Assembly (NCBI GenBank): GCA_033762295.1
Contig: JANRLW010000073.1
Coordinates: 1 to 63,694 of the forward strand
Direction of reading: 5' to 3'
Origin: Capsulimonadales bacterium
GTDB lineage: Bacteria; Armatimonadota; Armatimonadia; Armatimonadales; Armatimonadaceae
Length of the DNA: 63,694 nucleotides
Shown here: positions 1 to 63,694 of the stretch, one piece after another
How positions within the stretch are numbered: position 1 is the first letter of the stretch
Layout: every line of letters begins with the position of its first letter
Translations under genes and position numbers: made by a program
The notes under the pieces: generated by a model
Databases searched by the model: none
What the model was told of the DNA's origin: nothing
The model's input: the letters and a program-made list of their open reading frames with translations, nothing else

Positions 1-61
1 GACGACCCGCCCGCCCGCCCGTACGCTCCCTGGGCCGTCCCGTAATCACCGGCGACCGCAC

Positions 62-91
62 TTGACACCGCCGCCGGTCGAGCGGTAAAAT
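62..91 (+). promoter_or_regulatory. sigma70-type promoter of the IclR operon
   Basis: TTGACA (62-67), 18-nt spacer, TAAAAT (86-91), upstream of ATG at 128. Confidence 0.65.
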
Positions 92-98
92 CCCGACA

Positions 99-134
99 GT
101 TCCCACAAATGGAACGCTATTTCATATATGGAAT
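99..134. promoter_or_regulatory. two tandem palindromic operator-like sites (putative IclR autoregulation)
   Basis: GTTCC-N7-GGAAC (99-115) and ATTTCATATATGGAAT (119-134, one mismatch), overlapping the predicted TSS region and the start codon. Confidence 0.5.
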
Positions 135-922
135 TCAAAGAGGATGGTTCCACGGTTCCTGCGGTGGAGCGGGCGCTCGATATTCTCGAACTTCTGGAAT
201 CCGACGGCGCGCCCCTCACCATGACCGCGATCGCCGAGTCCCTGGGTCTGCCCAGAGCGTCGGTCCATCGACTTCTGGCGACACTGACCGCACGCGGATA
301 TGTGACACGGGACGGCGACCCTTACCGGACGTACCGGCCGGGCACCCGATGGGCGGCGCTCGGGGCGCGTGCGGCCGCGAGGATGGATATTCCCCGGATC
401 GCCGGTCCCCTGCTGGAACGGTTGGCGGCGGAAACGGGCGAGGGATGCCAGTTATCGGTTCGGGTCGACCGGCAGGCCGTCTGTCTGCTGCGTGTTCCCT
501 CTCCGATCCATCCTGAAATCACCCTGACCGGCGGGGCCGGACACTCCTTCCCGCTGCATGCGACGGCGATCGGGAAGGCGTTGCTGGCGTTCGCACCGGA
601 GAGCGTCCGTACCGCCTATTCGCAGGGACCGCTTCCGCCGCAGACCGCGCGGACTCTGACCGATCCGGCGGCGCTTTGCGCCGAACTGGAGACGATCCGT
701 CACCAGGGGTTCGCGTTGGACGACGAGGAGTACAAACCCGGACTGTGCGCCTTCGCCGCGCCGGTGTTCGGTGGCGGCGCGGTCGTGGTCGCGGCCATCG
801 CCCTGCCGTTCTTGAAGGCGGCCGCGCCATCGCAGGACTATTGCGCGGCCGTGGTTCGAACGGCCGGAGAGATCTCCGCCCTGACGGGCGCGGGAGTGAA
901 GGGAACGTTCGAAACATCATGA
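128..922 (+). CDS. IclR family transcriptional regulator
   Basis: N-terminal HTH (AVERALDILELL...LPRASVHRLLATL); C-terminal IclR signature PLHATAIGKALLA and GFALDDEE. Confidence 0.93.
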   Translation: MEFKEDGSTVPAVERALDILELLESDGAPLTMTAIAESLGLPRASVHRLLATLTARGYVTRDGDPYRTYRPGTRWAALGARAAARMDIPRIAGPLLERLAAETGEGCQLSVRVDRQAVCLLRVPSPIHPEITLTGGAGHSFPLHATAIGKALLAFAPESVRTAYSQGPLPPQTARTLTDPAALCAELETIRHQGFALDDEEYKPGLCAFAAPVFGGGAVVVAAIALPFLKAAAPSQDYCAAVVRTAGEISALTGAGVKGTFETS

Positions 923-1353
923 CCATCGCCGACCTGAATCAAATGGAGGGACGCCACTATCCCGCCCGTCGCCGAACCCGCAATCTGGTCGGCGGTTCCT
1001 CGCCGATCCGCTGCGAAAACTTCTGCCTGGGTTATGTGGTGCTGGAACCGGACGGCGGGCAGGTGCCCTGGCATAACCAGGAGCAGGAAGAGGTCTACTT
1101 CATCGTTTCCGGTCACGGCGAAATGTGCCTGGGCGAGGAACGACAGGACATATCCGCCGGGCAATGTGTGCATATTCCCACCGGTATCTTCCATCAGCTG
1201 ACCAATACCGGGGACCAACCGATGATCATGCTCTACTGTTACGGCCCGGCCGGGGAGGTCGCCCACTGGCGGCAGGAACTCGACGGAACGCTGCCTCGCG
1301 CCGGCACGGAAGCTCCGTCGCTGCCGGAAGGCGCGCGACCACAGATCGTTTGA
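919..1353 (+). CDS. cupin domain protein
   Basis: ATGA overlap with the IclR stop; cupin motifs PWHNQEQEEVYFIVSGHG and HIPTGIFHQLTN. Confidence 0.88.
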   Translation: MTIADLNQMEGRHYPARRRTRNLVGGSSPIRCENFCLGYVVLEPDGGQVPWHNQEQEEVYFIVSGHGEMCLGEERQDISAGQCVHIPTGIFHQLTNTGDQPMIMLYCYGPAGEVAHWRQELDGTLPRAGTEAPSLPEGARPQIV

Positions 1354-1366
1354 CAGGAGGACCGAC

Positions 1367-2533
1367 ATGGCGGAACAACGCGTGGGCGTCATTATGAACG
1401 GCGTCACGGGACGAATGGGCACCCATCAGCACCTGCTGCGCTCCCTCGTCGCCATTATCAAGCAGGGCGGTGTCCGACTCGCCGAGGGAGAGTACCTCGT
1501 CCCGGACCCGATACTGGTCGGACGCAGCGATACCAGACTCCGACACCTGGCCGAACTGGCGCAGCGGGAAGGGGTTGCCGTCCGCCGGACGACCGACCTC
1601 GATGCCGCGCTCGCCGATCCGCAGGACTCGATCTATTTCGACGCCCAGCTTACCCGGCTTCGCGCCCCGGCGGTGACGAAGGCGATCGAGGCCGGCAAAC
1701 ATATCTACTGCGAAAAACCGAGCGGGGTCACCACCGGGGAGGCGTACGAACTCTACCGGCAGGCCAAGGAAAAGGGGGTCCGGCACGGGGTCGTGCAGGA
1801 CAAACTCTTCCTGCCCGGACTCCTCAAACTGAAGAACCTGATCGATACCGGATTCTTTGGCGAGATCCTCTCGGTGCGGGGAGAGTTCGGCTACTGGGTG
1901 TTCACCGGACATGACGCCATACCGATTCAGCGACCGTCCTGGAACTATCGCCGGGAGGAGGGGGGCGGCATCATCGTCGATATGCTCTGCCACTGGCGCT
2001 ACGTGCTCGACAACCTGTTCGGAGAGGTTCGGGCGGTCTCCTGCCTGGGCGCGACCCATGTCCGGGAGCGAGTCGACGAGAACGGGGAGCCGTACGTCTG
2101 TACGGCGGATGATGCCGCCTATGCGACCTTCGAACTGGCTAACGGCATCATTGCCCAGTTCAACTCCTCGTGGACGGTGCGTGTACGCCGCGACGATCTC
2201 CTGACCGTCCAGGTGGACGGCACGAAGGGAACGGCGGTTGCGGGTCTGCGCAATTGCGTGATTCAGCCGTACGGAGCCACTCCGCGCCCGGTCTGGAATC
2301 CGGACCTCGACTCTCCGATCGATTTTTACGCCGATTGGATGAAGGTGCCGACCAACCAGGTCTTCGATAACGGTTTCAAGACCCAGTGGGAGATGTTTCT
2401 TCGGCATGTCGCCCTCGGCACGCCCTTTCCTCACGATCTGCGCGAGGGAGCCAAAGGGGTTCAACTGGCCGAAGCGGGTCTTCGATCCTGGTCGGAACGC
2501 CGCTGGATCACCCTGGAGGAACTGCCGACATGA
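1367..2533 (+). CDS. Gfo/Idh/MocA family oxidoreductase
   Basis: N-terminal [37 protein letters not shown] upstream. Confidence 0.92.
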
Positions 2534-3762
2534 CTTCCCTGTTTCAAGACGCCTTCGCCTTCGCTCAGGCGCAGGTCCGTCGGGTCCTGGAAAAGTACCC
2601 GCCGACGGACTCGCTCTATTACCCGATGTACACGGTCGACGGGAAGTTCGGATCGGATCGGAAGCGGTGGACGCACTGGTGCGACGGTTTCTTCCCCGGC
2701 ATGATGTTTGTCTTCGCCGAAGCGACCGGCGACCCGTTCTGGCTCGATCACGCCGTCCGGTACGCAACGCCTCTGGAAGACCGCCGGTATGACCGTGCGG
2801 TTCATGACCTGGGCTTCCTGTTCTTTTCCACCTATCTGCGGTGGCGTGCGCTGGGCGGCCCCGTCGAGCGCATCGACCCGGTCCTGATCCAGGCCGGGAA
2901 AACGATGGCGATGCGGTTCATGGCGAACGGGCAGTACCTGCGCTCGTTCGTGGAACCGGCGTCCCTGTTCATCGATATCATGATGAATGTCGGCACCGTC
3001 TTTCATGCGGGAACGGTTACGGGGGACTCTCATCTGCTGGCCATCGCCCATCGGCACTGCGAAACGTCGCGTCGTTGTCTGGTGCGCGGCGATGGTTCCA
3101 CCGCGCATGAGGCGTTGTTCGACCTCGAAACCGGCGAGTGCCTTCGTCAATCGACGCATCAGGGATATCGCGGCGACTCCTGCTGGTCGCGCGGCCTGGC
3201 CTGGTCCCTCTACGGTTTCGTTCGTTCTTACCGGCAGACCGGACGGGCGGAGTACCTCGCCACGGCGGAAGCGAACGCCGCCTATCTGATCGCTCACCTC
3301 CCGGCGGGTGGAGTCACCCCCTGGGATTTCGACGCTCCGCTCGATGGACCGCTGTCCCGGTCGCAGGTCGACACCTCCGCGTCGGCCATCGCCGCTTCCG
3401 GTCTTCTGGACCTTTCGGACGACTGCCCGGACCGGGTCCGGGCGGTTACGTACCGACAGATGGCTCTGTCCCTGCTCGGGCGTCTCTGTACGGACTATCT
3501 GGGGGACCGGACGCCCGGTTTTGAGGGTATTCTGAACGGCGGCGTTTACCATATTCATAAGAACCTGGGCGTCCATGAGGCGGTGCTTTTCGGCGACTTC
3601 TTTTTTGTCGAAGCGCTCCGGAAGGCGCTGACTTCGAGCGCACCGACGCCTGATCCGGTCATCCTTCCGTACCCGGAGGACTCGCTGCCCGCCGTCTACC
3701 GGACCTGGCAGGACGGACCGACCGAGGAGGAGATGCCGTCGCCTTCCGAGGGATCAAGATGA
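2530..3762 (+). CDS. glycoside hydrolase family 88 (unsaturated glucuronyl hydrolase-like)
   Basis: ATGA overlap at 2530; [23 protein letters not shown]...[19 protein letters not shown] and [10 protein letters not shown] motifs. Confidence 0.88.
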
Positions 3763-4529
3763 ATGTCGCGCTGGTCACCGGCGCCGGTCGGGGTATCGGG
3801 CGGGGCATCGTTCTCTCCCTGGCCCGGCTCGGCTGGCGGATCGTCATCAACTATGCGGGGAACGCCGAGGCAGCCGACGAATGTCTTCGTCTGGCGCGGG
3901 AAGCGGGAGGCGACGGCATCACGGTCCGGGCGGACATCGCTCTGGCGGAGGATCGCGAACGTCTGGTCGACACCGCGTATACCGCCTGCGGGCGACTGGA
4001 CCTGCTGGTCAACAATGCGGGAATCGCGCCGACGGTTCGGGCGGACCTTCTGGAGGCGTCGGAGGCGTCTTTTGACAGACTGATCGCCGTCAACCTCAAA
4101 GGTCCGTACTTCCTCACGCAGTCGGTCGCCCGGCGTATGATCGAGCAGGTTCGCGAGCCTTCCGGGTTTCCGCCGCCCCAGATCGTCACGGTCACCTCGA
4201 TCTCCGCGTATACCGCGTCGACGAACCGGGGGGATTACTGCATCAGCAAAGCGGGTCTGGGAATGGCGACGGCGCTCTGGGCGGTTCGTCTGGCGGAGTA
4301 CGGCATTCGGGTGTACGAGATCCGGCCGGGGGTCATCGCGACCGACATGACCGGCGGGGTCCGGGAGAAGTACGACCGGTTGATCGAGCAGGGGGCCTGG
4401 CCGATCCGGCGATGGGGTCAGCCGGAGGATATCGGTCGCGCGGTCGCCGCGATCGCTGGCGGGGATTTTCCTTTCTCGACCGGCGCTATCTTCGACGTGG
4501 ACGGCGGCTTTCATCTCCGAACGCTTTGA
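3759..4529 (+). CDS. SDR family oxidoreductase (3-ketoacyl-ACP reductase-like)
   Basis: [12 protein letters not shown] and YCISK (YxxxK) motifs. Confidence 0.92.
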
Positions 4530-4562
4530 GCGTCCGGCGTCGACGGTACCCGGTTGAATAGT

Positions 4563-4621
4563 GGGGGAAGTGCCACCTACCGGACTCGAACCGGTGACAC
4601 GAGGATTTTCAGTCCTCTGCT
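4563..4621 (-). repeat. 59-bp direct repeat of the tRNA-Phe 3' portion (att-like)
   Basis: Identical to 5394-5452 except one base (4593 g vs 5424 a); covers tRNA nt ~23-73 plus 8 downstream nt. Confidence 0.92.
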
Positions 4622-5049
4622 GCGTCGGTCGTCCAATCCTCAAAGGCAACATTGGGTATTTGCGAAAAGTGGCGTGTATTACGTGTGATAACCGTTGCTC
4701 CGTGGATTATCGCCGTTGCAGCGATTTTGCAGTCCGCGCTGCCATTGCGCTTGATGACAGCGGAAAAACTGCGGTAAAGCCGATCTGCGACCTCCGAATA
4801 GGGGAGTATCGGATACTGGTTCAGTTGGCTCAGGAGAAAGACAAGAAGACTATATCCTGCCGTTCCTTTGCCGGTGGTCTCTTCCTTGCGTATAAGTGCG
4901 AGAGCGCCACGCAATACTTCCTCGGCAGTCACGGCGCTAACATAGACGGATGTACGTTGCCGCTCGAGTCTTTCGACCAGATCGGGAGCTTGTTTCTTTG
5001 TTGTCGATCGGCTTAACAGCGTAAACACGTCCGTGTCAAGCACGATCAC
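4609..5049 (-). CDS. vapC: PIN-domain (VapC-like) toxin
   Basis: MIVLDTDVF, SAVTAEEVLRG, ADCKIAATAIIHGATVITRNTRHFSQIPNVAFEDW; GTGA overlap with the upstream gene. Confidence 0.9.
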   Translation of the reverse strand: MIVLDTDVFTLLSRSTTKKQAPDLVERLERQRTSVYVSAVTAEEVLRGALALIRKEETTGKGTAGYSLLVFLLSQLNQYPILPYSEVADRLYRSFSAVIKRNGSADCKIAATAIIHGATVITRNTRHFSQIPNVAFEDWTTDAAED

Positions 5050-5339
5050 AAGGCATCGCTCCCGACGAAATGCACGGCGTTATCTGTCTGGCGCTGGCGC
5101 TCGATTTCCTCAAGGAAGTCGTTCCATGTTTCGTCAGAGATTTCGGCGGGGGGTAAAATCGTCTGTTGAACGTCGTCGGCCAGGTCCACAGTAATAACCT
5201 GAGCCTGTCGGGTAGCTTGCCGAAACGCGGCAATCGCTTCGTCGGGCGTGTTGCCCTCTCCGTAAACCGCAAAACGACCGCTCCCGGTCACCCGGTAACG
5301 ACGATTCGGTAATGTTTCCAGAAGAGCTTGGGTCGTCAT
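5046..5339 (-). CDS. putative antitoxin with HicB-like N-terminus
   Basis: 97 aa upstream of and overlapping the PIN gene; GEGNTPDEAIAAFRQA resembles the HicB GxTxEEA motif; acidic C-terminal helix. Confidence 0.72.
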   Translation of the reverse strand: MTTQALLETLPNRRYRVTGSGRFAVYGEGNTPDEAIAAFRQATRQAQVITVDLADDVQQTILPPAEISDETWNDFLEEIERQRQTDNAVHFVGSDAL

Positions 5340-5345
5340 GCATTC

Positions 5346-5354
5346 ATTATAGCA
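5346..5354 (-). promoter_or_regulatory. extended -10 promoter of the TA operon (leaderless)
   Basis: TGCTATAAT located 6 nt before the ATG at 5339; no SD. Confidence 0.65.
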
Positions 5355-5401
5355 TGCAGGAAAAAAGGAGCCGGACACGTGCACGGCAACTTCGGGGGAA
5401 G

Positions 5402-5474
<73 letters not shown>

Positions 5475-5491
5475 GGGGTCGAACGAAGCAA

Positions 5492-5520
5492 ATTCTAACA
5501 CGAAATGCCCCTGTCCGCAA
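5492..5520 (-). promoter_or_regulatory. tRNA-Phe promoter
   Basis: TTGCGG-17 nt-TAGAAT with an extended TG. Confidence 0.6.
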
Positions 5521-5644
5521 GGGACCCGTTCCCCGAGAATGCGTCGGAGGCAGGAGGAATGATCGCGCGCCCCGGTGTACGTTCCATCATTCGCGATCGT
5601 CATGCCCGATCGGACGACCCACACGGGATTATGGAGAAACGCTG

Positions 5645-7951
5645 TTGCCCATTACCGACACCCCGCTCCTTCGTTTCGAAAACGATCGACTGACCCTCGA
5701 ATTCGATACCGTCACCGGACACTGGGTTTCGATGAACGATCGACAGGAGAACACGACGATTTTTCTGGGCGGAGAATCCGTTCGCCCCGTTCTGCTGACC
5801 GTGGGCGGCAGGACGACCGCACGAAGAGGGATCAATCAGCTGATCGCCCTCACCGATACCGAAACCATCGGACTGCACGGGACGCTCGACAGGATCGAAC
5901 AGAGCCGGTCCGCCACCGAAAACCGGCTGATCGTCCGCTGGCGCGAAAACGACTGGCGGGTTGCCCTCCGCTACACTCTGCGCCCCGGTTCCACACGCCT
6001 GGAGCGGACCGTCCGAATCGAGTATGTCGGCGAGGAGGAGACGCTTCTACGGTACTTTACCCTCCGAACCCCGCTGGCCCATCTCGGCTCGCCGGCCGAT
6101 ACCTACCTCGAGGCGCCCGGATTCGCCCTGCGCCCCGGACGACGCGTCAGTTCGTTCCTCCCCGGACCGATCGGCATCGGAATGCAGGGACCCTTCAGCG
6201 ACTCCCCGGCCTGGCATCCTCCCCTGATCGGTCTGCACCACCCGGAAAGCCGGCGCGCGCTCCTCTTCTGGGCCCATACCGAAACCGAACCGTTCTATCC
6301 GTCCGCCGACCGATATGACCACGGTCTCGGCTTCAGCCACCGGGTCTATCTGGCCGACCGGTTTCGTCGCGGTCATGCCCTCGAATGGGGCACACAGTTC
6401 CTCGAACTCCGCCATGAGGACTGGATGACCGCTCTGGCCCGCTTCCCGGACTTCTATGACGAGGCAGGTTTCCACGCCCCGGAGGATGTCGCCGACTGGG
6501 CGCGCTCCCTGAACCTGTACGAGGTGCATGTCGGCACCCTGACCGGAACCGGCCTCGCCCCCTATCCGACCTACGAACCGCTGATCGCCGATCTTCCCCG
6601 TATCCGCGCCAACGGGTTCGACGCCGTCTACATCATGCCGCATGTCCCCTATCCCTCGTATTCGGTCATCGATTATCGAAACATGGAGATACAACAGGGC
6701 TCCGATCAGGGATTTCGAGCCTTTATTCGACGCGCCCACGAACTGAATCTGAAGGTGTTCATGGATGTGACCATGCACGGGGTTCTCGATCGGCGGGCAA
6801 GGCGTCTCCTGGCGACCCTGGACGGGCATCGCGCGGACTCCTACCCGGTCGAACCGAGCATGCCGGAAGAGCACCCCTATCTCGCCGCTCACCCCGAATG
6901 GTTCTGCCGGAACGAGGACGGCGACATTGCCATGACCTACACCTACGCCTTCGATCATGCCTGCCCGTCCTGGCAGGACTTCATGGTCGATGTCTTCCGC
7001 TATTATGTCGAAGAATACGATGTGGACGGGTTCCGGGTCGACTCCCATACCTGGAACTTCTTCCCCAACTGGGCGCGAGACCTGCCCTACCCGGCCAGTC
7101 GCAGCTTTTACGGGTCGGCTCAGCTTTTCCGTCGGGTCCGCCGGGAACTGAAGGCGATCAAACCGGACGTCGTCCTCTACACCGAAACCCCCGGCCCGCT
7201 GCTGCATACGTCGCACGAAATGAGTTATAACTATGACGAGGCATGGCTGCTTCTCAGCCTGCTTCCTCTCCGGTCTCGACGCGGCATGCTCTGCCACTTC
7301 GCGCAGGCGGGCCATGTCACCGGCCCCCGCCTGACCGCCGCCGACATCGCCCGGTGGATGACCCAGCGGCGTTATGTCCTGCCTCGCGGCGCGATCAAGA
7401 TGCGCAGCCTGGATTCCCACGACTCCTACTGGCGTCCCCAGGAGTTTCGTAGCGCCACCTTCGGCATTCCGGCATCGCGCGCCATCGTCGGCCTTTTCGC
7501 TTTCCTCGACGGCGGGTTCATGGACTACAACGGCGCGGACCGGGGATCGGAAGCGTTCTATCGAAAGGTCATGCGCCTCCGCCGATCGGAGCCCGCCCTG
7601 CGTGAGGGGACCTGCGACCTGCTGGCCGTCACACCGTCCGATCCGATGGCCATCGCCCCGCTCCGGCAGACCGTCGGCCAGACGCTGCTCGCCGTCCTTT
7701 ATTTCGAGGACCGTTCGGCGCGCATCGGTCTGCCCATCCCGCCCGACGTCCTCCCTGCCGATCACGACACCTTTCTCGTACGAGATCGGATGTCCGGTCG
7801 GATCGTTCCCGGACCGAATGGGAACCGTGGCTGGAAACGGGAGGAGTTAACGGACTTCGCGGCGGATATGAAACCGTACGGGGTACGTCTGCTGGAATTC
7901 GTTCCCGATCTCCGAACCCGAAACGACGATTCGTTCTCCCGATCGCCTTGA
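5645..7951 (+). CDS. GH13 (alpha-amylase clan) glycoside hydrolase with a long N-terminal domain
   Basis: LYEVHV, GFDAVYIMP, RAHELNLKVFMD, DVDGFRVD (nucleophile), LYTE (acid/base), DSHD; TTG start with GGAG SD. Confidence 0.78.
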   Translation: MPITDTPLLRFENDRLTLEFDTVTGHWVSMNDRQENTTIFLGGESVRPVLLTVGGRTTARRGINQLIALTDTETIGLHGTLDRIEQSRSATENRLIVRWRENDWRVALRYTLRPGSTRLERTVRIEYVGEEETLLRYFTLRTPLAHLGSPADTYLEAPGFALRPGRRVSSFLPGPIGIGMQGPFSDSPAWHPPLIGLHHPESRRALLFWAHTETEPFYPSADRYDHGLGFSHRVYLADRFRRGHALEWGTQFLELRHEDWMTALARFPDFYDEAGFHAPEDVADWARSLNLYEVHVGTLTGTGLAPYPTYEPLIADLPRIRANGFDAVYIMPHVPYPSYSVIDYRNMEIQQGSDQGFRAFIRRAHELNLKVFMDVTMHGVLDRRARRLLATLDGHRADSYPVEPSMPEEHPYLAAHPEWFCRNEDGDIAMTYTYAFDHACPSWQDFMVDVFRYYVEEYDVDGFRVDSHTWNFFPNWARDLPYPASRSFYGSAQLFRRVRRELKAIKPDVVLYTETPGPLLHTSHEMSYNYDEAWLLLSLLPLRSRRGMLCHFAQAGHVTGPRLTAADIARWMTQRRYVLPRGAIKMRSLDSHDSYWRPQEFRSATFGIPASRAIVGLFAFLDGGFMDYNGADRGSEAFYRKVMRLRRSEPALREGTCDLLAVTPSDPMAIAPLRQTVGQTLLAVLYFEDRSARIGLPIPPDVLPADHDTFLVRDRMSGRIVPGPNGNRGWKREELTDFAADMKPYGVRLLEFVPDLRTRNDDSFSRSP

Positions 7952-8035
7952 TCCTTTCCCTGGTTCCGTCGGTCCTCCGCTTGCCGGAGGGGTCGGTAAA
8001 CCGACAACCGCCTTCCCGATTCGGGCCGCCCCCCC

Positions 8036-8290
8036 GAACAACAGGCAAAGACACAGGCCGACCATCGGTACCTAATGGCGCTCCTCGGGATCACGGCGTT
8101 GCGTCCCGGCGGGAACGGTAACCCGAACGCACCGGACGCCGGCAGGAGGTCAACCGATGGATCCGAAGCAGCGGCGAATGGGACGCCGTCCTCGATTTTG
8201 ACGCCGGACCCTCTGGACCATCTGCATCCGACCGGCCCCGGCTACCGCGTCCTGGCCGAATCGATCGACCTGCGGCTGTTCCGGTCGTGA
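8036..8290 (+). pseudogene. esterase remnant: CE15-like N-terminal fragment plus frameshifted SGNH/GDSL C-terminal fragments
   Basis: Frame A: TQADHRYLMALLGITALRPGGNGNPNAP; frame B 8140-8205: RQEVNRWIRSSGEWDAVLDFDA; back in frame A: DHLHPTGPGYRVLAESIDLRLF (SGNH DxxH block). Confidence 0.68.
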
Positions 8291-8343
8291 AAGAACGGAC
8301 CGTGGCAGGAACCCTCCGGAAGGGCGCCGGAGTATTTCAGGCG

Positions 8344-9312
8344 ATGAATACGCCGATTTCTCGCCTTGCCGCCTTTGCGGAACGACTGCGCCCCGATGCC
8401 GCGCGGTTGGATACGGAGGATGGCCTGGTACGGGAATGGTTTGACGCCTTCCGGAACGAAGGCTTCCATGAACTGGGCGGAAGTCGCGCGCCGCTTTCCG
8501 GGGAGGAGTTTGCGGAGGTCCTGGCGACTCTGGGCGCGGTCAGCGGCGCGTTCGCCTTCGTGGCGTTGCAGCAGATTGTCGCGAATATGCATCTGGCCGT
8601 TCCGGAGGAACCTTCCTGGCCCGTCGTCGGCGTGGCTTTCGGACATCTGAGAAATGTCGCCGGTCCCGCCCCCGTCTGGGACGGTGCGACGGTCTCCGGT
8701 TTCGTTCCCTGGCTGACGGGAGCGAATCTTTTCCCCGAAGTCATTCTGGGTATGCGGACGCTCGACGGAGACGAAGTTTTCGCGCGCGTCGATGCCCGCG
8801 ACCGACCGGCGTTTCGTCATTCCGAACCGATGCCCCTCATCGCCTGCGCCGGAACGCGGACGGTCACCGTGCGGGTGGACGGTCTGTCCGTTTCGCCGTC
8901 GCAGGTGCTGCGCAGCCAGCCGAACGGCACGATGGCCGAGGGCGACGCGCAAAGCGTTCTCTATCAGACGCCCCTGATGGTCGGATGCGCACGGGCTTGC
9001 CTGTCCCTGATCGCGGCGTCAGGCCGCCTTGGCGACGAGGAGAAAAGTCGGTATCGTAAAACGGTCAAAGCCCGTCTGGAATCCGTACGGGAAGCGTTCT
9101 CCGGAAGCGATGCCTTGCAGGGGCGACGACTGCGGGCGCGGTTGGGCGACCTGACCGTACGGCTCGCCCGTCTCGCGGTGATGGCTTCCGGCGGTTCCGC
9201 TCTGATCACCGGTCACCCGGCGGAACGGCTCTATCGTGAGGCGCTGCTTTACTCCCTGATGGCACAGACACCGGAGATCGTTCAGGATGCGTTCGCGGAG
9301 GCGCTGAGATGA
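8344..9312 (+). CDS. acyl-CoA dehydrogenase-like flavoprotein
   Basis: VSGFVPWLTG, ACAGTRTVTVRVDG, AVMASGGSALITGHPAERLYREA; alternative GTG start at 8287. Confidence 0.8.
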   Translation: MNTPISRLAAFAERLRPDAARLDTEDGLVREWFDAFRNEGFHELGGSRAPLSGEEFAEVLATLGAVSGAFAFVALQQIVANMHLAVPEEPSWPVVGVAFGHLRNVAGPAPVWDGATVSGFVPWLTGANLFPEVILGMRTLDGDEVFARVDARDRPAFRHSEPMPLIACAGTRTVTVRVDGLSVSPSQVLRSQPNGTMAEGDAQSVLYQTPLMVGCARACLSLIAASGRLGDEEKSRYRKTVKARLESVREAFSGSDALQGRRLRARLGDLTVRLARLAVMASGGSALITGHPAERLYREALLYSLMAQTPEIVQDAFAEALR

Positions 9313-10274
9313 GAACGTTGCAGGCGCACCCGCGCGATACGGAGGCGGCGATCGAACGGGCCAGGGCGCTGGGCTGTTCCGCTATCGCCTGGACCCTGGA
9401 CGATGGAGCGGACCGGGCCGCCGAAACGGCCCGCCGCGCCGGACTGGAAACCTGCGGCTGGTATCAGGCCGCCCGCGACCCGGTGGCGGCACGGACGAAC
9501 CCGCACTGGATGCACGCTCCTCAGCACCATGAGTGGCTCCGACGATTCCCCGAATACTCCGGCGGGCATCCGGCGCTGGTCGCACCCTATATCGGGCTGA
9601 ACACCCGCGCCGCCGCAGAACATGCGCGGTCTCAGGCGTACCGGCGTATCGCGGACGCGGTCTGGGCGAAACGCCTCTTTCTCGGGGATATCCAGGGACC
9701 GCCGATGGGCTGCGGCTGCGGCAACCCCTGCTGTCGGTCATGGGATAACGCTCCCGGACCGAAACTCGCCTCCACTCCGTATGATCGGCCCGTGCTGCTC
9801 TTTCCGGTCGAATTCGTCGCCGCGCTCAAAGCGGCACTGCCGGACCGGGACCTGGTGCCCGTCCTCTGTCCGGAGTGCGAACGCGGCGTCCGGATCGACG
9901 GCATAGACGATCCGGACGGTCCGGAGGGCACCGATCTCTGTCAGGGGGTTCCCTGTGTCTCTCCCTGCGCGACCCTGTACTGGCCGTCGCTATTGACCGC
10001 TTTTCGCGGTATGGGCGGGGAGGTCGGGTTGCTGTTGCTGACGCGCGCCCTGGGCAAGGAGCATCCGGTGTTCGGCGGCCCACGGGCCTGGGCGGAGCGC
10101 GCGCATCGGCACTACGGCGTCGATCTTCTGCCCGCCGTCGAACCGGAGGATGCCGCCCGGTTCGATCGGGTTTTGATTTTGACCGACGCTCCGCAGGACG
10201 TCCATCCCGTGGAACCGCCTGCGGACTACGTTCCCGACGTCCCGGCTATTCGTTGCGGTTACTGTCCGCCGTAA
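9309..10274 (+). CDS. Cys-rich hypothetical protein, possibly a TIM-barrel/GHL-like fold
   Basis: ATGA-coupled to the upstream gene; CGCGNPCC, CPEC, CQGVPCVSPC and terminal CGYC clusters. Confidence 0.7.
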   Translation: MRTLQAHPRDTEAAIERARALGCSAIAWTLDDGADRAAETARRAGLETCGWYQAARDPVAARTNPHWMHAPQHHEWLRRFPEYSGGHPALVAPYIGLNTRAAAEHARSQAYRRIADAVWAKRLFLGDIQGPPMGCGCGNPCCRSWDNAPGPKLASTPYDRPVLLFPVEFVAALKAALPDRDLVPVLCPECERGVRIDGIDDPDGPEGTDLCQGVPCVSPCATLYWPSLLTAFRGMGGEVGLLLLTRALGKEHPVFGGPRAWAERAHRHYGVDLLPAVEPEDAARFDRVLILTDAPQDVHPVEPPADYVPDVPAIRCGYCPP

Positions 10275-10692
10275 GCCGGGCGGCGGTGTTCTCGGTCGAG
10301 TCCTCGTCCCAGAAAAGGACATGTTCGACGATCTGTCGGATGGTCGTCACGCCCGGTTCCGGTTCCCGGTCGAGCAGTTCGTCGGGCAGGTCCAGGAGGA
10401 GGGCGATCAGGGTCGCCCGTTCCCGGTACCACTCCGCCAGATAGCGTTCGCGCGGCGTCCTCTGCAGTGCGCCCAGGCTGTACCGTCGGTCGGAGATCTG
10501 CCCGTAGTGCATCCGTTCATGTTCGGCGTTATGCGCGATGAGATCGGCGAGATGACCGCTCATCGCGCACGGATGATCGGACCGCTCCTCGCCCGTGGCC
10601 GTGGTAAAAACTTCCAGTGCCCGGTTCATGCGTGTTTGAAGCCGCGCGATCAACGCCCGGACCTGCGGATTCGGTGGTGAGGATGAGGACAT
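10246..10692 (-). CDS. DinB-superfamily protein (motif order permuted)
   Basis: HNAEHERMHYGQI precedes LPDELLDREPEPGVTTIRQIVEHV; SD AAGGAG and TAGAAT upstream. Confidence 0.78.
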   Translation of the reverse strand: MSSSSPPNPQVRALIARLQTRMNRALEVFTTATGEERSDHPCAMSGHLADLIAHNAEHERMHYGQISDRRYSLGALQRTPRERYLAEWYRERATLIALLLDLPDELLDREPEPGVTTIRQIVEHVLFWDEDSTENTAARLTADSNRNE

Positions 10693-10810
10693 GGCAAACT
10701 CCTTTTCCGTATTCTACCCGCCATGCGGGGAGAAGCGCGATCGGAAAAAGGGGGTAGGAAAACCGTCGTCGTTCGATGAGGTCGGTGGGGTGTGAACGGG
10801 TGTGGAGGAA

Positions 10811-10884
10811 CGGAGATGACGGGGCTCGAACCCGCGGCCTCCGCCTTGACAGGGCGGCGCTCTAACCGACTGAGCTACACCTCC
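10811..10884 (-). tRNA. trnD: tRNA-Asp(GTC)
   Basis: GGAGGTGTAGCTCAGTCGGTTAGAGCGCCGCCCTGTCAAGGCGGAGGCCGCGGGTTCGAGCCCCGTCATCTCCG cloverleaf. Confidence 0.97.
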
Positions 10885-10937
10885 ACACGCACCGCTCCGT
10901 CGCCTCTTGGGAGGACATCGGCGCGACTACAGGAGGG

Positions 10938-10966
10938 ATTGTATCCCCGATTTTCGCATCTGTCAA
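10938..10966 (-). promoter_or_regulatory. tRNA-Asp promoter
   Basis: TTGACA-17 nt-TACAAT. Confidence 0.75.
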
Positions 10967-11097
10967 AACCGAAAGGGCATTTTCCGGCCGGAATCCGTTT
11001 TTTGTTGGAATACCCGTCAGGGCGATCGAGTTCGACGGTTCGCTGCGAGAGGAGGCGGATGGTTCTTGTCGCCAACCGGCAAATTTCGGAGTGGGAA

Positions 11098-11169
11098 TGG
11101 GCGGTGAGGGATTCGAACCCCCGACCATCTGTTTGTAAGACAGACGCTCTACCACTGAGCTAACCGCCC
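11098..11169 (-). tRNA. trnV: tRNA-Val(TAC)
   Basis: GGGCGGTTAGCTCAGTGGTAGAGCGTCTGTCTTACAAACAGATGGTCGGGGGTTCGAATCCCTCACCGCCCA cloverleaf. Confidence 0.96.
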
Positions 11170-11212
11170 GAATCAGGTCCTGCGGAGAGGGGGTGTATCG
11201 GGAACGGTGAAA

Positions 11213-11288
11213 AGTGTATCATACACAGGCATTCCTGTCAAGGCAACGCCCCCTTCGCCTTGACAGTCCATGCACCCCGCCGTACACT
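11213..11288. promoter_or_regulatory. divergent back-to-back sigma70 promoters (tRNA-Val and epimerase)
   Basis: TTGACA-17-TACACT on the minus strand (11241 to 11213) and on the plus strand (11260-11288). Confidence 0.78.
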
Positions 11289-11348
11289 GCAAAGACGACA
11301 GGCTTGCGTTCTCCCGCCCTGAGAACGACCGCGAAAGGACCCCCGCCC

Positions 11349-12206
11349 ATGCGGCTTTGCGTTATCACCGATGAAATCTCTCAAAACCTCGGTCATGCCC
11401 TGAACGTCATGGCCGAATACGGATGCAAGGACGCCGAACTGCGCAATGTCTACGGTTCCTATATCGTCGATGCCGACGAAAACCTGATCGCCAGGGTGGA
11501 ACAGGACCTCAAAAACGCGCAGATGACCGTTCCCTGCATCGATACGCCGTTCTTCAAGTGCGATCTCCCCGGAACCACCCCCGGACAGGGCGCGGGCGGA
11601 CCCACCCACAACGCCCGGCAGCGCACACCCGACGAACAGATGCACCTGCTCCTTCGCGCCATCGATCTCTGCAAACGGTTCGAATCCCCCTATATCCGCA
11701 TCTTCTCCTTCTGGAAACGTGGCCCGCTGACCCCCGATATCGAGGAGCGAATCGCTGATCAGCTGGTTCGCCCCTGCGAAATCGCCGAACGCGCCGGTAT
11801 CACACTGCTGCTCGAAAATGAACATTCCTGCTATCTGGGAACCGGCAAAGAGACCGCGCGAGTAATTGAAAAGGTGGGTTCCCCCGCCCTGAAGATGATC
11901 TGGGACCCCGGCAACGCCTACGTCGCCGGTGAACGCCCCTTCCCTTCCGGGTATGATTCCGCCAAGCCCCACCTGGCGCACCTGCATATCAAGGATGCCC
12001 GCGCCACCGACGAAGGCAAGATCGAATGGACCGTCGTCGGCGAGGGGGAGATCGATTACGCGGGTCAGTTCGCCGCCCTCCGGGCGGACGGATTCTCCGG
12101 CGCCGTATCGCTGGAGACGCACTACAAAGGACCGAACAACAACGCCGAAGAGGCCTCCCGCCTCTGTCTGGCCGGTATGAGGCGGCTGATCGAAGCCGCC
12201 GGGTGA
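11349..12206 (+). CDS. sugar phosphate isomerase/epimerase (AP endonuclease 2 TIM barrel)
   Basis: ITDEIS, LLLENEH, IWDPGN, HLHIKD and VSLETH motifs. Confidence 0.9.
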   Translation: MRLCVITDEISQNLGHALNVMAEYGCKDAELRNVYGSYIVDADENLIARVEQDLKNAQMTVPCIDTPFFKCDLPGTTPGQGAGGPTHNARQRTPDEQMHLLLRAIDLCKRFESPYIRIFSFWKRGPLTPDIEERIADQLVRPCEIAERAGITLLLENEHSCYLGTGKETARVIEKVGSPALKMIWDPGNAYVAGERPFPSGYDSAKPHLAHLHIKDARATDEGKIEWTVVGEGEIDYAGQFAALRADGFSGAVSLETHYKGPNNNAEEASRLCLAGMRRLIEAAG

Positions 12207-12230
12207 TTCTCCCAGGAACGTTATCTACCT

Positions 12231-13925
12231 ATGTCGCTTATGGCTATGAACCGTGCCTTCAAGAAGCACGGACCGATTTGGGGCGGAATTCTCGCCTTCG
12301 TCATGATTATCGGAGTGGTCCTGACCGGTTTCGGGGCCAATGTCGCCGGTGGAGGGCCGGACCCGACGACCGGAGCCGCCGCCGGGAAAACCGTGGCGAC
12401 CGTCGGTGAGGCGAAAGTCACCGCCGAGGAACTCGAACGACGCCTGGAAGCGGCTCTTCGACAGCAGTCCTCCTTCGGCGCGCCGCCCAACCTCTCCGCC
12501 GCCGATAAGGCCAACTTCCGGTTCATGATTCTCAACGGCATCAAGCAGGAGCAAGCCATGGTCGCCGCCGCCAAAAAGGCCGGCGTTACCGTCACCGATG
12601 CCGATATCGCCGCGCAGCGTCGGCAGGTCTGGGAACAGAACCGCACCGGCTTCCTCACCACCCTCGGCCTCCCCGAGAAGGCGACCGACCGGCAGATCGA
12701 ACAGGAACTGGCCAAACAACAGGTCGCGCCGTCGCTCGACGCGTTCCTGAAAGTCCGCCTTCCGGACGATGCCCTCCGCATGAAGGCCTACAACGACGGA
12801 CTTCAGGCGGCCCTGAAAAAGCAGGCGGGAACGACCGAAGCCGAAGTGCGCCGCTCCTATAACGATATCCGGGTCCGGCATATCCTGATCAAAACCGGAG
12901 AGGGCGGTCTGCCCGAAGGCGCGGCAAAGGCCAAGGCGGAAAAACTGCTCGCCGACATCAATGCCAATCCGTCCCGCTTCGCCGAACTGGCGGATCGGAA
13001 TTCCGATGACCCCGGTAACAAAGACCCGAAGACCAACCGGAAAAACGGCGGACTTTACGATTGGGCGCCGGCATCCCAGTACGTTCCCGAGTTTACCGGA
13101 GCCGCCCTGAAAGCCGGAGTGGGCAAGGTCTATCCCGAACCGGTCAAGACCACCTACGGTTTCCATATCATCAAGCTGGAAGGCGAACGGCCCGGCAAAT
13201 CCCTCCCGGCCGACTTCGATAAGGAAAAACAGAAGTATATTGATCAGTTCGCCGAACGGCAGGTCCTGCAGAAGATGCAGGCCGCCATCGATGCCGAAAT
13301 GCCGTCGGTCGCGATCGTGGTGACCGATCCGCTTCTGCGCGCCGCCCAGCTGCAGGAGGAAGCCCGGAAACTGACCGGCGACGAAAAGGCGCGGAACGCC
13401 AAATACGAGGAAGCCCTCACCGAACTGGCGAAGGTGAACAAGGACGAAGACCCGAACGGCGCGATTCCGCAGATGAAGACCGCCATCTACTCGGCGATGA
13501 AGAAGAACAAGGAAGCGATCGTCGCCGCCAACGAGGCACTGAACTACGGCAACACCGTCGAAGCGCGTATCGCCCTCGCTCAGCTTTACCTGGACGAGAA
13601 GGACAACAAGAACGCCCTCGCCCAGCTGGCGGAAGCCGAAAAACTGGCCGTTCCCTCGTTCCAGATGCAGGGACAGATCGGCGAACTCTATGCGAAGGCG
13701 GGAGATAAGGCAAAGGCCGCCGCCGCACAGAAAAAGGCGCAGGAGATGCTCATGCGGATGATTCAACTCCAGCAGAAGCAACAGGAAGCCGCCAAAGCCG
13801 CCGCGCCGCCCCCGACCGCTCCGACCGGTTCGACCGCGCCGACAACGGCGAGCCCCGCTCCGACAACGGCGAGCCCCGCGCCGGCCAGTCCGGCAGCGGC
13901 CAGCCCCGACCCCAAGGCCCCCTGA
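12231..13925 (+). CDS. membrane-anchored peptidylprolyl isomerase (SurA/PrsA/PpiD-like) with TPR-like C-terminus
   Basis: N-terminal TM; SurA_N-like region; parvulin motifs VRHILIK, FAELADRNSDD, GGLYDW, PVKTTYGFHIIK; start may be 12240. Confidence 0.87.
   Translation: MSLMAMNRAFKKHGPIWGGILAFVMIIGVVLTGFGANVAGGGPDPTTGAAAGKTVATVGEAKVTAEELERRLEAALRQQSSFGAPPNLSAADKANFRFMILNGIKQEQAMVAAAKKAGVTVTDADIAAQRRQVWEQNRTGFLTTLGLPEKATDRQIEQELAKQQVAPSLDAFLKVRLPDDALRMKAYNDGLQAALKKQAGTTEAEVRRSYNDIRVRHILIKTGEGGLPEGAAKAKAEKLLADINANPSRFAELADRNSDDPGNKDPKTNRKNGGLYDWAPASQYVPEFTGAALKAGVGKVYPEPVKTTYGFHIIKLEGERPGKSLPADFDKEKQKYIDQFAERQVLQKMQAAIDAEMPSVAIVVTDPLLRAAQLQEEARKLTGDEKARNAKYEEALTELAKVNKDEDPNGAIPQMKTAIYSAMKKNKEAIVAANEALNYGNTVEARIALAQLYLDEKDNKNALAQLAEAEKLAVPSFQMQGQIGELYAKAGDKAKAAAAQKKAQEMLMRMIQLQQKQQEAAKAAAPPPTAPTGSTAPTTASPAPTTASPAPASPAAASPDPKAP
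13839..13880 (+). repeat. 21-bp tandem repeat x2 (PTTASPA) in the low-complexity tail
   Basis: ccgacaacggcgagccccgc(t/g) occurs twice. Confidence 0.8.
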
Positions 13926-13944
13926 TCCGGGTCCGATCGCTCCG

Positions 13945-13981
13945 AAAGGACCGCTTCCCCGGTTTGGGAAGCGGTCCTTTT

Positions 13982-13982
<1 letters not shown>
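13945..13982. terminator. intrinsic terminator, probably bidirectional
   Basis: AAAGGACCGCTTCCC / GGGAAGCGGTCCTTT stem with a T-run, between convergent genes. Confidence 0.85.
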
Positions 13983-16045
<2,063 letters not shown>

Positions 16046-16172
16046 GGCGGAAGTATACCCGATTCCTTTAGTGTTATTTCGACACTTATTATATCGCGTT
16101 TTTCATCACGATTCCGTGGAAGGAGCAGGAGGTTTACCGGGAAGCGGACACCCTTCGTAGAAGGCCCTTCCC

Positions 16173-16883
16173 CTATCGCTTCGTCGTCAATGCCGCGAGC
16201 ATCTTCGCCCGATCGCTATGCCCGGACGCTTTCGCCCTGTCCCAGGCGGACTGACCGTTCGGATTCCGATGTTTCGGATCGGCCCCGTACTCGATCAGAA
16301 CCGCCAGTGTTTTCTTCGTGGCCGCAGGTTCGTCGTTTGGATAATCGGTGTTCGCCCAGGCCATGAGCGGCGTTTTGTGATCGAAATTGTCGGTGGCGTT
16401 GGGATTCGCGCCGGCCCGCAACAGAACGCGGCAAACCTCGGCTCGATGGTATGCCGACGCATTCGTTAGCCCGGCGGTGACCGCATCGCGAATCTCCGCA
16501 GGGGTATGCCCCCACCGGGGCACCGCATGCAGGAGGAGACGAGCGGATTCCGGGTCGCCGACACGATCCAGGGCATCCAGCGGATCGCTATCGCCATAGC
16601 GGAGGAACAGACGCACCAGAGTCGGATCGCCGGCCTGAGCGGCCCAGACCAGAGGAGCATGTCCGATCACGCAGAGGTCTTTCGGCGGGACGCCCTCGGC
16701 AAGAATACGTGCCACCCTGGCACGGTCTCGCTGAAGAATCGCTTCCCGGATCGGCATCCCGGCGTAGAGCCTGTGTAGGTGGTTCAGGGTGGAGTGGATC
16801 AGGGAGGCGACCGTGCCGAGAAGAAGGCCGACGAGCAACGGTATTCCCCACATTTTCAGGATCGGGCGGAAGTGGACAGGCAT
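16173..16883 (-). CDS. ankyrin-repeat protein with N-terminal TM/signal
   Basis: APLVWAAQAG, VLLRAGANPN, KTPLMAWA, LIEYGADP...GQSAWDRA repeats; start uncertain. Confidence 0.8.
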   Translation of the reverse strand: MPVHFRPILKMWGIPLLVGLLLGTVASLIHSTLNHLHRLYAGMPIREAILQRDRARVARILAEGVPPKDLCVIGHAPLVWAAQAGDPTLVRLFLRYGDSDPLDALDRVGDPESARLLLHAVPRWGHTPAEIRDAVTAGLTNASAYHRAEVCRVLLRAGANPNATDNFDHKTPLMAWANTDYPNDEPAATKKTLAVLIEYGADPKHRNPNGQSAWDRAKASGHSDRAKMLAALTTKR

Positions 16884-16887
16884 ATTG

Positions 16888-16926
16888 AAAAAACGAACGC
16901 CGGAGGCGATAGGTTTCGCCTCCGGC
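16888..16926 (-). terminator. intrinsic terminator after the sigma factor gene
   Basis: GCCGGAGGCGA / TCGCCTCCGGC stem followed by GTTCGTTTTTT on the minus strand. Confidence 0.72.
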
Positions 16927-16947
16927 TTCTTCGTTGCCCTTTATTTT

Positions 16948-17964
16948 TTACGAGACGACGGTTTCGCGCAGGCGTCCGCCGACCTCGCCGCGCCGCAGTT
17001 TCTGCAGTGCGCCGGCCTCGATCTGGCGCGCACGCTCGCGGGACAGGTGCAGTTCCTTCCCGACCTGTTCCAGCGTCATCGGGCCTTCGCGATCCTCGGA
17101 CAGGCCGTAGCGGAGCATCAGCACCTCGCGTTCGCGCGGCGTCAGATGGCGCAGGGCGCGGGTGATCTCATCGCGCAACGCGCGTCGGAAGACGCGGGAC
17201 GACGGCGCGGTGGCGTCCTCGGCCGGGAGCAGGTCTCCCAGTCGGGTCGTGGACTCTCCCGCCGGGGCGTCCAGGCTCATCGGTTCCGGGGTTTCCGCCT
17301 CCAGCAGCGTTTCGACCTTATCGAGCGGCATATTGATCTCGCGAGCGATTTCGCCGGCGGTCGGTACCCGATTCAGTCGGGTGGCCAGCATTTCGCGGGT
17401 TCGCTTGATCTTGCCCAGCGACTCGATCGCGTGCGACGGGAGTCGGATCGTCCGTCCCTGGTTCTCGACCGCGCGTCCGAGCGCCTGTCGGATCCAGTGC
17501 GTGGCGTACGTCGAGAAGCGAAACCCTCGTTTGTAATCGTACTTATCCACGGCATGGATCAGGCCCAGCGTCCCCTCCTGAATCAGATCCTCCATGGCGA
17601 TGCCACGGTTCTGGTACTTTTTGGCGATGCTGGTGACCAGGCGCAGATTGGCGTTCACCAGGATTTCCCGGGCGCGTTTATCGCCCCGTTCCACCTGTTT
17701 GGCCAGTTTCCGCTCCTCGGACTGGGTCAGCAGCGGCAGAGAACCGCTGCCGCCGCCACGGTCCGACAGATAGGCGGCAAACTCGGACAGGTCATCGGTC
17801 TGCTCCGTGCCCTCCGTCGAGAACCCGGGCGCGGTATGGAGATCGGGCGGTATGTTATCGTCCGCATCCGGCAGCAGAGAGGACAGCACCTTACCCGTCA
17901 GTTCCTCGCCGGACGCCTCCCGAATATCGATTTGTAGTTCCTGCTTTTTCATCTTCGCTTTCAC
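16948..17964 (-). CDS. sigma-70 family RNA polymerase sigma factor (RpoD/RpoS-like, lacking region 1.1)
   Basis: ANLRLVTSIAKKY, DLIQEG, KRGFRFSTYATHWIRQA, RTIRLP, TLEQVG...SRERARQIEAGALQKLR; GTG 17964 or ATG 17952. Confidence 0.93.
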   Translation of the reverse strand: MKAKMKKQELQIDIREASGEELTGKVLSSLLPDADDNIPPDLHTAPGFSTEGTEQTDDLSEFAAYLSDRGGGSGSLPLLTQSEERKLAKQVERGDKRAREILVNANLRLVTSIAKKYQNRGIAMEDLIQEGTLGLIHAVDKYDYKRGFRFSTYATHWIRQALGRAVENQGRTIRLPSHAIESLGKIKRTREMLATRLNRVPTAGEIAREINMPLDKVETLLEAETPEPMSLDAPAGESTTRLGDLLPAEDATAPSSRVFRRALRDEITRALRHLTPREREVLMLRYGLSEDREGPMTLEQVGKELHLSRERARQIEAGALQKLRRGEVGGRLRETVVS

Positions 17965-17984
17965 TCAGCGGTTAGGTTCGCCAA
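17961..17984 (-). CDS. putative 7-aa uORF (MANLTAE) coupled to the sigma factor start
   Basis: SD AGGAG 7 nt before TTG; its TGA overlaps the sigma GTG. Confidence 0.4.
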   Translation of the reverse strand: MANLTAE

Positions 17985-18630
17985 GCGCCCACTCCTCTCC
18001 TTATCTGCCTGCACCCTTACGTTGCGCACGGTCCGTGCCGGGCGACACCCGGCTTTCGAACCGTACGACCGTCGTCCGACACGGCTCAATGAAAGGACCG
18101 GTCCACCCCAAAATAAGTCCGGTATGAATTCCGCTATTTATGAGTCCGGTGGCGATTATTTGTGGCGTCGGATTTTTCACGATATACTGCAAGACGCAGA
18201 CCTTTTTCCCCAGGTCCCGGGGTCGCCGAGAAATTTCGTTACTATTAACAGTGATGCCAGGAAGTTAAGGAACGCGTTCGGAAGGGCGTGACGCACCCTG
18301 CGCCGTCGTATTTCGAACGTGCTTATTAAGAACGTAAAATTTACCTCGCGGGTTCCCTATCGTTTGAGAACTTTTTTTGGTAAAGCCTCGCTCGCCCTTT
18401 CCGCTCGTTTCCGTCTTCCATTTATACGCATTCTCACCGGTTCCCGTTACCCGATTTTTTGCGCCCCCTCCTCGAAACGGCGTTCCTTTCAGTATTCCAT
18501 GTTCTCTCCCTTTTCCAAACACGCATTGCCTGCTTTTCACAGACTTTCCCTTTGTTGACGCCAATTGACAAACGAATGTTCCCCGCTCCGTTCGCCTGAT
18601 CCCCCTATCGAATCTTTGGCGACGAACCTA

Positions 18631-18639
18631 TGTTATAAT
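18631..18639 (+). promoter_or_regulatory. extended -10 promoter for the GtrA gene
   Basis: TGTTATAAT, followed by SD AGGAGG and ATG at 18673. Confidence 0.65.
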
Positions 18640-18672
18640 GAGGCGGCGACAGTCGTCAGGAGGCGGTTCGGG

Positions 18673-19152
18673 ATGATCCAGGCACGTTCCGGGGTAAAGC
18701 AACTGATCAAATTTTGCATCGTGGGCGCCTCCTCCTCGGTGATTGACTTCGGCTTGCTGAATCTCCTTCACTTCGCCGCTCGCCTTCCGGTCGCCGTCGC
18801 GGCGACCATTTCCTTCCTGCTGGCGGTGTGCAACGGTTTTTACTGGAATCGTCGCTGGACGTTTCGCGCCAGCGACGGCGACCCGCTCAAGCAATATCCC
18901 AAGTTCGTCGCCACCAACGTCATAGGGTGGCTGTTGAACCTGACCATTATGAGTCTTGCTCTGGTGGTCGCCGGAGCCATGGGATGGCTGCACGAAATTC
19001 GGACGCCCGCCGAGACCATCCGGCTAATCGTTCAGGGAGAGGGCAAGAACGCCTTCGGACCGCTCGCCCTGAATACGGCCAAGGTCGTGGCGACCGTCAT
19101 GGTCACCGCCTGGAACTTTTCGGCGGCCAAACTCTGGACCTTCAAACGCTAA
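18673..19152 (+). CDS. GtrA family membrane protein
   Basis: QLIKFCIVGASSSVIDF, NGFYWNRRWTF, AKVVAT...WNFSAAKLWTF. Confidence 0.9.
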   Translation: MIQARSGVKQLIKFCIVGASSSVIDFGLLNLLHFAARLPVAVAATISFLLAVCNGFYWNRRWTFRASDGDPLKQYPKFVATNVIGWLLNLTIMSLALVVAGAMGWLHEIRTPAETIRLIVQGEGKNAFGPLALNTAKVVATVMVTAWNFSAAKLWTFKR

Positions 19153-19292
19153 CGGTTGAACCGCCCGGTCCGGTAGAGACCTGCCCCTGACATCAGGCGG
19201 ACTCGTCTCCCGGACGACCGAACGCACGCGCCTGTCGACTTTCGAACAAGCCGCGTGCCCTGGGCGGAAAGAAAGGTGTTTTATCATCGTTT

Positions 19293-21191
19293 ATGGCTAA
19301 AGACATCATCGTCAACGCCGATGCCCGCGAATCCCGCATCGCCGTCCGCGAAGACAATCAACTGGTCGAACTCCACATCGAGCGGGAGGAGCGAGTCGTC
19401 GGTAGCATCTATAAGGGACGCGTCGAAAGCGTTCACCACGGAATGGATGCCTCGTTCGTCGATATCGGACTCGAAAAGAACGCGTTCCTCTTCGCCGGAG
19501 ATATCGTCCCCGGCGGCGGCGATACCGACGAAAACGGCGACGGCGACAATGACGCCGTCCATGACCGACGCGGACGACGTCCCCGACAGCACTCCGGCAT
19601 CACCTCCCTGGTCAAACGCGGACAGGAGATCCTCGTTCAGGTCATGAAAGGCCCGCGCGGCAGCAAAGGCGCGCGCGTCACCACCCGGATCTCCCTGCCG
19701 GGCCGCTATCTCGTTTATATGCCCGAGGAGGCGTCCGTCGGCGTCTCGCGCAAAATCGAGGACTCGCGCGAACGCGACCGGCTGAAGCGGATCATCGAGG
19801 GCATTCGCGCCACCAACTCCCACGGGAAACCCACCTACGGATTGATCGTTCGTACCGAGGCCGAGGGCAAGACCGAACGCGAACTGCGCCAGGATCTCGA
19901 GTTTCTGGAGCGGACCTGGGCCGATATTCGGCAGAAATCCGCCGTCACCCCGGCGCCGAACCTGGTCTATGCCGACCTGACCCTGCTCTTCCGCATTCTT
20001 CGCGATACCTTCGGACAGGAGGTGCATCGCCTGATCCTCGATTCCCCCGACGATTACCGCCGGGCGCACGAACTCCTCGATTTCTTCGGTCCCGCCCTGA
20101 AGGACCGTGTGGAACTGTACGACGGCGAAAAACCGATCTTCGAACACTTCGGCATCGAACAGGATATCCAGCGACTGCTGGAAAAACGCGTCTGGCTCAA
20201 ATCGGGCGGGTATCTGGTCATCGATCAGGCGGAAGCTCTGGTCGCCATCGACGTCAACTCCGGCCGCTTCACCGGCCAGACGACCGGACTTAACGACACC
20301 ATCGTCCAGACCAACCTGGAAGCGGTCAACGAAATCGCCCGGCAGTTGCGCCTGCGCGATCTTGGCGGCATCATCGTGCTCGACCTGATCGACATGAGCA
20401 ATCAGGCCGACCGGAAGCGGGTGGAGGTCGCCCTGGAAGCGGCTCTCAACAAAGACAAAGCACGGTGGCGGATCGGACACATCTCGCCGATGGGTCTTAT
20501 GGAAATGACGCGCAAACGTACCGGCGAGGCCGTCAACGAACAGATGACGGAGGCCTGTCCGTACTGCACCGGTCTCGGCAAAATCGCCGCCCCGGACACG
20601 GTCGCCATCAATATTCAGCGCGACCTGCGCCGGCTCTCCAAAATCCAGGGAGGCGACGCTTTCCTCGTTCGTTGCCATCCGCACGTCGCGTCGCATCTGG
20701 TCGGCGAGGACGGCGAGGAGATCGAAGCGCTCGAACATCTCCTGCAGCGAGGGATCTACGTTCGCGTCGACGAGAAACTGCACCAGGAAAAATATGAGAT
20801 CCAGCCCGGTAAAATGGACGACTTCGACCGCCGCCAGCTTCCCTACCACCGGGGTCAGGTCGTCGAGGTGACCGTGATGCGGGGCGGCCTCGCCACCGCC
20901 CCGGCCGCGACCGCCTATACCTCCAGCGGCTATCTGGTCCATCTGGAACAGGGCGCGCGGTTTGTCGGCGCGCATATCCGGGTACGGCTCGTCCGCGTCG
21001 GACGCTCCTCCTCGACCGGCGAACTGATGACCAAGGGCGGGGACAACCCGCCGGCAAACGCGCCGACACCGCCTCCGGCCCTGTCCGAACCGCCCCGGCG
21101 CGAGGATTCGCCCGGCGGCAACGCCCCGCGGAACGGCAACAACCGCAACCGCCGGAACCGGAATCGCCAACGCGACCGCCAGCCGGCCTGA
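19293..21191 (+). CDS. rng: Rne/Rng family ribonuclease with C-terminal TRAM-like domain and basic tail
   Basis: GSIYKGRV, SFVDIG, KGARVTTRISLPGRYLV, AIDVNSG, RLRDLGGIIVLDLIDM, CPYCTG. Confidence 0.94.
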   Translation: MAKDIIVNADARESRIAVREDNQLVELHIEREERVVGSIYKGRVESVHHGMDASFVDIGLEKNAFLFAGDIVPGGGDTDENGDGDNDAVHDRRGRRPRQHSGITSLVKRGQEILVQVMKGPRGSKGARVTTRISLPGRYLVYMPEEASVGVSRKIEDSRERDRLKRIIEGIRATNSHGKPTYGLIVRTEAEGKTERELRQDLEFLERTWADIRQKSAVTPAPNLVYADLTLLFRILRDTFGQEVHRLILDSPDDYRRAHELLDFFGPALKDRVELYDGEKPIFEHFGIEQDIQRLLEKRVWLKSGGYLVIDQAEALVAIDVNSGRFTGQTTGLNDTIVQTNLEAVNEIARQLRLRDLGGIIVLDLIDMSNQADRKRVEVALEAALNKDKARWRIGHISPMGLMEMTRKRTGEAVNEQMTEACPYCTGLGKIAAPDTVAINIQRDLRRLSKIQGGDAFLVRCHPHVASHLVGEDGEEIEALEHLLQRGIYVRVDEKLHQEKYEIQPGKMDDFDRRQLPYHRGQVVEVTVMRGGLATAPAATAYTSSGYLVHLEQGARFVGAHIRVRLVRVGRSSSTGELMTKGGDNPPANAPTPPPALSEPPRREDSPGGNAPRNGNNRNRRNRNRQRDRQPA

Positions 21192-21195
21192 TCCG

Positions 21196-21717
21196 GTGAC
21201 CGACCGGATGCGCCTTCGGGACGCCGACCTCACCGACCTTCCGGGGATCGTCGACATTTACAATGCGTCGATCCCCGGACGTCTCGCGACCGCCGACACT
21301 GAACCGATCACGGTTGAGAGCCGACAGGAATGGTTCGCGCGGTTCTCACCCGATCGTCGCCCCCTCTGGGTCGTCGAGGAGGGCGACATACTCTGCGGGT
21401 GGCTCGCGTTCGGATGGTTTTACGGGGGACGGCCCGCTTACGACGCGACCGCGGAGATCAGCGTCTATGTCGCGCCCGGTAAACAGCGAAAGGGCGTCGG
21501 CCGATTTCTGGTGACGGAAGCGGTTCGCCGCGCCCCGACTCTGGGGATCCGGACCCTGCTCTATTTCGTCTTCGCGCATAACGAGCCGAGCCTCCGGCTC
21601 TGCCGCGCCTTCGGTTTTTCGGAGTGGGGTTACCTGCCCGCCATCGCCTGCCTGGACGGGGTGGAACGCGATCTGGCGATCTACGGTCTGCGCCTGCGCG
21701 ATCCGGCGACCGAATAG
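21196..21717 (+). CDS. GNAT N-acetyltransferase (phosphinothricin acetyltransferase/YncA-like)
   Basis: IVDIYNASI, TAEISVYV, QRKGVGRFL, HNEPSLRL. Confidence 0.9.
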   Translation: MTDRMRLRDADLTDLPGIVDIYNASIPGRLATADTEPITVESRQEWFARFSPDRRPLWVVEEGDILCGWLAFGWFYGGRPAYDATAEISVYVAPGKQRKGVGRFLVTEAVRRAPTLGIRTLLYFVFAHNEPSLRLCRAFGFSEWGYLPAIACLDGVERDLAIYGLRLRDPATE

Positions 21718-21736
21718 CAAGCCGGGACCGAAACGG

Positions 21737-22645
21737 TCACGGCTTTTTCCGGTAGACCCGAATGTAATCCACCTCCATCGTTCCCGGAAACGGCGTCGTA
21801 TCATCCGGCATTCCCGGCCAATCGCCGCCGACCGCGAGGTTGGCGATCACATACATCGGGACCTGCGGCACCTGCCGACCGGTTCGCGCCCGTTCCCGCC
21901 CGTCGACATACCAGAGGATCTCGTCGGGCTTCCAGTGCGCGGCGAAGACATGGAAGTTTTTGGAAAAATCCGGCCCGTCGAACTCCTGCGTCTGATGTTC
22001 GTGGACACCCTTCCGGTTCGCCCAGTGGTTGGAAAAGTACACGCGATCGGTTTCATGTCCCAGGATCTCGAGCACGTCGATTTCGGGCGGCCAGGTCCGG
22101 GTATTCGGCAGCAGCCAGAACGCCGGCCACATTCCCTGCCCCTTCGGGAACCGGGCGCGGATCTCGAACCACCCGTATTTTTGCATGAAGCGACCGTGGG
22201 AGGAAACCATGCCGGACGTGTACGGCTTCCCGCCCATTTCGCGACGGAGAGCGGTAAACGTCATCCGCCCCCCGCCAACGGTCACGCCGTCCGGCGCATA
22301 GAACTGCTGTTCGTTATTGCTATGGGTCCGAACGCCACCGGGATAGCAATCGAGCCATTTCGCGCCGTTCAGCCGATTCCCGTCGAATTCGTCCGAGAAG
22401 GTGAGGGTCCAGAGGTTCGGGGCCGTCTGAGGCGTCCCCGGCGCGGGGGGCGGTTCCGGACGCCGTTCGACCGACGCGGGTTCGGACGCCGGAACCGCCG
22501 CATCGACGTCCGCCGACGTTTCCACGGTGGCGGGCGCCTCGTCGGCATAGGCAACTGCCTGTATCTTTCGCACCCCGAGCCAGCCGCCGCACATGACTCC
22601 CGCCGTCGCTACAAACGCGGCGATCACTTTCATCTGGTAGTTCAT
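21737..22645 (-). CDS. glycoside hydrolase family 16 (laminarinase-like), membrane-anchored or exported
   Basis: FSDEFDG, WPAFWLL, EIDVLE catalytic motif, NLAVGGDW; start could be 22684. Confidence 0.92.
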   Translation of the reverse strand: MNYQMKVIAAFVATAGVMCGGWLGVRKIQAVAYADEAPATVETSADVDAAVPASEPASVERRPEPPPAPGTPQTAPNLWTLTFSDEFDGNRLNGAKWLDCYPGGVRTHSNNEQQFYAPDGVTVGGGRMTFTALRREMGGKPYTSGMVSSHGRFMQKYGWFEIRARFPKGQGMWPAFWLLPNTRTWPPEIDVLEILGHETDRVYFSNHWANRKGVHEHQTQEFDGPDFSKNFHVFAAHWKPDEILWYVDGRERARTGRQVPQVPMYVIANLAVGGDWPGMPDDTTPFPGTMEVDYIRVYRKKP

Positions 22646-22696
22646 TCCGGGTGGATCTTCCTTCGTTTCTTCCCGAGGGTTCAACCGATGAGCCGT

Positions 22697-23272
22697 TTAC
22701 TTGCGTAGCAGCCGAATACTCGCCAGTTCGACCGCGTTTTTCGCCTGACCGAACTGGAACGTCAGAAAGAACACCTTTTCCGGATGCTTGTCCACCCGCA
22801 GATCGACCGTGTACTCCTTCCACTGTGTGGTCAGAGCGATTGGCTGCTGCGAATCGGTCGTATACGGAGCGACGGTCGCCTGGGTCATCACCGTAATCTC
22901 CCGTTCCGCCGTCGACCGCGCGAGGAATTTCAACTGCGCCTTTCCGGACGGAATCTGGGCGGTCGGGACCTGAATATGGTATCCGATGCTCCAGGGATGC
23001 GGTCCCGGCTCGAAAATATCGAACCGAACCGGGTCCTTCAGATCGGGGCGGTCCGCCTGAAGCGGTCGCCTGGCGAGACTTGCCCCGGGATCGGAGTACG
23101 CTTCCCAGAGGCTCGCCTTCAGCGGCACCTGTTCGGGGGAACTCGCGACGCGGGGCGCGGCCGTCGCGGACCGGGTAATGGGCTTCAGCGGAAAGAGGCG
23201 GGGCAACACGGCCAGAGAGGCCATGACGCTCAACAGGACGGCGACACCCAGCGGTTTGATGATGACTCGCAT
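22697..23272 (-). CDS. exported carbohydrate-binding (CBM4/9-like) protein
   Basis: N-terminal hydrophobic helix; PHPWSIG, LKFLARS, LTTQWKEY, FQFGQ...VELASIRL beta-sandwich pattern. Confidence 0.65.
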   Translation of the reverse strand: MRVIIKPLGVAVLLSVMASLAVLPRLFPLKPITRSATAAPRVASSPEQVPLKASLWEAYSDPGASLARRPLQADRPDLKDPVRFDIFEPGPHPWSIGYHIQVPTAQIPSGKAQLKFLARSTAEREITVMTQATVAPYTTDSQQPIALTTQWKEYTVDLRVDKHPEKVFFLTFQFGQAKNAVELASIRLLRK

Positions 23273-23452
23273 TCTTGGTTCCCCTGTGTCCGCGGCGCGC
23301 TTCGAGGAGACGGCACGGTCCCGCGGACGAGATAACGTGAGATTACAACGTGATTATCGGACAGCCTTTTGAAAACAACAGGTCTTTTGAGAGTATGGAC
23401 AGGCAAATCGGAGGGGAACCGGGCGGTGTTCCCGCACCGTCTTCTGTAGAAG

Positions 23453-23929
23453 ATGCAAATCGGTCTGCTGATCCTGCTCCGTATGCTGGCGGCGTTTTTC
23501 CTGCTGCCGGTTCCGGCCGGGGCGATGCCGACCTTGCCGGCGGTATCGTCCGTCCGTCCCCCCGCCGTGAAACCGGACCTCTCCCCGAGGCAACCGGTTT
23601 TCCTTGCGGAGTTCCTGCGACCGGCCCTGCCCGAAGCGCGTTCCGTCCGAAACCCGCCGAATCCGTCCGGTCCGTCCGCAGCCCCGGAAGTCGCCGATTG
23701 CCCTTTGTTTTCCTGGCAGTACGGTTCGTCGCTTCCCGATCCGGTCGGCGTCGGACGACCCGCTAACTCCGTACTTCGCTCGCCTGTCCGGCCCTGCCCG
23801 TCGCGCGCTCCGCCGTTTCGACCGTCTCCATCCCCCTCGAACGTCCCGCGCCCGAAACGGAAAGGAAACTGCCATGCCGGCAAGCAACCACGAAACGCGT
23901 CCGCCTCGCTGGGTCCGCGACTTCGGTGA
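23453..23929 (+). CDS. putative regulatory leader peptide (signal peptide, Pro-rich, RAPP motif; DUF2946/CruR-like)
   Basis: Hydrophobic N-terminus ending in AGA, then DCPL, then SRAPP at 23801-23815; overlaps the next gene. Confidence 0.55.
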   Translation: MQIGLLILLRMLAAFFLLPVPAGAMPTLPAVSSVRPPAVKPDLSPRQPVFLAEFLRPALPEARSVRNPPNPSGPSAAPEVADCPLFSWQYGSSLPDPVGVGRPANSVLRSPVRPCPSRAPPFRPSPSPSNVPRPKRKGNCHAGKQPRNASASLGPRLR

Positions 23930-24038
23930 ACGGCTTCTCTATCTGATCCTGGCGCTCTGCGCCGTTGGCCTGCTGTTCGCCGTCGCTATCGAAGTCCCCT
24001 GGCTCAGAAGCCTCCTTTTCCCGGAGGCCAAAGGATGA
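23874..24038 (+). CDS. 54-aa single-TM membrane protein
   Basis: SD AAAGGA; TM LLYLILALCAVGLLFAVAI; ATGA overlap with the antiporter. Confidence 0.65.
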   Translation: MPASNHETRPPRWVRDFGERLLYLILALCAVGLLFAVAIEVPWLRSLLFPEAKG

Positions 24039-25768
24039 ACGGCCATTCCGGAACCGAATTTCTCACCCAGATCGGTATCGTGCTCGGTGCGGCCCTGCTG
24101 AGCGGGCTTGCCGCCCGCGCACTGGGCCTCCCGGTCCTGATCGGTTATCTCCTGGCCGGCCTTCTGGTTGGCCCGCACACGCCCGGTGTCGTCGCGGACC
24201 GGGCCGTCCTCGGCACGGTCGCCGACCTGGGCGTCGCCCTGCTGATGTTCACGGTCGGGGTCCGCTTCTCCCTGCAGGAGTTGAATCAGGTGCGACGAAT
24301 CGCTCTGGTCGGCGGCACGACCCAGATCGCCGGAACGGCGGTTCTCGGCGTCCTCCTCGGACTCCTGTTCGGGTGGGGCGCGTATGCCGGCCTTTTCCTG
24401 GGTTGTGCGCTGGCTCTTTCCTCCACGGCGGTCGTTTTGAAGATCCTCGAGGAGCGGGGCGAGCAGGGAACCACACACGGTCACATTTTGCTCGGATTGC
24501 TGGTCGTCCAGGATCTCTCGCTGGTACTGATGATCGTTCTGCTGCCCGCCCTCGCCGCGCTGAGTACGGAAGGGGTTACCGCCCTGGTCGATGTCGGCAT
24601 CGCTTTGCTCAAAGCGGCGCTCTTCCTGGCAGGGACGATTCTTCTGGCGACGCGCGGCGTCCCCGGACTGTTCGATCGGGTTGCCCGGACCGGATCACGG
24701 GAGCTTTTCCTGTTGACCGTGGTCAGCCTGTGCCTGGCGGCCAGCGTCGCCGCCGAGCGTCTCGGACTCGGACTTCTACTGGGCGCGTTCCTTGCCGGAA
24801 TCGTCGTCTCCGAATCCGGCTTTGCTCAGGAGGTGTTCACCCAGGTTCGACCGCTGCGCGATGTTTTCGCCGCGCTCTTCTTTGTTTCGGTCGGAATGCT
24901 TCTCGATCCCGGCTTCCTCGCCGGAAACGCACTGCCGATCGGCGCGGTCGTTCTGACCATCCTCGTCGGAAAGACACTGGTGACGGTCCTGCCGCTGCGG
25001 TACCTCGGTCTGCCCGGTCGAACGATCGTCCGCACGGGCTTGGGACTGGCTCAGATCGGCGAGTTCTCTTTCGTGCTCGCCTCGGTCGGTGCGGCGGGCG
25101 GGCTGATCGCCCAGGAAATCGGGAATATCATCCTTTCCGCCGCGCTGGTAACGATCCTTCTGACACCGTTTGTTTACGGCAGTGCGGACCCCGTGTACCA
25201 ATCTCTCCTTCGCGTTCCCCGTCTTCAGCGGTGGCTGAACGGGCCGACCCCCACGGTCGAACGTTCCGATTCCCCCGCCGCCGTCTGCGGGCCGGACGCC
25301 TCACGGGTGGTGATCCTGGGCGCGGGACGAGTCGGCCGGTACGTCTCGGACGCTCTCCGGGCGCACGATATTCTCCATACCGTGATCGATTACGACGGCA
25401 ACGCACTGGAACGCCTGCGCGACAACGCGGCGACGATCTATGGCGACGCGACCAGCGAGATCGTACTCGAACAAACCGCGCCGGAGTGCGCCGAACTGGC
25501 GATCATCGCCCTGCCCGACGCGGATTCGACCGAAATCGCCCTCCGTCAGATCAAGCGGATGGCGCCTTCTTTGCCGGTCGTCGTTCGGGTCCATCGCGGC
25601 ATCGACATCCCCCGGATGCGTAAGGCGGGCGCGGATACCGTGATCCATGCCGAGTTCGAGGCCGGTACCGAGATGATCCGGCAGGGATTGGATCGTCTGG
25701 GCATTCGGGATCCGGAAGTGGACGCCTACATCGGCGCGGTCCGCGAACGACGTTATAGAGAAGGCTGA
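24035..25768 (+). CDS. CPA2 cation:proton antiporter with TrkA-N/RCK domain (YbaL/Kef-like)
   Basis: LGVALLMFTVG, LSSTAVV, LVVQDL, PLRDVFAALFFVSVG, LAQIGEFSFVL; RCK motifs GAGRVG and YGDAT. Confidence 0.93.
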   Translation: MNGHSGTEFLTQIGIVLGAALLSGLAARALGLPVLIGYLLAGLLVGPHTPGVVADRAVLGTVADLGVALLMFTVGVRFSLQELNQVRRIALVGGTTQIAGTAVLGVLLGLLFGWGAYAGLFLGCALALSSTAVVLKILEERGEQGTTHGHILLGLLVVQDLSLVLMIVLLPALAALSTEGVTALVDVGIALLKAALFLAGTILLATRGVPGLFDRVARTGSRELFLLTVVSLCLAASVAAERLGLGLLLGAFLAGIVVSESGFAQEVFTQVRPLRDVFAALFFVSVGMLLDPGFLAGNALPIGAVVLTILVGKTLVTVLPLRYLGLPGRTIVRTGLGLAQIGEFSFVLASVGAAGGLIAQEIGNIILSAALVTILLTPFVYGSADPVYQSLLRVPRLQRWLNGPTPTVERSDSPAAVCGPDASRVVILGAGRVGRYVSDALRAHDILHTVIDYDGNALERLRDNAATIYGDATSEIVLEQTAPECAELAIIALPDADSTEIALRQIKRMAPSLPVVVRVHRGIDIPRMRKAGADTVIHAEFEAGTEMIRQGLDRLGIRDPEVDAYIGAVRERRYREG

Positions 25769-25911
25769 GACGTACACCGCCGATTCCCCTCGCTTCGGTC
25801 CGTTTCCGATCGAGGGAGGATTTTCGGCGGGAGCGAAGGAAACGGAGTTCGGACGGCGTCATGCCGTTACAGGATCATGTCACAGGGTTGGCCCGGGAGG
25901 ATGCCCGTATC

Positions 25912-27213
25912 ATGACACGCCGACAATGGCTCCGGGGAGCGACCGCCCTGGTCTTTCAGCCGGACAGGGGATTTCGGGACACCGGATCGCTTCTGGCCGG
26001 GGCGGCCAGGCGCGTCATCACCCCCGACCCGCTGCTTCCCCTGTCGGGCGGGATGGGTCCCCCGCAACCCGCCCTCCGGAAACAGGGAGAGTTGACCGTC
26101 CGCGCCCTCTATCTTCGCCGGGGCGAGACCGCCATTGCCATTGTCGGTCTGGACCTTCTCGGCTTTCCCGGAGTCCTGGCGGACCGTGTCCGCGCCCGGG
26201 TTCCCCGACTGAAGCCGGAAGCGATTCTGATCGGCGCCACCCACACCCATAGTGCGCCCGACTGCTATGCCTTTCCGGACGGGAAGGGCGGTCATACCGG
26301 CGACCTGAAATACCTCGACCGGGTTTGCGTCCTCGCCGCCGAGGCCGTCAACGAGGCGATCGATCGCGCCCGGCCCGCCCGCCTCCGGGTCGGAACGGAC
26401 GAAGCGCGCGGGAAGATCGCCTACAACTACTACGCACCCGACCTTTACGACCGGCGGATGTCGGTCCTGCAGGCGACCGCCGACGACGGAAGGGCGATTG
26501 TCACCCTGGTCAACTACGCGATCCATCCGGAGGTGATCGGCAACGGGCAGGGCATCCTGAGTCCGGACCTCTGCGGACCGCTCTATGACCGCATCGAGGA
26601 GAAGGCGGGCGGAATCGCGCTCTTCATGAACGGAGCGCAGGGCGGGATGGTCACCGCCGACAACCGCTCGCCGGAGAAGCTGAAGGACCCTCTGCGCGGG
26701 TACTGGGAGGATGAGCGTACCTGGGAGGAGTGCGTCCGCATCGGCAACACGATGGCCGACGAGGCGTTGCGGATCATCGGCAACGCCCCGGTTCAGGACC
26801 ATCCGGGCCTCGTCCTGCGAAGCGTTCGGGTTACTCTTCCGGTCTCCTCCCCGGAGATGTGGCAGGTCGTCACGCAGTCTCCGCTGGGCTATCCGCACGG
26901 CAAGGAGCGGACGATACGGACGCGCCTTGCCCTGGTGAACGTGGGGGACGCCCAGATCCTGACGATTCCCGGCGAGGCCCTGCCCAATATCGGGTTCTTC
27001 CTCAAGCGGAAGATGCGCGGACGACACAACCTGCTGTTCGGCCTGACGAACGACGCCTTCGGCTATATCCTGACCGAGGTGGACTTCCGGAGCTTCCCCC
27101 GGTACGAGTATGTCTCCCGCACATCACTGGGCGAGCAGACCGGCCCGCTTTTGATCCGGAAATGGCTGGAACTGATCCGGAACAGTCCGCGTCCCGACGC
27201 CGGACCGGGGTAG
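25912..27213 (+). CDS. neutral/alkaline ceramidase-like hydrolase, possible Tat signal
   Basis: MTRRQWL; ATHTHSAP, NYAIHP, NGAQGG, TIPGE, GLTNDAFGY; alternative start 25861. Confidence 0.75.
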   Translation: MTRRQWLRGATALVFQPDRGFRDTGSLLAGAARRVITPDPLLPLSGGMGPPQPALRKQGELTVRALYLRRGETAIAIVGLDLLGFPGVLADRVRARVPRLKPEAILIGATHTHSAPDCYAFPDGKGGHTGDLKYLDRVCVLAAEAVNEAIDRARPARLRVGTDEARGKIAYNYYAPDLYDRRMSVLQATADDGRAIVTLVNYAIHPEVIGNGQGILSPDLCGPLYDRIEEKAGGIALFMNGAQGGMVTADNRSPEKLKDPLRGYWEDERTWEECVRIGNTMADEALRIIGNAPVQDHPGLVLRSVRVTLPVSSPEMWQVVTQSPLGYPHGKERTIRTRLALVNVGDAQILTIPGEALPNIGFFLKRKMRGRHNLLFGLTNDAFGYILTEVDFRSFPRYEYVSRTSLGEQTGPLLIRKWLELIRNSPRPDAGPG

Positions 27214-27488
27214 ATCGACCGTACAAACCATCATGAGGTTAGGCACCGTTACCCTCCGTTCAAGAGCGGCTGTAAGAATCTCCGAAAATCCGCATTTTAC
27301 CGAGATGGCACTACATAGGAGTTTCCGCTGTTCCCGGCGAACCGGCTAGATAATGAAGCACACGGTCCACGACTCCGTCGTCAGTTTTATCCGGAACATT
27401 GCGGATGATTGCCTTCGGGTCTGGTCCGATCGTGCCGATGAAGCCGTCCGGTTTGGAATTGACATTCGATCGTTCGGGGAGTGAGGCG

Positions 27489-28151
27489 ATGTTATCAGCG
27501 TCTCAGCCTGATCGACGACCCGTGTCGCCGAAGATATACCATATTACCCACAGCGATAACCTGCCCTCTCTCATTGCGGATGGCTACCTCTGGTCGGATG
27601 CCGAATCGTTACGCCGTGGGACTGTCCGCACCACTATCGGCATGAGTGAGATCAAAAGACGCCGGCTGGAAGAGTTGGAGGTAGGGTGCTGTCCGGGGGC
27701 CAAGGTCGGCCAATTCGTCCCGTTCTACTTTTGCCCTCGTTCGATCATGCTCTATATCCTCTACCGAGGGGATGCACCGGGCCTTCATTATACGGGCGGA
27801 CAACGGCCCATCGTCCACATGGAAGCGGACCTGCGAGAAGCGGTTACATGGGCAAATGCCCACGGGCGGATGTGGGCTTTTTCCACCAGCAACGCCGGAG
27901 CCTACTACACCGACTTTTACAACGATCTCGGGAAACTGGACAGGATCGATTGGGAGGCAGTTCACGCGACGAACTGGCAACAGAGGAAAGAAGGGAAACA
28001 GGCCGAATACTTATCCTATCAATCCTTCCCATGGTATCTTATCCGTCGGATCGGCGTGATGGATGCAACCGTCGCCAAACAGGTCCGGGGTCATCTCACC
28101 GGAGCGACCCATATTCCTGAAGTGACCGTCATCCCGGAGTGGTACTATTAA
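27489..28151 (+). CDS. darT: DarT DNA ADP-ribosyltransferase toxin (DUF4433)
   Basis: IYHITHSDNL, FVPFYFCPRSIMLY, FSTSNAG, KQAE catalytic Glu, PEWYY terminus; start uncertain. Confidence 0.92.
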   Translation: MLSASQPDRRPVSPKIYHITHSDNLPSLIADGYLWSDAESLRRGTVRTTIGMSEIKRRRLEELEVGCCPGAKVGQFVPFYFCPRSIMLYILYRGDAPGLHYTGGQRPIVHMEADLREAVTWANAHGRMWAFSTSNAGAYYTDFYNDLGKLDRIDWEAVHATNWQQRKEGKQAEYLSYQSFPWYLIRRIGVMDATVAKQVRGHLTGATHIPEVTVIPEWYY

Positions 28152-28157
28152 CCACGA

Positions 28158-29198
28158 ATGATTCACATGGCCCAAGGCGATATATTGCAGGCGGACGCTG
28201 AAGCCCTCGTCAATACCGTTAATTGCGTGGGAGTAATGGGGCGCGGCGTCGCCCTTCAGTTCCGCAAAGCATACCCCGAAAACTTCAAGCTCTACAAATC
28301 CGTTTGTGATAAACAGGAACTGACGCCCGGTCAGGTGCTTACCTACTCGCGCGATACCCTGGAGCACCCGCGTTATATTATTAACTTCCCTACCAAGCGG
28401 CACTGGAAAGGCCACAGCCGGATCGAGTATATCGAAACCGGATTGGAGGCCCTGATTGCGGAGGTGCAACGACTCAACATCCGCTCCATCGCGATCCCCC
28501 CGCTGGGTTGCGGTCTGGGTGGTCTGGACTGGAACGACGTACGTCCCAGAATCGAGGCCGCTTTTCGCCAGCTTCTGGACGTCAAAGTACTGCTCTATGA
28601 ACCTGCGGGTGCGCCGACGCCCGGAGCAATGGTGAAGGAGAAGAAGATCCCGAGAATGTCCTTGGGGCGGGCCATTCTTCTTGCCTTGATCCGTCAATAT
28701 CTCTCTGCGCTCATGGACACCTCCGTTACTCTCCTGGAAATCCACAAATTAATGTACTTCATGGAAGAGGCAGGTGAACCGCTCGATCTGAGGTACAAGA
28801 AAGCTGCCTACGGTCCCTATTCCGAGAGGATGCGTCATGTGCTTAGCGCTATCGAAGGACATTTCCTCGCAGGGTACGGCGACGGTCAGGATGCACCGCA
28901 GAAGGCGATCGAAGTACTGCCGGGGGCGGACCTGAAAGCCATGGAGTTTCTACAGGAGCAACCGGAGACGCTGGAACGGTTGGATCGGGTTGCCGAACTG
29001 ATTCGCGGGTTTGAAACTCCTTTCGGGATGGAACTGCTATCCACCGTTTATTGGGTCGCTAAGTCCGAACAGGCTCCGAACATCGATGCGATCATCGCCG
29101 GAGTTTACGGGTGGAATCCGCACAAAGCGATCTTTCAGGAACGGCAAATCCGCCTTGCTTACGAAGTACTGCAAAAGCGGGGGTGGCTAACGGCCTGA
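28158..29198 (+). CDS. darG: DarG macrodomain antitoxin
   Basis: AEALVNTVNCVGVMGRGVALQF, INFPTKRHW, PPLGCGLGGLDW; C-terminal EIHKLMYF, YGPYS, GFETPFGMELLSTVYW. Confidence 0.94.
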   Translation: MIHMAQGDILQADAEALVNTVNCVGVMGRGVALQFRKAYPENFKLYKSVCDKQELTPGQVLTYSRDTLEHPRYIINFPTKRHWKGHSRIEYIETGLEALIAEVQRLNIRSIAIPPLGCGLGGLDWNDVRPRIEAAFRQLLDVKVLLYEPAGAPTPGAMVKEKKIPRMSLGRAILLALIRQYLSALMDTSVTLLEIHKLMYFMEEAGEPLDLRYKKAAYGPYSERMRHVLSAIEGHFLAGYGDGQDAPQKAIEVLPGADLKAMEFLQEQPETLERLDRVAELIRGFETPFGMELLSTVYWVAKSEQAPNIDAIIAGVYGWNPHKAIFQERQIRLAYEVLQKRGWLTA

Positions 29199-29372
29199 GA
29201 ACCCGTGGGTGGCGGAACGCCGGAATAGGGCAGACACGAAGGAAGAAATCACCCACATCGTTTCCCAAGGAAAGCCCAAATTTGCCGTGAAGGGTCGGAG
29301 CATCAAGAGCCATTCAATCGCACGTCAAAGCGCGAGGAATGGCTCTCGGAGAGGGCTTTTTGGGGAAAGAGG

Positions 29373-29444
29373 CTCCCGGTAGTGGATTCGAACCACTGAC
29401 ACCCCAGTTAACAGCCGGGTGCTCTGCCGCTGAGCTAACCGGGA
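29373..29444 (-). tRNA. trnN: tRNA-Asn(GTT)
   Basis: TCCCGGTTAGCTCAGCGGCAGAGCACCCGGCTGTTAACTGGGGTGTCAGTGGTTCGAATCCACTACCGGGAG cloverleaf. Confidence 0.95.
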
Positions 29445-29455
29445 ACGGCAGGTGT

Positions 29456-29484
29456 TTTATATCACGACACTATCACCCCGTCAA
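29456..29484 (-). promoter_or_regulatory. tRNA-Asn promoter overlapping the panD stop
   Basis: TTGACG-17 nt-TATAAA with an extended TG. Confidence 0.55.
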
Positions 29485-29873
29485 GAAAATTCCACGACCG
29501 CCTCCCGGAGAGGCAAATAGGGCGCATACCCCGTAAAACGGTTCGCTTCGTCGACAAAACCGACCCGCGTTTCGACCGACGAAGGATCGTCCGTCAGGGC
29601 GAAAGAGGCGACGATCACCTTATCTCCGACCCGACAGCGCAACGCCGCCGGACCGTTCATACAGATCACGCCCGAGCCGCGCTCCCCGACGATCGTGTAG
29701 GTCTGCAAACGCTCGCCATTGGTCACATTCCAGACATGTACCAGTTCGCCCGGATACATCCCTACCCGCTCCATCAAGTCCGCATCGATAGTGATCGAAC
29801 CGATATAGTTGACGTTCGCTTCCGTGATCGTCACGTGATGCAGTTTCGCCGCCAGTATCTGCCTGAATTGCAT
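29481..29873 (-). CDS. panD: aspartate 1-decarboxylase
   Basis: KLHHVTITEANVNYIGSITID (Gly-Ser cleavage site), NGERLQTY, ICMNGPAA. Confidence 0.96.
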   Translation of the reverse strand: MQFRQILAAKLHHVTITEANVNYIGSITIDADLMERVGMYPGELVHVWNVTNGERLQTYTIVGERGSGVICMNGPAALRCRVGDKVIVASFALTDDPSSVETRVGFVDEANRFTGYAPYLPLREAVVEFS

Positions 29874-30140
29874 TGGTTGTTTCCCCGGATCGCCCCGCCC
29901 ACACCGCCGGTCACGCTCAGAAGGTCAGTATAGCGCGTGCCGCCTGCCGACGCAACCGACCGAAATGAAGGAAAAATTCCTCACGGAAACCAATCAAATT
30001 GGCGACGTTCGATTGCCGTACGTCGTCTAAATAAGCGGTCGGACAATTCGAGCGACGGTCCCATCTACGGGACACACACCAGGGGGAACGGTTCCATGTG
30101 GCGAGCGGGAATGTGGTACGACGACGAACGAACGACGACG

Positions 30141-30947
30141 ATGGGCTACCTCCGGAACGGCGCCATCGTTCTCGCCGGCTTCCTCGTGACGGGCGTTATC
30201 TTTCTGGTTCTCCAGCGCAGCCTCGACAATATGAACAAGCGCATCTCCGGCACCTATAACAGGGCCGGGGAGACGGAAGGCACTGCTCCCACCTTCGCCC
30301 CGATCAACGCGCCTCAGTCCGCGTATCCCCGGGTCAACGCCGTCTATTCCCCGGTCGCCGGTTCCTACGCCGCCCCGTCCTACGCCAATCCGTCCGCTAC
30401 CCCGGTCGGTTCCGCACCCGTTGCCGCGCCGGTCTACAACGTCCCGGTGGCGTATTCCCTGTTCTCCAGCGATGCCGAACGTCGACAGGCGCGCCTCGCC
30501 GTCTCCGACCTCCGCGTCGCTTTGAAGGATTTCAAGGACTATAACACTCGAACACTGCCCGGAACGCTCTCCGGGAGCGCCGGTTCCCGCCCCCTGACCG
30601 CGATCACCGAGGATGGCGACGCCGGGACCGTCGCACTGGACGGTTATGACCCGGCCCGGCAGGAAGCGATGGTCGACCGCGTCGGCAAAGAGACGGAAGC
30701 CCTCGGGTCTCTCCTCTCCCTGACCGCGCACCCGGATCGCTTTCCCGAACCGCTCCGCGACCATGTCGGCGTCGTCTCCCGCGAACTCCGAACCTACCTG
30801 CAAAACGTTCGCTACGCGGTCGCCTTGCCGGACGAACGCTCCCGCCTTATGTCGCTCGCCTCGCAACACCTGACCCGGGGCGAAACCGCCCTGCAGGAAA
30901 TGGAACGCGCGGTCGGCGGGACGACCGGCGGCCCGAACATCCCGTAG
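30141..30947 (+). CDS. hypothetical protein with N-terminal TM and Pro/Ala/Tyr-rich linker
   Basis: Genome-typical codon usage; hydrophobic IVLAGFLVTGVIFLVL; start uncertain. Confidence 0.7.
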   Translation: MGYLRNGAIVLAGFLVTGVIFLVLQRSLDNMNKRISGTYNRAGETEGTAPTFAPINAPQSAYPRVNAVYSPVAGSYAAPSYANPSATPVGSAPVAAPVYNVPVAYSLFSSDAERRQARLAVSDLRVALKDFKDYNTRTLPGTLSGSAGSRPLTAITEDGDAGTVALDGYDPARQEAMVDRVGKETEALGSLLSLTAHPDRFPEPLRDHVGVVSRELRTYLQNVRYAVALPDERSRLMSLASQHLTRGETALQEMERAVGGTTGGPNIP

Positions 30948-30969
30948 GCTCTGGTCCCGGTTCCCGGCT

Positions 30970-32007
30970 TCAGGCCCCCGGCACGCCGAACGGGATCAGC
31001 ATCCCGGTCGGCCGCAACGGCGTCTCCCCCTCCGGCGAGTCCCACCGGAACTCCCGTATCCCTTCGCCTCGTTCGGGCGGGGTCGGATATCGAAGCCCGG
31101 CCCCGACACCCTTTTCCCGTGCCGGATCGAGCCAGCGGGAAACGCAAACAAAAGCCTTCGGGACGGGTTGGCCGCCGTAATGAGCGGAAAAGAAGGAACG
31201 CGCCAGATCCGAAGATTCGCGGAAAGCCGGTTCCTCGGGCAGTTCACCGTCCGGAAGGTGGATCTCCAGTATCGGGTCGCCCGCCTGCAGGAACGGTTCC
31301 CACTCGGAACGCAGGAGCGTCCGCGTCTCCTGCGTCGCCAGTCCCCGATCGGAAATCCCGCAACCCGACACCGCCTCCGCGTCCTCCCGCACTTCGGCGG
31401 TCAGCGCGCCCGGAGCGTCGGTCTCCGTTCGGTAGCCCGCCGCGTCATAGGCCGCTCCGTGCGCCGCCAGCGCCGTCAACTCACCGGTTTGCCTATGTCG
31501 AAACGCCAGTACCTCGCCCGGAAAGGTCCCGCGGACGAACTCCAGCGCACCCAGTCGGTACAGTTCGCCGGAAGCGAGGAGGCGAAACCAGGGAAGCAGG
31601 GAGCGATCGATGCCGAGCGGGCGATCCACGGTTCCATGGACCGATTTCCAACGGGCGACCGCCGTTCCGATATCGCGACAGGTCGCCCGCGTGATGCTCT
31701 CGTCCACTTTTCGTAACGCATGGGCTACCCGAACGCTCGGAAGCGCGGCCAGAGCGATCAGCAGGCAGAAGGCGGGTTCCTCCTCCGCCGGCGGCTGCCA
31801 CCCGGAAAGATCGTCGTATCCCCCCTCGGCGTTCCGTTCGTAGAGAAGATCCGCTCCCTGTTCGCACAGAGCCGCAAGCTTTTTGTCCTTTCGCACCCGC
31901 GCCACCAATGCCGCCAGCGCCGCTTCCTCCTCCGCCGGTAGACCGGACCACTCACGCAGGGCAGGTACGGCTTTTGCCTCAGGTAACCACATTCTCTCCG
32001 GCACCAA
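30970..32007 (-). CDS. GNAT-like acyltransferase domain protein (DUF5596-like), divergent
   Basis: TRATCRDIG, LYRLGALEF, ILEIHLP and FVCVSRWLDP resemble the family motifs LGRLQF/IHIP/CxSWLLDP. Confidence 0.68.
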   Translation of the reverse strand: MVPERMWLPEAKAVPALREWSGLPAEEEAALAALVARVRKDKKLAALCEQGADLLYERNAEGGYDDLSGWQPPAEEEPAFCLLIALAALPSVRVAHALRKVDESITRATCRDIGTAVARWKSVHGTVDRPLGIDRSLLPWFRLLASGELYRLGALEFVRGTFPGEVLAFRHRQTGELTALAAHGAAYDAAGYRTETDAPGALTAEVREDAEAVSGCGISDRGLATQETRTLLRSEWEPFLQAGDPILEIHLPDGELPEEPAFRESSDLARSFFSAHYGGQPVPKAFVCVSRWLDPAREKGVGAGLRYPTPPERGEGIREFRWDSPEGETPLRPTGMLIPFGVPGA

Positions 32008-32293
32008 CCCTGAAAACAGGGCACATCCTTCCAGTTGATATCGCCTGTATATGTTGCGAACGACCTGAGACGATTCCTGCCGAATACCGATTTTATTGTG
32101 GCCTCACGTTTCGCTCCGGAATCGCCCCCTTTCCGGACCCGACCGACTGCCCGAATTTGCTATTTTGATTGCCGATCCGGAACGATTTACGGTACGTTAA
32201 CGGTATACCGGGCGGGAATCTTCCCCTCGCGGATACCATATCAAAAGTATCGAAACGACATCGGGAGCTTTTGCCCCCGGAAGCGGTGCCGGA

Positions 32294-32812
32294 ATGACCG
32301 AGAGATTCAACAACCATATTCGAGTTTTTCTTGCCGGAATGATGATTGGCCTGCCGTCGATCGGCGCGACCCAGCCCGGAGGCGATACCGACTTTGCCCG
32401 CATTCGATCCGCGGCGGTCGAACCGAACCCGGTGACGCCGGGGAAAAAGGCAACCCTCACCGTGACCGTTGCCATCGCCGAAGGGTTTCATATCAATGCC
32501 AACCAGCCGGGCAGCGATATGTACATCCCGACGGTGCTGACCGTCTCCGCGCCAAAGACCGCCGGAATCACCCTCGGTCCCGTCGTCTATCCGAAGCCCC
32601 GGACCATCCCGGTTTCCTTCGATCCCAAACCGCTCAAAGCCTACGAGGAGACGATCACGATCACCGTCCCGGTGACGGTCCCATCGAACGCCAAACCCGG
32701 CGTGGTCCGACTCTCCGGTTCGCTGCGGGCGCAGGGTTGTAACGATACCACCTGTTTTCCGCCGAAAACCTTTCCGATAGCCGTCCGACTGACCATTGCC
32801 GGAGGTAAATAA
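32294..32812 (+). CDS. exported DsbD N-terminal (Ig-like) domain protein
   Basis: Signal-like N-terminus; IAEGFHIN, YPKP, QGCNDTTCFPP Cys pair. Confidence 0.85.
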   Translation: MTERFNNHIRVFLAGMMIGLPSIGATQPGGDTDFARIRSAAVEPNPVTPGKKATLTVTVAIAEGFHINANQPGSDMYIPTVLTVSAPKTAGITLGPVVYPKPRTIPVSFDPKPLKAYEETITITVPVTVPSNAKPGVVRLSGSLRAQGCNDTTCFPPKTFPIAVRLTIAGGK

Positions 32813-32815
32813 TTG

Positions 32816-34909
32816 ATGCGACGTTCGCTTTCCGTTCTGGCCGTTCTCGCGATGCTCGTCCTGGCGGTTCCGTCGTTCGCTCAGAATCTTCTGAAGCGTC
32901 CCGATCCGGTACATTTCACCGCGACCGTGCAACCCTCTCCCGTCCGCGCCGGAGAGTATGTTCGCGTGACGTTGAACGCGGTTATTGACAGCCCCTACCA
33001 TCTGTACTCTATTATCCCACCCGATAAAGAGAGCATACTGCCGACCACCCTTCAGATCACCCTCGGCGATTGGAAGCCGGTCGGACCGGTGACCGAATCA
33101 CCGGCCGAGCGCAAACCGACCAAATTCGGCGCGGAGATGGTCGAGATCGGCACTCACGAAAAGAGCGCGACCTTCACCCAGGTCTTTCAGGTGCCGAAGA
33201 CCGCCTCCGGCAATGTTACGCCCGTCATTTCCGCCCGATATCAGGCGTGCGATGCCACCTCCTGCCTCCCGCCGGTGACCAAGAAACCGGAGGTCGCCCT
33301 CCTCACCATCGAGCCGGGAGAACCGCGCCCTGAGTTCGCACAGCCTCCCACCCCGGAAAACGTCACTCCGGCGACCGCCGTACCGTCGGCTTCCCTCCCC
33401 TCGGCGACTCCGACCGCCCCGAAGTCCGAATCCACCGGCCTCCTTCCCTTCCTGGCCGCCGCCTTTGGCGCGGGTCTGCTTGCCCTGCTGACGCCGTGCG
33501 TCTTTCCGATGATTCCGGTCACCCTGGCCTACTTTACGAAGCAGGCTTTGAAACCGGGCGCCACCGAAGACCCCAACGCCGAAGCGGTCAAACCCAAGCA
33601 GGCAACGCAACCGGACGTCACCGGAAACCCCAACACAGGAGTGGTCAAACTCGCGACAATCTACTCACTCAAGCAGGAAACGCAACCGGACGTCACCGGA
33701 AACCCCAACGCCGGAGTGGTCAAGCTCGCGACAATCTACTCGCTCGGAATTATCGGGGCGTTCACCGGAATCGGCGCGATCCTCGCCGCCACCATCGGCG
33801 CGGCCGGCGCGACCCGTGTCGCCGCCAACCCCTGGACCAACCTGGCGTTCGCCATCCTCTTCATCGTCTTCGGCCTCGCGTTGCTGGAAGTCTTCGAACT
33901 GCGACTGCCGGCCGGACTGCAAAACCTTACCGGCAAAGGACGCCAGGTAGGCGGAACCCTCGGCGTCCTGCTGATGGGCCTGACCTTCGTCATCGCCGCG
34001 TTCACCTGCACCGCGCCGTTCGTCGGCACCGTGCTCGTCGCCGCCTCCACTGCGTCCTCCGGCGCGGAATGGCTTCGCCCGATCCTCGGTATGGCGACAT
34101 TCGCCACCGCGCTGGCCCTCCCGTTCTTCCTTCTCGCGCTGTTCCCCGGATGGCTGGCGAAGATGCCGAAGTCCGGCGCCTGGCTGACCACCGTCAAGGG
34201 AACGATGGGCTTTCTCGAACTGGCGGCGGCGATCAAGTTCCTCTCCAACACCGACCTCGTCTGGAACTGGCAGGTACTGACCCGCCCCGTCATGCTGACC
34301 CTCTGGATTCTGATCGCCGTACTCGCCGGTCTCTGGCTGTTCGGCGTCCTGCGTCTGGGAGAAAACAGTCCGGAGGGGCGGCCTTCGGTTCTTCGCGGAG
34401 CCACCGCCTCCGCCTTCCTGGCGGTCGCTCTCTACTTCCTGGTCGGTCTGACCGGGCGTCCGCTATTGGGCTGGCTGAATGCCTTTCTGCCTCCCGCCGA
34501 ATATGGCCTCCCTACCGGCAAGGGAGCCGCCCTGCCGTCCGGACAACTGGCGTTCCACGACACGCTGGACAAAGCGCTGGCCGCCGCGAAAGCCGAAAAC
34601 AAACCGATCTTCATCGACTTCACCGGTATCACCTGTCTGAACTGCCGCGACATGGAGGATAATGTCTTCCCGATTCCGGAGGTTAAACAGGAGCTGGAGA
34701 AGTTCGTCCGTGTCCGGCTGTACACCGACGACGAAAAGATCCAGAAGTATCAGGAGGAGACGTTCCGGACGGTCGCCCTGCCGCTCTACGGCATCCTGAA
34801 TCCGGACGGAACCCCCGTCGACAGCATCCCCTACACGCCCGATGCCGGAACCTTCGCACAGTTCCTCCGACAGACCCGGGAGCGTCAGGTAGCCGACGCC
34901 GGTCGCTAA
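32816..34909 (+). CDS. dsbD: protein-disulfide reductase DsbD family (N domain + TM + thioredoxin)
   Basis: YQACDATSCLPP; LTPCVFPMIP and FTCTAPF TM cysteines; IDFTGITCLNCR. Confidence 0.92.
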   Translation: MRRSLSVLAVLAMLVLAVPSFAQNLLKRPDPVHFTATVQPSPVRAGEYVRVTLNAVIDSPYHLYSIIPPDKESILPTTLQITLGDWKPVGPVTESPAERKPTKFGAEMVEIGTHEKSATFTQVFQVPKTASGNVTPVISARYQACDATSCLPPVTKKPEVALLTIEPGEPRPEFAQPPTPENVTPATAVPSASLPSATPTAPKSESTGLLPFLAAAFGAGLLALLTPCVFPMIPVTLAYFTKQALKPGATEDPNAEAVKPKQATQPDVTGNPNTGVVKLATIYSLKQETQPDVTGNPNAGVVKLATIYSLGIIGAFTGIGAILAATIGAAGATRVAANPWTNLAFAILFIVFGLALLEVFELRLPAGLQNLTGKGRQVGGTLGVLLMGLTFVIAAFTCTAPFVGTVLVAASTASSGAEWLRPILGMATFATALALPFFLLALFPGWLAKMPKSGAWLTTVKGTMGFLELAAAIKFLSNTDLVWNWQVLTRPVMLTLWILIAVLAGLWLFGVLRLGENSPEGRPSVLRGATASAFLAVALYFLVGLTGRPLLGWLNAFLPPAEYGLPTGKGAALPSGQLAFHDTLDKALAAAKAENKPIFIDFTGITCLNCRDMEDNVFPIPEVKQELEKFVRVRLYTDDEKIQKYQEETFRTVALPLYGILNPDGTPVDSIPYTPDAGTFAQFLRQTRERQVADAGR
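33596..33745 (+). repeat. 75-bp in-frame tandem duplication inside dsbD
   Basis: KQATQPDVTGNPNTGVVKLATIYSL / KQETQPDVTGNPNAGVVKLATIYSL, 5 nt differences. Confidence 0.92.
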
Positions 34910-34950
34910 CGTCCGATTTCCGACGTTCGCTTCAGCGGCTTCAACGAAAC

Positions 34951-34986
34951 ACGGCCTCCGGGACAGAAGTCCCGGAGGCCGTTTTT
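34951..34986 (+). terminator. intrinsic terminator
   Basis: ACGGCCTCCGGGAC-AGAA-GTCCCGGAGGCCGT followed by TTTT. Confidence 0.85.
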
Positions 34987-35027
34987 GATTTTTGATGCGT
35001 CGTTTTACGCGTTCGTGGAGAGCCGTC

Positions 35028-35777
35028 TTACTCCCAGGGCAGTCCGGCATCGCCTGACTGCGCCGGTTTGGTCGGTTCCGGTTCCGCCTGCTTCTCGCGT
35101 TTCGGCCCGACCGGCACCTCGGCCACATCGATCGTGCCCATTCGCCCGGACCCGGTCGCGGCAGTCGGCGTTTGACCGACTCCGCCGACCGCGCTTCCAT
35201 CGGCGGCGGGAGTTCGAGCCGCCATCGCCGGGTTCACCGGAACCCGATACGGCAGCGCGCAGTACAGTTCCACATCGTTCGACTCGACGTCCAACAATGC
35301 CGTGGCGTTCGCCGGAATCTTTCGGGGCAGCAACCGGTCATCGGCGTTCACATGTTTGTGAACCATATCGCCGTTCGGAAGAGAGACCTGGTAGGTCACG
35401 CTCCGTCCGAACCGGTAATCGCCGCTCATATTTTCAGCCGACAGAATACGGGCCATCACCGGAGCGCCGTTCTTTACCAGATGCTCACCGCGCGCCAGAT
35501 ACCGCTGGGTCAGATAGGGTCCGAGGAAACCGATGATGCCCGCTCCGCCGAGGGTAATCAAGATACCCAGAATGGTGTATAAAACGGTGCCCACGTTCAG
35601 ACCGGCGATCAGGAGAACCACCCCGCCCACCGCCAGTGCGCCGCCCGCGCCGTACATCAGCATCGGATTCGGACGGTTGAGATCGGGAAACTCCGATCGT
35701 ACGATGCGACGTGGCGGCAGTTCCGTCAGTTCCGGTTCCACCGTCCAGTTTTCCTGCACATTAACTTCCATAGACAT
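35028..35777 (-). CDS. hypothetical two-TM membrane protein with beta-rich soluble domain
   Basis: Two hydrophobic helices, then GAPVMARILSAE...VTYQV; genome-typical codon usage. Confidence 0.75.
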   Translation of the reverse strand: MSMEVNVQENWTVEPELTELPPRRIVRSEFPDLNRPNPMLMYGAGGALAVGGVVLLIAGLNVGTVLYTILGILITLGGAGIIGFLGPYLTQRYLARGEHLVKNGAPVMARILSAENMSGDYRFGRSVTYQVSLPNGDMVHKHVNADDRLLPRKIPANATALLDVESNDVELYCALPYRVPVNPAMAARTPAADGSAVGGVGQTPTAATGSGRMGTIDVAEVPVGPKREKQAEPEPTKPAQSGDAGLPWE

Positions 35778-35948
35778 GAGCAGTCCGTCCTTACATCCTC
35801 CTGAATTTTCGCCTTTCGCCCCACGATTCTCCGGCAACGCAACCGTCAAGCTCCGTCGTTCGAAAGGCACTTTGGAAGTTATTCACGACGGATAACCGGA
35901 ATTCCTGCGCTCCGGTATTTCTTCCCCGCAAGCGTCTTGGAAACCTCT

Positions 35949-36503
35949 TTACACAAAGGTTATCTTTCGTCTTTCATTCTCGGTTGAAGCCGGTCCGCGG
36001 ACGATGAATCGGGCGATTATTTCCGATAATTGCTCCGGGTCGAACGGTTTGGTGACATAGGCATCGACACCCGCGTCGAGGCCCCGTTCGCGATCCTCAT
36101 CCTGCGCCCGCGCGGTCAGCATCAGTATCGGGGTCGCCTTCAGTTCAGGGTCGTTTCGCAGAATGGTCACCACCCCCAGGCCGTCCAGCCTCGGCATCAT
36201 GACATCGAGCAGGATCAGGTCGGGACGCTCCGACCGGGCGACCGCCAGCGCCTCCTCACCGTTCAAAGCCGTCAACACCGTGTAGCCCTGACGCACCAGT
36301 AGAAACTCCATAAGGCGGAGCAGGGGCGGTTCGTCATCGGCGACCAGAACCTTTCCACGGGATACGATCGGGGCTTTTGCGGACGTCGCTTCGCGACGCT
36401 CGGTTTCCGCTGCGGTCGACGCAACGGAAGGCGTTTCGGTTCTCTCCAGCATCTCGCTCACATTCACCTTTCTCTCTTCCAACCCTCTTGATTCGTTTCC
36501 CAT
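35949..36503 (-). CDS. single-domain response regulator (REC)
   Basis: VLVADDE, PDLILLDVMMPRLDG, MLTARA, YVTKPF; start uncertain. Confidence 0.9.
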   Translation of the reverse strand: MGNESRGLEERKVNVSEMLERTETPSVASTAAETERREATSAKAPIVSRGKVLVADDEPPLLRLMEFLLVRQGYTVLTALNGEEALAVARSERPDLILLDVMMPRLDGLGVVTILRNDPELKATPILMLTARAQDEDRERGLDAGVDAYVTKPFDPEQLSEIIARFIVRGPASTENERRKITFV

Positions 36504-36630
36504 AGGACGGCCCCGGGGGCGGGACGTTCCCGGGCACGGTTCCCCACCGTCGCCTCATCAAATTTGACGAGCGCGCCGGGGCGGAAAGTTCGGGATTCGT
36601 GCTGTCATTTTTTACCGACGATCATAGCCG

Positions 36631-36662
36631 AAAAAAGAAAGGCCCGCGATTTCGCGGACCTT
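36631..36662 (-). terminator. putative intrinsic terminator after the TPR gene
   Basis: AAGGTCCGCGA / TCGCGGGCCTT stem followed by TCTTTTTT on the minus strand. Confidence 0.6.
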
Positions 36663-36695
36663 CCCCGGCGCCGTCCCCGGCCGAAACGACCGGAT

Positions 36696-37592
36696 TCAGT
36701 GGTAGACGTATTGCCGCCAGCCGGGAGGGCCGGACGGAAGGTTTTCGAACGACATCTGCATCAAAGTCGCCACGCCCCGCTCGGAGAGGAAGTAACCCCG
36801 TTCCGCCAGCGCATCATTTCCGTCGCGCTGCAGACGTAACCGAAACGGAACGTCCTCCACCGCCAGCGTCACGATCTGACGCAGTTGAAAGGTATCCAGC
36901 ATCTCCACGGCCACCCGGGATTCCTCGGCGACATCGGCGTCAGGCTGCATCTGGAGCACACGAAGAAAGGAGCGGATCGCCGCAGCGACATTCCCTTTCT
37001 GGTGCAATAAAACACCCCGCTTGAAATGGTTGGCGGGGTCGGTCGGATCGAGAAGAATCATCTCATCGGTAACGCGCAGAGCCTGGTCGACCAATCCGCG
37101 CTGAAGAAAGGCGGCGGAAAGTACATCACGGGCAAAGAGGGAGCGCGGAGACAGAGCGAGAAGTACATTGGCCTCGTCGATGGCCGAATCCCAGCGTCCC
37201 ATCTCCAGGTAGATATCGGCGAGGGCTTCCCGTGGGTCCGGGTCTCGCGGCGCCTGCTCCACCGCGGTTCGGAGCACCTCCACCGCTTCGGCGGCGCGAC
37301 AGGCGTCTCTCAGCAGCGAGGCCAGACGAAGATATCCCGAGACCGCTTCCGGCATCTGCTTGACCAGACGTTTCAAATGCGCCAGGGCTTTCGCCTTCTG
37401 ACCGGCCGCAATCAGGGCATCCGCCCGCCGTACGCTCCGGACTTCCCGTCCCGTCATCGCGGGACGCATGCGCAATACGCGACCACGCAACGTCTGAGAC
37501 GTGCCCGAAAGCGGCAGCATTCCGATCGGGGCGCTCGAACGACCGTTCTGAGACCCGTTCACAGAAATTTCCGGACCCGCTGAACTTTTCAT
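36696..37592 (-). CDS. TPR protein with C-terminal NHLP-leader-like (Os1348-like) domain
   Basis: Consecutive ~34-aa helical repeats; tail RQIVTLAVEDVPFRLRLQRDGNDALAERGYFLSE. Confidence 0.8.
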   Translation of the reverse strand: MKSSAGPEISVNGSQNGRSSAPIGMLPLSGTSQTLRGRVLRMRPAMTGREVRSVRRADALIAAGQKAKALAHLKRLVKQMPEAVSGYLRLASLLRDACRAAEAVEVLRTAVEQAPRDPDPREALADIYLEMGRWDSAIDEANVLLALSPRSLFARDVLSAAFLQRGLVDQALRVTDEMILLDPTDPANHFKRGVLLHQKGNVAAAIRSFLRVLQMQPDADVAEESRVAVEMLDTFQLRQIVTLAVEDVPFRLRLQRDGNDALAERGYFLSERGVATLMQMSFENLPSGPPGWRQYVYH

Positions 37593-37858
37593 AGACACTT
37601 CGCGCCGTCGTCTCCTCTCCCGCACCGCAACGGAGCCGTGACCGGAGCCCCTCTATTCCCGGTATCGGCAAACGACCGCCCGTTGCATGCGGAGCATCGA
37701 TTCATTATATCACGATGCCCCTCCCGGCATCGAACCCGGAAAAAGAAAACCGGGGGAATGCCCGGGCAGGCGGACAAACACCGTCTTCCCTGCGTCTCCA
37801 AATCCGAATATCCCCTGTTAAACGCCACTGATTTACGATATAATCGGCATCAACGGTC

Positions 37859-38287
37859 ATGGAAAAGACATACTCCGGTTCCGGAATCTCGCGAACTCGC
37901 AACACACAGCAGCGCAAAGCCGTCCTTCGCGCGGTTCAATCTCTGGCCGGTTCCCACCCCACCGCCGCCGATATCCATAACACGCTCCGCGAGGAACATC
38001 CGCAGATGTCGCTCGCGACCGTCTACCGCGCGCTTCACGCCCTCGTACGTCAAAACAGCGTCTGCGAAATGCGGATCGAAAACACCGCCCGCTACGATGC
38101 CGGCCCCTGCCCGCACCATCATCTAGTCTGCCGCCACTGCGGTTCCGTCACCGATATCTGCGCCGAATCGCTTCCCCCGACCGTTCTGCAAACGCTCAAA
38201 CTCCGGATTGCCGACACCGGTTTCACCCTGGACAACTACCCCGTCCAGTTCTCCGGCCTGTGCGCGAAATGCGCTTCGTCCGCGTAA
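37859..38287 (+). CDS. Fur/PerR family transcriptional repressor
   Basis: TQQRKAVL, HPTAADI, SLATVYRAL, HHHLVCRHCG, GLCAKC; TATAAT at 37839-37844. Confidence 0.93.
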   Translation: MEKTYSGSGISRTRNTQQRKAVLRAVQSLAGSHPTAADIHNTLREEHPQMSLATVYRALHALVRQNSVCEMRIENTARYDAGPCPHHHLVCRHCGSVTDICAESLPPTVLQTLKLRIADTGFTLDNYPVQFSGLCAKCASSA

Positions 38288-38371
38288 CCTCCTCGTTCGC
38301 ACGTATCGAAGCCTGTCGCTGCTTCCGGTTCCGCCCCGCAACGTAGAGTATCCGATTTCCGGAGGTATCCC

Positions 38372-39814
38372 ATGGCGAAAACAACAACCCGGTTTGTCTG
38401 TCAGGAATGCGGCGCGGCCAGTCCGAAATGGATGGGGAAATGCCCCGAATGCGGCGCCTGGAACTGCATGACCGAGGAGATCGTCCGCCCGGCGCCCACC
38501 AGTCTGGCGGCGGCCATCAAGCGTAGCGCGGATCTCCCGACCGGCGCGCCCGCCGCCTCGAACGCCGTCTCCTTCATGGGCGCGGCCCAGAGCCGACCCC
38601 GACCGATCACCGAGGTCTCTCCGCTCGCCGAACAGCGCACCCCCACCCATATCAGCGAGTTCGACCGCGTTCTCGGCGGGGGCGTCGTTCCCGGTTCCCT
38701 GGTATTGATCGGCGGCGATCCGGGCGTCGGAAAGTCGACTCTCCTCACACAGGTCGCCGGTAACATGGCGCGGGAAAACGGTCCCACTCTGTATATTTCC
38801 GGGGAGGAGAGCGCGGAGCAGATCAAAATGCGCGCGGCGCGCCTCGGGTCCGAACATGAAAACCTGCTGCTCGCCTCCGAAACCGATGTCGCCCAGATCG
38901 CGAACTATGTCCGACAACTGCGTCCGCACTACCTGATCGTCGATTCCATACAGACGATGCAGGTGCCGGAGATCGATTCCGCGCCCGGAACCGTCTCCCA
39001 GGTACGCGCCTCCTGCGCCGCCCTCGCCGCCCTCGCCAAAGGGCTCAAGACCCCCATCTTCCTGGTCGGCCATGTCACCAAGGACGGCGCGATCGCCGGG
39101 CCGCGCGTCCTCGAACATATGGTCGATACCGTCCTGTACTTCGAGGGCGATCGCCATCTGGCCTACCGGCTCCTGCGCGCCGTCAAAAATCGGTTCGGTT
39201 CCACCGACGAACTCGGCATCTTCGCCATGCGCGAGGAGGGCCTGATCAGCGTCGATAACCCGTCCGAGGTATTCCTGGCCGAACGAGCGGCGCATGGTCC
39301 CGGTTCGACCGTCACGGCGACCGTCGAGGGCAGCCGTCCGTTGCTCGTTGAAATCCAGGCCCTGGTCGCCCCGGCGTTCGCCGGAGCCGCCCGTCGCACC
39401 ACCAACGGCGTCGATCGCGACCGGGTTGCCATGATTCTGGCGGTTCTGGAGAAGCGCATCGGACTGCGCCTTTCCGATAAGGACGTCTACGTCAATGTCG
39501 TCGGCGGCGTCGAGATCGACGAACCCGCGGCCGACCTTGCCATCGCGCTGGCCGTCGCCTCGTCGCTCACCGATCTGCCGGTCGAACCGGGCGCGGTCTT
39601 CCTCGGAGAGATCGGGCTTTCCGGCGAGGTACGCGGATGCTCGCAGATGGAAAAGCGACTGAAAGAGGCCGCCCGACTCGGATTCACCTCCGCGATCCTG
39701 CCCGAAAAAAACGTTGGCCGCGATACCAGAAACGTCGGCCTGACGACGCGCGGCGTCGACACGCTGAAAGCGGCGTTTCAGGCCGCCTTACGTCCCGACG
39801 GCAACGCCGCCTGA
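38372..39814 (+). CDS. radA: DNA repair protein RadA/Sms
   Basis: C4 zinc finger, GGDPGVGKS, KNRFG motif, Lon-like C-terminus. Confidence 0.97.
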   Translation: MAKTTTRFVCQECGAASPKWMGKCPECGAWNCMTEEIVRPAPTSLAAAIKRSADLPTGAPAASNAVSFMGAAQSRPRPITEVSPLAEQRTPTHISEFDRVLGGGVVPGSLVLIGGDPGVGKSTLLTQVAGNMARENGPTLYISGEESAEQIKMRAARLGSEHENLLLASETDVAQIANYVRQLRPHYLIVDSIQTMQVPEIDSAPGTVSQVRASCAALAALAKGLKTPIFLVGHVTKDGAIAGPRVLEHMVDTVLYFEGDRHLAYRLLRAVKNRFGSTDELGIFAMREEGLISVDNPSEVFLAERAAHGPGSTVTATVEGSRPLLVEIQALVAPAFAGAARRTTNGVDRDRVAMILAVLEKRIGLRLSDKDVYVNVVGGVEIDEPAADLAIALAVASSLTDLPVEPGAVFLGEIGLSGEVRGCSQMEKRLKEAARLGFTSAILPEKNVGRDTRNVGLTTRGVDTLKAAFQAALRPDGNAA

Positions 39815-39942
39815 CCCGTTCCGAATGGACCTGACCCGTTCCGGATTTCACCGACGTTCCCGAAGCGTCCGGGGTCCGGAAACCGGCACGGATTGCCGAT
39901 GAATCGGTGACCCGAATCCGTCCTTGAACGAACCGGCACAAG

Positions 39943-40000
39943 GGAACCGAAAGGTTTCTACGGAACGTTTTTAGGGAACGATAAACGGGTCACAGCCGTT
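39943..40000 (+). promoter_or_regulatory. tandem ECF-sigma-like promoter motifs upstream of galE
   Basis: GGAAC-N18-CGTT (39943-39969) and GGAAC-N17-CGTT (39975-40000). Confidence 0.4.
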
Positions 40001-40055
40001 TCGGGAACGCTTCGTTTTCACGCTCCCCATCTCCGGAACTGAAGGAACACTCACT

Positions 40056-41048
40056 ATGTCGATACTGGTTGTCGGTGGCGCCGGATACATCGGTTCGCAC
40101 ACCGCGGATCTGCTTTTGAAACGAGGGTACGAGGTCGTCATCTACGACTCGCTGGAACTGGGACACCGGAACGCGGTCGAGATCGTCGGAGCGCCGTTCG
40201 TCCATGGAGACTACGGTGACCTGAACGCCGTCAGCCGGGCGATTCGCACCTATAATGTCGACGCGGTCATGCACTTCGGCGCGTACGCGTCCGTCGGCGA
40301 TTCCGTCCGCGACCCGGCCAAATACTACGAAAGCAACATCGGGCGCGGCGTCACCCTCCTGCGAGCGATTCTCGACCACGGCATCCGCCACTTCATCTTC
40401 TCCTCGTCCGCCGCCACCTACGGAGAGCCGTCGATCGTCCCCATCCCCGAAGACCATCCGCAAAAAACCACCAACCCCTACGGCGAGACCAAACTGATGT
40501 TCGAACGCATTCTGCGCGACTACGATCACGCGTTCGGCCTCAAATCCGTCAGCCTGCGCTACTTCAACGCGGCGGGCGCGGACGCGGACGGACGCCTGGG
40601 TGAGGACCATACCCCCGAACAGCACATCATTCCTCTGGTCATCGATTCCGCCCTCGGACGCCGTCCCGACGTCAAAATCTTCGGCACCGACTGGGACACC
40701 CGTGACGGCTCCTGCCTCCGGGATTTCGTGCATGTCACCGACCTGGCGGACGCCCACATCCGGGCGCTCGAATACCTGCGCAACGGCGGGACGACCACCG
40801 CCTACAACCTGGGCAACTCCTACGGCACCACCGTCCTCGAAGTGGTCGAAGCCGTCGCAAAGGTCACCGGGCTGAAAGTGAACGCCACGCCCGCCCCACG
40901 ACGCCCCGGCGACCCCGGACGGCTTGTCGCTTCCTGCGACCGTATCAAGGCCGAACTGGGCTGGAACCCGATCTATCCCGATATCGAAACGATCATCCTG
41001 CACGCCTTTACCTGGCGCAAGGATCACCCGAACGGCTACCGCAGCTAA
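40056..41048 (+). CDS. galE: UDP-glucose 4-epimerase
   Basis: GGAGYIGSH, FSSSAATYG, PYGETK, LRYFNAAGA, RDFVHV. Confidence 0.96.
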   Translation: MSILVVGGAGYIGSHTADLLLKRGYEVVIYDSLELGHRNAVEIVGAPFVHGDYGDLNAVSRAIRTYNVDAVMHFGAYASVGDSVRDPAKYYESNIGRGVTLLRAILDHGIRHFIFSSSAATYGEPSIVPIPEDHPQKTTNPYGETKLMFERILRDYDHAFGLKSVSLRYFNAAGADADGRLGEDHTPEQHIIPLVIDSALGRRPDVKIFGTDWDTRDGSCLRDFVHVTDLADAHIRALEYLRNGGTTTAYNLGNSYGTTVLEVVEAVAKVTGLKVNATPAPRRPGDPGRLVASCDRIKAELGWNPIYPDIETIILHAFTWRKDHPNGYRS

Positions 41049-41074
41049 CTGCGGCACCCGCTCGGGACAGACCC

Positions 41075-42373
41075 TTAGCGCGCGCCCGGCGCTACGAAAT
41101 TCTGCGAGGCGTCGTCCAGAACCAGCACCCAGTCCGGTCCCGTCGACGGCGGCGTGAACTTGCCCGTTCCCGCCCGATCGATCTGCCCGCGAAACTCCGC
41201 GCCGCCGGTGCGGGGATCGTACCAGAAGACGTTGATCCGGCTGCCGTGCAGCGGCGTCAGGTCGATCTCCGCCTCCCGCGCGGACGGGAAATAGACCAAC
41301 GCATAGCGACCGTCGATATCGCGGGTCGCTCGGACATGGTGCGTCCCCGCGCCCGGATCGGAGACGATCAGCTTCTGATCCGGGATACGGGAGAGATACG
41401 GGCGGGATTCGAGCAGGGCGCGGGCATGTCGCATCTGTCCTGAGCCCGGCAGCGCCACCGCCTCGAACCAGGGGCGTCGGCAGAACGAATACGGCTCCCG
41501 GTCACGCGTCCACATCTGCCAGATCGGGTGACAGCCGTACGTATGCCCGCACGCCCCGGCGAAGGTCGCCCAGTAAATGGCTTTCCGGTTGTCGTACTCT
41601 TCCAGATACCCGTTGTTCAGGTCGAACCCCGCCGGATGATCCTCATACCCCGGTTCGCCGTCCAGTACCGGCTTGACCGGCGTCCGCGCATAATCCTCCG
41701 CGATCTGTCCGTAGTTGGCGCTGTTTCTCCCATGCCCGGACTGCCACATGTTGAAGTCGAGCCAGTCCGCGTCATGAAACAGATTCGCCGACCCCGAACC
41801 GCCGACCGGGTGAAACGTCCGAAGATGCGTCCCGCCATCCCCGGCGCTCACCCCCTCGGCCATCGCCGTCACGATCGCTCGATGCTGGTCATCCTTCACC
41901 GGGCGGTCGCCGCCGAGAACCCAGATCAAATCGGCGTCCCGGTAGCGTTTGCCAAGGAACTCACCGTAGATGCGGGCATTGTCGGGGGTGAAAACCTCCG
42001 GTCCCTTGCCCCACTGTTTGTTCCATTTATCGCCCCAGGTCGGAAGCATCGCGAGAACCAGACCCAGCCGGTTCGCGATCTCGACAATGGCATCGACATG
42101 CCGGAAGTACGCCTCGTTGGGACGCGTCGGGTCCTGGTCGATGAGCGGAACGTCGCCATTGGAATTGGGTTCGTTCAGTCCGTCGCTCTCGGCCAGCACC
42201 ACCGCCTGGATGGCGGTGAACCGCTTGGCCGCCCGGTCACGCAGATACCACTCCGCCTCGCCGCGCGTACAGCGGTGGAACAGTTCCCAGGCGGTATCGG
42301 CCAGATAGAAGAAAGGGGTGCCGTCTTCGCGCACCAGAAATCGTCGATTCTCGCTCAGTCGGATACGTTGCAT
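41075..42373 (-). CDS. GH140/DUF4038 apiosidase-like glycoside hydrolase
   Basis: PFFYLADTAWELF, LPTWGDKW, WVLGGDRP, WQSGH, DGEPGYED, GHTYG, WYDPRTG. Confidence 0.9.
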   Translation of the reverse strand: MQRIRLSENRRFLVREDGTPFFYLADTAWELFHRCTRGEAEWYLRDRAAKRFTAIQAVVLAESDGLNEPNSNGDVPLIDQDPTRPNEAYFRHVDAIVEIANRLGLVLAMLPTWGDKWNKQWGKGPEVFTPDNARIYGEFLGKRYRDADLIWVLGGDRPVKDDQHRAIVTAMAEGVSAGDGGTHLRTFHPVGGSGSANLFHDADWLDFNMWQSGHGRNSANYGQIAEDYARTPVKPVLDGEPGYEDHPAGFDLNNGYLEEYDNRKAIYWATFAGACGHTYGCHPIWQMWTRDREPYSFCRRPWFEAVALPGSGQMRHARALLESRPYLSRIPDQKLIVSDPGAGTHHVRATRDIDGRYALVYFPSAREAEIDLTPLHGSRINVFWYDPRTGGAEFRGQIDRAGTGKFTPPSTGPDWVLVLDDASQNFVAPGAR

Positions 42374-42496
42374 GATGGTTCGCTCCTCCGCTCCTCCGTC
42401 AATGAGAGACTGCCGCTCCACGGTTCGCCGCGCCGCGCCCCGATTTCCTCCCCGCAAGCCGTGGGAACACGATAGAATGCAACAAGGAGCGTCAGG

Positions 42497-43057
42497 ATGA
42501 CGAAGGGAACCGGGGTGCGGGATCGAGTGCGTCTGGTACGGGGGAATATCGCGGCGTTGCCGCTGGAGGCGATCGTCACCGCCGCCAACAGCGCGCTGAT
42601 GGGCGGCGGTGGCGTGGACGGCGCGGTGCATCGGGCCGCCGGACCGGAACTGCAGGCGGCGCTACATGCCTACGACGGCTGTCCGGAAGGGGATGCCGTA
42701 CGTACGCCCGGATTTCACCTGCCCGCGAAATGGGTGATTCACGCCGTGGGACCGATCTACGTCAACGGGTCCTTCGGTGAGGCCGAAATCCTGGAATCGG
42801 CGTACCGCCGATCCCTCGCCGTGGCGGAGGAGGCGCACGTGCGCACGATCGCGTTCCCCTGTATCGGGACCGGAGCGTTCCGCTATCCACGACCCGAAGC
42901 GGCCCGAATCGCCATCGATACCGTCACCGCCTGGCTGACCGAGCATCCGCTGCCGGAAACGGTCTGGTTCTGCGTCTTCGACCCGGAGGATGTCGTACTC
43001 TACGGGACACTCCTGGAAATGACTCCGGTCAGCGTCGAGTCCGTGTCGAGTCCGTGA
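42497..43057 (+). CDS. ymdB: macrodomain O-acetyl-ADP-ribose deacetylase (YmdB-like)
   Basis: AANSALMGGGGVDGAVHRAAG, VIHAVGP, AFPCIGTGAFRYP. Confidence 0.88.
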   Translation: MTKGTGVRDRVRLVRGNIAALPLEAIVTAANSALMGGGGVDGAVHRAAGPELQAALHAYDGCPEGDAVRTPGFHLPAKWVIHAVGPIYVNGSFGEAEILESAYRRSLAVAEEAHVRTIAFPCIGTGAFRYPRPEAARIAIDTVTAWLTEHPLPETVWFCVFDPEDVVLYGTLLEMTPVSVESVSSP

Positions 43058-43242
43058 CGCCGTCCGTTCGGGGCCGGTTCCGCCGAACGATTTCCCGAAC
43101 GATCCCCCCGCTGACATCCGACGCGGATTTGAGTTATACTGCAGGACAAGAGACCGTACACTGGACAACATTGTCGCATTATTCGCGGCGTTTCCGTTCC
43201 GCCCGGTTCGGATCGCGCCACTGTAAGCAAGGAAACGCAAGC

Positions 43243-43710
43243 ATGCCCGGAAAGACCGATTCGGAAGAGTACGAAATCCCCCCGGACGTCGAGGAAGCCC
43301 TCCTGCGTCAGGATGAAGCGCTGGCGCTGCTGGAACGCCTGCGGGCCGAGGAGCCGGTCGCCCGGAAGAAGTCTCAGGTCGGCGGCGGACGGCGCGACTT
43401 CCGCCGATGGCCGACCCCGCCCGGCGTGACCGTCGAGTTTCATAACGGCGAACGCTGGCACGCCATGGACTGCCTGGACATGGGGACGGGCGGCGCGCGC
43501 CTGGGACAGTTGCCGGACTGGGTCCGGGGACCGGTTCCCGCACGCCTCAAAGCGCCCGGTCTCGTCTCCGTCATCACCCTGGCGGACGTCATGTGGCGAG
43601 ACCGCGAAGGCAAGGCGGGTCTGCGCTTCGAATTCCTGGACGACGAGGAACGCGAACTCTGGGCCGCCGCCCTTATCGATGCGCTGCTCGCCGGACACGC
43701 CCTCAACTAA
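43243..43710 (+). CDS. PilZ domain protein
   Basis: RRDFRR (RxxxR) and DMGTGG (variant DxSxxG); VMWR...GLRFEF. Confidence 0.8.
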   Translation: MPGKTDSEEYEIPPDVEEALLRQDEALALLERLRAEEPVARKKSQVGGGRRDFRRWPTPPGVTVEFHNGERWHAMDCLDMGTGGARLGQLPDWVRGPVPARLKAPGLVSVITLADVMWRDREGKAGLRFEFLDDEERELWAAALIDALLAGHALN

Positions 43711-43738
43711 CTCCGTCCGCAGAGAGAAATCAACCGTC

Positions 43739-44779
43739 ATGACGAAAATTGGCCTGATCGGCTGCGGCGCGGTGGCGGATTTCGGTCACCTGCCCGCCAT
43801 CGCCGAAACCCCCGGATTGGAACTGGTGGCGGTCGTCGACCCGAACCCCGAAGCCGCGCGCCGCGCCGCCGAACGGTTTCCCCATACCGTCGCCTGCACC
43901 GACAGCGAGACCTTTTTTGCCGTCGGGCGCGACCGCGGCATGCAGGCGGTCACCATCGCCTCACCCGCCCCCGCTCACCTGACCAATGTTCGTGATGCCG
44001 CCGCCTACGGACTGCACATCCTCTGCGAAAAGCCGCTCGGAACCGATGAAGCCCAGATTCGCGAGATGATCGATCTGACCGACCGGGCCGGTGTCCGGCT
44101 CGCCACCGCTCTCTGCTATCGCTACAGTCCGGTCGCGCAACGCATCCGAGAGCTGGTCGAACATCGAGCCATCGGCGATATTCGTGTCCTGCGCCTGATC
44201 TACCTGTGGAACCTGCACGGCAAGTATTTCTTCGATAAGGAGGGAGGCCGATTCGAGTCCCCGCTTCGTATCGGACGGATGCGTGAGGGAGGCCCGATGA
44301 CCGACTGCGGCGTCCATCAGATCGATCTGGCCTGCTGGTGGCTGCAATCCGATGTCGAACGGCAACAGGCGGTCGCCGCCTGGGTCGACAACGATTACGA
44401 AGCGCCGGATCATGTCTGGCTGCATCTCGATCATCGCTGCGGCGCCCATTCGCATATCGAAATGGCGTTCTCCTATACGCATACCGCCGCGGAACCGGTC
44501 AGTCTCTTCACCTATGAACTGATCGGAACCGAGGGGCTGATCAAATACGACCGGGATGGCTGGCGATTCTCCGTTCGCCACGGATTCGGAACCGATCACC
44601 TGCCCGGCGCGAGCGAAAAGAATTTTCATGGGATGTATGCCGCCTGGCGGGATGCCCTGACCACCGGGGACTTCCGTCACCTGCCCTCCGCCGAGGACGG
44701 CCTGCGCATCACCCGAATCGCGGAGGAAGCGGTCCGGTCGGCCATAACGGATCGCGCGCAACGACGGAATCTTTCGTAG
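43739..44779 (+). CDS. Gfo/Idh/MocA family oxidoreductase
   Basis: IGCGAVA, HILCEKP, GGPMTDCGVHQID. Confidence 0.92.
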   Translation: MTKIGLIGCGAVADFGHLPAIAETPGLELVAVVDPNPEAARRAAERFPHTVACTDSETFFAVGRDRGMQAVTIASPAPAHLTNVRDAAAYGLHILCEKPLGTDEAQIREMIDLTDRAGVRLATALCYRYSPVAQRIRELVEHRAIGDIRVLRLIYLWNLHGKYFFDKEGGRFESPLRIGRMREGGPMTDCGVHQIDLACWWLQSDVERQQAVAAWVDNDYEAPDHVWLHLDHRCGAHSHIEMAFSYTHTAAEPVSLFTYELIGTEGLIKYDRDGWRFSVRHGFGTDHLPGASEKNFHGMYAAWRDALTTGDFRHLPSAEDGLRITRIAEEAVRSAITDRAQRRNLS

Positions 44780-44811
44780 GCCGCATCCGGCAGACCGGTA
44801 AAAGGAGTTCT

Positions 44812-45654
44812 ATGTACGTCAATTCCGGGATTACCCGTAACAATCCGTCCTGCTTCCTCTTTATCATCGACCAGTCGGCCTCCATGGGCCAGCAGTTCGG
44901 CGACCGCCACGAGCCGCACACCAAAGCCGAGGGCGTCTCCGACGCATTGAACAATCTCCTGCGCAACCTCATCATCACCTGCTCCAAGAGCGACGGAATC
45001 CGCAACTACTTCGACGTCGGCGTGATCGGTTACGGCGAGACCGCCGGCCCCGCCTGGAGCGGCCCCCTCTTCGGACGGGAACTGGTGCCGATCCGCGACG
45101 TCGCCCAGTTCTATACCCGGACCGTCGAACGGCAGGAGACGGTCAAGGACCCGTTCGGCGGCGAGTCCGCGCAGACGGTCAAAATCCCCGTCTGGGTGGA
45201 AGCGAAAGCCAGGGGCAGTACGCCCATGTGCCAGGCGCTCGCCCTCTCCTATGAGGTGCTCAAAGTCTGGCTCCTGCGCAATCAGACCTGCCATCCCCCG
45301 GTCGTCGTTCACATCACCGACGGCGAGGCGACCGATGGGAACCCGGCTCCGCTGATGGCGGCCCTCACCGAACTGCGATCGGTCAACGGCCCGGTTACCC
45401 TGTTCAACGTCCATCTGTCCAGCCGACGGGAAGCGACCCCCACGTCCTTTCCCGACTCCCCGGAAGGACTGCCCGACGCCTATGCCCGTACGCTGTTCGA
45501 ACGGTCGAGTTATCTGACCCCCTATATGCGGACCGTCGCCTGGGACCATGGCGTTCCGCTCACCGAGGCGTCCCGCGCTTTCGTTCTTAACGCCGATCCG
45601 ACCCTGCTGGTGCTGGCCCTGGAGATCGGAACGCGCGCCGGTCACGTCCGGTAA
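44812..45654 (+). CDS. vWA domain protein (TerY-like)
   Basis: MIDAS DQSASM (DxSxS), GSTPMCQAL, ITDGE. Confidence 0.88.
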   Translation: MYVNSGITRNNPSCFLFIIDQSASMGQQFGDRHEPHTKAEGVSDALNNLLRNLIITCSKSDGIRNYFDVGVIGYGETAGPAWSGPLFGRELVPIRDVAQFYTRTVERQETVKDPFGGESAQTVKIPVWVEAKARGSTPMCQALALSYEVLKVWLLRNQTCHPPVVVHITDGEATDGNPAPLMAALTELRSVNGPVTLFNVHLSSRREATPTSFPDSPEGLPDAYARTLFERSSYLTPYMRTVAWDHGVPLTEASRAFVLNADPTLLVLALEIGTRAGHVR

Positions 45655-45678
45655 CGCCGAAGGGACGGTTCCATCGAG

Positions 45679-46422
45679 ATGCGCGAGGTGTTCTTTGCCG
45701 GTTCCCTTCCCCGGACGGACCATGAGGCAGACTCCTGCGAGGATCGCCATGCCGTGCGCCGGACTCCGTCCGGCCTACTGCGGGCGGCCATCGCCGATGG
45801 CGCGAGCAGTACCCTGTTCTCCGGACTGTGGGCCGAACTGCTGACCGCCACCTTCATCGAGGATGAGGCGAGCGAGCCGACGCTGCCGGACCTGACCGGA
45901 ATCCGACGAACCTGGTACGACACCGTGACCCGACAGCCCCTTCCCTGGCATCTTCAGGCCAAACTCGGACAGGGAGCGGCGGCGGCGTTCCTCGGACTGA
46001 CCGTCACCGACCGGGGGCGATGGAGCGCCCTCTCCGTCGGGGACTGCGGGCTGTTTCACCTGCGAGAGGATCGCTGTATCACGGCGTTCCCCGAAGAGGA
46101 CCCGGACAATATGCCCGCACTGCCTTCCCTCCTGCGAACGCACGCGGGGGAGTCGGACTACCTGCATACGATCGCTCGAACCCAAACGGGCGACGTCATC
46201 GCCGGCGACCGCTTCCTCCTGATGACCGATGCCCTGGCGGCCTGGTTTCTCCGCGAATGGCGTCGCGAACACGCCCCGTGGAAATGGCTCGAGGATATCC
46301 GCCACCCCTCGGTGTTCCGTCACCGCATCACACAGCTCAGGCGTATGGGCCGTCTCGTCGAGGACGATATCACCCTGATTCACCTTCGTATTCCGCCGAC
46401 ACCGACCGAAGCGGCACCGTAG
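45679..46422 (+). CDS. PP2C-like protein phosphatase
   Basis: CED, IADGAS, VGDCGL, MTDAL, EDDITL. Confidence 0.87.
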   Translation: MREVFFAGSLPRTDHEADSCEDRHAVRRTPSGLLRAAIADGASSTLFSGLWAELLTATFIEDEASEPTLPDLTGIRRTWYDTVTRQPLPWHLQAKLGQGAAAAFLGLTVTDRGRWSALSVGDCGLFHLREDRCITAFPEEDPDNMPALPSLLRTHAGESDYLHTIARTQTGDVIAGDRFLLMTDALAAWFLREWRREHAPWKWLEDIRHPSVFRHRITQLRRMGRLVEDDITLIHLRIPPTPTEAAP

Positions 46423-46434
46423 AAACAAAGGATC

Positions 46435-47379
46435 ATGCCACCGTCGCCCGATAGCCCTCGCTCCGATCCGCCGGCCCGTCGTCTCTGGCCGACCCAGATT
46501 CGTTACCAGGAACGGATCGAATACCCCGAACGGTGTTTCGCGGACCCGGAACTCCGCGCCGCGCGTGTGGCCGACCGCACCCCCTTCGATATGCCGCTGC
46601 CGATCACCGGACAGTTTACCAACGTTTACCGGATGATCGGCGCGGACGGTCGAGCGATGGCCGTCCGGCTCTTTCTTCGGGACGACCCCCACCGCACCCG
46701 ACACTGGCAGGCTCTGACCGCCCATTTCCGCTCCCTGGAAACTCTTCCGCCCTACCTGACCGTTCCCGATTATCAGGAGGACGGCTTCGTGATCGGCGAG
46801 GACCGATTCCCGCTGGTCAAACTGGACTGGCTGCCCGGAATCTCGCTCAATACCTATGTGGAAAAACGGCTGTACGACAGTCAGGCGCTACGTCGACTCG
46901 CCGCCGACTGGAAGTCCATGATGCTCGACCTGGAAAACGCCCGGTTCGTCCACGGTGACCTGCAGCATGGGAACGTGCTCGCCGAGGAGGAAACCGGCAA
47001 ACTGCGGCTGATCGATTACGACGCGTCCTACGTTCCCGCCCTGGCGCGGACACCGAACCGGGAAACCGGGCACCCGTCGTATCAGCATCCCCGTCGCTCG
47101 CCCTCGGACTACGGTCCGTTCGCCGACCGCTTCTCCTCGCTGGTCATCCTCACCGCCATCCGAACGCTGGCCGTCGCGCCGCAACTCTGGTATCGGCTCG
47201 ACAACGGCGAGAACCTGCTGTTTCAAAAGGAGGACTTCACCGATCCGAACGGGAGTCGAGCGTTCGCGCTGATCGCGGAGACGATGAGAAACCACCCGGA
47301 GGAGCGGCATCTGGCGACCCTGTTGCGTAACGCCTGTCCGGGCTTACCTTCGGACGCCCCGCCGCCGGATCGCTACTGA
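46435..47379 (+). CDS. Ser/Thr protein kinase-like protein
   Basis: TGQFTNVY, AVRLF, HGDLQHGNVL, LIDYD, GHPSYQHP. Confidence 0.87.
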   Translation: MPPSPDSPRSDPPARRLWPTQIRYQERIEYPERCFADPELRAARVADRTPFDMPLPITGQFTNVYRMIGADGRAMAVRLFLRDDPHRTRHWQALTAHFRSLETLPPYLTVPDYQEDGFVIGEDRFPLVKLDWLPGISLNTYVEKRLYDSQALRRLAADWKSMMLDLENARFVHGDLQHGNVLAEEETGKLRLIDYDASYVPALARTPNRETGHPSYQHPRRSPSDYGPFADRFSSLVILTAIRTLAVAPQLWYRLDNGENLLFQKEDFTDPNGSRAFALIAETMRNHPEERHLATLLRNACPGLPSDAPPPDRY

Positions 47380-47386
47380 ATCGGCA

Positions 47387-50300
47387 TTACCTGGGTTCGG
47401 CGACTTTCCGCAGGGAGACATCCGAAAAGAAAGCCGTGTTGCTCTGCCGCCCCACCATGAATACCAGGGATCCATGACCGGCAGGACTGTTGTCCTGCGC
47501 CGTAAAGATGAAGCGGAATAATTTCCACTCCCCGGTCGCGATCGGAAACTGTGTCAGGCCGATGGCCCCGTAGTCACCGTTGTCTTTCTGCACCTGAACG
47601 ATCACCGGGAGGGAGGAAACACCCTCCACTCGCATGCGAAACTGCAGCGCATACACGCTCCCCGGAGCGAGGGTCAATCCCTTCTGCAGTAGCTGGACGT
47701 CCCAGGGGTCCTTCGCCCCCTTCCGGGTTTCGATCCGGAAGATGTCGCCCGGCAATCGCGTCATCTGCGCGATTCCGTCCGCCGCCCGATACCAGTCCCA
47801 GCCAGCCGGGTCCAGCTCCTCTTTTTCAAGGCTGACCTCGCCCGCCTGGGCACGAGCGATCAGCCAGCGACGGGTCAATCCGGGCGGAGCCACGTCCCCC
47901 ATGTCGCGAATGAGTCGGGACAGCGTCATGGCGGCATCATGCCACTTCTTCGCCTCCTCGAATTGATTCGCCTCCTCTTCCGCACGTTTCCAGGCCGCCT
48001 CCTGCGCGAATGCCCGCAGCCGCGCCAGACGGGCCGCCGTCCCCGGATCGCCGGCTTCCCAGACTCGAACCGCCCCGTTCAACTGCGCGGTATACAGACG
48101 CTGACCGCTCCGGTCGAAGACGACACGATGCACCCGGTCCGTATGGCCGTTCAGAGTCGCCAGTTCGCGACCGGTGCGCATATCCCACAGCTTGGTGGTC
48201 TGGTCCCAGCTGGCCGACGCCAGCGTCTTGCCATCCGGGGAGAAGGCAAGGTCGTGGACGGAGTCGGAATGCCCGGTCAGACGGCGCAGGAGACCGCCCG
48301 GTTCGGAGACCGGATAAATATCCACAAACCGATCGTGCGCGACCCCGATTCGCTGGCCGTCCGCCGAAAAGGACACACCCGCGACCGCCCCCGAAACATT
48401 TCGAATCGCCCGCCGTCGACCGGACGCGACATCGAACAGGGATACCGTCCGATCGAACGAGCCGACCGCCAGTGTCCGTCCGTCCGGAGAAAAGGCGACG
48501 GCAGGAGTCGCGTTGCCAAACCCTTTCCACTCCGTCAGCAGCTTACCGCTCGTGCTGTCGCGAATCTGCGCGACTCCCCGACCATCGCCCAGACTCCACA
48601 GAGACTGCCCGAACCCGATCGCCAGCGTCTTCCCGTCCGGTGAGAATACCAGACGTCCGATATCCCGCCGATACGCCCCGCTTTCCCGGCAGCGAAAGGT
48701 TTTGAGATGCGCGCCATCCGCCACCCGGAAGAGAGAGACCTGGGCCTGGTCGTTTGCCAGCGCGACTCGCAGCCCGTCCGGCGAGAACGCACCCGCCGTA
48801 ATCATCGTCGGCGCGGAAAAGTTCCGCAGTCGCCTTCCCGTGACCGCATCTCGCAACAGAACCGTCTCCGAGTCCGCGATCAACAGGGATCGTCCATCCG
48901 GGGAAACGGCCAGATCGCGAAACGCGGAGGGATTGGCGACCAGAAAACCGGACGAATCGCGGTCGGGCAGTGCCCAGCAACGGATCTCTCCGCTTTCATC
49001 GCCCGTCCAGAGACGATCCGCCCGGTCCTCGAACCGCAGGTAGTTGATACTTGCGACGTGCCCCTTGAAGGTGCGCAATTTCCGCCCGCTGGAAATGTCC
49101 CAGAGGACGACCGTCCCGTCCGTGCTGCCGACCGCGACCGTCGCTCCCGCCGGAGCGAACTGACAGTAGGAGATTCCGGCGGAGGTCGCCTGAAAACGGG
49201 CCACCTCCTGGGTCTCGAAAGTACTGCCCGGCAACAATTTCAACACCACGACGCGCCCGGTCGAATCGCCGGTCACCAGACGCCGCTCCTCCAGAGAGAA
49301 GGCGGCGGAAAGCAACGGCGACAGGCTGTCCAGTTCGATCCGCGAATACATGGCGCCGCCGCTACGATTGGCGTCCAGCAACAACACCCGTCCGGTCGTC
49401 ACCTGAAAGGCGAAAAACCGGCCGTTCTCCGAGACAGCCATCAGTCGACCCGCCGCATGGTTGAACGCCTGGAGAAAGTCGGGAGCGCGCAGGTAGTCGG
49501 GCGTGACGTCCTCGCCCGTCGCCGTATCGTGCACTCGCACGGTCCGCACCTCTCCCCCGTCCTTTCCGCCGGCGTCCTCGAGCGACAGTACCGTTCGATC
49601 CCCTTGCTGGAACATCAGATGGGTGACCGGGTATCGAAGGTCCTTCCGTTCCCAATGCGTGCGACCGGTCGACGCATCGAGCAGGGAAAGACGACCGTTC
49701 TTTTCCGCGACGGCGAGAGACCGACCGTTCCGTGAAACCGCGGCGCGCCGAAGATTCGGGAAACGGAGCCGCAAATCGATGCCGGGAGCGCCGCCGTTCG
49801 CATCGTAGACACGGCCCGCGCTGTCCAGTCGGGCCACCTCGAAGTCGCCGTTCTCGCTCCCCCCCGCACCATACTCGACCACCGTCGGCAGACGACGATC
49901 GGTATCCTGTGCGACCGCCTGGTTATCCGGGAAAAGCGGAGCCAGGCGCATCACCGCCTCACCGTGCGTCAGCCGTGTCCACAACGCCTTCCAGGCAAAC
50001 TCCCGGCGATCCGTGCCGGCATTTCCCTTGGGCACGAGCGTCAGCAGCAGGTCGCGCACCCCGCGCACCCCGTGACGTTCGCTTTCCCAGTAGTTCGCGG
50101 CCAGTTGGACGTTGGCATCGTAGAGAAACTGCTCGCCCTGACGTCGGGCGACGGTTTCATTCTCCCGGGCGAGAATCGCGTCCCGCCTCCGGGCGTTCGC
50201 CTCGCGCAGGGCGTTTTCCAGCGAGGAGGCCAGCACGATCGCGTTCTGCTTGGCCACCTTTTCGGCCGACGCGGCGCGTTCGGCGCTGGCTTTCGCCATC

Positions 50301-51697
50301 CGCGCCGCGCGCTCTCCCTGGTTGGCCCGGTCCGCCTGCAAACGCGCCTGCGTCGCCAGACGACTGGCTCGTTGCGCCTCGTCGTTCGCCCGCCGCGCCT
50401 CCTCGTTGGCACGGTCCGCTTCCTTCTTCGCCTGGTCCGCCAGCAGGTTCGCCTGCAGTTCGCTTCGCCGGGCGTTCGATCGCTCCAAGCTCGCCTCGTT
50501 GGCCTTGCCGATGGCGATGAACGACAGAATACCGAAAATCGCGGTCATAAACCCGGCGATCGTCGTCGCGCGCAGCACACCCCGCCGATACGCCTCCCGC
50601 TGCCGTCGCAGTTCGGCATCGGGCAGGTGGGCCTCGACCCAATCGTCGTCGAAGACACGATCATAGATCCGATTCCGGAGCACCAGATGATTGGACGGGT
50701 TGACCTTGACCACGCCCGACAGACGCAAAACCGCGCAGAGCGGGTCCGTCTCGTCATCCGTGATGCGTCTCCCCCCGCGAATCTTGCGATATCGATCCAG
50801 CAGCGAGGCCAGATCGACATCCGACCGGATCAGACGATTGCGAACGAACGAAAGATTATCGTCGGACTCCCGCGCCGACTTGATCAGAAAAAGCGCACGG
50901 CAGATGCGGTCGATATCGGCCGCCGTGCCGTCGCTCCCCTCCTCGACCACCGTCCGGCAGAGACGCTGTGTCAGGTACGGATGCCCGCCGGTCCAGTACA
51001 GGACCCGGTTCAGGCTCGCCCGACCGCCGACCATCCCCTGGGCCAGCGGCGCGGCCTCCTCCGCCGTGAAGTCCCGCAGGCGGATCCGCCGACCGACATT
51101 GAACGGCGAGATACGTGTGTCGGAGATCAGATCGGCCGGAGTCGCGACCCCCAGCAGACAGAACGTCAGCCGATGGAACAGCGGGTCACGGACCCGGCGG
51201 TTGAAACACTCGCGAATCGCCGCGAAAAACTCATCGGTCGGAAACGGAAGGGAGCGGATCGCATCGATCTCATCGACGAAGATCACCAGGGAGGTCTCGA
51301 TCCGGGGAAGCGCCACATGCTCCAGTGCGCCGAAATACCGCTCCAGAGGCGAATAGGCGGCGTTCTCCTTCGCGTACGCCAGAAACTCCTTGCGCAGTCC
51401 GAGCGAACGCCCCGTTTCCGAAAGCAGACCGAGATACCACTGCTCGGCGGTGACGTTCTGTCCGCCGAACCGGGTCAGGTCGAGGAAGACGGTGGAGACC
51501 CCCCGTTCCTGCAGGCGCAGGATCGTCCGCGCGGACAGCGAGGATTTCCCCATCTGCCGCGTATTCAGAACGTAGCAGTACTCGCCCGCCATCAGCCCTT
51601 CCAGGAGATCCCGGTCGGCCTGTCGTTCGACGTACGAGGGCGCGTCCGGCGGAACGGTTCCGCCGGTAACGAAAAATTCGGATTCGAGGTTCGACAT
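47387..51697 (-). CDS. AAA_35/STAND-like NTPase-TM-coiled coil-WD40 repeats-CBM4/9-like protein
   Basis: Walker A RQMGKSS, Walker B IFVDEID, WTGGHPYLTQ; TM IAGFMTAIFGILSFIAI; many FSPDG/GH..WD repeats; tail PWDVQL...YALQFRMR...FSDVSLR. Confidence 0.9.
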   Translation of the reverse strand: MSNLESEFFVTGGTVPPDAPSYVERQADRDLLEGLMAGEYCYVLNTRQMGKSSLSARTILRLQERGVSTVFLDLTRFGGQNVTAEQWYLGLLSETGRSLGLRKEFLAYAKENAAYSPLERYFGALEHVALPRIETSLVIFVDEIDAIRSLPFPTDEFFAAIRECFNRRVRDPLFHRLTFCLLGVATPADLISDTRISPFNVGRRIRLRDFTAEEAAPLAQGMVGGRASLNRVLYWTGGHPYLTQRLCRTVVEEGSDGTAADIDRICRALFLIKSARESDDNLSFVRNRLIRSDVDLASLLDRYRKIRGGRRITDDETDPLCAVLRLSGVVKVNPSNHLVLRNRIYDRVFDDDWVEAHLPDAELRRQREAYRRGVLRATTIAGFMTAIFGILSFIAIGKANEASLERSNARRSELQANLLADQAKKEADRANEEARRANDEAQRASRLATQARLQADRANQGERAARMAKASAERAASAEKVAKQNAIVLASSLENALREANARRRDAILARENETVARRQGEQFLYDANVQLAANYWESERHGVRGVRDLLLTLVPKGNAGTDRREFAWKALWTRLTHGEAVMRLAPLFPDNQAVAQDTDRRLPTVVEYGAGGSENGDFEVARLDSAGRVYDANGGAPGIDLRLRFPNLRRAAVSRNGRSLAVAEKNGRLSLLDASTGRTHWERKDLRYPVTHLMFQQGDRTVLSLEDAGGKDGGEVRTVRVHDTATGEDVTPDYLRAPDFLQAFNHAAGRLMAVSENGRFFAFQVTTGRVLLLDANRSGGAMYSRIELDSLSPLLSAAFSLEERRLVTGDSTGRVVVLKLLPGSTFETQEVARFQATSAGISYCQFAPAGATVAVGSTDGTVVLWDISSGRKLRTFKGHVASINYLRFEDRADRLWTGDESGEIRCWALPDRDSSGFLVANPSAFRDLAVSPDGRSLLIADSETVLLRDAVTGRRLRNFSAPTMITAGAFSPDGLRVALANDQAQVSLFRVADGAHLKTFRCRESGAYRRDIGRLVFSPDGKTLAIGFGQSLWSLGDGRGVAQIRDSTSGKLLTEWKGFGNATPAVAFSPDGRTLAVGSFDRTVSLFDVASGRRRAIRNVSGAVAGVSFSADGQRIGVAHDRFVDIYPVSEPGGLLRRLTGHSDSVHDLAFSPDGKTLASASWDQTTKLWDMRTGRELATLNGHTDRVHRVVFDRSGQRLYTAQLNGAVRVWEAGDPGTAARLARLRAFAQEAAWKRAEEEANQFEEAKKWHDAAMTLSRLIRDMGDVAPPGLTRRWLIARAQAGEVSLEKEELDPAGWDWYRAADGIAQMTRLPGDIFRIETRKGAKDPWDVQLLQKGLTLAPGSVYALQFRMRVEGVSSLPVIVQVQKDNGDYGAIGLTQFPIATGEWKLFRFIFTAQDNSPAGHGSLVFMVGRQSNTAFFSDVSLRKVAEPR

Positions 51698-51815
51698 TAC
51701 CCGACCATCAGGGAAAATCTCACGGGCTACCGTATTTTAACACGATTCCACCGCGAAAAAACCGCACAATTGCGGGTAAACATTTGGATCTTTCATCGAA
51801 TCCGCGCACAAAATG

Positions 51816-51846
51816 AAAAAGCCAGGCATCACGGATGCCCGGCTTT
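51816..51846 (-). terminator. intrinsic terminator after pilT
   Basis: GCCGGGCATC / GATGCCTGGC stem followed by TTTTT on the minus strand. Confidence 0.75.
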
Positions 51847-51873
51847 CCCCTGCGTCACGACGGGTCGAACCCA

Positions 51874-53067
51874 CTACATGCGGCGAACGGCGGGAGCGTT
51901 CGGGTTGGACGCGCCGCGAGCGATCTCCGCCTGCATAATCATGTTCTCCAGGTCGGTGCGGTTCATCGCGCGCGAAAGCGCCATTTCCCGGCTGATGACT
52001 CCCTTGATATAGAGGTCACGCAGACACATATCCATCGTCTGCATACCGACATTACCCGATGTCTGGATCATCGAGGTGATCTGGTGCGCTTTCGCCTCGC
52101 GGATCAGGTTCCGAATCGCGGGCGTCGCGATCATGATCTCCTGCGCGCAAACACGACCCGGCTGGTTGTGGCGCGGCAGAAGCTGCTGACAGAGAACGGC
52201 CTGCAGGTTGTTCGATAGCTGCAGACGGATCTGCTCCTGCTGACCCGGCGGGAAGGAGTCGACGATACGGTCGACCGTGGATGCCGCGGAGTTGGTGTGC
52301 AGGGTCGCGAACACAAGGTGGCCGGTCTCCGCCGAGGAAACCGCCATCTGCATCGTCTCCAGGTCGCGCATCTCACCGACCAGAATCACGTCCGGGTCCT
52401 CGCGGAGCGCGGCGCGCAGCGCGTTCGGGAACGTCTTGGTGTCCTGGCCGAGTTCGCGCTGGTTGATGACCGACATCTTATGCTGATGCAGGTACTCGAT
52501 CGGGTCCTCGATCGTGATGATATGCTCGGAGCGTCCCATGTTGATCGCGTTGATCATCGCCGCGAGCGTCGTCGACTTGCCCGAACCGGTCGGCCCGGTG
52601 ACGAGGATCAGACCGCGCTTCAGGTGCGTCAGCTTTTCCAGAACCGGCGGCAGATTCAGGTCCTTCAGCGTCGGAATCTTGGTCGGAATGACGCGGAAGG
52701 CCGAAGCGACCGTCCCCTTGTCGCGAAAAACGTTCACGCGGAAGCGGGAAGTGCGGCCGAGCGCGTAGGAGAAGTCGAGTTCGTAGGTCGATTCGAACTT
52801 CTGGATCTGCTCGTCCGTCAGAATATCGTAGACCATTCGCTGCGAGACGGTGGGCGAGAACGGCTCGTACGGAGCCTGCTTCAGTTCGCCGTCGACCCGA
52901 AGGACGGGCGGAAGCCCGACCGCGATGTGCAGGTCGGACGCATTGGTCTGAACGACGAGCGACAGCAGCTCGTCGATATGGGTATCTTCCAGCGCGGCCA
53001 GCCGCATCGCTCCCGCATCAACGGGAGCCGGCGGCGCGCCGCCGGGAACGGGCGCAGGTACGGACAT
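51874..53067 (-). CDS. pilT: type IV pilus retraction ATPase
   Basis: ASDLH, GPTGSGKSTT, TIEDPIE, LREDPD, GHLVFATLHT, AIRNLIRE motif. Confidence 0.97.
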   Translation of the reverse strand: MSVPAPVPGGAPPAPVDAGAMRLAALEDTHIDELLSLVVQTNASDLHIAVGLPPVLRVDGELKQAPYEPFSPTVSQRMVYDILTDEQIQKFESTYELDFSYALGRTSRFRVNVFRDKGTVASAFRVIPTKIPTLKDLNLPPVLEKLTHLKRGLILVTGPTGSGKSTTLAAMINAINMGRSEHIITIEDPIEYLHQHKMSVINQRELGQDTKTFPNALRAALREDPDVILVGEMRDLETMQMAVSSAETGHLVFATLHTNSAASTVDRIVDSFPPGQQEQIRLQLSNNLQAVLCQQLLPRHNQPGRVCAQEIMIATPAIRNLIREAKAHQITSMIQTSGNVGMQTMDMCLRDLYIKGVISREMALSRAMNRTDLENMIMQAEIARGASNPNAPAVRRM

Positions 53068-53174
53068 AACTCACACTACTCCTTCGTCTAATCCCGGATT
53101 TAAAATGAAATCGGGGAAATTGCCACGTCGTCTAGGGTAGAATACGCAATTTTCATACCGGAAATTACCACAGC

Positions 53175-53209
53175 AAAAACCCTCGCGCCCGACCGACGGC
53201 GCGAGGGTT
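53175..53209 (-). terminator. intrinsic terminator between pilB and pilT
   Basis: CCCTCGCGCC / GGCGCGAGGG stem followed by TTTTT on the minus strand. Confidence 0.75.
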
Positions 53210-53219
53210 CCCGCCTGAT

Positions 53220-55016
53220 TTAGTAACCGGCGGTGAAGACGACGCGCCGTACCTCCTCCGGGGTGGTGATCCCGTCGAGAATCTTTCGCAGGCCGTCCTC
53301 GCGCATCTCCTTCATACCGCCCGCCTTGGCCGCCGCCTTCAGGTCGGCGAGCGGCGCGCGACGGACGATCAGTTCGGCGATTTCGGCGTTGACGCGCATC
53401 AGTTCGTGGATGCCGGTTCGTCCCTTGAATCCCTTGCCGTTGCAGATCTCGCAGCCCCGCCCCCGGTACAGAGTGATCGTATCCTCCTCCGAGGTCAACT
53501 CCAGGCCGAACTCCTTCAGCAGGGCTTTGTTGCTCGGGTCAAATCCGAACTTCGCCAGTTCATGCGCCGGAATGTCATACGGTTCCTTGCACTCGCTACA
53601 GACCTTACGGGCGAGGCGCTGGGCGAGAATCCCGATGACGGTCGCCGATACGAGGAACGGTTCGACGCCCATATCCGCCAGACGGATCGTCGCCGACGGC
53701 GCGTCGTTGGTGTGCAGCGTCGAAAGAACCAGGTGTCCGGTAAGCGCGGCCTCGATCGCGATGTCCGCCGTCTCCAGGTCGCGCATCTCTCCGACCATGA
53801 TGATGTCCGGGTCCTGGCGGAGGAAGCTACGCAGCGCGTTCGAGAAGTTCAGACCGGCCTTCTTGTTGATACCGACCTGGGTGACGCCCGACAGCTGGTA
53901 CTCGATCGGGTCCTCGACCGTGATGATATTCTTCTCGATGTCGTTCAGCTTGTTCAGTACCGAATACAGAGTCGTCGTCTTGCCCGAACCGGTCGGTCCG
54001 GTGACGATGAACATGCCGTTCGGCTGGATGACCAGTTCCTCGAGAACGTCCTGAACATCCGGGTAGATTCCGAGCTTGTTCAAACCGATCAAAACCGAGG
54101 ACTTGTCCAGAATACGCATAACGATCTTCTCTCCGTACAGAGAGGGAAGACAGGAGACGCGAAGGTCGTAGTCCTTGGTGCCGTGCTTGATCGGAATACG
54201 TCCGTCCTGCGGAATACGGCGTTCGGCGATATTCATATCCGCCATAATCTTGTAACGGGAGATCAGCGGGGCCTGAATATGCTTCGGAACGGCCATCAAC
54301 TGCTGGAGAACGCCGTCGACACGGCAGCGGATCCGGACATTGCGCTGGGCCGGCTCGATATGGATGTCCGACGCGCCCTGCTCGATCGCCGTGACGATGA
54401 TCGCGTTCGCCATACGGACGATCGGAGCGGTGGAGGCTTCCTCGATATCGCCCTTATCCGAATCCTCGGTCATCGAGGGGCCGAACTCCGTGATCGCCTT
54501 GTTCAGATCGATCATGCTCTGACCGACCGGCGGCGCGGGGACGGCCGGCCCGGAAGCGACGGCGGGCACCGGCGACAGGGAACCGTAGTTCTTTTCGATT
54601 CCCGCACGCAGATCGGCGGGCACCGCCATCATCGGGCGGATCGTCGTACAGCGGGACGCCATCCGGATGGAGTCGATCGCGTTGATATCCTTCGGATTCA
54701 GCATCGCCACATACAGCGTCTGCTGATCCTTGCGAACCGGAAGCGCCGTATACTGCGTGGCCACCTTCTGCGGAACGACATTGATCGCGGAAGGCTCCGG
54801 CTTGTGCTTGGTCAGATCGATAAACGGCAGGTTCTCGGTTTCAGCCTTGGACTTATAGACATCAACTTCGGCGGCAAAGCCGTTGGAGACGACATACTGC
54901 CCGACATCCAGACCGGGATTGGTCCGCAACTGTTCCTGTACCTGCTGGGCCTGTTCGCGGCTGATAAACTGCTTTTCCGTCAGAACGTCCAACAGGGTCT
55001 TTCGAGCGATAGCCAT
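53220..55016 (-). CDS. pilB: type IV pilus assembly ATPase PilB (GspE/PulE family)
   Basis: ASDIHIEP, IAERRIPQDGR, GPTGSGKTTT, LRQDPD, CSEC...CEIC zinc motif, MshEN-like N-terminus. Confidence 0.94.
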   Translation of the reverse strand: MAIARKTLLDVLTEKQFISREQAQQVQEQLRTNPGLDVGQYVVSNGFAAEVDVYKSKAETENLPFIDLTKHKPEPSAINVVPQKVATQYTALPVRKDQQTLYVAMLNPKDINAIDSIRMASRCTTIRPMMAVPADLRAGIEKNYGSLSPVPAVASGPAVPAPPVGQSMIDLNKAITEFGPSMTEDSDKGDIEEASTAPIVRMANAIIVTAIEQGASDIHIEPAQRNVRIRCRVDGVLQQLMAVPKHIQAPLISRYKIMADMNIAERRIPQDGRIPIKHGTKDYDLRVSCLPSLYGEKIVMRILDKSSVLIGLNKLGIYPDVQDVLEELVIQPNGMFIVTGPTGSGKTTTLYSVLNKLNDIEKNIITVEDPIEYQLSGVTQVGINKKAGLNFSNALRSFLRQDPDIIMVGEMRDLETADIAIEAALTGHLVLSTLHTNDAPSATIRLADMGVEPFLVSATVIGILAQRLARKVCSECKEPYDIPAHELAKFGFDPSNKALLKEFGLELTSEEDTITLYRGRGCEICNGKGFKGRTGIHELMRVNAEIAELIVRRAPLADLKAAAKAGGMKEMREDGLRKILDGITTPEEVRRVVFTAGY

Positions 55017-55418
55017 GGTGGTATTTGTTTCAACCTCGTTTTCATCCCTCGCCGGTCACAGGCGCGGGGCAGTCCTTATGAGCAAGAGCCCGAAGATACG
55101 CTGCTCGGAATCCGAACAGACCTTTGTTCGCGGGCGTCGGTCGAAATGCCTCCTTTCGGAGGAGGCAAGCCGCAAAAAAGAATGGAAAATAGCCGGGGCA
55201 CGAAGCCCTGTGCGACCATTCGACCGAAAGCCGAAGGAAAGCCTCAAACCGAGGTATGAATCCCGTACGATGCAAAAAGGCAGGATGAGAGCGCTTGTCC
55301 GTCTATCGAAAATCAGACCCCGTAACGGGTCGGGTTCAAAAGTTCGGTACGGAAAGACTATACTGAATTTTTTACCCTTGTGGTGGGGATTATAACACAA
55401 CCCCGTGTTTCCCTGCAA
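55017..55418 (-). promoter_or_regulatory. pilB promoter and long structured 5' leader
   Basis: TTGCAG-18-TATAAT with extended TG (55418 to 55389); multiple hairpins in 55110-55355. Confidence 0.5.
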
Positions 55419-55557
55419 CCCTCCCATCAGGCCGACCGGGCGACCGCCGTCCGTCGTTCGTCTTCCGATAACCGGCAGACAAACAAATCAACCGTAACCC
55501 CCTGTTCGACGGTTCGGCCCCGTGAAATGTTCCGAACCGCCAAAGCCCCCAAAATCC

Positions 55558-56676
55558 CTACGGGCGCGCCGCCACCGCTTTCAACTTCGCCAGCGCGTAG
55601 ACCTCGGTCGCCGAATCCGGAACCCAGCCCTGCATCTCATACAGACGGAACGCCGCCGCAAAACGCTGACGCGCGGCCTGCTCCTGACCCTGCCGCGCAC
55701 GGACACGCCCCAGGTAATAGGTCGCCAGAGGGTTCTGCGGACACGTACGCACCGCACGCTCCAGAGCCTGCGCCGAACGCTCCAACGCCTCCGGAGTCGC
55801 CTGCTTCCAGATCAAACGGCCGGGAGCGCGCTCTCCGCGGTAAAAGTCAAACTGCGAACGCAGGAACGAAACGGTCAGCGGACGCACCTGATGCGCCGGA
55901 ATCGTCCGACCACCCTTCACCGGAAGATACTCCCGGATGCGACGCGTCCCCGCGTCGAAGACCGGTTCCACGAACAGATAGCCGCTGTTCTGCGGATTGC
56001 ACAGATACAAACCCCTGTGCATCAGGTCCGGAACGTTATGTGTCGAAACATCCAGAATACGATCCGTCCCGTCGCAGTGACGCATGAGAGCGACGCAATG
56101 CCCCAGATTGGACGCCTCGCCGGTCTCTCCCTTCCAGACCATGACCACGCCCGCCGGCAGACCGGCTTTCTGCAGCATCCCGGCCACCAGCACCGACTGC
56201 AACAGGCATTGCCGCTCCCCCGTTCGCACGACGCCGGCAAACTCGAACCCCCGGTCCAGACTGAACCGGGTAATGCTCTTCTTCACGATCCGGAAGACCC
56301 CGTCCGACAACTCCAGTTCCGCCCGCAGCCGCTCCTCCGGCGATCGAATCCCGGCGATCCGCTGCCCCTCCCGGTTCAGATACTCCTCCAGGGACACGGT
56401 GGCCAGAGCCGGAATACGCGTCCGCTCCGCCGCCTGACGGACCCGATCACGGTAAAAACCGTAAAACTCCGGCAGCGTACGTCCGTCCGGGGCCAGACGA
56501 TAGGAATCGTCGATCATCGCCGTAAAGACCTCGGAGCCGTACGGAAAACGCTCCTTCGGCAGCAGGGGACGGGCAACCTCCTGCGCGCGGACCGCCCCGC
56601 CCGTCGCGCCGAGAACGACCGCTGCCAGCAGTCCCACCAATGCCGCCGCCACCCGTACCGATTTCGTCACTTTCAT
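55558..56676 (-). CDS. exported transglutaminase-like (Cys-His-Asp) protein with C-terminal TPR
   Basis: Signal peptide ending in VRA-Q; RQCLLQS, LGHCVA, ILDVS; terminal TPR (ALERAVRTCPQNPLATYYLG). Confidence 0.68.
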   Translation of the reverse strand: MKVTKSVRVAAALVGLLAAVVLGATGGAVRAQEVARPLLPKERFPYGSEVFTAMIDDSYRLAPDGRTLPEFYGFYRDRVRQAAERTRIPALATVSLEEYLNREGQRIAGIRSPEERLRAELELSDGVFRIVKKSITRFSLDRGFEFAGVVRTGERQCLLQSVLVAGMLQKAGLPAGVVMVWKGETGEASNLGHCVALMRHCDGTDRILDVSTHNVPDLMHRGLYLCNPQNSGYLFVEPVFDAGTRRIREYLPVKGGRTIPAHQVRPLTVSFLRSQFDFYRGERAPGRLIWKQATPEALERSAQALERAVRTCPQNPLATYYLGRVRARQGQEQAARQRFAAAFRLYEMQGWVPDSATEVYALAKLKAVAARP

Positions 56677-56869
56677 GCGTTTCGCTTTCCCCGACCGACT
56701 CCCCGATCGACCTCAACCCGGGCCTACTCCGTTAACGGACGCCGGTGCGCCACAGGTTCCTTCGCGGAACATCCCCACATTCCCCGATCGTCCGTTCTCC
56801 TCCTGCGTTTCCCCCGACGGAGGGTCACGTCGGGAAGGTTTCCGCGCCCGTCACCCATAAACATACCGT

Positions 56870-57997
56870 ATGCCTGACGAAGTCATCGGGGACAAAGAGG
56901 TTTTGAAATTCGGCGTGATCGGCTGCGGAGGCATCGGTCCCACCCACTGCGGCGCGATCGTTCGAACGCGCGGCGCGGCCCTGGTCGCCGTCGCCGATCT
57001 CCTCCAGGAACGCGCCCGGAGCGTCGCCGAAAAATTCGATGTCCCCCTGGTCTACGACCGCGATACCACGCTTCTCGAAAACCCCGACATCGACGTCGTC
57101 TGCCTCTGCACACCCTCCGGAATGCACGCCGACGGCGCGGTGCTGGCCCTGCGCGCCGGAAAACACGTCATCGCCGAAAAACCGATGGACGTCTCGCTCG
57201 CCGCCTGCGACCGGATGATCCGCGTACGGCAGGAAACCGGCAAACTCCTGACCGTCATCAGTCAGCACCGGTTCGATACCGCCGCAAAGATCGTCAAGGA
57301 AGCGGTCGACACCGGCAAACTCGGAAGGATCGTCCTCGCCAACGCCACCGTTCCCTGGTATCGCACCCAGGCATACTACGATTCCGGCGACTGGCGGGGC
57401 ACCTGGGAGATGGATGGCGGCGGCGCGTTGATGAATCAGGGGGTCCATACCGTCGACCTGCTGCAATGGCTCGTCAGCGGGCAGGGGCGCGTCACCCAGG
57501 TTTTCGGACAGACCCGGACCGCCGCCCACGAACGTATCGAAGTCGAGGACGTCGCGGCCGCCACGCTGACCTTTGCCGGCGGGGCTATCGGCAACCTGAG
57601 CGCCACAACCGCCGCCTACGACGGGTTTCCGGTCCGGATCGAGATCTACGGGACCGAAGGCAGCGCCGTACTCGAAGGTGACCGACTTCGCTTCATCCGA
57701 CTCTCGACCGGTGAAGCGTTCCAGACCGAGGAGGCGGCCTCTCATGCCCTGTCCGTCGCACGGGGCGGAACCGCCTCGGTGCGCGAGGAAACGGTCACCC
57801 GAATCGGCCCGGCGCATTCCGCCCCGGTCGGCGCGGTCTGGGGCGACGCTCACCAGGCACAGATCGAGGATTTCTGTCAGGCCATCCGCACCGGCGGAAC
57901 CCCGGCCATCGACGGACCCGCCGCGCGCATTCCGGTCGAGATCATTCTGAGCGTTTACCGGTCGGCCCGCTCCGGTTTCCCGGTTCCCCTGCCCTGA
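56870..57997 (+). CDS. Gfo/Idh/MocA family oxidoreductase
   Basis: IGCGGIG, AGKHVIAEKP, WRGTWEMDGGGALMNQGVHTVD. Confidence 0.93.
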   Translation: MPDEVIGDKEVLKFGVIGCGGIGPTHCGAIVRTRGAALVAVADLLQERARSVAEKFDVPLVYDRDTTLLENPDIDVVCLCTPSGMHADGAVLALRAGKHVIAEKPMDVSLAACDRMIRVRQETGKLLTVISQHRFDTAAKIVKEAVDTGKLGRIVLANATVPWYRTQAYYDSGDWRGTWEMDGGGALMNQGVHTVDLLQWLVSGQGRVTQVFGQTRTAAHERIEVEDVAAATLTFAGGAIGNLSATTAAYDGFPVRIEIYGTEGSAVLEGDRLRFIRLSTGEAFQTEEAASHALSVARGGTASVREETVTRIGPAHSAPVGAVWGDAHQAQIEDFCQAIRTGGTPAIDGPAARIPVEIILSVYRSARSGFPVPLP

Positions 57998-58030
57998 ATA
58001 CCGTACGATACGGTACAATACGGACCGCGC

Positions 58031-59269
58031 ATGGCATCCTCCAGGGAAACCAAACTTCGTATCGCCGGATCGGTCCTGCTGGCGTTCGGATTCGTTGACG
58101 CCGTCCTTGGCCGATGTATGGCGGAGTTCCGCCACACCCCGGCAACCGGCCCGGCGACCGACCCGTGCCCCGATCACACGGTTCTCGTCGGCGCGCTTCA
58201 CGTCCACTCCACCTACTCGGACGGCGGCGGCGATATTCCCACCGTCATGGAAGCGGCCCGAACCGCCGGCGTCGATTTCGTCCTTCTGACCGACCACAAC
58301 ACGCAAAAACCCCGACGCGACGGATGGGAGGACAGGTACCCCGCACCGCCCTTTCTCCTGATCGGTACCGAGATCACCGTCGAGGAAGGCGCGTTTCTGC
58401 TCGCCCTGGATATGCCGCCGGAATGGGAACCGACGAAGCATCGACCGCCGCAGGAGACCATCGACGAGGTCAACCGACATGGCGGACTCCCCCTGATCTC
58501 CCTGCCGTTCGATGTCAAGCACCCCTGGCGCGAATGGGAGGTTCAGGGGTGCGTGGGGCTGGAAGTCGTCAACCTGAGCACCGTCGCCCGCCGACATATC
58601 AATATTCCCTCGTTGCTCTGGCTGCTTCCCCTTTATCGGAGAGGGGGCGCTCCCGCCGCCCTGCGCGCCCTGCTCACGCGCCCGGACGCGGCCCTGGAAC
58701 GATGGGACCGGCTTACCGGCGACGGTCGACCGAGCGTCGGCATCGGCGCGCTCGACGCCCACGCCCTGATGAAAATCGGCAAGCGGAAGTACCCCATCCC
58801 CTCCTATGCCGATTCCCTCGGCGTCGTGACCACCCACGTTCTCCTTCCCGCCGGACTCGGCGACCACCTCCCCTCCCTTCGCGCCGCCATCTACGACGCG
58901 CTTCGCCGGGGACGCTGTTATATCGCCTATGACGCCCTCGGCGACCCGCGTCCCTTCCGTTTCTTCGCCGACAATGGCACGGATGTTGCGGAAATGGGAG
59001 GGCGATTGACGGCGACGAACGGACCGGTCACCCTGATCGCGCGCAGTCGGCCGGGGACATTGCTTCGCCTCTACCATCGGGGCAGAGCCGTGGCCGCCGG
59101 ACGGGAAAGCGTGAGTTATCGGGCGACGACCTCCGGCGCCTATCGGGTCGAGGTCTATCGCTACGCCGCGCGTCTGGGACCGATCCATATCGATACCCGT
59201 CCCTGGGTCTTTTCCAATCCGATCTACATCGACGGCCTGCCGGAAACCGACGCCGCTCCCACGGCCTAA
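58031..59269 (+). CDS. PHP-domain metallohydrolase (CehA/McbA-like)
   Basis: LHVHSTYSDG, LTDHN, GTE, LDAH, WVFSNPI. Confidence 0.85.
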   Translation: MASSRETKLRIAGSVLLAFGFVDAVLGRCMAEFRHTPATGPATDPCPDHTVLVGALHVHSTYSDGGGDIPTVMEAARTAGVDFVLLTDHNTQKPRRDGWEDRYPAPPFLLIGTEITVEEGAFLLALDMPPEWEPTKHRPPQETIDEVNRHGGLPLISLPFDVKHPWREWEVQGCVGLEVVNLSTVARRHINIPSLLWLLPLYRRGGAPAALRALLTRPDAALERWDRLTGDGRPSVGIGALDAHALMKIGKRKYPIPSYADSLGVVTTHVLLPAGLGDHLPSLRAAIYDALRRGRCYIAYDALGDPRPFRFFADNGTDVAEMGGRLTATNGPVTLIARSRPGTLLRLYHRGRAVAAGRESVSYRATTSGAYRVEVYRYAARLGPIHIDTRPWVFSNPIYIDGLPETDAAPTA

Positions 59270-59275
59270 GGAATC

Positions 59276-59301
59276 AAAAAAATCCTCCATTCCGCGGAGG
59301 A
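59276..59301. terminator. hairpin with A-run (minus-oriented terminator)
   Basis: AAAAAAA-TCCTCC-N7-GGAGGA. Confidence 0.5.
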
Positions 59302-59724
59302 AATAGAGCAATCATGCCGTATACTGTCGTGGCGTTGCGGAGACAGGGTCGATACCGGTGGCAGCCGACCGGGAAAGCCGGAACTTTTGCCGATCGCCGG
59401 TCGTTTATTATACCGGATTGCGATGCGATGAGGCAGCCCATTCCGACCAACGTTTGCGTTTCGGGACGCTTTCCCGGCAGGATCAACAGGATCGAAGGTC
59501 CCAACAGGACCGGAAAAATGCGCCGCCTCACTCTCCGGGAGTTCCCCGGCGAATCAACTTGCGGCCCGATTCGGCAACGGATTCGAATATCTTCCACGGA
59601 TCGGCGTCAACGGACAGCGTTCGACGAAAACCGCCAGTCGCTCTATCCGCCGGACAGTCGGACAGGGAACGGGAGCATTACGATTGAGATTAGCTTGCCT
59701 GGTCAAAAGTGAGGAATCCGCACG

Positions 59725-60237
59725 GTGAAATCGGTTCAATCCTCGGACGAACAACTGCCGCAGGCCGCGGCAAAAACAACCGACGACAGGATGCCCGTCC
59801 CTGTCGCTTCGGCGGAACCGGCGCAGATACCGGTGACCGTCGATCTTTCCGGGGAAACCGGAACTCACGCCGAGTTTCGACCCATCACGGACCCGACCGG
59901 CGATACCCTCGGACCGGAGAATACGGCCGCGGTCGTACGAACGGCGCGGCCTCTCGTCGGACTCCCCTCCCTGGCCGATGCCGTCAAATCCGTGCGCGGC
60001 GAAAAAATGCTGACCTTCGATCTTCACCCGCTCTATGGCTCCATCCTTCAGGACGGAGCGCAGATTCGACGCGGAGAAGTCCTCGGACTCGATGGCGACC
60101 TGCGACGCGTTCTCGTCGCGCCGTTCGACGGAATCATCCGCCTGCTCGTGACCGGCACCGGGAACGAACGCCGGGTACGCGTCTATCTCTCCGAACACCG
60201 GGAACGACGGGAAACCTTCGCGGCCGGACGGCGGTAA
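59725..60237 (+). CDS. hypothetical protein
   Basis: Genome-typical codon usage; DGAQIRRGEVLG...APFDGII; start uncertain (GTG 59725 or ATG 59791). Confidence 0.65.
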   Translation: MKSVQSSDEQLPQAAAKTTDDRMPVPVASAEPAQIPVTVDLSGETGTHAEFRPITDPTGDTLGPENTAAVVRTARPLVGLPSLADAVKSVRGEKMLTFDLHPLYGSILQDGAQIRRGEVLGLDGDLRRVLVAPFDGIIRLLVTGTGNERRVRVYLSEHRERRETFAAGRR

Positions 60238-60311
60238 TCCGTCAGATATGTGGAAATAATTAACCTATTCCCGGTATACTGAGGAGAATAAAACTGAGCA
60301 AGGAGCCCTCT

Positions 60312-62447
60312 TTGCAGATTTCCGGTTCATTCGCCGCCGGGCGAACCCTCGCCCTCCTCACCTTCCTTCTTCTCCTCGCTCACCCCGGAGTCCGCGCCGA
60401 CTTCTCCTTCGTACATCTCACGGACACCCACGTCACTGCGCGCCAGACCGCCGACTCCCCCGCCGCGAAGGATCGCGCGCTCCTCCTCGAAATCGCACAG
60501 CGAACCCCCCGCCCCCGATTCGCCGTCCTGACCGGGGACGTCTGCGAAGCGGGCACTCCCGAGGAGTTCGCCGCCTTCCGCGCACTGCGCGACCGATTCC
60601 CGGTCCGCCTCTACGTCGCTCCCGGAAACCACGACGTCCGCTGGAACCCTCAGGGCAAGACCGGCTTCGAAAAGGGGACCGGCCAGCCGCTCTATCAGTC
60701 CTGGGACCATGAAAACGTCCACTTCGTACTGCTGGACAGCACCGTGCTCCTGCAGCACTGGGGCCATTTCGGGCGGAAACAACTCGACTGGCTGGCGAAC
60801 GATCTGAAGAAGGTCGGACGACGAAAGCCCGTCATCATCGGCTTCCATCACTTCCTCTACCGACCCGGCGACGCCCAGATCGATAATGCCGACGCCCTCC
60901 GGAAGGTGATCGAACCCTACAACGTCCGCCTGTTTCTGATCGGCCACGGACACAGCGATATCGAATGGAGTATCGACGGCATTCCCGCCATCATGGCCAG
61001 AGGACTGTACCAGGGTTCCTACCATCTGATTCGCGTGACCGGCGACCGGCTCACCGTCTACCGACGCACCGAGAAGACCCCCGAACCGACCGTCCCGATA
61101 CTGACCGTTCCGCTGGAACCGGTCAAACAACCCCGGCGCGAAGCGTCCGTATCCGTCCGCGACAACATCGGCACGGTTCGCCTCAAACGCGGCGAACTCC
61201 CCTCCGACGCCGTCAGCGCGTTCCGCGTCAACTCCGGTGAGGAAATCGCCATGGAACCCACCGCCGACGGCTTCGAAGGCAGGTTCCGGCTCGTTTCCGC
61301 AACACCGGGACACCACACCGTCACCATCACCACCACCCTTCCGGACCAACGCGCCTATCAAACCGTCCTGCCTTTGCGCCTGGAGAGCGGCGAGACGGCG
61401 CGCCGCACCGGCGCACGGGAGGTGATCCGCCCCCGGTGGACTTTCGATGTCGGCGGCGAGGTGCAGGGGAAAATCGCCCTGTCCGACAATACCCTCTACG
61501 TTCCGACGATGAGCGGTGACCTGGTCGCTCTCCGAACCGACACCGGCCGGGAACGCTGGCGTTTTCGTACCGGAGGCCCGATCTTCTCCACCCCTCTCGT
61601 CACCGGGAATACCGTGATCTTCGGCTCCGTCGACGGATCGGTTTACGCCCTGGATACGGCGACCGGCAAACTGCGCTGGCGCGCCCGGACCGGCGGACCG
61701 GTCTTCGCCGGAGCCGCCGTCGCCGGGCAGGTCGTCTGTATCGCCTCCTCCGACGCCAAAATCTACGGCCTCGATCTGCGCGACGGACGTATCCTTCGGA
61801 CCGTCCCGGTCGGCGGCCTCTATCAGAGCCAGGCCGCCACCGACGGAACCCGGTTCTTTCTCGGAGGCTGGGATAACGCCTTCCGCTGTCTGGATGCCGC
61901 CACCGGTCAGGAGATCTGGCAACAGAAATTCGGTCGGAACGCGCGCGGCGATCTGCTCTTCTACTATGCCCCGGCCATCGGTTCCCCCGCCGTCGGTGAC
62001 GGCCGTGTCTATGTCACCAGCAACGACGGATGGCTGCACGCGATGGACGCCGCCAGCGGAAACGTCCTCTGGGAGGTCCGCGGCCCCTCCCTCGGATACG
62101 GCAGTCCGCTCCTTCACCAGGGACGGATTTACGGTCCTTCCCTCACTCCCCAGGGACGCGTTTTCTGCTTCGATGCCGGCGACGGCAAAAAAATCTGGGA
62201 ACAGCCGACCGGCTCCGTCATCTATGACTCCTCCTGCGCCTTCGGCGGCGGGAATATCTATGTCGGCGGCGTCGACGGGACGTTCAGCGCGCTGCGCGCC
62301 GACGATGGCAGCGTCCTCTGGCAGTACCGGCTTTCCCCCGGTCATCTCCTCTCCTCCCCGGTCACCGACGACCACTCCGTTTATATCGGCTCGCTGAGCG
62401 GCGAAGTCAGCGCCTTCCCCCTGACCCTTCCGCCGGGAAAAATCTGA
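60312..62447 (+). CDS. exported calcineurin-like metallophosphoesterase with PQQ-like (BamB-type) beta-propeller
   Basis: DTH, TGD, PGNHD, HH and GHGH motifs; repeated G..DG.VYALD...G...W blades; TTG start with AAGGAG SD. Confidence 0.9.
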   Translation: MQISGSFAAGRTLALLTFLLLLAHPGVRADFSFVHLTDTHVTARQTADSPAAKDRALLLEIAQRTPRPRFAVLTGDVCEAGTPEEFAAFRALRDRFPVRLYVAPGNHDVRWNPQGKTGFEKGTGQPLYQSWDHENVHFVLLDSTVLLQHWGHFGRKQLDWLANDLKKVGRRKPVIIGFHHFLYRPGDAQIDNADALRKVIEPYNVRLFLIGHGHSDIEWSIDGIPAIMARGLYQGSYHLIRVTGDRLTVYRRTEKTPEPTVPILTVPLEPVKQPRREASVSVRDNIGTVRLKRGELPSDAVSAFRVNSGEEIAMEPTADGFEGRFRLVSATPGHHTVTITTTLPDQRAYQTVLPLRLESGETARRTGAREVIRPRWTFDVGGEVQGKIALSDNTLYVPTMSGDLVALRTDTGRERWRFRTGGPIFSTPLVTGNTVIFGSVDGSVYALDTATGKLRWRARTGGPVFAGAAVAGQVVCIASSDAKIYGLDLRDGRILRTVPVGGLYQSQAATDGTRFFLGGWDNAFRCLDAATGQEIWQQKFGRNARGDLLFYYAPAIGSPAVGDGRVYVTSNDGWLHAMDAASGNVLWEVRGPSLGYGSPLLHQGRIYGPSLTPQGRVFCFDAGDGKKIWEQPTGSVIYDSSCAFGGGNIYVGGVDGTFSALRADDGSVLWQYRLSPGHLLSSPVTDDHSVYIGSLSGEVSAFPLTLPPGKI

Positions 62448-62553
62448 GAATCTCGCCGGAAATTTAACTTTCGCTTAACACGCCGGACCGACAAAATAAG
62501 TAGAATATCAATGTATCGAAAAGAAAAACAACTTCGAAGGATTGAGGCATCCG

Positions 62554-62913
62554 GTGTCCGACGATAAGGGACTACTTCGAAATAACGCCACCATTCTCGT
62601 GTTATCCGTTCTGCGTGACGGCGCGCGCCACGGGTACGATATCGCGCGCGAAGTGGAACGGCGCAGTCAGAATACGTTGACCTTCAAGCACGGCACGCTG
62701 TACCCCGTGCTGCACGCCCTGGAAAAGGACGGCCTGATCACCAGTGCGTGGGAACAGCCGACCGGCGAACGCGCCAAGCGGGTCTACCAGTTGACCGAAG
62801 CCGGGTCGCAGGAACTCGAACGGTGCGTCGCCACCTGGGAGACGTTCGCCCGTGCGATGAACCGTGTCATCCGTCTCCACCCGCTCGGCGAGGAGCGGCC
62901 GAGCGAAACGTAG
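62554..62913 (+). CDS. PadR family transcriptional regulator
   Basis: HGYDIAREV, GTLYPVLHALEKDGLI, KRVYQLTEAG; start GTG 62554 or TTG 62542. Confidence 0.93.
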   Translation: MSDDKGLLRNNATILVLSVLRDGARHGYDIAREVERRSQNTLTFKHGTLYPVLHALEKDGLITSAWEQPTGERAKRVYQLTEAGSQELERCVATWETFARAMNRVIRLHPLGEERPSET

Positions 62914-62970
62914 CCGGTCCGGAGAGTCGGCGATCCCGGTCGAAATCGCCGAGGGACAGGAGAATGAGGC

Positions 62971-63694
62971 ATGTCGGTCGTTCGATGGAATGTGGCGGAA
63001 CGGAACCCCGGACCGGCGACCCTCCCGGTGTTACAGCCGGATGAAGTGATCGCCGATTACCTGGATCACCTCTGCGCTCCCCTGGTCGGCGTGGTTCCCT
63101 TCGACGAGCGGAACCGACTTCGCGAGGAAGCCGCCTACCATATCGACCGCCTGATGAACACCTATCTTCTGGAAGGACTCGCCCCGGACGCCGCCGCTCA
63201 GGAAGCCGTTCGTCGCTACGGCGGTTCGCAGGAGGTCGGATACCAGTTCCTCGAAGCCTGGTTCACCCATCAACCGCAGGGGCCGGTCGCCCGTCGCCTC
63301 GGTCTTGCCAATCTTCGCGCCCTCACCTACTTCGGAACCGCCACCCTGCTGGTCACCCTGCTCGTACAATTGCGCGTCTACCTGCCCAACCCGGACCCCC
63401 TCACCTTCGGACTGTCGCTCGCCCAGGTCCGGCAGGTCCTGCCCGAACCGCTCCCCCTGCCCGACGCCTCGCCCCTCTCGATTCTCCTCGCAGGGACCAC
63501 TCTCTGCGCTCCGTTCGTCGCCGGAACGTTGACCGGCATGGCCGTCCCCGTCGCGCCCGGACGCGCCGTCTATCAGGTGCAAACCGTCCTCACACTGTAC
63601 ACGTTCGTCCTCGGCGTCCAGATGCTCCCGACCCGCGAAGGCATCCTCCTCGGGCTGATCCAGCTCTTCTTCTGGCTGCCCGTCGGTTGCCTGT
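62971..63694 (+). CDS. PadR-associated membrane protein with HAAS/permease-prefix-like domain (runs off the window; absent from the ORF track)
   Basis: Open frame from ATG 62971: IADYLDHLCAPL...REEAAYHI...GLAPDAAAQEAVRRYG, then several TM helices. Confidence 0.8.
   Translation, partial: MSVVRWNVAERNPGPATLPVLQPDEVIADYLDHLCAPLVGVVPFDERNRLREEAAYHIDRLMNTYLLEGLAPDAAAQEAVRRYGGSQEVGYQFLEAWFTHQPQGPVARRLGLANLRALTYFGTATLLVTLLVQLRVYLPNPDPLTFGLSLAQVRQVLPEPLPLPDASPLSILLAGTTLCAPFVAGTLTGMAVPVAPGRAVYQVQTVLTLYTFVLGVQMLPTREGILLGLIQLFFWLPVGCL

Follow-up and report, generated by a model that had tools for sequence, protein, structure and literature searches.

The leaders that most resemble the one analysed here include: (i) ApdA/ApdP, SecM, MifM and VemP (PMC7897499, PMC10987492, PMC10951233), to which it is likened by its leader position in an operon, with a Sec signal at the N-terminus, a RAPP core at the C-terminus and a variable spacer between them, (ii) CruR of Bordetella pertussis and CutF of Rhodobacter capsulatus (PMC9426467), which are exported, copper-responsive leaders of the DUF2946 type with a C-terminal RAPP that control a downstream gene outside the Sec system, and (iii) the non-Sec RAPP/RGPP proteins of less than 300 residues, which carry a localisation signal and RAPP in their C-terminal part and precede a co-directional gene (Fujiwara, Tsuji, Sakiyama, Niki and Chiba 2025, EMBO J, PMC12992588). 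Arrest by CruR is covered in section 14 of the last of these papers, and its sections 8, 14 and 15 describe RAPP/RGPP as tolerant of many N-terminal contexts, with seven of seven tested Streptomyces RAPP/RGPP proteins arresting translation. RAPP leaders before genes other than those of Sec/YidC were recognised only in 2025; the discussion of PMC12992588 names the signal that they sense and the release of the stall as open questions.

Antiporters are represented in the survey of that paper. The cation:proton antiporters form one of 30 downstream groups in the source table of its Fig. 4B, with 75 RAPP versus 81 AAPP uORFs (3.63-fold, adjusted p 1.66e-12). Among 61 listed uORF rows, 21 precede 'cation:proton', 14 'potassium/proton', 23 Mrp subunit A and 3 NhaD antiporters; the uORF of row 3946, for instance, encodes 109 aa with ...RMGRAPPSA and precedes a cation:proton antiporter of 576 aa. 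The word 'antiporter' is absent from the main text of the paper, and antiporter leaders are not among the tested ones; 'armatimonad' is not found in the main text or the supplements searched, nor 'twin-arginine' or 'TatA' in the searched parts. A main-text treatment of an arrest peptide together with an antiporter was not found in the literature searched, which covered a minority of the subscription journals. RAPP leaders before antiporters are already listed in these source data, which leaves outdated the statement of an initial annotation that no such leader was known to have been described for CPA2 antiporters, and the locus described below is a further member that adds no new mechanism. 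It does extend the kind to a new phylum, show a tiny membrane protein recurring between the leader and the antiporter, and provide a link to tatA in relatives. Since the survey drops downstream genes called 'unknown' or 'hypothetical', it would miss the leader/tiny-gene/antiporter layout.

The leader ORF and its operon

The locus lies in 63,694 nt of DNA from a Capsulimonadales bacterium of the Armatimonadota (contig JANRLW010000073.1, the whole of which is termed the window). A RAPP leader before an antiporter operon looks real here (Table 1) and probably controls the genes of a tiny membrane protein and a K+/H+-type antiporter. The 158-aa ORF is rather likely to be a Sec-targeted, RAPP arrest-type regulatory leader, a prolonged stall of which would raise expression of the 54-aa protein and the antiporter.

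Table 1. Coordinates of the leader, the proposed stem and the downstream genes in the window.
Feature	Position	Strand	Remarks
Leader ORF	23453..23929	+	158 aa; Pro-rich after the signal peptide; RAPP as residues 118-121; 37-codon tail into the next gene
Predicted Sec-type signal peptide	23453..23524	+	24 aa, AGA at end; hydropathy only
RAPP codons CGC GCT CCG CCG	23804..23815	+	Read from sequence
Proposed stem, 5' arm (TCC and CCGTTTCG)	23809..23820	+	Begins at the RAPP Pro codons
C-rich, G-poor stretch	23816..23873	+	41% C, 21% G, C/G 2.0
Proposed stem, 3' arm CGAAACGG, with purine-rich SD-like GGAAAGGAAA	23853..23868	+	5-14 nt upstream of ATG
Gene of 54-aa single-pass membrane protein	23874..24038	+	ATG at 23874-23876; ATGA-coupled to antiporter (overlap at 24035-24038)
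CPA2 cation/proton antiporter, YbaL/Kef-like	24035..25768	+	577 aa; C-terminal TrkA-N (RCK/KTN) domain

The N-terminus of the leader, MQIGLLILLRMLAAFFLLPVPAGA, is signal-peptide-like by the hydropathy of its first 24 residues (12-residue Kyte-Doolittle maximum 2.5), and is followed by a Pro-rich body in which DCPL and SRAPP are both read. These elements lie where the initial annotation had placed them, as do the ATG that begins 58 nt after RAPP and the ATGA junction of the two downstream genes. The leader resembles the RAPP/RGPP arrest peptides in its core motif, its length below 300 aa, the position of the motif toward the C-terminus, an N-terminal segment that is hydrophobic by hydropathy, and a co-directional gene nearby. 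It differs from the leaders of PMC12992588 in the tiny membrane-protein gene that intervenes, in its origin from Armatimonadota and in the 37 residues between RAPP and the stop. Taking the stall geometry from PMC10951233 and from section 14 of PMC12992588, a stalled ribosome would be expected to hold peptidyl-RAP-tRNA on the P-site codon 23810-23812 and Pro-tRNA on the A-site codon 23813-23815. Leaders of five related loci (L009, L010, L032, L040 and L073) have only 3-11 residues in place of the 37, so the leader of the window is atypical; it reads through the SD and the ATG of the 54-aa gene and, as its stop codon is at 23927-23929, overlaps the first 56 nt of that gene. The GC content by codon position is 0.72/0.59/0.74 up to RAPP and 0.65/0.68/0.62 after it, such that GC3 is gene-like up to the motif and this property is lost beyond.

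The leader matches no Pfam family at E <= 0.1 and no NCBIfam family, and no homologue was detected at E <= 0.01 among 111 word-sharing candidates from a collection of 5.8 billion proteins. At nine orthologous loci, tblastn with the leader or the small protein as query returned low-complexity noise only. No SD is seen on reading the sequence close to the ATG of the leader, and a consensus scan of 23150-26000 gave no sigma-70-like promoter and two terminator-like sites, the latter within shuffle expectation. Overlapping ORFs at 23230..23883 and 23354..23887 of the reverse strand and at 23350..23766 and 23604..24038 of the forward strand are without a Pfam family, are less gene-like in GC3, and were set aside.

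The 54-aa gene has a GC content by codon position of 0.70/0.46/0.74, resembling that of the antiporter. Its product belongs to no Pfam or NCBIfam family, and every match in a protein atlas is below 0.9 and unnamed. Small ORFs of 49-72 aa occupy the equivalent place at five related loci (L009, L010, L032, L040 and L044), three of them with an N-terminal zinc ribbon. At L032, tatA is also found between leader and antiporter, and this is the only relative with a protein-export gene behind the leader. The antiporter of the window matches the Pfam families Na_H_Exchanger (PF00999, 6.7e-60) and TrkA_N (PF02254, 1e-20). Among the NCBIfam models it scores best with that of the YbaL family K+ efflux transporter (326.6 bits versus a cut-off of 700 bits), with KefC and KefB next, the match to the CPA2 model TIGR00932 (3.4e-60, 203.9 bits) is below the cut-off of 238.3 bits, and the closest solved structure is KefC (8bxg, 6.6e-46). 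By these matches the protein is YbaL-like and falls short of the YbaL equivalog.

RAPP leaders at related antiporter loci

A signal-peptide ORF that ends in RAPP is found at seven loci of the YbaL-like CPA2 antiporter, the window included, six of which are from Armatimonadota genomes and one of which is a metagenome contig; in one of the seven the motif is replaced by RDPP plus RGPP. The leaders terminate as ...SPRAPPALCLLRLFL (L009), ...GTRAPPIPLPFPCLLSL (L010), ...SPRAPPSLL (L032), ...SPRAPPFYS (L040, a locus cut by the contig end) and ...SSPRAPPLLSL (L073), each followed by the stop codon. The leader of L047 reads ...SRRGPP...SSPRDPPVRLL before its stop, with RDPP at the aligned place and RGPP upstream. 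The antiporters behind these six leaders are 58-64% identical to that of the window, and the leaders of L009, L010, L032, L047 and L073 start with a comparable charged-then-hydrophobic stretch. At the nucleotide level, the leaders do not align. When six leaders are aligned, identity per column averages 30% and the invariant columns are only the R, A, P and P of the motif and one further Pro. RAPP is, thus, selectively retained at the seven loci as the only conserved block of otherwise unalignable leaders, which, together with a RAPP leader before secA in the same genome, upholds the initial annotation of a RAPP-type, arrest-like leader of a small-protein/antiporter operon.

The secA leader is separated from its gene by a gap of 126 nt (Pfam SecA_DEAD, 8.7e-115) and has the classical ApdA/ApdP-type arrangement. 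Its likely shared logic with the antiporter leader is that the pull of translocation would release the arrest. The leader of the window differs from the Sec/YidC monitoring substrates in that the genes behind it encode no Sec/YidC component but a tiny membrane protein and an ion antiporter.

The specificity of the motif was assessed with a detector that combines a RAPP-like motif, a signal-like N-terminus and no more than 40 residues to the stop. The detector is positive at 6 of 104 loci (one contig counted twice), versus 0/104 for a control motif set with Ala for Arg (His in HGPP) and 0/104 for reversed motifs. The leader-bearing loci are kin, so these counts overstate independence. The initial annotation had pointed to the regions upstream of orthologous antiporters: signal peptide and RAPP do recur there at the seven loci, but the detector is negative at 98 of the 104, including the four closest orthologues of the window (67-69% identity). 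The antiporter, thus, does not need the leader. A metagenome scan by antiporter alignment gave 80 loci, of which 72 have 250 nt or more of upstream sequence, and a leader at L073 only. The RAPP of L086 is without a signal peptide and is taken as chance.

What the leader may sense

In the preferred reading, the signal peptide would be pulled through the Sec translocon and the ribosome would pause only briefly, while a weak export force would turn the pause into a lasting one. A poorly energised or ionically stressed membrane is a plausible cause of a weak force. The stalled ribosome would then let more be made of the 54-aa membrane protein and of the YbaL-like K+(Na+)/H+ antiporter, the genes of which are translationally coupled.

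A wider form of this reading, rather unlikely, casts the leader as a sensor of membrane energisation, in which the Sec pull reports the proton-motive force or ionic state, and a weak pull lengthens the RAPP arrest and switches on the YbaL-type K+/H+ antiporter with an obligatory tiny membrane subunit. TatA would be switched on as well in the Chthonomonadaceae, and the RAPP leaders before CPA, NhaP2, Mrp and NhaD antiporters of other phyla would be convergent. The Tat export pathway is powered by the proton-motive force. If the wider form holds, ion and pH homeostasis would be ruled by a secretion 'monitoring substrate', as one principle across phyla. The antiporter-linked leaders offer a testable hypothesis, namely that export force is a read-out of membrane energisation.

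Instead of Sec capacity, the leader may sense a condition or a ligand in the periplasm (K+, Na+, pH or metal), with folding or binding of the exported part pulling the stall free, as proposed for CruR/CutF. This alternative is considered unlikely. It accords with a downstream product that deals with cations and is no part of Sec, with at least one Cys in the exported part of every full-length leader, with CxxC-bearing RAPP/RGPP leaders before metal-related genes of the same genome, and with the discussion of PMC12992588, where the possibility is raised for non-Sec RAPP leaders. Against it, six aligned leaders have no conserved column beyond RAPP and one Pro and no shared Cys/His motif, and the Pro-rich, unalignable spacer looks like a tether and not a binding domain. 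The leader of the window also lacks a match to DUF2946 (PF11162) or any other Pfam family and, unlike CruR/CutF, does not precede a copper-related gene; the DUF2946 connection drawn by the initial annotation is not supported.

From a presumed stall to the downstream genes

The textbook route from a stall to expression is the freeing of a ribosome-binding site. The initial annotation had proposed that a hairpin masks the SD of the 54-aa gene and that a stall at RAPP melts it. The pairing is correct as such: CCGTTTCG (23813-23820) and CGAAACGG (23853-23860) are complementary at every position, TCC (23809-23811) faces GGA (23864-23866), and the 5' arm would sit within a ribosome stalled at RAPP. 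The masking was not substantiated. A stem-loop that sequesters the SD is documented for secM-secA, whereas the stem of the window appears only in the MFE structure of a local fold of 83 nt (-19.6 kcal/mol), which 149 of 200 shuffles equal or better (z = +0.71), and is not in the MFE structure of a 161-nt fold (z = +1.43). Local folds also lend the hairpin no support. When 106 further 30-nt windows from this leader are compared, the duplex of the stem with the SD window (-13.6) ranks only 27th, and at none of six loci is the duplex with the SD better than those of other leader windows.

Accessibility of the SD was also computed for five loci, once on the free RNA and once with a ribosome modelled at RAPP, and with 21-42 control positions per locus. 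The ribosome lifts accessibility above all controls only in L009 (0.32 to 0.42) and L040 (0.27 to 0.41); the gain is little or none and within the control range in L010 and L032, and the value for the window is 0.54 with or without the ribosome. The SD-masking hairpin is not supported beyond chance. As this locus shows, C-rich coding sequence can of itself yield, beside Pro codons, an anti-SD stem that looks plausible. Since the hairpin is no better than chance, the route from stalling to the downstream genes is one that we infer.

A stalled ribosome blocks Rho in TnaC, and transcription goes on. A real RAPP leader with a transcriptional output of this kind is likewise conceivable but improbable: Rho would load onto the C-rich RNA behind RAPP, at a site that a parked ribosome covers or blocks, giving read-through into the small gene and the antiporter, and once the ribosome terminates and leaves, Rho would stop transcription. 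The C/G ratio over the 58-60 nt after RAPP is 1.3-3.8 across the seven loci and reaches 2.6-3.8 in L032, L040 and L073, while the 2.0 of the window is near the 95th percentile of its 58-nt segments (1.96). The range of RAPP-to-next-start spacers, 58 to 299 nt, fits an SD-masking stem poorly, and the SD hardly responds to the modelled ribosome at three of the five loci, both of which suit a Rho mechanism. However, C-richness also follows from Pro, Ser and Leu codons and from anti-SD-like CCUCC runs, and there is little excess of C in L047 (1.7) or in L009 (1.3), the spacer of which has no more C than the body of its leader. In the window, moreover, the leader ORF takes in the spacer, so any ribosome that passes RAPP would translate the C-rich RNA, which speaks against a Rho site.

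RAPP in the rest of the genome

In frames of at least 300 aa, RAPP is counted 40 times versus 137 for PPAR and 137 for AAPP, an approximately 3.4-fold depletion relative to either motif. A reading without regulation, in which RAPP is there by chance in GC-rich DNA and the ORF either encodes an ordinary secreted protein, small and Pro-rich, or is no gene at all, is very unlikely: RAPP does occur 482 times over all frames of at least 30 aa in this genome of 62% GC, chance RAPP or RAPG is found upstream of other orthologues (at -1150 in L047; at -235 in L058, without a signal peptide), and the leader has neither a homologue detectable by sequence search nor a nearby SD, but seven loci share the motif in the same position while the rest has diverged, both control motif sets are empty, long frames are depleted in RAPP and GC3 is gene-like up to the motif. 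The comparison of loci and the genome scan both speak for a RAPP that is more than chance.

Ten ORFs of the genome combine a signal-like start with a C-terminal RAPP or RGPP, and in seven of these the last motif is no more than four residues from the stop; a tail that short is found in none of seven AAPP/AGPP control ORFs. One of the ten is the secA leader, besides which the genome has at least six more RAPP/RGPP leaders. Others of the ten precede the genes of a YtkA-like protein, an ABC transporter and HupE/UreJ, or are near that of a thioredoxin/YHS protein. A different leader of the same genome (L070) has a weak match to DUF2946 (5.3e-4, below the cut-off).

The leader ORF

The 158-aa leader ORF upstream of the antiporter operon is very probably a selected RAPP element, carrying a ribosome-arrest motif. 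Its predicted role as a RAPP arrest leader, as proposed in the initial annotation, is well supported by the comparative loci and by a secA leader in the same genome (G000). We have moderate confidence in the wider claim that export-dependent arrest raises expression of the two genes behind it (a 54-aa single-pass membrane protein and a 577-aa CPA2 antiporter); stalling at this operon, the signal it senses and its mode of coupling are inferred.

On reading positions 23200-26000 and the ORF table, the ORF, RAPP, stem arms, TCC/GGA and ATGA overlap are each present. The geometry of the initial annotation stands in these features and is corrected in two others: the 54-aa gene has its ATG at 23874 (a one-base shift), and the ORF does not end near RAPP. 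A further 37 codons follow RAPP to the stop at 23927-23929, a tail that reads across the start region of the 54-aa gene, its ribosome-binding site (SD) and ATG included. No nearby stop codon occurs in any forward frame just behind RAPP; thus, a nearby frameshift would not yield the short tail of the relatives. The codon-position GC is gene-like in the leader up to RAPP (0.72/0.59/0.74), and this pattern is gone after the motif (0.65/0.68/0.62). The leader and the 54-aa protein matched no family in Pfam or NCBIfam, ORFs overlapping the leader on either strand matched no Pfam family, and a protein sequence search with the leader gave no match. Divergent genes upstream of the leader encode a GH16 glycoside hydrolase and a 191-aa secreted protein, with no evident relation to the operon.

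Features of the window, of other antiporter loci and of other G000 stretches (L067-L072)
Feature	Locus	Position	Strand	Remarks
Leader ORF	window (G000)	start ATG 23453	(+)	N-terminus MQIGLLILLRMLAAFFLLPVPAGA, then Pro-rich body, DCPL, SRAPP; ...PCPSRAPP, then 37 residues
RAPP codons CGC GCT CCG CCG	window	23804-23815		sequence reading
Stem arms CCGTTTCG / CGAAACGG	window	23813-23820 / 23853-23860		exact complements
TCC / GGA	window	23809-23811 / 23864-23866		able to face each other
ATGA	window	24035-24038		overlap of 54-aa ORF end with 577-aa ORF start
GH16 gene	window	21737..22684	(-)	4.7e-27; signal-anchor-like N-terminus
191-aa secreted protein	window	22697..23272	(-)	weak CBM_4_9 match
DarT gene	window	27399..28151	(+)	Pfam DarT 7e-59
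346-aa ORF	window	28158..29198	(+)	starts 6 nt past DarT gene
Leader	L009 (G006)			end ...VRSPRAPPALCLLRLFL-stop
Leader	L010 (G017)			end ...AGGTRAPPIPLPFPCLLSL-stop
Leader	L032 (Chthonomonadaceae MAG)			end ...PSSPRAPPSLL-stop
Leader	L040 (Chthonomonadaceae MAG)			N-terminus lost at contig end; end ...QASPRAPPFYS-stop
Leader	L047 (second antiporter copy of G003)	~1309-1755		end ...SRRGPP...SSPRDPPVRLL-stop
Cys-rich ORF	L047	~2046-2243		66 aa
Leader	L073 (metagenome contig)			antiporter 61% identical; end ...ASSPRAPPLLSL-stop
tatA	L032	1937-2197
tatA	L044	2067-2279
tatA	L059	29-199
tatA	L045			partial
secA leader	L067 (contig C84)	3719-4192	(-)	158 aa, ...SLPPRAPPAAA-stop, 126 nt upstream of secA
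secA	L067 (contig C84)	111-3590	(-)	SecA_DEAD 8.7e-115
Leader upstream of HupE/UreJ protein	L068	69-539	(+)
Leader upstream of coiled-coil protein and DUF1559/prepilin-type protein	L069	2663-3232	(-)
Leader upstream of ABC transporter	L070	2062-2451	(-)	weak DUF2946 match in leader, 5.3e-4
Two Cys-rich signal-peptide ORFs	L071 (contig C21)	4638-5075; 537-1019	(-)	ends ...APRAPPVGAVPARGPPFFS-stop; ...EARGPPPTPDFAASPASPRAPPLS-stop
Leader upstream of YtkA-like protein	L072	163-681	(+)

Distribution among antiporter loci

Antiporter loci were drawn from 41 related genomes, 401 genomes of the phylum (27 with a match at E <= 1e-120), a genome-contig scan (15 loci) and 20 further upstream stretches; the deduplicated set holds 33 loci, 32 of them distinct (L043 and L049 are one contig present twice). 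Metagenome contigs scanned with an 11-sequence antiporter alignment gave 80 more loci, 72 with at least 250 nt upstream. The relatives carrying the genome loci are Armatimonadota.

The initial annotation had suggested looking upstream of orthologous antiporters for a signal peptide with RAPP, and seven loci were positive, each with a same-strand signal-peptide ORF bearing a C-terminal RAPP-like motif. The L047 leader has RGPP 23 residues before the stop and RDPP at the place of the relatives' RAPP. An alignment of six leaders has a mean column identity of 30%; besides the four RAPP columns, only a Pro 15 residues before them is invariant. A detector (RAPP-like motif, start codon then hydrophobic stretch, at most 40 residues to the stop) was positive at 6/104 loci, L040 being unable to score because its N-terminus is missing; control motifs with the leading Arg (His in HGPP) changed to Ala and reversed motifs each gave 0/104. 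Leader-positive loci are mutually related, and thus the counts are not independent events. The distribution is patchy: the four closest orthologues of the window's antiporter (L003, L004, L005 and L006; 67-69% identity) have no leader and different upstream contexts, and L073 alone has one among the 72 more distant metagenome loci. A 34-aa ORF (MKNRSAIRMLPKMAVPIRRRDMRAPPSRGACAHP-stop) about 235 nt upstream of the L058 antiporter, with RAPP 8 residues before the stop and no signal peptide, is taken as chance; the region lies under a long frame of non-coding appearance.

According to PMC12992588, RAPP and RGPP function in many N-terminal contexts, resist EF-P, are excluded from proteomes and cluster near the C-termini of small secreted/membrane proteins, upstream of functionally varied genes; translation arrest occurs with CruR and with each of the seven Streptomyces proteins tested. 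The leader belongs to a class already tabulated there in 2025, and the earlier statement that no such leader was described for CPA2 antiporters is superseded: one of the 30 rows of the Fig. 4B source table is 'cation:proton antiporter', with 75 RAPP vs 81 AAPP uORFs (3.63-fold, adjusted p 1.66e-12). The term 'antiporter' occurs at least 90 times in the source data, and the 62 occurrences examined are this row and 61 uORF rows; of these 61, 21 are cation:proton, 14 potassium/proton, 23 Mrp subunit A and 3 NhaD. Among them are one uORF of 109 aa that precedes a 576-aa antiporter and the Geobacter GS_RS01305 uORF, 412 nt before the 588-aa GS_RS01300. Antiporters, cations and protons are absent from the main text of PMC12992588, the available part of PMC10987492 has no mention of TatA, Armatimonadota or antiporters, and a full-text literature search found no paper on arrest peptides together with antiporters. 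To that class this locus contributes its tiny membrane protein, an association with tatA and a new phylum.

RAPP and RGPP leaders elsewhere in the genome

RAPP is depleted in G000, where frames of at least 300 aa hold 40 RAPP and 40 RGPP vs 137 AAPP, 137 PPAR and 169 PPGR; PMC12992588 describes such depletion in bacterial proteomes. A total of ten ORFs have both a signal-like start and RAPP/RGPP at most 40 residues from the stop (two, both on contig C34, appear spurious). The window's leader is thus one of a set, from which only its long tail distinguishes it. The last motif lies 2-4 residues before the stop in seven of the ten, and 0/7 AAPP/AGPP control ORFs have a tail that short. The secA leader, one of the ten, has the layout of a classical SecM/Apd-like monitoring substrate, here in an Armatimonadota genome.

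Four signal/TM ORFs (contigs C18 and C64), three with CxxC, have RGPP or RAPP 2-4 residues before the stop. Both Cys-rich ORFs of L071 carry RAPP and RGPP near the C-terminus (i.e., tandem arrest motifs per leader); a thioredoxin/redoxin protein with a YHS domain is encoded between them and follows one of them.

Proposed coupling to the downstream genes

The initial annotation proposed that stalling at RAPP melts a hairpin masking the SD. The stem is present as written and carries no evidential weight, and this specific stem is an unlikely means of coupling. The MFE of an 83-nt fold holds the stem, yet 149/200 shuffles are at least as stable (z = +0.71); in a 161-nt fold, other pairings displace it (z = +1.43). 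With a ribosome modelled on the RAPP codons, the mean unpaired probability of the SD is unchanged in the window (0.54) and scarcely moves in L010 (0.41 to 0.42) and L032 (0.45 to 0.47); it exceeds all control positions only in L009 (0.32 to 0.42) and L040 (0.27 to 0.41). In the window, L010, L032 and L040, the MFE of a local fold has the SD base-paired to the RAPP codons or to nucleotides directly behind them. The RAPP-SD duplex ranks 27th/106 by energy among the window leader's own windows (51st/90, 62nd/112, 19th/103, 6th/21 and 32nd/106 in the other five leaders); the entire leader resembles an anti-SD, because its Pro, Ser and Leu codons are rich in C and U. An alternative is a TnaC-like scheme in which a C-rich, G-poor tract would serve as a Rho loading site, consistent with a C/G of 1.3-3.8 in the tract past RAPP over seven loci.

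Small membrane proteins, tatA and the antiporter

The 54-aa ORF has a gene-like codon-position GC (0.70/0.46/0.74). In L009, L010, L032, L040 and L044, a small ORF (49-72 aa, one transmembrane helix) likewise reaches, or stops just short of, the antiporter start; it has an N-terminal CxxC...CxxC zinc ribbon in the last three loci (weak Pfam zinc-ribbon matches). The L047 counterpart, a Cys-rich ORF with a strong SD and a TGATG overlap with the antiporter start, stands where relatives have the single-pass membrane protein; L073 has no small ORF before the antiporter.

L032, L044 and L059 have a tatA gene (Pfam TatA_B_E, 1.6e-14 to 2.7e-10) directly before the small ORF or the antiporter, and L045 has a C-terminal fragment of TatA-like appearance in the same place. 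The tatA-bearing loci from the phylum search number four, and L032, L044 and L045 are from Chthonomonadaceae. The L032 order is leader, tatA, zinc-ribbon membrane protein, antiporter; tatA adjoins the small ORF, and therefore the RAPP leader precedes tatA there. The tatA genes of G000 are located away from the antiporter operon. The literature and supplements searched do not mention RAPP leaders ahead of tatA.

The 577-aa protein matches Pfam Na_H_Exchanger (6.7e-60) and TrkA_N (1e-20); its top NCBIfam model is the YbaL family K+ efflux transporter (326.6 bits, under the 700-bit equivalog cut-off), followed by KefC and KefB, and the nearest solved structure is KefC (8bxg, 6.6e-46). By these matches it is classed as a YbaL/Kef-like CPA2 antiporter of putative ion specificity. 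A DarTG toxin-antitoxin pair likely lies 1.6 kb downstream, where the gene for a DarT ssDNA ADP-ribosyltransferase toxin is followed by a 346-aa ORF whose N-terminus resembles a macrodomain and which is presumably DarG.
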